A stretch of 52,442 bases of DNA from Schizochytrium sp. TIO01. Lineage: Eukaryota > Protista > Bigyra: Labyrinthulomycetes. Made by a program: the position numbers and the translations under genes. Shown in pieces: positions 1-52,442 of the stretch. The stretch is taken from contig SMSO01000008.1 of the NCBI GenBank assembly GCA_004764695.1, positions 1,086,775 through 1,139,216 on the forward strand, read 5' to 3'. Each line of letters opens with the position of its first letter. Position 1 is the stretch's first letter. A model generated the notes under the pieces. It saw only the letters and a program-made list of their open reading frames with translations, was not told the origin of the DNA and searched no databases.

Positions 1-80
1 GAGCAGTGTACGTTTTCCCCTTTTTTCTTGTAATTTGGATTTTCGGATAGGGAAAGCTTCCTCTAAAATTATGGTAACAG

Positions 81-1331
81 TCTTCAATTTGTGGAACTTG
101 ACGTCGAGGAAATGCAAGAACTTGCATCGCTTCTTGAAAAGGAAAAATTATTGAAAAGCCTATGGTACGTTCTCTTTCTCGCACGTAGATGTCTCATCTA
201 AGCAAACCAAAGCGGGTTCATTGATTTGTATCATCGAGAATAAGCTAACTCTGAATTTATTGGAGTGTCACATCATAGCCTCTCCCATAACAGTATGGGT
301 CCAGAAGGCGGGCGTGTGCTTGCAAAAGCCCTAAAAGCGAACACCTCCCTGGAAACACTAAGGTGAATTCCCTTTTAAGGTGTCTCACTACTGTGTGACA
401 GCTAACCAAGTGATAATCAACGTGTATTGATATGGTCTTTCTTAGATTATGGAGCAACGAAGTCAGCCTACGTGGCTTATGCGCAGTTGCTGACGTCTTG
501 CGAGTGAATACTTCATTGAAACCCCTGAGGTAAGCAGAAGGCGATCGTATATTCAGAGATTCGCATTCCTCAAATTGGCTACTCACTTGCCCTATGAAAT
601 ATATGCGCTTACTCTACCACTTTCAGCATTGCAGATGACCCTGTCTGTGCTGAAAGTGCAGTCGCACTTGCAAATGCATTGCGTGATAATACAACGCTGC
701 AGTCTTTCGCGTAAGTTCAACTCCAGCGTGAAATGTGCAATAGCCCTTTACTTACTTTTCAAAACAGTGTTTGGAGCAACGAGCTTGGGGCCGAATCAGC
801 AATCAAGATTGCTGAAGTCATACAGTTCAATTCAGTCCTGATAGATTTAAAGTAAGTACTTGATGCCCCCTTGTTATTCTACGGATCACTAACAGTAGCC
901 CATGTATGGTCTTTGATGTGTTCATCATGCAGCCTTTCCCGAGATGAGCTTGGGCCCAGGGACGCAGAAGTCATTGCAGGAGCTTTTAAACTAGATAGAT
1001 CTCTGCTCAGCCTTGAGTAAGTTTTATCGTGAAGGGATTTTGGGTTTTCCACCTGACTAACCCAAGACTAATCTCTATATGTCGCTCTTTATTTACTAGT
1101 ATATCATGGAACAATATCGGCAACGAAGGCACCAATGAGCTTGCAAAAGCCTTGGCAGAAAACGCCTCGTTGAAGTCTTTACAAGGCGCATAGATGACTC
1201 TATTGAATTTTTGGCATGGGAAAATGCGCAAACTATTTGCTAACCTATTTATCGTACAATGGAATTACTTCGAGCGGCGGATGTGCTCTTGCACAGGCAT
1301 TGCGGATTAATACAGGATCAGAAATTTTGGT
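81..1331 (+). CDS. LRR gene A (RI-like/NLRC3-like 28-aa repeats), 5'-partial, 3' end degenerate; 84-bp exons 81-164, 279-362, 446-529, 627-710, 768-851, 933-1016, 1100-1183, 1248-1331
   Basis: The first six exons are exactly 84 nt, bounded by AG/GT, phase 2 (e.g. LSHNSMGPEGGRVLAKALKANTSLETL). The last two are LRR-coding (e.g. ISWNNIGNEGTNELAKALAENASLKSL), but the 1184-1247 gap between them lacks GT and AG. Confidence 0.8.
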
Positions 1332-1718
1332 GTACGTTTTGAGCAAGCACATATGCATGGTTGAATTCTCCTCATCACTTTGCGTGTCATTGCTCTGTTT
1401 GATTCTACAAGCACTTTGAATAATAAATTGCAGAGCTGTAGCCTTTTGCCTTTTGGAGATTGGTTGGGTCAACTTGTGGCAAATATATGGCTCTCTGTAT
1501 AAAAGTCCGTCGATTTATTGCTAGTAGTAGATCTGAATATATGGCTTAAGAAAGTGAAGGAGGAAACCACTTTGTGAGGGTATAAATAAGCAGAAGAACC
1601 TGGCAGACTCATTACAGCGTCCTACAGTGGTTGGAATGCAAAAGCTTTTGGTCAGAGCTTGCTACTTATATATGTTCTATTGTGTAATATTACATAGACT
1701 AAAACAAAGATTATATCC

Positions 1719-1957
1719 TATTTCGAAGTAATGTTCAGCTAGGTGGCTTACCCTACCTCAATTTAAACTAACCTAACTCTACAGCCCGACACTCTTTGCC
1801 TCAACATGGTACACTCATCCTAGAACATCAAGAACCAAGTCTCAACCTTTTTACTTTCACCTTCGTCGACAGGCTTCACTTCATTACTTCGTCTGAGTTC
1901 GCCATTTTCTTGTCAGACTACATATGTACACTCTACTACACAAGCTAATATGCAATA
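1719..1957 (+). mobile_element. Diverged solo LTR related to the Copia-2 LTR
   Basis: Starts TATTTCGAAGTAATGTTCAGCTA (Copia-2: TATTGAAGTAATATACAGCTA), contains CTAACCTAAC and CTGAGTTCG..CTTGTCAGACTAC, and ends TGCAATA. No clear TSD. Confidence 0.65.
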
Positions 1958-2256
1958 ACCTGTTAAAGAGTACGTAACGATTTCGGAGAAAGTGTTGTGT
2001 CTGTGATACTACACTGGTCCCTACGTTTAATGAAGTCCTTGTGCAAAATTAGAAAAGCGCAAAACTCCACAACCTTCGTGTCGTAGTGTCCAAAGATTGA
2101 TGGGAGCGTGTGCGAGGAAGTTGCGTATCCCAGGCTCTCTGATGGTAGATTGGAGCAGCGATCAGATGTCCAAAAATATAAATTGGTTGCAAGGAGGTGT
2201 AAAGAAATGGAAACAAATCGCCAGATTTAGAGTTGCAGAGATTCGTTTATTTTTAA

Positions 2257-5200
2257 TTATTCCAATCTAAAATCTGCGCCAACAATATCTGGTGTTAGCA
2301 AAGGTGACAATAACTCTTTCAGAACGAGTCGAAGATTTCTATCCTGAATTTGTGCATTCCAGTACTCACGCAGACGTTCTGCGCGGAGCAACCGCCACGC
2401 TTCACGAACCTGCTCGAATGAACCAGGGAAATATAGATCTTGCCCAAGTCTTCTTGAACACTCTCTCACATGAGTATTGCAAGCATCTTCATACTGAGAA
2501 CTATACCCAAGACACCAAGCGCAGAAGAGGTGTCCACAAGCATTATTACCACATTTTACAACGCAACAACCCTCAAACTCATATACATAAGTATTACAGT
2601 TCGGACAACATGTGCTCAAGATGTTCTCTTGAATATGCAGTAAATGCCGCCGTGCGTCACTAGTTTGTTCTTCTGCACGTAAAACTTCCGCTATACGCCT
2701 TTGAATCTCTTTCTCAGCCCAAACTGCTGCCTCACTTTCTGCCTTCATCTTCGCAATCAACAAAAGATGATTCAAAGCAGTAGGTGCAAGACGGGTGATT
2801 TCTTGACCTGATATCCTTCCACTACATTCAGGTTTCATGCATGCCATCGCCCCATCAACATCCACCCTTACGTTAGCAAGTGGTTGTGCCGCCGCTTCTA
2901 CTGCAGATTCGATACAGCCTCTGCAAAGGAAGTCCCCCTCCTCGCAGCTCGTGCCCTCAGAAAGCCGATGCTTCTCGAAACATACAAGACATTCCTTGAG
3001 AGGGATTTGTGGAGCTCCAAAAGCTTCATGTTGGAGTGCTTGACGAGCGCTTGGACGTTGACTTGGGTCTGTCGCGGTAAGAGCATCGATAAGTGTCTGC
3101 ATTGCAGCAGTCCGATCAGTGGGATACAACTCTTTTAAGCTTATGCCCACAGAGTACATGTCCATTGCTGTTTCAAACCTATCTACAGGCCCATTCTGCA
3201 ACTCAGGGGCAACGTACCGTGGCGTTGCCTGAAGTGATGTGTAAGTTGCAGTGTAGTTTGCAACCTTGATGCCGTCAAAGTCACCGATCAATGGTGTCCC
3301 GTTGCTTGTGAGGAAAATGTTTTCTGGTTTGATGTCACAATGCACAATGCCGTGGGCATGTAAATCCGCCACACCGATAAGAAGACCCACAGCAAGTCGG
3401 TCACGTGCTTCTTTGCCTTCGCTAGGATGGCTCTCAATCCACTTGGCAAGGTCACCTTGCTCGTAGAAAGGCATGACGATACAACCACGTGACTCTCCAT
3501 GTGTCATGTCCACAAAAGCACCAGTGATACGTATTACGTGCTGGGACACCACTTTGCCCAGATTGGCAACCTGCTGGTAGAAAGTTTTCGATTGACTTCG
3601 ATGTCCAAGTTGAAACTCTTTGAGAACCATAGTTTTTCCAACGTTGTCAAGAACCTTTTGGACTTTCTTGCCACCTCTAAAGGATAGGGGCTCACCGACA
3701 CGCTGAAAGTCCGAGACTGTCACATTCGTCAACCAAAGGTCAGAACATGCTACTTCAAAAACACCCTCTGCAGCTACGTGAAGCTTTTCTAGCCAAGCTC
3801 TATCCTGCAACAACTCAGGATAATGTTCCTGCGCGTGTTGCAGAGTTTCAGCAAGCTTATGACGAAAAACTTTGCTGAGCTCGATAGGGTTGCCTTTAGA
3901 AAGAATGCGCTTCTGTTTCTTGATTCGATTTCTAAAATATTCTCGTTCTTCCTCTTCCAGGTCCTCAGCTTCGAGATCTTCTCTAGCTCTTTTTAACCTC
4001 TTTGCGGCTTTTCTCGACTTGTCAAGTTTCTGATACAATTTCTCAACATCGAAGACGGAAGGTTCTTTCAAACCCAGTAATGCATAGTCATATAGTTCAG
4101 ATAGCTCTTGTGGTGTGCACTTGCTCGCTTCATTCAACATAGTGTTTTCACAGTATGATTCGAAACGAGCGAACGTTGAACTTATTGCGCAAAGTATCTT
4201 GGACAGGTGGGCACTAAGTGTATCTCCTTGAAGCGCTTCAATCTCTTCTTGAAGAGCACGCTCAAGCTCAGATAATTCGGGCCCGAGATTCATGGCCTGC
4301 TCAGGTATCCTAAGAGCAACCCATAATCCATCACCAAGTTCTAGCTCAGACAATCGAGAGACGACGCATTTTGCAGCTTGTTGGCTTCGTTCGCCAATGT
4401 TGTTTGGTCGGCCATCTCCATTCTTCATGTATCCTTCGACGAATTGGGCAGCCCGAGCAACGAGTTCTTGGCAATGTTTGAAGTCATCTGTGCTGGTCTC
4501 TTCAGTAACCGGTGCAAGGTCGATCTTTAAATCGTGTACCAAACTTTCAATTCTCATTTTGAAATCGCGGACTACATCCTCATCACTTTCGCAGAGGTTT
4601 GCGCGAACCCATGGGTACACGACCTGCATAAGTGAACGTAGGCGGTCTCGTTCAGCATTCCGCTTTTCGATGAGACTGGGCAAACCATAAGCAGAGCTTG
4701 CACGAATTTGGCCTTGTAGCGCGTCAAGACTCTCTTTAGAGTTCTTGATATCAGCGGAAACCTGTCGCAACTTCACTCGGCCAAAGTAGCCCTGGATCGC
4801 CGGTCCTACGAATATCTCAAGCAAGGCAATCCCAGTCTGCAAGGAATTTCCTCTGACCCCGCCTCGGTCCGCGCGCAAGTCCGAGACTTTCTTGGCAAGC
4901 TGCACCACATCAGCGAAACTCACGCTCGCTCCATCCGGCCGTTCTCTGAGGCGAACAAGAAGACGTAAGTAAACGAGCAAAACGATGGTGAAGCAGCAGC
5001 AAAAGCAGAAGCAAAAGTTAGTATCCCCTACATCTTAATAACACAATTCGTGAAATGAATGATTACACGATCCCAAACAAAGATTAACCGCATGAACTTA
5101 CCCGAATCCATCCAAAGTAGCAAGCCCGGCGTCATTAATGCCATCTTGCTCGTTCTTGGGCTCTGCAGAAGGCTCGCTTTCTGACGCCTCTACGGAGTCG

Positions 5201-8200
5201 GCATCTAACGAAGAATCGGTAATTTCCTCTCCAGGAGAACACACCCTTTCGAACAATCGTTTAGGGGTCAAAGACAAGCGCAGACCATCGAAACTGCGGC
5301 GTTTTGTAACAAATGTGAATACACGAATGAAAGTGAATAAGAGCGCTTGTTAGAAAAACGGTGAACGCATCTAAATGGGGCCTCGCAAGTCCATGGAGAC
5401 ATGGAGAGAACCATAGAAGGCAAGGCTCTGCGCAAGCTGGGAATATCAGCAGAGGGAACGGAACTTACGAGATTTTAACAGAAGGACATGCTTTATGCAG
5501 AGACTTTGCGACAGCCTTTGCGCCCTCCGAGCCAATGTTGTTGCCAGAAAGACTGTGAGTAGTATAATGAATAAGTTTGTTTTGTTGATTCGTTGTCAGG
5601 AAAGACAGGTCCAGTCAGTTGATCCTGTTTTGTTTTGTTTTTCCTCACAATATAAAGCAATCACCTCTTCTTCTGCTGCTGATGCTGCCTATCAAATTAT
5701 ATAGATTTCCTTCTTCTCTTTGTAAAAAAGTAAAGACTTCTTTGCCTTTCTTTGCGTACCCAACTACGTAAACTACTTAGGTAGTGTACCAGCAGTACTA
5801 CAAACACCAAGCACTAAAAAGAAAGAAAGAAAAAGCTTGGTCCTGACTATTACGATAGCTTTCCCTCGTGGATGATTCCACAAACGTACTTCAGATTAGT
5901 CAGGTTCTTGCATCCCTCGAGTGCCTTTGCGACGGCCTTTGCGCCCTCATCGCCAATGTTGTTCTACTGAAGACTGTGAGTATAAATGAATAAGTTTGTT
6001 TTGTTCATTCGTTGTCAGAAAAGACAGGTCCAGTCAGTTGATCCTGTTTTGTTTTGTTTTTCCTCACAATAAAAAGCAATCACCTCTTCTTCTTCTTCTG
6101 CTGCTGCTGCCTATCAAATTATATAGATTTCCTTCTTCTCTTTGTAAAAAAGAAAAGACTTCTTTGCCTTTCTTTGCGTACCCAACTACGTAAACTACTT
6201 AGGTAGTGTACCAGCAGTACTACAAACACCAAGCACTAAAAAGAAAGAAAGAAAAAGCTTGGTCCTGACTATTACGATAGCTTTCCCTCGTGGATGATTC
6301 CACAAACGTACTTCAGATGAGTCAGGTTCTTGCATCCCTCGAGTGCCTTTGCGACGGCCTTTGCGCCCTCATCGCCAATGTTGTTCCACTCAAGACTGTG
6401 AGTATAAATGAATAAGTTTGTTTTGTTCATTCGTTGTCAGGAAAGACAGGTCCAGTCAGTTGATCCTGTTTTGTTTTGTTTTTCCTCACAATACAAAGCA
6501 ATCACCTCTTCTTCTTCTGCTGCTGCTGCTGCCTATCAAATTATATAGATTTCCTTCTTCTCTTTGTAAAAAAGAAAAGACTTCTTTGCCTTTCTTTGCG
6601 TACCCAACTACGTAAACTACTTAGGTAGTGTACCAGCAGTAGTACTACAAACACCAAGCACTAAAAAGAAAGAAAGAAAAAGCTTGGTCCTGACTATTAC
6701 GATAGCTTTCCCTCGTGGATGATTCCACAAACGTACTTCAGATGAGTCAGGTTCTTGCATCCCTCGAGTGCCTTTGCGACGGCCTTTGCGCCCTCCGAGC
6801 CAATGTTGTTCTCCCTAAGACTGTGAGTATAAATGAATAAGTTTGTTTTGTTCATTCGTTGTCAGGAAAGACAGGTCCAGTCAGTTGATCCTGTTTTGTT
6901 TTGTTTTTCCTCACAATAAAAAGCAATCAGCTCTTCTTCTTCTTCTGCTGCTGCTGCCTATCAAATTATATAGATTTCCTTCTTCTCTTTGTAAAAAAGA
7001 AAAGACTTCTTTGCCTTTCTTTGCGTACCCAACTACGTAAACTACTTAGGTAGTGTACCAGCAGTACTACAAACACCAAGCACTAAAAAGAAAGAAAGAA
7101 AAAGCTTGGTCCTGACTATTACGATAGCTTTCCCTCGTGGATGATTCCACAAACGTACTTCAATTCTTGAAGGTTCTTGCATCCCTCGAGTGCCTTTGCG
7201 ACGGCCTTTGCGCCCTCCGAGCCAATGTTGTTCCAACCAAGACTGTGAGTATAAATGAATAAGTTTGTATTGTTCATTCGTTGTCAGGAAAGACAGGTCC
7301 AGTCAGTTGATCCTGTTTTGTTTTGTTTTTCCTCACAATAAAAAGCAATCAGCTCTTCTTCTTCTTCTTCTGCTGCTGCTGCTGCCTATCAAATTATATA
7401 GATTTCCTTCTTCTCTTTGTAAAAAAGAAAAGACTTCTTTGCCTTTCTTTGCGTACCCAACTACGTAAACTACTTAGGTAGTGTACCAGCAGTACTACAA
7501 ACACCAAGCACTAAAAAGAAAGAAAGAAAAAGCTTGGTCCTGACTATTACGATAGCTTTCCCTCGTGGATGATTCCACAAACGTACCCAAGATGAGTCAG
7601 GTTCTTGCATCCCTCGAGTGCTTTTGCGACGGCCTTTGCGCCCTCATCGCCAATGTTATTCTCAGAAAGACTGTGAGTATAAATGAATAAGTTTGTTTTG
7701 TTCATTCGTTGTCAGGAAAGACAGGTCCAGTCAGTTGATCCTGTTTTGTTTTGTTTTTCCTCACAATAAAAAGCAATTAGCTCTGCTTCTTCTGCTGCTG
7801 CTGCTGCCTATCAAATTATATAGATTTCCTTCTTCTCTTTGTAAAAAAGAAAAGACTTCTTTGCCTTTCTTTGCGTACCCAACTACGTAAACTACTTAGG
7901 TAGTGTACCAGCAGTACTACAAACACCAAGCACTAAAAAGAAAGAAAGAAAAAGCTTGGTCCTGACTATTACGATAGCTTTCCCTCGTGGATGATTCCAC
8001 AAACGTACTTCAGATGAGTCAGGTTCTTGCATCCCTCGAGTGCCTTTGCGACGGCCTTTGCGCCCTCCGAGCCAATGTTGTTATACCGAAGACTGTGAGT
8101 ATAAATGAATAAGTTTGTTTTGTTGATTCGTTGTCAGGAAAGACAGGTCCAGTCAGTTGATCCTGTTTTGTTTTGTTTTTCCTCACAATAAAAAGCAATC

Positions 8201-8744
8201 AGCTCTTCTTCTTCTGCTGCTGCTGCTGCCTATCAAATTATATAGACTTCCTTCTTCTCTTTGTAAAAAAGAAAAGACTTCTTTGCCTTTCTTTGCGTAC
8301 CCAACTACGTAAACTACATAGGTAGTGTACCAGCAGTACTACAAACACCAAGCACTACAAAGAAAGAAAGAAAAAGCTTGGTCCTGACTATTACGATAGC
8401 TTTCCCTCGTGGATGATTCCACAAACGTACTACAATTGTTGAAGGTTCTTGCATCCCTCGAGTGCCTTTGCGACGGCCTTTGCGCCCTCCGAGCCAATGT
8501 TGTTCAATCTAAGACTGTGTTTGTTTGTTTGTTTGTGAACAAGTGAGAGTAAGTATATGCCATTTCCAACTTCTTCATTAGTGCCACTACTAGTTCAAAA
8601 CTATTCTTCTTCTACAAAGCTGACTACTACAACACATCGACGACGCGATGCCTCCTTCTTCTGTCTCCTCCTTTCTCCATCGTGCACTTACCGAATCTCC
8701 GTCGTATCTTCTCTGATGTCCTTAATGCTCTTTGCCACAGTCAT
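2257..8744 (-). CDS. LRR gene B: spliced LRR(8) - coiled coil - Ser/Thr kinase - RING - Rcat/RING2-like protein; exons 8744-8692, 8514-8431, 8092-8009, 7670-7587, 7242-7159, 6820-6737, 6395-6312, 5973-5890 (contains TAG), 5552-5469, 5293-5102, 4945-2257
   Basis: All ten introns are GT-AG and phase 2; the spliced length is 3606 nt (1201 codons plus stop). Kinase motifs: VLKE, HCDIKPEN, DFDG, YVAPE, DMYSVG. RING: CLVC..C..LCRGC..CMKPEC. C-terminal zinc domain: CPNC..EGCCVVKC..CGHLFCAWC. The ORF-track start at 4980 is intronic. Confidence 0.85.
5469..8517 (-). repeat. Tandem array of ~422-bp intron+exon cassettes (8 exons, 7 near-identical introns)
   Basis: Periods 421, 422, 425, 422, 428, 422, 422. 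Length variation comes mostly from (CTT)n(CTG)n and AGT triplet slippage in the intron. Confidence 0.95.
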
Positions 8745-8841
8745 CGTGTTTTGCAGCAGTGAGTGTCACCTTTGATGGATGGATTGATCAATCGCGTTGA
8801 TTGACTTTGCTTGTCTTTGTCTTCGCTTTGCTTTGGCGCTC

Positions 8842-8844
<3 letters not shown>

Positions 8845-8886
<42 letters not shown>
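8845..8886. repeat. (AG)21 microsatellite upstream of gene B
   Basis: Direct reading. Confidence 0.95.
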
Positions 8887-8889
<3 letters not shown>

Positions 8890-9384
8890 TTTGAGTCTTC
8901 GCTCGCGCTGCTGATCAGGAACGGAGACTTCTGCTCTCTCTTCTTCTTCTCCTTCTTCTTCTTCTTCGCAGCAAGGAAGGAGGAACGGGCGGACTCCTCG
9001 CGATGCCTCGCAAGTGCCTCAGTAGACCAAGCCTCGCCCACGAACAGCGAACGCGTGGAGGGGTGTGGCACGCGAGAGGTCGCGGGTGCGTGGATATCGT
9101 GCGCGCGCGCTGCCTCGTGTTGCGGCTTTGCGGCTTTGGCGATGGCATGGTATTCCCTTTTATTCCTTTCCTGTGTTAAGGTCCTTTGCCCTTTTGTTTA
9201 AGGTGCTTTCACTTCGTTTCTAATTTATCCTGGGAGCGCAAAGGAGGAGTCTAGTCTTGAAGAAAGACGAGGAGGCCTCGTGCTTCGTCTAGGTCAAAAA
9301 CAAGGCAGGAGGCGACACGAGGAAGGACTCCATCCCTTTATGGTCGTGCAGATGAAGAGAGTTAACGCATAGAACTACTCTTCA

Positions 9385-9387
<3 letters not shown>

Positions 9388-9416
<29 letters not shown>
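9388..9416. repeat. T29 homopolymer
   Basis: Direct reading. Confidence 0.95.
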
Positions 9417-9422
<6 letters not shown>

Positions 9423-10013
9423 ATTTTATTAAATAAATATAAGAAATTAAGTTGGTGTGTAAAGCAAAAGGATGTTGAATTTTGATTGCCATGGCGTATT
9501 GTGTAATGAATAGCAGGCAAGAAAAGATCCTTGTATTGAGGTCTATTTGAGATAAGAGGTGGGAGCTTATTGAATCCTTTTGTTGCCGTTGATGAAGTCT
9601 TGGAGCGACACAAACTCGCAACTGTGTCATTGAGGAGCGTAAAAGAAAATAATCTTGATATAGCTAAAGCTTGGGAGAGAATGGAGAACAAGTCGACAAT
9701 TTTCGGATTTCAAAGATGTGTCGAGTCGTTGGATATTTGCTTCACGGCTTCAATGTGAAAAACGCAAAGAGGCGCTTTCAACGATCAGAGCTACTGGCGG
9801 CTGCGACCAAAGGTGTGCCAGAAAGAAGGGAAGGAAAGTTTCAAAAAGAGGAGAATCTTTGACCGAGAGTAGATGCCTGATTGCCTTTCTTGCATTGCTT
9901 TTAATCCTCTTCGGGCAGGTTTATTTTCATGAAATTAATCTTTAATAATATTGTGATATCAACCGTGGAGTTGCTTTCTTTTAGTGCTAGGGATAAAAAT
10001 AAAAGGAGAAAAA

Positions 10014-10132
10014 AACATTCAACACCGGGGCTTCGCATGCAGTCCCCTATCATACTACTGACCCGGCCCTACGCGACTTTACTTCTCAGTGCGAATGAGA
10101 TGAGGTGTTACCCGCGTGGTATGATCGAATGT
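10014..10132 (-). rRNA. 5S: 5S ribosomal RNA gene
   Basis: Minus strand reads ACATTCGATCATACCACGCGG..CATCTCATTCGCACTGAGAAGTAAAG..GGGCCGGGTCAGTAG..GAAGCCCCGGTGTTGAATGT, ~119 nt. The termini pair (ACATTC/GAATGT), a T7 Pol III terminator follows, and a TATATA motif lies ~25-30 nt upstream. Confidence 0.85.
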
Positions 10133-10598
10133 GCTGAAAAGTTTGTGCATACTCAATATATACATAGTATTAAATGGGTTGTTATTTACTTCTTACTTCT
10201 ATGACTATCTAGTTTTTAGTAGGTATTACTAAGGGATAGTACTGCTAGAACCTCTGGAGCAATATCACTGCAACTGCAAAAGATATTCTAGTAGTAGGAT
10301 TTAGGAAATAGGAATAGTCTTGAAAGAGCGAGAAAGAAAGGAGGTCAAGCACCGAGGCTTAGTAGGTAAGGTTAAGTTCAAACTAGTAAATATCCTTTTA
10401 CTTCGAGAGCACTAAAGAGTATCTCCTTCTTAAGGAGAACCATAGTAACTCAGTAAGTCCGCACCTCTGTCATCGACTTGCAGCTTTACGTCCAGCAGGT
10501 TCGAAACCTTCTGCAACGACTGGGGCTGCGCCACGAGCTTAGCTGAAGGGATATAAGCACTCGTACGCTGGTTCAGGTATAGATCTTTACTTGCTGCG

Positions 10599-10675
10599 AT
10601 GTCGGACTACCCAAGTGTTGTCGCTGCCCTTGAACAGCTTCAGAATGGTGCTACAATTTTAGAGTAAGTTAACAA

Positions 10676-10708
<33 letters not shown>

Positions 10709-22539: not shown

Positions 22540-24620
22540 TAAAATTTAAAGAATTGTTTAAAAGGTTTTAATTTAAAAAGAAAGTAAAAACAATGCTATT
22601 GAGGGGGTATTTTCTCCACAAGGAGTTGATCGATGATTTTCGTTTTTGGACTACGAGCTAGGCTTCAGAACGTATGAACATTGTAGCATCACGAAAGGTA
22701 AAAATAGTTTGATTGATAGCTCAGAAGACCCCTACATCATAGTTAATGCGTTTCTTTTAACTCGCTCTGTCTTTCTCAATATATTATTACTTTGAACAAA
22801 GGGGTATTTTATCAACACCAAGAAAAGTGAGATCCACAAAAATGGTACCATTGGACAGGAAATGCAATTTGGCATAGGATAGGTGAGTCAGAATTGAAAA
22901 ATACTGTCAGCAACATTGAGTTTGACCCCTACGTAGTTGCCTTCTTTTAATTTTCTTTTAAATCTAACTGAAGGCTTTTAATTTAAAAAAGAAAGTTAGA
23001 AAAAATACTATTGAGGGGGTCTTTTCTCGATGAGGAGTTGATCGATGTTTTTCTTTTTTGGACTGCGAGCTAGGTTTCGGAATGTATGAACTTTGTGACA
23101 GCCCAAAAGTTAAAAAACATTTTATTAATAGCTCAGAAGACCCCTACATCTTAGTTAAGACGTATCTTTTAACTCGGTCTTTCTTTCTCAATATACTGTG
23201 ACTTTGAACAAAGGGATATTTTGTCAACACCAAGAATAGTGAGATCCATAACAATGATATCATTAGATCGGAAATTCAGTTTGGCATAGAATAGGCGTGT
23301 CAGAATTGAAAAATACTCACGGCAACATCGAGTTTGACCCCTACGTAGTTGCCATCTTTTAATTTTCTTTTAAATCTATTTAAAGGTTTTTAATTTTATA
23401 AAAGAAAGTAAGAAAAAGATACTATTGAGGGGGTCTTTTCTCGACAAGGAGTTGATCGATCTTTTTCGTTTTTGGACTGCGAGCTAGATTTCGGAAAGTA
23501 TGAACATTGTGACAGCACAAAAGTTAAAAAATAGTTTAATTGATAACTCAGAAGACCCCTACAGTATAGTTAAGACGTTTCTTTCAACTCGCTCTGTCTT
23601 TCTCAATATACTGTGACTTTGAACAAAGGGGTATTTTGTCAATTTCAAAAACTATCTGATCCATAAAAGTGGTTTCATTAGATAGAAAATTCAATTTGGC
23701 ATAGGATAGGTGTGTCAGAATTGAAAAATACGGTCGGCAACATTGAGTTTGACCCCTACGTAGTTGCCATCTTTTAGTTTTCTTTTAAATCGAACAGAAG
23801 TTTTTAATGTTAAAAAGAAAGTTAGAAAAAATACTATTGAGGGGGTCTTTTCTCGATGATGAGTTGATCGATGTTTTTCGTTTTTGAACTACGAGCTAGG
23901 ATTCGGAAACTATGAACATTGTGACAGCACAAAATTAAAAAAACATTTTATTAATTGCTCAGAAGACCCCTACATCATCCTTATAACGCTTCTTTCAACT
24001 CGCTCTGTCTTTCTCAATATACTATTACTTTGCATAAAGGGGTATTTTGTCAACACCAAGCAAAGAAAGGTCCATGAAAGTGCTATCCTTAGATTGGAAA
24101 TTCAATTTGGCATAGGATAGGCGTGTCAGAATTGAAAAATACGGTCGGCAACATCGAGTTTGACCCCTACGTAGTTGCCATCTTTTAATTTTCTTTTAAA
24201 TCTATTTAAAGGTTTTTAATTTTAAAAAGAAAGTAAGAAAAAGATACTATTTAGGGGGTCTTTTCTCGATGAGGTGTTGATCGATGTTTTTCGTTTTTGG
24301 ACTGCGAGCTAGGGTTCGGAAAGTATGAACCTTGTGACAGCCCAAAAGTTAAAAAACATTTTATTAATGGCTCAGAAGACCCCTACAGTATAGTTAAGAC
24401 GTTTCTTTCAACTCGCTCTGTCTTTCTCAATATACTATTACTTTGAATAAAGGGGTATTTTGTCAACACCAAGAGAAGTGAGATCCATAAAAATGATATC
24501 ATTAGATCGGAAATTTAATTTTGCATAGAATTGGTGTGCCTGAATTGAAAAATACGCTCGGCAACATCGAGTTTGACCCCTACGTAGTTGCCATCTTTTA
24601 AAATTATTTTTAATTTAACT
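22540..24620 (+). repeat. Spacer repeat family A, five ~412-bp units (LORE-TEARS-like)
   Basis: Marker TTTGACCCCTACGTAGTTGCC at 22921, 23333, 23748, 24159, 24572. Confidence 0.9.
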
Positions 24621-25150
24621 GAGAACAAAGAAAGAAAGACATATTTTCTCGACAACTACTTGAGAGATATACGTTATTCTTGCACCATTCGATCAGAAAA
24701 TTTATGGAGAGCTGTACTATTGAAGTTCTCAAGAGGAAATCATTCTAAAATTATGAGAAAATACCCTTCCAGGTATTTGGCAGCAGCCTCCCACTTCTTC
24801 AAACCCCATTATCTCCACAAGTACTTTATTGATCATTTAAAGATTTGGATCAGTAGAAAGCGCAACAAATACAGAATACGGATGATGGCATGAGTGAGAA
24901 AAAACAAATCTTTGAAAGTATTTTTCGAACTTTAAAAAGAAAATGTTACTCTTCTATATTATTAATAAGAGAAAAGAACTAAACTTAGTACTGTTATAAA
25001 TTTCTTGATAAAATTGTAGGGTCATTTCGACAAGCACCGTCGGGAAGTGCGTCGTTGTTACCACAGGATAGTCATAATCGCTGCGAAGAAATATGTTTTC
25101 GAGCTTGCGAAAAGAAGCTCCAAGTTATTACTTTATTTAAACAAGCAGTT
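24620..25150 (+). repeat. Spacer repeat family B, one ~530-bp unit
   Basis: Reverse complement of the units at 33496-34520. Confidence 0.85.
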
Positions 25151-27575
25151 GATGGATCCTCACAAGGGACTATGTCAATAACCACTAAAGATATTAATAT
25201 TTGACAAGTATCACCAGAAAGCTGCTGACATTTGCAACAGGGTAAATGTGTTTTTTCAGAAAAGCAATACTTTAACATGTGTTTTTACTGACCTTTGAAA
25301 GTTATTTCTTGATCTCTCATATTATTAATAGGGGGAGGGAAACGAGTTTAGTAGTGTTGTAACTCTATGCATATAATAGATAGAACTTTGCTAGAAGCAT
25401 CGTCGGATAGCTGAATAATAGTTAAAGTGGGTGGATTTGATTTATGAGAGAAACGTTTCTTTCAAGCCTGAGAAAAGAAGCTCTAAGTTGGCACTCTAAT
25501 AGTGAGCAGCAAAATGATTAGTATAAGGTTCATTTTCTCAAGAACGGGAAAAGATATTACTCATCAGGTGGTACCGTTGGAAAGCTGTTAAAATTTACAA
25601 CAGGCTAGATGTGTTTGCTCAGGCGAAATATTTTTAAATTTATTTTTACTGACCTTTGAAAGTTATTTCTTAGTCGCCCATATCATTAATAGGGAGAAAG
25701 AAGTGAGTTTAGTAGTGCTCTAACTCAATGAATAGAATAGAAAGGACTTTGCTATAGGCACCCCTTGATAGAACATGAATTGCTGTGATGCTGGAATTTG
25801 ATTTGTGAGAAAAAAGACCCTGTCAAGCTTGAGAAAAGAAGCTCCAAGTTATCATTCTGTTTGCGAGCAGGATAGAGAATTGAACCGCTAGTATAAAATT
25901 CATTTTCTCAACAACGGGGAAAAATATTAATCATGGAGGGGTACCGTTGGAAAGCTGGGGCAATGTACAACAGGGTTGAGGTGTTTGCTTAGCTGAAATA
26001 TTCTTAAAATGTGTTTCTACTGACCTTTGAAAGATTATTTTTTGTCTCTCATATTATTAATAGGGGGCGGGAACCGGATTTAGTAGTGTTTTAACTCTTT
26101 GAGTAGAGTAAGCAGAACTTTTCTAGAAGAATCATTCGATAGCGCATGAATTGTTGAGATGAGTGCATTTAATTTATGAGAGAAAAGCTTCTTGCAAGCT
26201 TGAGAAAAGAAGCTCTAAGTTGTCACTCTGTCTATTGGCAGGATAAAGAAAACATTTGCTACTATAAGATTCATTTTCTCAACAATGGGGAAAGATATTA
26301 ATCATAGAGTGATACCGTTGGAAAGCTGTTAAGATCTACAACAGGTTAGATGCGTTTTCTCAGAAAAAATACTTTTAACATATAGTTTTATTGACCTTTG
26401 AAAGTTATTCTTTAGTCTCTCATATTATTAATAGGGGGATGGAGCCGAGTTTAGTAGTGTCCTAACTCTTTGAGTAGAATATACAGAATTTTTCTACAAA
26501 CACAATTCGATAGCTCAAGAATTGTTGAGATGGCCGCGTTTGATTTATGAGAGAAAAGCTTCTTGTAAGCTTGAGAAAAGAAGCTCTAAGTTGTCACTCT
26601 ATTTGATAACAAAAGAAAGAATAAAATGATTAGTATAAGATGCATTTTCTCAACCACGGGGAAATATATAAATCATGGACTGGTACCACTGGAAAGCGGC
26701 TTGAAATTGCAACAGGGTAGATGTAATTTATCAGAAAAAATACTTTAAACATATAGTTTTACTAACCTTTGAAAGTTTATTTTTTTTCTCTCATATTATT
26801 AATAGGGGGATGGAACCGAGTTTAGTAGTGTTTTAACTCTATGAGTAGAGTACACAGAACTTTTCTAGAAGAACCATTCGATAGCGCATGAATTGTGGAG
26901 ATGGCCGCATTTGATTTATGAATAATTTTTTTTTTCAAGTTTGAGAAAAGAAGCTCTAAGTTGTTACTCTATTTGTTGGCAGGATAGAGAATAAAATTGA
27001 TTAGTATAAGATTCATTTTCTCAATAATGAAGCAATATATTAATCATGGAGTGGTACCGTTGGAAAGCTGTTGCAATTTACAACAGGATAAATGTGTTGG
27101 TTCAGAAAAAAAAAATATGACTATGTTTTATTGACTTTTGAAAGATATTTCTTTGTTTCTCATATTATTAATAGGGGGGAGAAACCGAATTTAGTAGTGT
27201 TATAACTCTATAACTAAAACATGCAGAACTTTGCTACAAGTACCATTCGATAGCTCATACATTTTTGCGATGACCGCATCTGATTTACGAATAAACATAT
27301 TTTTGTAAGCTTGAGAAAAGAAGCTCCAAGTTGTTACTCTATTTATTACCAGGATAAAGGGTAAATTGAATAGTATAAGATTCAATATCTCAACAATGAG
27401 ATAATATATTAATCATCGAGTGGTACCATTGGAAGGCTGCTTGCATTTACAACAGGGTAGATGTGTTTTCTCAGAAAAAATACTTTTAATATATAGTTTT
27501 ACTGACCTTTGAAAGTTTAATTTTGGTCTCTCATATTATTCATAGGGGAAAGAACCAAGTTTAGTAGTGTTCTAA
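25150..27575 (+). repeat. Spacer repeat family C, ~6.5 diverged ~370-bp units, cut by Copia-1
   Basis: Marker GACCTTTGAAAG (or single-mismatch variants) near 25290, 25651, 26022, 26393, 26764, 27133, 27504. Confidence 0.9.
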
Positions 27576-30500
27576 TGTTGTCTAGACGAATTGTTGGTCC
27601 CGAGTCGGGATAACAAGGAGTCTCCTGCCTTTCTAATCATACCTTTTACAGAGGTAGGGTTAGGGTAAAGGTTAAGCATTGGACAACAAAGAATCTCTTA
27701 ACTTTCTTATTATACCTTTTGCAGTAGTAGGGTTAGGGTAATGCTCGCGAATTATATACATGAACACGAGTATTAACCCATAATACCACTGTAAAAGTAT
27801 TCAAGAACGTAGGAGAATCTTTATCAAGAAAACAAATACTCACTAAGGGACACATGGACTAAACACTAGTAGTTGCGGTTTTCCGCTCGGTGGCCGCCAC
27901 TAATAAAGGACATGTGTAACAGAGACTAAGTAGAAATAACTTCTTCACTGCCGGCAGTATGTCAGCAGACCTCAAACTATACAACCTCAACCTAAAAAGT
28001 AAACAACCTTTCGAGTCTCTGTCACTCTACAGCATTCAACAAAAGGTTATTGGCCTATTAACTCTCGTTCTTTGCTGCCCCGCGCACTCTCTGCACTGGC
28101 CCGACCATGGTGCAAGAAGAAGTAGCCTCCGAACATGAGGAGGTCGCCTCCGTCGTGTATGAAGACGACGATGATGACGACAGTGAAAGCATGGCAACCG
28201 CCAACTTTCATGGTCCCCTCCCCGCGGTCCCTGCCACCGCGATGCACTCCAGCGACAATCTGGAGTTTCTGCTGGCGTCCGAGTCAGCCCCAACCATCCA
28301 TTACCAACCTGAGACTCCGGCTCTCATCAAAGGTATCAAGCGCTACTTCGAAAATAATCGCTCGACACCAACGTACGACGGCGACTTTGAAGAATACTCC
28401 GATTTCTTCGAAGGCTTCTGCGGCTACTACGAACTTCCCTTCAAGGACATCAATACATGGAAACCTGGCCAGCCGGCATCTATTTGCAAAGCCCAGGACT
28501 CTGTGTTGGCACTCTTCCTGCTCGAAGGTTTCAAGAAGTCATCCCTGTCTTCAGTCATACGCTCCAGGTATGCCAAAGGCAGCGGCCTTGTCGGGTGGTA
28601 CGTGCTAAGACAACGCTTCAACCAGCACTCTAGACTCAACCAACAGCGTCGTTGGAAAGAGCTGATGAGTGTCATGGCCGCTTGTCCCAAGCCCCACGAG
28701 GATCGCTCCAAGCTGGACGACCACATCGACAAGTTGAACACCGCCATTGCCAAGCTCGAAAAGACTCGCCCTACGTTACAGTCTATCATGCTGTTCAGCT
28801 ACATCCAACAGCTCCCTGCAGAGTATGACAAGATCAAGGCTGATCTCTACGCTCACTCTACTCTGACATTCCGTGTCATTCACGAACGCACCGGCCTGAC
28901 TATGGAATCTGCTAAAGCTGCCAACACTTCTGTTTCCAATGAAGTGACTGGTGCTTTTGGCGCTTCTACTGACGCGACACTTCTCCAACTCGCTGCAGCT
29001 GTTAGCCAAGCCTTTGGCAACTCTCCAAGCCCTCCGCAGCCCCGCAATTACCGTTCTCGTGGCAGATACCATGGCTCTCATCGAAACAACTCCCACCGTT
29101 GTCTTCGTTGCGCGCAAAATCACGCCACAGACAATTGCAACCTTGACCCTAGAGTTCGCTGCGCTCGCTGCAACAAACCAGGTCACAAGGCCATAGTCTG
29201 CCGCAGCGTTCCCACTGAGGAATACTTTGCTGCTAACGTAAAAGATTTTTCAAAGTCTGCTTACCTTGGTGGCAATGCTTTTCCCTCGACTGTTATTGAC
29301 AGTGGAGCTGGTGTTACAGTTGTTCCTAGCCGTCGACACATTCATTCTGAACTACCTCTACAAAAAGCAACACCTATTGTAGGTGTCTCAGGTGAATTAC
29401 AAAATCCAGACAGTGTAGGCACTTACCTATCGCCATTCATTCCCAACGCCCCCGCCATACCTGCTCAAGTACATGACAGGGCCCCAGCTGTACTTGAAAG
29501 TCTCGCTGCTCTACACGCTGCTGGAGCCGAGCTACACATTACCAAAGATCGTCAAGTCCTTGTCTGGCAAAATCAAGAGATCCCTTTACAATTTTGCAAC
29601 AACGCATTGACTTATGCACAGGACACTACGAGCGAACCAACTGCAACACCAGTGTTTGCCGGCCTCGACATTCTTGAGGCCCATCGTAGAGCTGGACATC
29701 GCTCATTCGAAACACTTGATGCTATATCAAAACAAGTTTCGGGACTCCCTCTTGCGAAAATACAAGGATCTTTTCCAGTCTGCCCTGGCTGTGTTCAAGG
29801 TGACTCATCGCGCTCTCCCATTCGTAAAGGACCGCACTCCCCTCGCAGTACCGGTCCGCGCCAAGTATCACATGTCGACCTGCTTGGTATTAAAACGCGC
29901 TCCAGCACAGGCAATAAATACTGTGTTGTCTTTGTAGACGATTACTCCAAGTATCGGCGATGCTATTCGTTTCCTGAGTGCAATGCCGAAACACTTGTCA
30001 AAGCCATTCGGGCGTGGCGAAGAGACTGGCTCGGCGCCGCTCCCGGGAAAACTTCAACCCCTGAAGGTTTAACTCTCATTGCCGATCATGCTTTCGCTTC
30101 CAGACTTGTACAGGAACAAATGGACTTGTACAATTGGAAACTGCAATTTGCATCTCCCCATGAACATGGTACTCATGGCGTCGCTGAACGCACAGTAGGT
30201 CTCGTCTCTCGCCTCGCTTGGTCCTATCTTCATGACTGCAATCTCCCGAGCACCTTTTGGGATTTTGCAACTGATTACGCATGTTGGACCCTTAACCGTC
30301 TTCCATCGCCTCGGACCTCTAAGGTGCCTGCTGTCATTCATGGATGTGGTACTGCCGATTTGTCTCCAAGTCGCCAATTTGGCACCCTTGTTGCCTACCA
30401 TCAACACAATCCCAGTGTTGCAACTAAAAGCGACTTTGCTGCCAAAGGAAGCCTTGGTATTTTTCTTGGCTGCAGTTCTCGACACAGCTTTGGGACATCA

Positions 30501-33492
30501 CGCATCATGTCTTTGGACTCTCGCCGGATCGTTTTTTCGCGGAGTTACCGTGCTCTGCCTTACCTTCCTCAGCTTTCTGAATCATCTGACTACATTCGCA
30601 AGCAACTTCTGAACAACTCTTTACTCAATACTGCCCCAGTAAAGGTTTTCTCCAACGATTACGGTGACGTTACTTCGAGTCCATCGAGTTCTGATTTTTT
30701 CCACCCTCTTACCAAAGATACTTCGTCTCTGATTTTTCCTTCAAACTCTTCAGAGATCAAACATCCCTCCAGTCCCTCCTTCACTAATGACGTTTCTGTC
30801 AACTTTGATCTCGCAGGCTCTTCTGGCGAAAACGAAGAAGATCTACATTTTAGCTACCCTGCCCAAAGTACTCCCGCAGCATCCAGTCCAGAGCAGGAGG
30901 TGTCAGACCTTATAGACTTTCAGCAGGAGGTGCCCGATCTTATTAGCATTGATCAGGAGGTGCCTGATCTTATTAGCATTGATCAGGAGGTGCCTGATCT
31001 TATTAACATTGATCAGGAGGTGCCCGACGCTACCATTATAGAGAAGGAGGTGCCCGATGTTACCATCATTGAGCAGGAGGTGGACTCTTCACAGAAACCA
31101 CCGCGTAAGTATAAACAGAAACCGTCTTACTCCTCCGAGTTCAAGCAAGCTCTTCGTGAATTTGTTGATGCTGGTCCATTATACCCTGGACAAGTTCTAC
31201 AAATAGCAAACAACAAATTCCATTGGGTAGATCCAATTCTTGGCGACGTCGACACCGGCTCTACAACAAGGAGTGGTAAAACCTTCCATCCAAGTTCCTC
31301 AACTTCAGCCCCAGCTTTATTGACGAAGGAGGTGAACAATCAGGAAGCTTCTACTTCAAACACTCACGTTTACGAGGACCCACGCAGACCTGTTCGCGAG
31401 CCTCGTCACGAAAGTGATCTTCGACTTTACAGCGACTATGAGAAAGCCATGTGGAGGAAAACAGATGAAGAAGAAATGGCAAATCATGCAGCACAAGAAA
31501 CCCTGCAAGAAGTCCCAAAGTCGGAGGTGCGTGGAAAAGTCTTAGATGTCATGAAGGTCTATAAGAAAAAGCCCGCAGACAACGAAGGGCGCCGTAGACT
31601 TAAGATGAGACTTGTTGTTCGCGGTGATCAAGAACCAACCTCTGAACAAGAAGTAGCATCACCAGTTACAATGCCATCTTCCGTACGCATCCAAATTACC
31701 TTGGGTCTTACACAGGAACATGACTTTGCTATTTTCGACATTACAAGTGCTTTCCTCACTGCACCGGTACATGACAAAGACATTTTCATACGAGTACGGA
31801 CTTTCTACGGTGAATACACTTACTATCGCCTTCTGAAATCTGTCTATGGCATCTCATCTGCTCCGCTAAGATTTTACAAAGAACTAGCGCATGCTTTTGA
31901 TGCTTTCGGCTTAGCACCTTGCCCAGATGATGCATGCCTTTTCCATCATAAGGGCCTGAACCTGACAGTGTCTACCCATGTCGATGATGGTCTAGTTTCT
32001 GGTCCTGCCTCGAGTGTCAAAGCTCTTGAAGGTCATCTAAAATCATATTTTGGGAACGACAAAGTGGACTTCGAACATTTACCTGACAACAAACGTGTTC
32101 GATACCTTGGAGCGCATCTTACGATCAATCGAAGTTCCAAGATCGCTTTGTTAGATCATGCCGACTTTATTGAGGAACTTCTCGAAACTCATGGTCTTAA
32201 CAATTGTCAACCACGCATCACTCCTGCATCTGCAAACCCGTTAACATTTCCTAAGGAGGCCAAAACTGATCCCCTTTATCAGTCATTGGTGGGAAGTCTT
32301 CAATGGATAGTCAATACACGCCCCGACATTGCATTTGCAGTTAAAGAACTTGGTAGACACAATCGTGCAGCAACCGAAGAACACTTTACAGCAGCCAAAG
32401 CTGTTTTACGTTACCTTGCTGGCACAAGCAACATCGGGATAGTCTTACGAGGAGCCATACAACTTTCGGACATAAAGCTTGAAGCTTGGTGCGATGCCTC
32501 TTACGCGCCTTGCACTTACACACGACGTTCTACACTTGGCTACCTGCTAGCAGTTAATGGGTCTACCATTCTGACAAAGTCTAGTACAGAACGAACTGTG
32601 GCACTTTCCTCAACTGAGGCAGAACTCTACGCTGCGAACGAAGCCGCTAAAGCCATTATTTGGAACCGTCGCATTTTAGATTTTCTGGGCTGTCCCCAAG
32701 CTGATGCATCGCCACTATACACGGACAATCAAGCTATCATCCCTTTGATTCGAAACTTGAGCGTTGGCAACAACTCTAAGCATGTGGACATTCGCAGACA
32801 CCATCTTCATCAACTTTTAGAGGACAACATCATTTCTCTATCTTATGAAAACACTCGAACCAATCCAGCTGACGTGTTGACCAAACACCTTAGTCGGGAG
32901 CTTCATCACTATCATATCTACCGCATCTGCCTTGCTTTTCTTGGGCACGTAACTCCCGGAGATACGGATCGCTCTGTATCTGCACTTCTAGGAACAAGGC
33001 TCACGTCTAAGAAGTTTGGGGAGGTGTGTTGTCTAGACGAATTGTTGGTCCCGAGTCGGGATAACAAGGAGTCTCCTGCCTTTCTAATCATACCTTTTAC
33101 AGAGGTAGGGTTAGGGTAAAGGTTAAGCATTGGACAACAAAGAATCTCTTAACTTTCTTATTATACCTTTTGCAGTAGTAGGGTTAGGGTAATGCTCGCG
33201 AATTATATACATGAACACGAGTATTAACCCATAATACCACTGTAAAAGTATTCAAGAACGTAGGAGAATCTTTATCAAGAAAACAAATACTCACTAAGGG
33301 ACACATGGACTAAACACTAGTAGTTGCGGTTTTCCGCTCGGTGGCCGCCACTAATAAAGGACATGTGTAACAGAGACTGAGTAGAAATAACTTCTTCACT
33401 GCCGGCAGTATGTCAGCAGACCTCAAACTATACAACCTCAACCTAAAAAGTAAACTACCTTTCGAGTCTCTGTCACTCTACAGCATTCAACA
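27576..33492 (+). mobile_element. Copia-1: full-length Ty1/Copia LTR retrotransposon, LTRs 27576-28041 and 33027-33492 (466 bp), no TSD
   Basis: TGTTG...CAACA termini. Two LTR differences seen (27928/33379, 28005/33456). PBS-like GGTTATTGGCC follows an AAA spacer; PPT GGGGAGG. Flanks are TCTAA and AAATC. Confidence 0.97.
28107..33119 (+). CDS. Copia-1 Gag-Pol polyprotein (1670 aa), running into the 3' LTR
   Basis: Two zinc knuckles; protease VIDSGAG; integrase HRRAGH..CPGC and FVDDYS..GVAER; RT FDITSAFL and THVDD; RNase H CDAS..STEAE..TDNQ..ADVLTK. Order PR-IN-RT-RH. Confidence 0.97.
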   Translation: MVQEEVASEHEEVASVVYEDDDDDDSESMATANFHGPLPAVPATAMHSSDNLEFLLASESAPTIHYQPETPALIKGIKRYFENNRSTPTYDGDFEEYSDFFEGFCGYYELPFKDINTWKPGQPASICKAQDSVLALFLLEGFKKSSLSSVIRSRYAKGSGLVGWYVLRQRFNQHSRLNQQRRWKELMSVMAACPKPHEDRSKLDDHIDKLNTAIAKLEKTRPTLQSIMLFSYIQQLPAEYDKIKADLYAHSTLTFRVIHERTGLTMESAKAANTSVSNEVTGAFGASTDATLLQLAAAVSQAFGNSPSPPQPRNYRSRGRYHGSHRNNSHRCLRCAQNHATDNCNLDPRVRCARCNKPGHKAIVCRSVPTEEYFAANVKDFSKSAYLGGNAFPSTVIDSGAGVTVVPSRRHIHSELPLQKATPIVGVSGELQNPDSVGTYLSPFIPNAPAIPAQVHDRAPAVLESLAALHAAGAELHITKDRQVLVWQNQEIPLQFCNNALTYAQDTTSEPTATPVFAGLDILEAHRRAGHRSFETLDAISKQVSGLPLAKIQGSFPVCPGCVQGDSSRSPIRKGPHSPRSTGPRQVSHVDLLGIKTRSSTGNKYCVVFVDDYSKYRRCYSFPECNAETLVKAIRAWRRDWLGAAPGKTSTPEGLTLIADHAFASRLVQEQMDLYNWKLQFASPHEHGTHGVAERTVGLVSRLAWSYLHDCNLPSTFWDFATDYACWTLNRLPSPRTSKVPAVIHGCGTADLSPSRQFGTLVAYHQHNPSVATKSDFAAKGSLGIFLGCSSRHSFGTSRIMSLDSRRIVFSRSYRALPYLPQLSESSDYIRKQLLNNSLLNTAPVKVFSNDYGDVTSSPSSSDFFHPLTKDTSSLIFPSNSSEIKHPSSPSFTNDVSVNFDLAGSSGENEEDLHFSYPAQSTPAASSPEQEVSDLIDFQQEVPDLISIDQEVPDLISIDQEVPDLINIDQEVPDATIIEKEVPDVTIIEQEVDSSQKPPRKYKQKPSYSSEFKQALREFVDAGPLYPGQVLQIANNKFHWVDPILGDVDTGSTTRSGKTFHPSSSTSAPALLTKEVNNQEASTSNTHVYEDPRRPVREPRHESDLRLYSDYEKAMWRKTDEEEMANHAAQETLQEVPKSEVRGKVLDVMKVYKKKPADNEGRRRLKMRLVVRGDQEPTSEQEVASPVTMPSSVRIQITLGLTQEHDFAIFDITSAFLTAPVHDKDIFIRVRTFYGEYTYYRLLKSVYGISSAPLRFYKELAHAFDAFGLAPCPDDACLFHHKGLNLTVSTHVDDGLVSGPASSVKALEGHLKSYFGNDKVDFEHLPDNKRVRYLGAHLTINRSSKIALLDHADFIEELLETHGLNNCQPRITPASANPLTFPKEAKTDPLYQSLVGSLQWIVNTRPDIAFAVKELGRHNRAATEEHFTAAKAVLRYLAGTSNIGIVLRGAIQLSDIKLEAWCDASYAPCTYTRRSTLGYLLAVNGSTILTKSSTERTVALSSTEAELYAANEAAKAIIWNRRILDFLGCPQADASPLYTDNQAIIPLIRNLSVGNNSKHVDIRRHHLHQLLEDNIISLSYENTRTNPADVLTKHLSRELHHYHIYRICLAFLGHVTPGDTDRSVSALLGTRLTSKKFGEVCCLDELLVPSRDNKESPAFLIIPFTEVGLG

Positions 33493-33495
33493 AAA

Positions 33496-34520
33496 TCTTT
33501 TCGCAAGCTTGAAAAGATATTTTCTCGCAACGATTATAACTATACTGTGGTAACAACGACGCACTTCCCGACGGTGCTTGTCGAAATGACCCTACAATTC
33601 TATCAAGAAATTTATAACAGTACTAAGTTTAGTTCTTTCCTCTTATTAATAATATAGAAGAGTAACATTTTCTTTTAAAAGTTCGAAAAAAACTTTCAAA
33701 GATTTGTTTTTTCTCACTCATGCCATCATCCGTATTCGGTATTGCTTGTGCTTTCTACTGATCCAAATCTTTAAATGATCAATAAAGTAGTTGTGGAGAT
33801 AATGGGGTTTTGAAGAAGTGGGAGGCTGCTGCCAAATACCTGGAAGGGTATTTTCTCATAATTTTAGAATGATTTCCTCTTGAGAACTTCAATAGTATAG
33901 CTCTCCATAAATTTGCTGATCTAATGCTGCAAAAATAACATGTGTCTTTCAAGTAGTTGACGAGAAAATATGTCTTTCTTTCTTTCGATAATCCATCAGT
34001 TGCCTGATAAAGTGATCACTTGGAGCTTCTTTCCGCAAGCTTGAAAAGATATTTCTTCGCAACGATTTTATAACTATCCTGTGGTAACAACGACGCACTT
34101 CCCGACGGTGCTTATCGAAAAGACCTAACAATTTTATCAAGAAAGTTATAGCAGTACTAAGTTTAGTTCTTTTCTCTTATTAATATTATGGAAGAGTAAC
34201 ATTTTCTTTTAAAAGTTCGAAAAATACTTTCAAAGATTTGTTTTTTCGCACTCCTGCCATCATCCGTATTTTATATTGCTTGCGCTTTCTACTGATCCAA
34301 ATCTTTAAATGATCAATAAAGTACTTGTGGAGATAATGGGGTTTTGAAGAAGTGGGAGGCTGATGCCAAATACCTGGAAGGGTATTTTCTCATAATTTTA
34401 GAATGATTTCCTCTTGAGAACTTCAATAGTACAGCTCTCCATAAATTTTCTGATCGAATGGTGCAAGAATAACGTATATCTCTCAAGTAGTTGTCGAGAA
34501 AATATGTCTTTCTTTATTTA
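33496..34520 (-). repeat. Spacer repeat family B, two ~532-bp units
   Basis: GCAAGCTTGAAAAGATAT at 33503 and 34035. Confidence 0.9.
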
Positions 34521-46516: not shown

Positions 46517-49500
46517 ATTGAAGCTTGCACTGACCCTAAGAGACAACGTCTACTAGACAGTGCACTTTTCACCTTACTCAGCAATCAAGCTGGTCCAAAT
46601 TTTCAAAAACAACTACTACATTATGGTAAATCACACCATGGACATGAAGGACGCGCTGCCTGGGCACAGCTTCAAATTGCATTTAAAAAACAGCCTGGTG
46701 AGACCAATCTTGACAAGGTCACAGCACTCTTACAATGTCTTCGGAAATACCTTGACAATTCCCTTGAGAGTATGTCAGAAAACGAAATCATGGTATGGTT
46801 TATGGAACTATACAACACTCAGTGTGAATTGTTAGCTACTGGCATGACGTTACATGATTACATGTTTATCCTTAACCTTTTACCACGTATTCGTTACATG
46901 GGTCCACAAACAACTGCGATCTATGGCAAAGCAATTAAACTCAAAGAGTATAGTAAAGAATTGTTTCAAGAGTTACGAAACACGGAACGGGAAGTTGCAC
47001 AACAATACACACTAAAAGGCAAAAGTGGCTATTCTGCTGGGAACCCTGAACCCACACATCTACAAGCAAACTCCTTTCACCCTTCCCGGAACAAGTTCAA
47101 GCGTCAAAAACGACCTACATCTCAAAACAACAATTCCGGGGGAGCACAACAACCCTTTCCTCAAAGGAATAAATGCTCACACTGTGGTTATTCAAATCAT
47201 GCTGAGGCAAACTGCAAATTCTTGACAGCAATTTGTCCTATCTGTAACCAAGTTGGACACAGACCCTCTGTTTGTCCACGTAGATCATCGCGACAACAAA
47301 AGTCGAACAACAAGCGTCAGCGTCATAATTCAACACCACCGTACAAAGGTCTCGCGTTACACAACGCTCCTTTTGATCAAGGACCTTTTCATGCCAATTT
47401 CAGTGTCAACCTTCTGACAATCAATCATCTAAAATCAGAACCGAAGTCAGCAGAGACAACCTCAGAAGGATTCCTACTAGATTCTGGATGCAATTTGCAT
47501 GTCACACCAAATCTTGCATTACTTTCAAACTATGAGAACATTAATCCACTATCAATGGATGCAGCTCAAGGATCCTCAGTTCCGATTTTAGGAAAAGGTA
47601 CCCTGGAGGCACGAGTAAGATCAACGTCGGGTAGAATTGTTCCTTTAACACTTACAGTCTACTACGCACCTTCCCTTGCTCACACATTACTGTCGACGTC
47701 TATTATGACTCAGCAAGGATTCTCATTTTTCTTCTCACAAGATAGCGATCGTATGACCACTCCACATGGAGAAGTTATTACACTCGGTCAGCAATCTGAC
47801 ATCCCAATGCTTATCCCTGTAAAAGCACCCAAAGTTAACGCTCTGCAACTACGGAAAGCACAAAAACTCAGTTATAAAGGAATAGATTGGCTAGAAGCTC
47901 ATCTTAAATTAGGTCACGCTTCAATTCCACGCATAGCATCCTCCATAGGAGTTTCTGCATCACAAATCGACTTCTTATGCATGGATTGTAAAGTTGCCAA
48001 CTTTGAACGTATTCCAGTGACAAAAGGACCTCACACACCATATGCTAAGTCTCCTCGACAAGCTGTTACAGCTGATGTGATGGGACCATTCCACGTTCTA
48101 GGCATTCCCAACAAGTTCAAATATGCCATAGTCTACAGAGATCTTTACTCAGACTTTACATATGTTTATCCTATACAATCCACTGATCAAGTGTCCACGA
48201 CCCTTCGTACTTTTGCTCAAGCATGGCTCCAAGGTAAAAACACCTCGCGCATCATAATTCGCACAGACGGAGCTAAATATTTTACAGGCGGAGAATTTGC
48301 AAGATCACTTCACACCATGCGGTGGGAACATAAACTATCTGCACCACACTCTCATGCTACAAATCCTGCTGAAGGCATCAATCGAGTACTAATGAATGGT
48401 CTTCGCTCCAATTTAAAAACTGCATTACTCGGAGCCAAATATTGGCCCTATGCTTTATCTCATGCTGTACATGTCAAGAATCGCACAGCCTCCAGTCGCA
48501 ATCGGAAATCTCCGTACGAACGACATTTTGGCAAAGCACCAGACTACAGCTACTTCCACATTTTTGGAGCACCATGTGTGTTCAAGAAGTTTCCCATTCC
48601 GCAAAAGTTGGGAGATAGGGGTGAACTAGGCATTTTCCTTGGATATGCTGATAGTTACACTCATGGAACTGTACATGTCTTACCTAAAGACAAGTCCAAC
48701 ATTCTTCAAACGCGTGAAGTCAAGATTTTCGATCAAGCATTGACTGAACAAACTCGTCAGCGTGCAATGTCGATAGAAACCGCTCTGACACCTGATCTAA
48801 TTACTCATTGGACACGTGAAGAATCAAATAAACTAATTGCTGGAGAAATGTATCAGGATCTACCTGCTTTATCCTCCGCAGCTAATAATACTAAATCTTT
48901 CCTCACTCCTAATACCCCAGAATATAATGATGACCGTGAATCCAATAGTGAACACACTAGTCGTCCGGAGGTAAACAATGATGACCGTGAATCCAATAGT
49001 GAACACGCTAGTCGTCTGGAGGGAAATCATAATGACCGTGAATCCAGTAGTGAACACGCTAGTCATCCGGAACCAAATCATAATGACCGTGAATCCAGTA
49101 GTGAACACGCTAGTCATCCGGAACCAAATCATAATGACCGTGAATCCAGTAGTGAACACGCTAGTCATCCGGAACCAAATCATAATGACCGTGAATCCAG
49201 TAGTGAACACGCTAGTCATCCGGAACCAAATCACAATGACCGTGAATCCAGTAGTGAACACGCTAGTCATCCGGAACTAAATCACAATGACCGTGAATCC
49301 AATAGTGAACACGTTAGTCATTCTGAGGTAAATAATGATGACCGTGAATCCAAAAGTGAACATGCTCGTGAAGACATGGAACTAGAACATAGTTCAGTCC
49401 ATGCACACGATAGTCATCGGAGATCCAAAAGGACTCCCAAACCTCATGTACCACTAAATGTTGGTCCCAGTGCCAAAGGCGCTGCAAATAAATACCGATA

Positions 49501-51262
49501 CTATACCAATCGTCTGAAACGAAAACGTAATATGACGAATACAGAGTTAGATTTCTCGGATATTAATTCTCTATCAAAAGAAGAGAACTTACATGAACTA
49601 ATCATTCCCACGATATATCCGAGGGAACAGGAATATTTTGCTTTTCTTATTAAAACCAACACAGATAATAAACAATTACCTAAACCGGTCCCAAAACCAT
49701 GTCCATATGACGACATTGTAGTTCCAAACACTTATAAAGAAATGCGGAAACTGCCTCAGGCATATCAGCAACTATGGATCGCTGCGATGAATACTGAACA
49801 TCACAATCTGCAGTCCGCTGGTGTTCTGGAAACTGTACCCTTACACACTTTACCACAGGGACAGACTGTAATGGGAACTAGATGGGTCTTTACAAAGAAG
49901 GCACCACCGGTCAATCTGTTAAAAGCACGGGTTGTAGTACAAGGCTACAATGAGGCCATTGAACATGTTTATGATATATACTCACCAACAGTTAATGTTG
50001 AAAGCATTCGTGTTGCAACAATTATTGCTTTAACGAGAGGCTATGATGCTATCACCGTTGACGTAACAGCCGCATTTCTAGAAGCACAAATTCCAGATGA
50101 CGAATTCCTCTACATCAAAGGCATTGAAGGTCTTGACTTAGCAGAAGGTTATTGTTATCGTCTGCGTAAAAGTCTATATGGACTCAAAAGTGCCCCCCGT
50201 AGGTGGATGGATCATTTGACGGCTATATTAGAAAATTATGGCTTAACACGATCTATAACGGACGCATCACTCTTTATTGGCAAAGATCTTCTAATGACTA
50301 TCCATGTTGATGACATGAGAATTTTTGGCACGCCCCAAGCACTCAAAGCGATTGTCAAAGAACTCGAACAAAATGTCGGCGTCAAAGTTAATCGTGAAAA
50401 ACAATGCCATTATCTTAGTGATACACATGTCTATGACAAGTCACGAAAGATCTGTACCATCAGCCAACGCGAGTATTGTGAAAAAGCCCTTAGGCGATGT
50501 AATATGGAAAACTGCAATGGAGCTAAGACTCCATCCATCCTTAAAGAGTTAAGTGATCATCCTGACGACTCTGTGAATGAACACTATCGTCCACTTGTCG
50601 GCACTCTAATGTATTTACTAAAAACTCGACCGGATATGGCATACACTTTACACCAACTTGCATGTCATGGTCAAAAGAATGGAGCGGAACATATGCAAGC
50701 TCTTAAACATGCATTCCGTTATGTCAAGGCCACAAAGGACAAAGTTCTAACACTCAAAGGCGTGGATTCAGAGGCACAACTTGTTTTGAACGTCTATACA
50801 GATGCTTCTTTCAGCAAGGCACATGACAAACTTCGTCGTAGTGTTACAGGATATGTTGTTATGATAAATGATAGTGCTGTTGTATGGAAAACAACCAAAC
50901 AGTCTACAGTTGCAAGAAATACTCACGAAGCTGAACTAATTGCTGCAGTTGCAGGAGTTCTCAGAGCAGAATCCATTCGACAACTTTTAGCAGACATGAA
51001 CATTTACATCAATGAAATACAGGTATATATAGATTGTCAAGCATTAGTAAACACAATCAAAAAGGAAGAAGTTAATGGTACAAATGGTTATCTCGCAGTA
51101 CAACTAGCAGTACTGATTCATCGAAGACAAAACCAATTACTCAAGGTACATCATGTTAAAGGCACAGAAAATATAGCTGATTTACTTACCAAACCACTTG
51201 CAGCACCATCTCATTGGAAACACGCTAGTCGCTTACTTGATGCTTCAGGTGCTGACGCGTGA
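46517..51262 (+). CDS. Copia-2 Gag-Pol (frame open from 46517, first ATG 46772; probable N-terminus 46366-46521 lies in another frame)
   Basis: Gag-like GRAAWAQL upstream of the first ATG, two CCHC knuckles, LLDSGC, HLKLGH..CMDC, RTDGA, VDVTAAFL, IHVDD, YTDAS..HEAEL..ADLLTK. Confidence 0.93.
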   Translation: MEACTDPKRQRLLDSALFTLLSNQAGPNFQKQLLHYGKSHHGHEGRAAWAQLQIAFKKQPGETNLDKVTALLQCLRKYLDNSLESMSENEIMVWFMELYNTQCELLATGMTLHDYMFILNLLPRIRYMGPQTTAIYGKAIKLKEYSKELFQELRNTEREVAQQYTLKGKSGYSAGNPEPTHLQANSFHPSRNKFKRQKRPTSQNNNSGGAQQPFPQRNKCSHCGYSNHAEANCKFLTAICPICNQVGHRPSVCPRRSSRQQKSNNKRQRHNSTPPYKGLALHNAPFDQGPFHANFSVNLLTINHLKSEPKSAETTSEGFLLDSGCNLHVTPNLALLSNYENINPLSMDAAQGSSVPILGKGTLEARVRSTSGRIVPLTLTVYYAPSLAHTLLSTSIMTQQGFSFFFSQDSDRMTTPHGEVITLGQQSDIPMLIPVKAPKVNALQLRKAQKLSYKGIDWLEAHLKLGHASIPRIASSIGVSASQIDFLCMDCKVANFERIPVTKGPHTPYAKSPRQAVTADVMGPFHVLGIPNKFKYAIVYRDLYSDFTYVYPIQSTDQVSTTLRTFAQAWLQGKNTSRIIIRTDGAKYFTGGEFARSLHTMRWEHKLSAPHSHATNPAEGINRVLMNGLRSNLKTALLGAKYWPYALSHAVHVKNRTASSRNRKSPYERHFGKAPDYSYFHIFGAPCVFKKFPIPQKLGDRGELGIFLGYADSYTHGTVHVLPKDKSNILQTREVKIFDQALTEQTRQRAMSIETALTPDLITHWTREESNKLIAGEMYQDLPALSSAANNTKSFLTPNTPEYNDDRESNSEHTSRPEVNNDDRESNSEHASRLEGNHNDRESSSEHASHPEPNHNDRESSSEHASHPEPNHNDRESSSEHASHPEPNHNDRESSSEHASHPEPNHNDRESSSEHASHPELNHNDRESNSEHVSHSEVNNDDRESKSEHAREDMELEHSSVHAHDSHRRSKRTPKPHVPLNVGPSAKGAANKYRYYTNRLKRKRNMTNTELDFSDINSLSKEENLHELIIPTIYPREQEYFAFLIKTNTDNKQLPKPVPKPCPYDDIVVPNTYKEMRKLPQAYQQLWIAAMNTEHHNLQSAGVLETVPLHTLPQGQTVMGTRWVFTKKAPPVNLLKARVVVQGYNEAIEHVYDIYSPTVNVESIRVATIIALTRGYDAITVDVTAAFLEAQIPDDEFLYIKGIEGLDLAEGYCYRLRKSLYGLKSAPRRWMDHLTAILENYGLTRSITDASLFIGKDLLMTIHVDDMRIFGTPQALKAIVKELEQNVGVKVNREKQCHYLSDTHVYDKSRKICTISQREYCEKALRRCNMENCNGAKTPSILKELSDHPDDSVNEHYRPLVGTLMYLLKTRPDMAYTLHQLACHGQKNGAEHMQALKHAFRYVKATKDKVLTLKGVDSEAQLVLNVYTDASFSKAHDKLRRSVTGYVVMINDSAVVWKTTKQSTVARNTHEAELIAAVAGVLRAESIRQLLADMNIYINEIQVYIDCQALVNTIKKEEVNGTNGYLAVQLAVLIHRRQNQLLKVHHVKGTENIADLLTKPLAAPSHWKHASRLLDASGADA
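48925..49365 (+). repeat. 51-bp coding tandem repeat (~9 x HNDRESSSEHASHPEPN) between integrase and RT
   Basis: Direct reading of DNA and translation. Confidence 0.95.
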
Positions 51263-51505
51263 TTTGCGGGGGAGTATTGAAGTAATATACAGCTACTGTC
51301 TAACCTAACCTAACTTAACCTAACCAAGCTCTCCTATCCACACATTAACCTGCCTGTATGCAGACCTGAAACCCCGATAACTCATATATCATCCTCTTTC
51401 TCTTTCTCCTGAGTTCGTCATCCTTGTCAGACTACCTCTCCACGCTTCACAGCTCAGGCTACTCTGCAATAGTAATAAATGAGGCCTGAAACAACATTCT
51501 GTTTT

Positions 51506-51550
51506 CAACGCACAACAACGCACAACAACGCACAACAACGCACAACAACG
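51506..51550. repeat. 10-bp minisatellite (CACAACAACG) x ~4.5, expanded relative to the left arm (~13085-13107)
   Basis: Direct reading. Confidence 0.85.
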
Positions 51551-52442
51551 CCACCCTTGTTGGAGAATGGCCCCATACTCTCGTCGTTAATTACTTTGCA
51601 ACAGCTTGTTGGTCATTAAATCACATGTGTCATTTAACATTTTGCCTGGCAGCTATAGAAAAGCAATCGTCAAGCTTCCCATAGACGTTGTTGCAAAAGC
51701 TGTTGCATTTTCATAATTTATCGAGCCTTCTCAAACTTGTAGAGGTCGCCCTGAGTAAACTATGAACTTAAAGAAGCTGAAACTTGAGTAATCCGAATAT
51801 GACAACCGAAATTTTCGGATGGGGATCTGAGGAACTTGAAAACGGTTTTCAAATTCACATTCAAAACTCCAAAATACGTATGAAGAACTATGGACTTATA
51901 AGGCATTATTAAACGTAAGGGTGGATTTATTTTATTCATGCAATGACCCTCAAGCACTTTTTTCTAAATGCAACCTACTACGGAGTTTTGAGCATCACGG
52001 GCAATTTTTCACTTCACATCTTGAAAAATCACTGATTGCCACATGCACGTTCACTAGTCGTGTCTTGTGCTCTAACATCTTTCAAAATATTGTCTATGAC
52101 TCTTACGGCGTTTAATTTATTCGCTTCTTAAATTGTCAATATTAGTATTCAATCAAAATGTTTCCATCACCTACACGCTCTATATTATGATGATTAATAT
52201 TTTCTAGTACGTTCATAATCCTGAAAATCTACAAAATTGTAATATCAATCACATAGTTAAATATACAGCAACAAGGTTTAATAAAGAATAAACTATTTAG
52301 AACTATTTTTATTCAAAATATAAGGCCTAGACATCCCAATGCTCCACGAAAGGCAAACGTTTGCAGCTTCCAGCCCATCAAGCTCTACTTTCTGCGCAGA
52401 AAGATAATCCTCTTTCGAACTCAGCTCATTCGAGCTGTTAAC

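Follow-up and report, generated by a model that had tools for sequence, protein, structure and literature searches.

The window analyzed here, a 52,442-nt stretch of contig SMSO01000008.1 from Schizochytrium sp. TIO01, carries on its minus strand a gene of 1,201 codons that begins with an array of LRRs and continues with a linker, a helical region, a protein kinase, and a Cys-rich tail (Table 1). The array comprises eight 84-bp exons of phase 1, each of which encodes one RI-type LRR, as found by regular expression and translation. A sequence-only reading of the window had described eight such exons separated by near-identical introns of about 340 bp, had listed a variable hexamer for each in transcript order, including one that reads Gln-stop, and had noted a helix-coding core that is invariant in seven cassettes. 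All of this was recovered. The introns between the cassettes span 337 to 344 bp and, when aligned, have substitutions in 17 of about 338 columns, mostly singletons, with indels that reflect microsatellite length. Minus-strand translation returns the eight hexamers exactly as listed, and the core, GAKAVAKALEGCKNL, is the same in cassettes 1 to 7 save for one synonymous change (AAG to AAA). The cassettes are bordered by AG upstream and GTACG downstream, with GTAAG following the last one.

Table 1. Features of the window, in gene order and then outward (cassette details: hexamer and its residues; S/D residue; 3'-block residues)
Feature	Position	Strand	Details
Exon 1 (17 codons + 2 nt)	8692..8744	-	ATG 8742-8744; donor CG/GTAAGT
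Intron 1 (177 nt)	8515..8691	-	Median identity vs other loci 96.6%
Tandem exon + intron units	5504..8519	-	TRF: period 422 bp, 7.1 copies, 95% matches; unit alignment
LRR cassette 1	8431..8514	-	AGATTG = RL; S; QQ-Y
LRR cassette 2	8009..8092	-	CGGTAT = RY; S; TH-N
LRR cassette 3	7587..7670	-	TCTGAG = SE; D; TH-G
LRR cassette 4	7159..7242	-	GGTTGG = GW; S; QE-N
LRR cassette 5	6737..6820	-	AGGGAG = RE; S; TH-N
Array intron, representative (341 nt)	6396..6736	-	At least 330 genome copies
LRR cassette 6	6312..6395	-	GAGTGG = EW; D; TH-N
LRR cassette 7	5890..5973	-	CAGTAG = Q-stop; D; TN-N
In-frame TAG, codon 189 of spliced model	5964-5966	-	In cassette 7, as assembled
Last LRR exon, divergent	5469..5552	-	TCTGGC = SG; ...KSLHKACPSVKI; Pfam LRR_6 E 9e-4
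Intron 8, outside repeat	5294..5468	-	About 87% identity between paralogs
Linker exon (192 nt), acidic and Ser-rich	5102..5293	-	Frame continuity
Intron 9	4946..5101	-	
Large 3' exon: helical region, protein kinase, Cys-rich tail	2257..4945	-	Stop 2257-2259
Protein kinase domain, ORF residues 440-619	3124..3663	-	Pfam Pkinase E 1.3e-30; PDB kinase matches
Cys-rich C-terminal module	2260..3063	-	RING/Rcat-like by motif
5S rRNA gene	10014..10132	-	Rfam; about 1.3 kb upstream of the gene, same strand
18S-28S	16100-21632		

From LRR cassettes to a kinase and a Cys-rich tail

RI-type LRRs are 28 to 29 residues long and run LxxLxLxxN and then xIGxxGAxxLAxxL. The cassette repeat has 28 aa and reads L-x-x-L-x-L-x-x-N-N-I-G-[SD]-E-G-A-K-A-V-A-K-A-L, with the intron interrupting the beta-strand motif itself (LxxLx/LxxN). 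Cassette 6, taken singly, matches Pfam LRR_6 (E 2.3e-5; 24.5 bits, above the cutoff of 23.4), and the PDB matches of the cassette include the RI-type LRR proteins DRC5, radial spoke protein 15, LRRC34, NOD2, and ribonuclease inhibitor. The divergent last LRR exon is kept as the array terminator at other loci.

What lies on either side of the array? Upstream, the N terminus encoded by exon 1 (MTVAKSIKDIREDTTEI) is hydrophilic and thus does not constitute a signal peptide; most paralogous loci have a positional homolog of this exon roughly 300 nt ahead of their first cassette. Downstream, the frame of the cassettes runs on through the linker exon, which has no Pfam match, into an ORF that stays open for 907 aa (2257-4980). 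Within this large exon, Pfam reports only kinase families, and no ROC-COR or NB-ARC domain. A motif scan finds the kinase motifs HCDIKPEN, DFD, and APE and no GxGxxG ATP loop anywhere in the exon, so that kinase activity is uncertain. The Cys-rich module has no Pfam match, even at an E value of ≤10, and its PDB matches are weak (RNF4 RING, E 0.027; Ariadne-1 RING2, E 5.7); its AF2 model, with a pLDDT of 51, is too poor for a fold search. The pattern of Cys residues is kept in relatives that are 59 to 64% identical over the module. By motif, the tail looks RING/Rcat-like, though its family is not established. Hydropathy of the joined model reveals no transmembrane segment and no signal peptide, and the best reading of the whole is a predicted cytosolic, receptor-like LRR-kinase. 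An LRR-kinase-RING-like layout of this kind would fall outside the standard architectures of immune receptors.

One peculiarity of the window copy is the in-frame stop in cassette 7. It is the sole stop among the 430 to 438 hexamer codons surveyed genome-wide, and related hexamers are found in other cassettes as CAGTAT (four times) and CAGTAC (once). Either the window copy is a fresh pseudogene, or the 84-nt cassette 7 is skipped in frame, or the assembly has a base error.

A dispersed family and its transcripts

The gene is far from alone. The large exon has at least 50 paralogs, mostly open and 60 to 93% identical at the amino acid level, as well as three distant relatives at 51 to 58% identity; a metagenome scan found no relative. 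The array intron recurs at 94 to 100% identity throughout the 64-Mb genome, with most copies near contig ends and adjoining 5S rRNA genes, and 11 of 17 other loci share the arrangement of the window, with a 5S gene upstream of the LRR-kinase gene. In the loci that were fetched, 202 of 252 gaps between introns are exactly 84 nt, and 229 of the 320 exon segments extracted combine a length of exactly 84 nt with a conserved scaffold and canonical splice sites. Exon 1-like sequence and/or the last LRR, linker, and kinase exons flank 31 of 33 arrays.

The sequence-only reading had proposed a receptor-diversifying locus and a genome search with the intron for further arrays or donor cassettes. The array does belong to a receptor-like protein, one with a kinase output, but the locus is one of at least 50 genes with at least 330 cassettes rather than a special, single one. 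The search itself yielded many arrays and no donor store among the fetched loci; because the arrays there lie in complete genes, orphan donor cassettes are ruled out for those loci.

Are these genes expressed? The transcript evidence consists of assembled contigs of public runs, whose RNA nature was guessed from their behavior, and it speaks mostly for the family rather than for single genes. In the RNA-like runs, the exon bin is 12 to 300 times deeper than the intron bins. Depth in one run (X17) is zero or near zero in intron 8 and zero in intron 9, while joints in another (X18) connect about 5275 to 5470 across intron 8 and 4946 to 5109 and 4944 to 5107 across intron 9. Many contigs from two RNA-like runs join cassette to cassette, with exactly 22 variable letters between constant parts, and the spliced junctions in two runs carry many different in-frame hexamers. 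At the family level, then, the genes are transcribed and spliced.

Variable patches and homogenized introns

Each cassette contains three variable patches. (i) The 6-nt hexamer was the one described in the sequence-only reading. (ii) A 3-nt S/D codon occupies exon columns 23 to 25. (iii) A 12-nt 3' block (columns 73 to 84) encodes the two x residues of LxxL and includes the split codon. The latter two are additional to that reading. By motif register, the patches are the x positions of LxxLxLxxN together with one loop residue, and the variable residues are predicted, purely from this register, to map to the concave beta-sheet or to the beta-alpha loop. The window array shows variation in 19 of its 21 patch columns but in just 17 of the 338 intron columns (Fisher P = 9e-20), and the same comparison restricted to the hexamer, where 6 of 6 columns vary, gives P = 5e-8. 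Over 219 cassettes, pi reaches 0.56 to 0.71 in the hexamer, 0.52 to 0.58 in the S/D codon, and 0.35 to 0.71 in the 3' block, while the scaffold (columns 26 to 72) stays at ≤0.04. The few codons predicted to face a ligand differ as much as random sequences would.

S, G, N, Y, R, W, Q, D, and E account for 86.5% of the residues that the hexamers encode and A, V, L, I, M, and P for 3.5%, and one stop is observed where about 18 would be expected. The pool is limited to 88 types in the 219 cassettes, which are reused always with the same codons; this argues for inheritance and transfer, not generation de novo. The earlier claim of a different hexamer in every cassette is true of the window array but not of the genome, where 6.8% of hexamer pairs within arrays are identical against 1.9% between arrays, a 3.6-fold excess. 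There is thus no sign of enforced uniqueness within arrays, and selection for all-different hexamers within an array can be ruled out. A multi-cassette periodicity is visible at one locus (L021).

How sharply are the patches bounded? At the 5' edge of the hexamer, the synonymous column 4 has a pi of 0.01 and its neighbor, column 5, a pi of 0.71. An edge this sharp is more easily explained by a process acting on the patch than by the hitch-hiking of old alleles. Hexamer divergence is about 0.63 at any flank divergence, and the differences are bimodal, at either 0 or 3 to 5 nt. For Leu codons in the patches, pS is 0.61 and pN is 0.05; pS in the scaffold is 0.025. Linkage disequilibrium is strong inside patches (z of 15 to 42), and none is detected between patches only 12 nt apart (z ≤1.1). 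For ordinary recombination, it is unusual to find complete linkage equilibrium at 12 nt beside strong disequilibrium at 3 nt. In three arrays, indels of 1 to 2 nt fall exactly at patches and include the hybrid S/D forms TCGATGAG and GATCGGAG and short hexamers. These hybrids adjoin intact kinase ORFs of 925 to 932 aa, and we read the indels as consensus errors from mixed reads, although they could be biological.

The array introns behave in the opposite way to the patches. They are 97.7% identical between loci, compared to about 87% for non-array introns and 82 to 88% for the large exon. Among 285 copies, intron pi is 0.031 (0.027 within arrays and 0.032 between loci), and the scaffold is also homogenized genome-wide, with a pi of ≤0.04 that includes synonymous sites. 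Alignment of the units with diversity computed per site thus bears out two claims of the sequence-only reading, that the introns are homogenized and that variation is focused on the positions predicted to face a ligand. Nor do the introns follow the rest of the gene. The nearest paralog by kinase exon (93% aa identity) has LRR introns that are only 80% identical, and paralogs with 82 to 84% aa identity in this exon share introns at 97 to 99%. Such phylogenetic incongruence and the linkage equilibrium between patches are indirect signs that point to recombination among cassettes and loci.

A putative receptor family, its alternatives, and its counterparts

How could homogenized introns and saturated patches arise side by side? 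The explanation that we consider probable, taken as a whole, is a germline family of receptor-like LRR-kinases subject to ectopic recombination and diversifying selection. In this view, the array would form the ligand-binding part of a cytosolic, receptor-like protein encoded in the germline. The 422-bp unit would stay near-identical within and between loci through frequent unequal crossing-over and ectopic gene conversion, and the patches would be old, saturated variation that is reassorted independently and that selection keeps varied, free of stops, and rich in polar or aromatic residues. Combinatorial concave-surface specificities would result, feeding a common kinase and RING-like output, and the genes that encode them lie for the most part in subtelomeric regions linked to 5S/rDNA. 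That the family serves in immunity or non-self recognition is something that we only infer.

What, if not pathogens, might be bound? The proteins could serve in allorecognition or mating-type-like self/non-self discrimination, or could be variable scaffolds for signaling or cilia, a possibility to which we give a modest but real chance. Many RI-type LRR proteins are axonemal, and the best PDB matches of the cassette include the axonemal DRC5, radial spoke protein 15, and LRRC34. Moreover, the fungal NLR-like genes with hypervariable repeats, the closest mechanistic analog, have allorecognition genes among them (PMC13449251). Housekeeping scaffolds, however, are not usually subtelomeric families of at least 50 members with saturated surface positions, and the mirusvirus-like elements in a published thraustochytrid genome indicate that viral pressure exists (10.1101/2023.06.15.545109). 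The family is suited to asking whether unicellular hosts of giant-virus-like elements carry large cytosolic recognition repertoires.

A different mechanism is conceivable as well, though we think it unlikely: a process, dedicated or a by-product, that rewrites or exchanges the 3- to 12-nt patches as units. Candidates are the independent repair of mismatch bubbles in heteroduplex formed by cassettes that match elsewhere, templated micro-conversion, and local hypermutation, and such a process might run during vegetative growth, so that clones would differ in a contingency-like or adaptive-like manner. It would account for edges that pass from near invariance to saturation across one base, for synonymous and nonsynonymous sites that are equally saturated inside patches, for patches that are indivisible and yet assort freely at a 12-nt spacing, and for the near absence of 1- to 2-nt intermediates between hexamers; the hybrid S/D forms and short hexamers of the three arrays could be its traces. 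The reused hexamer pool with its constant codons speaks against it, as does the lack of a donor-cassette store, 31 of 33 arrays being in complete genes, and the hybrids, beside intact kinase ORFs, look like consensus errors. The stronger version, in which patches are actively rewritten or swapped as discrete units, for example through independent resolution of mismatch bubbles in subtelomeric arrays that pair ectopically very often, we regard as doubtful. If it were true and took place in clonal growth, a protist would be continuously making receptor variants, an anticipatory, contingency-type form of recognition built from intron-separated LRR cassettes.

Could the pattern instead stem from a simple, recent burst of duplications, both tandem and dispersed, after which point mutations at binding residues came under ordinary positive selection, with no ongoing exchange? 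The excess of identical hexamers within arrays, the periodicity at L021, and introns that look uniformly young would all suit it. Yet the same genes have diverged by 12 to 18% in their kinase exon and in introns outside the array, the intron tree disagrees with the kinase tree, hexamer distance does not depend on flank distance and steps of 1 to 2 nt are almost absent, and synonymous sites are saturated inside the patches but not in the scaffold. These results have already largely refuted a burst without exchange, and we hold it to be improbable. Least credible of all is a reading of the 422-bp repeat as non-coding spacer or satellite DNA of the subtelomeres, with a role at chromosome ends and a coding appearance that is incidental, or of the patch variation as an assembly artifact, since the published standing of ~421-bp repeats between 5S genes as spacers without GenBank similarity (10.1101/2023.06.15.545109) and the consensus-type errors in some arrays are set against 229 of 320 segments that are proper 84-nt exons, the depletion of stops, the spliced junctions with many in-frame hexamers in two runs, and a frame continuous into an open kinase ORF of 907 aa.

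The putative germline receptor family has counterparts elsewhere. In Ectocarpus, ROCO (LRR-ROC-COR) and NB-ARC-TPR genes are exon-shuffled candidate immune receptors, for which stop-containing "inactivated exons" and alternative splicing have been described (Zambounis et al. 2012, PMC3341825; PMC11378527). The ROCO genes resemble the present family in belonging to a stramenopile, in having one exon of fixed length and symmetric phase per repeat, in forming clustered, fast-evolving families, in concentrating variability at LxxLxLxxN, and in the proposed role as immune receptors. They differ in exon size (72 nt and 24 aa there; 84 nt and 28 aa of RI type here) and in output, which here is a kinase with a Cys-rich tail rather than ROC-COR or NB-ARC. 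In further contrast to the brown algal case, the introns here hardly vary across the genome (pi 0.03), orphan LRR exons were not encountered either within introns or on the reverse strand, and the genes are tied to 5S/rDNA and subtelomeres.

In the ciliate Tetrahymena, thousands of genes have arrays of 90-bp LRR exons that are separated by introns of phase 2 and associated with a LINE-like element (Xiong et al. 2019, PMC6564038). As described there, the arrays likewise consist of nucleotide-level tandem units of exon plus intron, in which neither exon length nor intron phase varies; the introns of young cohorts are long and uniform, the arrays are enriched in subtelomeric regions, some genes are fused to protein kinases, and unequal crossing-over or ectopic recombination is proposed. 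Here, exons are 84 bp, introns are in phase 1, and about 50 or more genes share a fixed LRR-kinase architecture. Patch-wise hypervariability and homogenization between loci are not among the features reported in the part of that account on which we draw. The present family would add to brown algae and ciliates a third, independent lineage of protists with variable one-LRR-per-exon arrays.

Among fungal NLR-like genes with hypervariable repeats, HNWD of Podospora is reportedly an older example. Such genes have highly conserved internal repeats with hypervariable positions (PMC13449251). There, as here, repeats are near-identical at the DNA level within and between paralogs (concerted evolution), exchange occurs between loci, a handful of surface positions are hypervariable, and non-self recognition is proposed; the present repeats, too, are more alike between paralogs than is the rest of the gene, with few positions saturated. 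The fungal repeats are WD40, ANK, or TPR within one exon, on NACHT or NB-ARC, unlike the LRRs here, each with its own intron, on a kinase. The signal in the present family is unusually clean, with introns and synonymous scaffold sites at a pi of about 0.03 and three saturated patches that assort freely 12 nt apart, which makes the family suitable for studying, down to the base pair, how diversifying selection can persist alongside concerted evolution.

The VLR system of lampreys and hagfish works from an incomplete germline gene and flanking donor cassettes by somatic copy-choice. It resembles the present family in drawing its diversity from LRR cassettes and in variation on the concave surface (here predicted). 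Unlike in that system, 31 of 33 arrays here lie within complete genes, which makes a donor-cassette or somatic-assembly system a poor fit.

Closest in location are the LORE-TEARS of Aurantiochytrium limacinum, whose Group 5, of ~421 bp and about five copies, lies between or beside 5S genes near subtelomeric rDNA and was described as a class of spacers with neither coding potential nor similarity to database sequences (10.1101/2023.06.15.545109). By unit length and placement, the tandem units of Table 1, with the neighboring 5S and 18S-28S genes, can be likened to this group, with the difference that the unit here is an LRR exon plus an intron. In the literature on Aurantiochytrium LRRs and LORE-TEARS, no paper describing an LRR-kinase cassette family was found. 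A repeat class published as a non-coding chromosome-end spacer would become the modular, predicted ligand-binding domain of a large receptor-like family. The layout of subtelomeric rDNA, 5S genes, and repeats of about 370 to 420 bp agrees with that published for Aurantiochytrium, and the window holds further tandem arrays of 412, 371, and 377 bp that are placed similarly to LORE-TEARS Groups 1, 2, and 0.

Cassette exons and the gene that carries them

The array is made up of eight 84-bp exons on the minus strand with seven introns of 337 to 344 bp between them; TRF run on the window reports it as a 422-bp period with 7.1 copies and 95% matches. As read from the sequence, the exons are bordered by AG and GTACG, with GTAAG behind the last one, and all eight are phase 1, as each begins on the third base of a split codon. 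A cassette translates as L-xx-N-N-I-G-[S/D]-E-G-A-K-A-V-A-K-A-L-E-G-C-K-N-L-xx-L plus the split codon. The sequence-only reading had assigned a different hexamer (the two codons between L and N of LxxN) to every cassette, and rereading returned the same eight, including CAGTAG (Q-stop) in cassette 7.

From the last LRR exon the frame is unbroken through the linker exon into the large 3' exon, giving a spliced model of 1201 codons whose one internal stop, codon 189, is the TAG of cassette 7. It is the sole stop among the hexamer codons surveyed, and CAGTAG lies one substitution away from CAGTAT and CAGTAC, both present in other cassettes. The TAG may have arisen recently by nonsense mutation, may reflect an erroneous base, or may be tolerated because the 84-nt exon is skipped in frame.

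Coordinates of features in the window and of related loci (L, loci fetched from contigs C of the same genome)
Feature	Position	Strand	Remark
Exon 1, 53 nt	ATG 8742-8744	-	donor GTAAGT
422-bp tandem array (TRF)	5504-8519	-	
Last, divergent LRR exon	5469-5552	-	precedes intron 8
Acidic linker exon, 192 nt	5102-5293	-	between introns 8 and 9
Large 3' exon, 2.7 kb	2257-4945	-	after intron 9
RI-type LRR-like ORF pieces	1017-1419	+	downstream of kinase gene
5S rRNA gene	1.3 kb upstream of LRR gene	-	same strand as LRR gene
377-bp repeat, 2.8 copies	10719-11771	+	between 5S and 18S genes
18S-5.8S-28S unit, complete	16100-21632	+	convergent with next unit
18S-5.8S-28S unit, complete	37540-43050	-	convergent with previous unit
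412-414-bp tandem array	22557-24601		follows first rRNA unit
412-414-bp tandem array	35052-36552		follows second rRNA unit
371-bp tandem array	25217-27575		
51-bp tandem repeat	48930-49366		8.6 copies, 93% matches
L001	C7:1066000-1075999		just outside window; indels at patches
L013	C23		indels at patches, further indels in scaffold, runs of N
L020	C12:14000-22000		indels at patches
L023	C32:2890000-2898500		
L025	C24:1-9500		
L035	C6:1075500-1085499		internal
L036	C24:4024000-4033999		internal

What kind of protein is encoded? With exons queried singly, a lone cassette matches LRR_6 in Pfam (E 2.3e-5), and its PDB matches are RI-type LRR proteins (DRC5, rabbit NOD2, ribonuclease inhibitor, and LRRC34). 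The large exon holds a protein kinase domain (Pfam E 1.3e-30, with PDB matches too) carrying the motifs HCDIKPEN, DFD, and APE; a motif scan of this exon found no glycine-rich loop in the domain. Its C-terminal tail is Cys-rich, and the cysteine pattern gives it a weak likeness to RING/Rcat domains. A Pfam search of the tail returned no match, PDB matches are weak (RNF4 RING, E 0.027; Ariadne RING2, E 5.7), and the AF2 model has a pLDDT of 51. The spliced model contains no signal peptide or hydrophobic segment (Kyte-Doolittle maximum, 1.47), which predicts a cytosolic location. Judged from this architecture, it would be a cytosolic sensor that signals via the kinase and the RING-like tail, and an immune role for the family can be hypothesized.

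Variable patches, scaffold, and introns

When seven units of the array are aligned, the variable columns fall into three patches: the hexamer (6/6), the S/D codon (3/3; exon columns 23-25), and the exon 3' end (10/12; columns 73-84). Substituted columns number 2/63 in the scaffold and 17/~338 in the intron, and Fisher's test of patches versus intron gives P = 9e-20. A variable hexamer among homogenised introns, as first proposed, is thus a real pattern, far beyond chance; the S/D codon and the 3' block had been missed.

The same picture holds across 219 clean cassettes from 30 loci. Intron pi is 0.031 (n = 285) versus a hexamer diversity of 0.56-0.71, a comparison on which the original claim had been staked. 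The S/D codon reaches 0.52-0.58 and columns 73-84 reach 0.35-0.71, on a scale whose saturation value is 0.75, and columns 26-72 stay at or below 0.04, synonymous positions included. Introns of one array differ (pi 0.027) nearly as much as introns of loci on different contigs (0.032), and geographic structure is thus almost absent. Three arrays (L001, L013, and L020) were left out of these statistics. They carry 1-2-nt indels exactly at the patches, among them hybrids of the two S/D codons (TCGATGAG, GATCGGAG) and 4-5-nt "hexamers." The probable cause is an erroneous consensus, with reads assigned to the wrong one of several near-identical units, although the indels may be biological in origin; next to two of the three arrays the kinase ORF is intact (925 and 932 aa).

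In the register of the motif L-x-x-L-x-L-x-x-N, the variable residues are x2, x3, x5, x7, and x8, plus one residue of the following loop. In LRR structures, these x positions make up the concave face. The intron falls between x5 and the next Leu, and each structural beta-strand is consequently encoded by one cassette's 3' patch together with the next cassette's hexamer.

A synonymous/nonsynonymous comparison had also been proposed. At two Leu codons within the 3' block, pS is 0.61, which is saturated, and pN is 0.05; in the hexamer, pS is 0.55 versus 0.025 in the scaffold. Since synonymous sites in the patches are saturated, the excess is one of nucleotide divergence and not only of amino acid replacement, and a young family under simple positive selection on point mutations does not fit. 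Hexamer divergence is also independent of flank divergence. Between cassettes whose flanking introns are 0.5-1% apart, 64% of hexamer positions differ, and among pairs with less than 1% flank divergence the hexamer differences are bimodal (0 nt in 13 pairs, 1-2 nt in 12, and 3-6 nt in 123).

Association within a patch is strong: z is 15.6 for the hexamer's pair of codons and 17-42 for positions in the 3' block. Between patches there is none: z = 0.9 for the hexamer versus the S/D codon, 12 nt apart, 0.7 for the S/D codon versus the 3' block, and at most 0.6 for the 3' block versus the following cassette's hexamer across the intron. The hexamers come from a finite, reused pool of 88 sequences and 74 residue pairs; TACAAC, for example, was seen 17 times with its codons constant and its S/D and 3'-block backgrounds different. 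This pool has been filtered. One stop was observed versus ~18 expected from column base frequencies, the residues S, G, N, Y, R, W, Q, D, and E account for 86.5% of those encoded by hexamers, and A, V, L, I, M, and P account for 3.5% versus ~36% for random sense codons. Local duplication occurs too: hexamers are identical at a rate of 6.8% within arrays versus 1.9% between arrays, a difference reached by 0/5,000 permutations. A 99-bp exon variant was found nine times (in L004, L006, L012, L023, L025, and L026) with 21 nt (G-G-G-F-F-G-G) in the hexamer's place, which would make a loop five residues longer on the predicted binding face.

A family of complete genes and exchange between them

The genome search for other arrays suggested in the sequence-only reading was run with the 341-bp intron, which matches at least 330 sites, 94-100% identical to it, on at least 16 contigs. 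For the 907-aa exon, at least 50 paralogs were found; they are 60-93% identical to it in aa sequence, and most are open for ~925 codons. Intron copies in the 34 loci retrieved number 280, or 287 once the seven of the window are added, and the gap between neighboring introns is exactly 84 nt in 202 of 252 cases. Arrays range from 2-3 cassettes, at two internal loci, to ~19; 20 of 33 loci are no more than 100 kb from the end of their contig, and a 5S gene stands ~1.5 kb upstream on the same strand at 11 of the 17 loci tested. Does the genome also hold donor cassettes? In 31 of 33 arrays the terminator LRR exon, linker exon, and kinase exon follow in the same order; among the loci retrieved, the arrays thus belong to complete genes and are not banks of orphan cassettes.

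Paralogs share 97.7% identity in their array introns and 96.6% in intron 1, versus ~87% in the two non-array introns, 83% in the linker exon, and 82-88% in the kinase exon of the same genes. The nearest kinase-exon paralog, on C6 (93% aa), has an LRR intron just 80% identical to the family intron, and the second nearest, on C24 (91% aa), has introns 91% identical, whereas paralogs at only 82-84% aa have introns 97-99% identical. Array sequence therefore moves between loci independently of the remainder of the gene, an incongruence for which recent whole-gene duplication cannot account. L035 and L036, whose kinase exons most resemble that of the window's gene, carry only 2-3 LRR exons each. Their introns are longer, at 364-382 bp, and share 80-91% identity with the family intron; both copies have apparently left the homogenising pool.

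The evidence best supports a germline-encoded multigene family in which unequal crossing-over and ectopic gene conversion often rearrange the LRR arrays. Both would be favored by long, perfectly matching introns and scaffold and by clustering at chromosome ends, and the three patches would be old alleles whose diversity is maintained by selection and which are reshuffled independently. A heteroduplex between two cassettes would be mismatched only at three small clusters, each of which could be repaired as a unit, independently of the other two; this is a plausible explanation for the modularity of the patches. Alternatively, a patch-targeted process may act on them. The 5' edge of the hexamer is sharp, with a pi of 0.01 at synonymous column 4 and 0.71 at the adjoining column 5, and this edge, like the full linkage equilibrium at 12 nt, is a poor fit for ordinary hitch-hiking.

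L023 and L025, at one contig's end and another's start, share the same cassette order and the same patch states, reflecting either a very recent subtelomeric duplication or one chromosome end assembled twice.

Expression, related systems, and chromosomal setting

Are the cassettes expressed? Assembled contigs of public runs, two DNA-like and two guessed to be RNA (X17 and X18), were compared with window positions 4000-5990. The DNA-like runs cover the intron bins 30-100 times more deeply than the remainder, as expected from hundreds of copies. The cassette-exon bin is ~100-300 times deeper than the intron bins in X17 and 12-25 times in X18. Depth in X17 is zero over predicted introns 8 and 9, and X18 contains joints at ~4946>5109, ~5275>5470, and 5543>5891. 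Many X18 contigs pass from one cassette's constant part to the next with exactly 22 letters between, namely exon columns 73-84 and the next exon's columns 1-10 (on the coding strand, ...xx, the junction, then TCTT and the hexamer), and the in-frame hexamers at these junctions vary between contigs. From these depths, joints, and junctions it follows that cassettes are transcribed and that splicing uses exactly the sites predicted. At the level of the family, this conclusion from contigs of runs guessed to be RNA is solid. For the window's own locus it is suggestive. X17 contigs show 0-1 differences from the window's kinase exon over 139 and 326 nt.

The closest known systems are the LRR exon cassettes of Ectocarpus ROCO genes (PMC3341825, PMC11378527), the 90-bp-exon LRR arrays of Tetrahymena (PMC6564038), and fungal NLR-like genes whose repeats are highly conserved apart from hypervariable sites (PMC13449251). 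The present family is set apart from all three by the type and length of its repeats, the phase of its introns and how nearly identical they are across the genome, its effector domains, and its linkage to 5S/rDNA. It lacks the defining features of ROCO genes, the Tetrahymena class, and VLR-type assembly. Targeted searches of the thraustochytrid literature found no description of this family. Its significance would be much greater if diversification were active during clonal growth.

The window is the final 52 kb of a 1.14-Mb contig in a 64-Mb genome of 37 contigs, with no telomeric repeats where the contig ends (position 52442). Its other tandem arrays have periods of 377, 412, 371, and 414 bp, and a 51-bp repeat is also present. 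The convergent rRNA units with their arrays may have arisen by inverted duplication, or the assembly may have folded back on itself here. The layout of 5S gene, rRNA units, and tandem arrays is that published for Aurantiochytrium limacinum chromosome ends, where 366-529-bp LORE-TEARS were called spacers without database similarity and "Group 5" consists of ~5 repeats of ~421 bp between 5S genes (preprint 10.1101/2023.06.15.545109). The 422-bp array agrees with Group 5 in the length of its unit and in where it lies, and may be its counterpart.

The 377-bp repeat encodes RI-type LRR exons (...SL-xx-N-x-IGSEGAKAV...KENRSLTSL), a second, more diverged cassette family in a position like that of the published "Group 0" LORE-TEARS. 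The ORF pieces downstream of the kinase gene (WNNIGNEGTNELAKALAENASLKSL; LSYNGITSSGGCALAQALRIN) probably belong to a further LRR gene, one whose repeats have diverged and are not homogenised.
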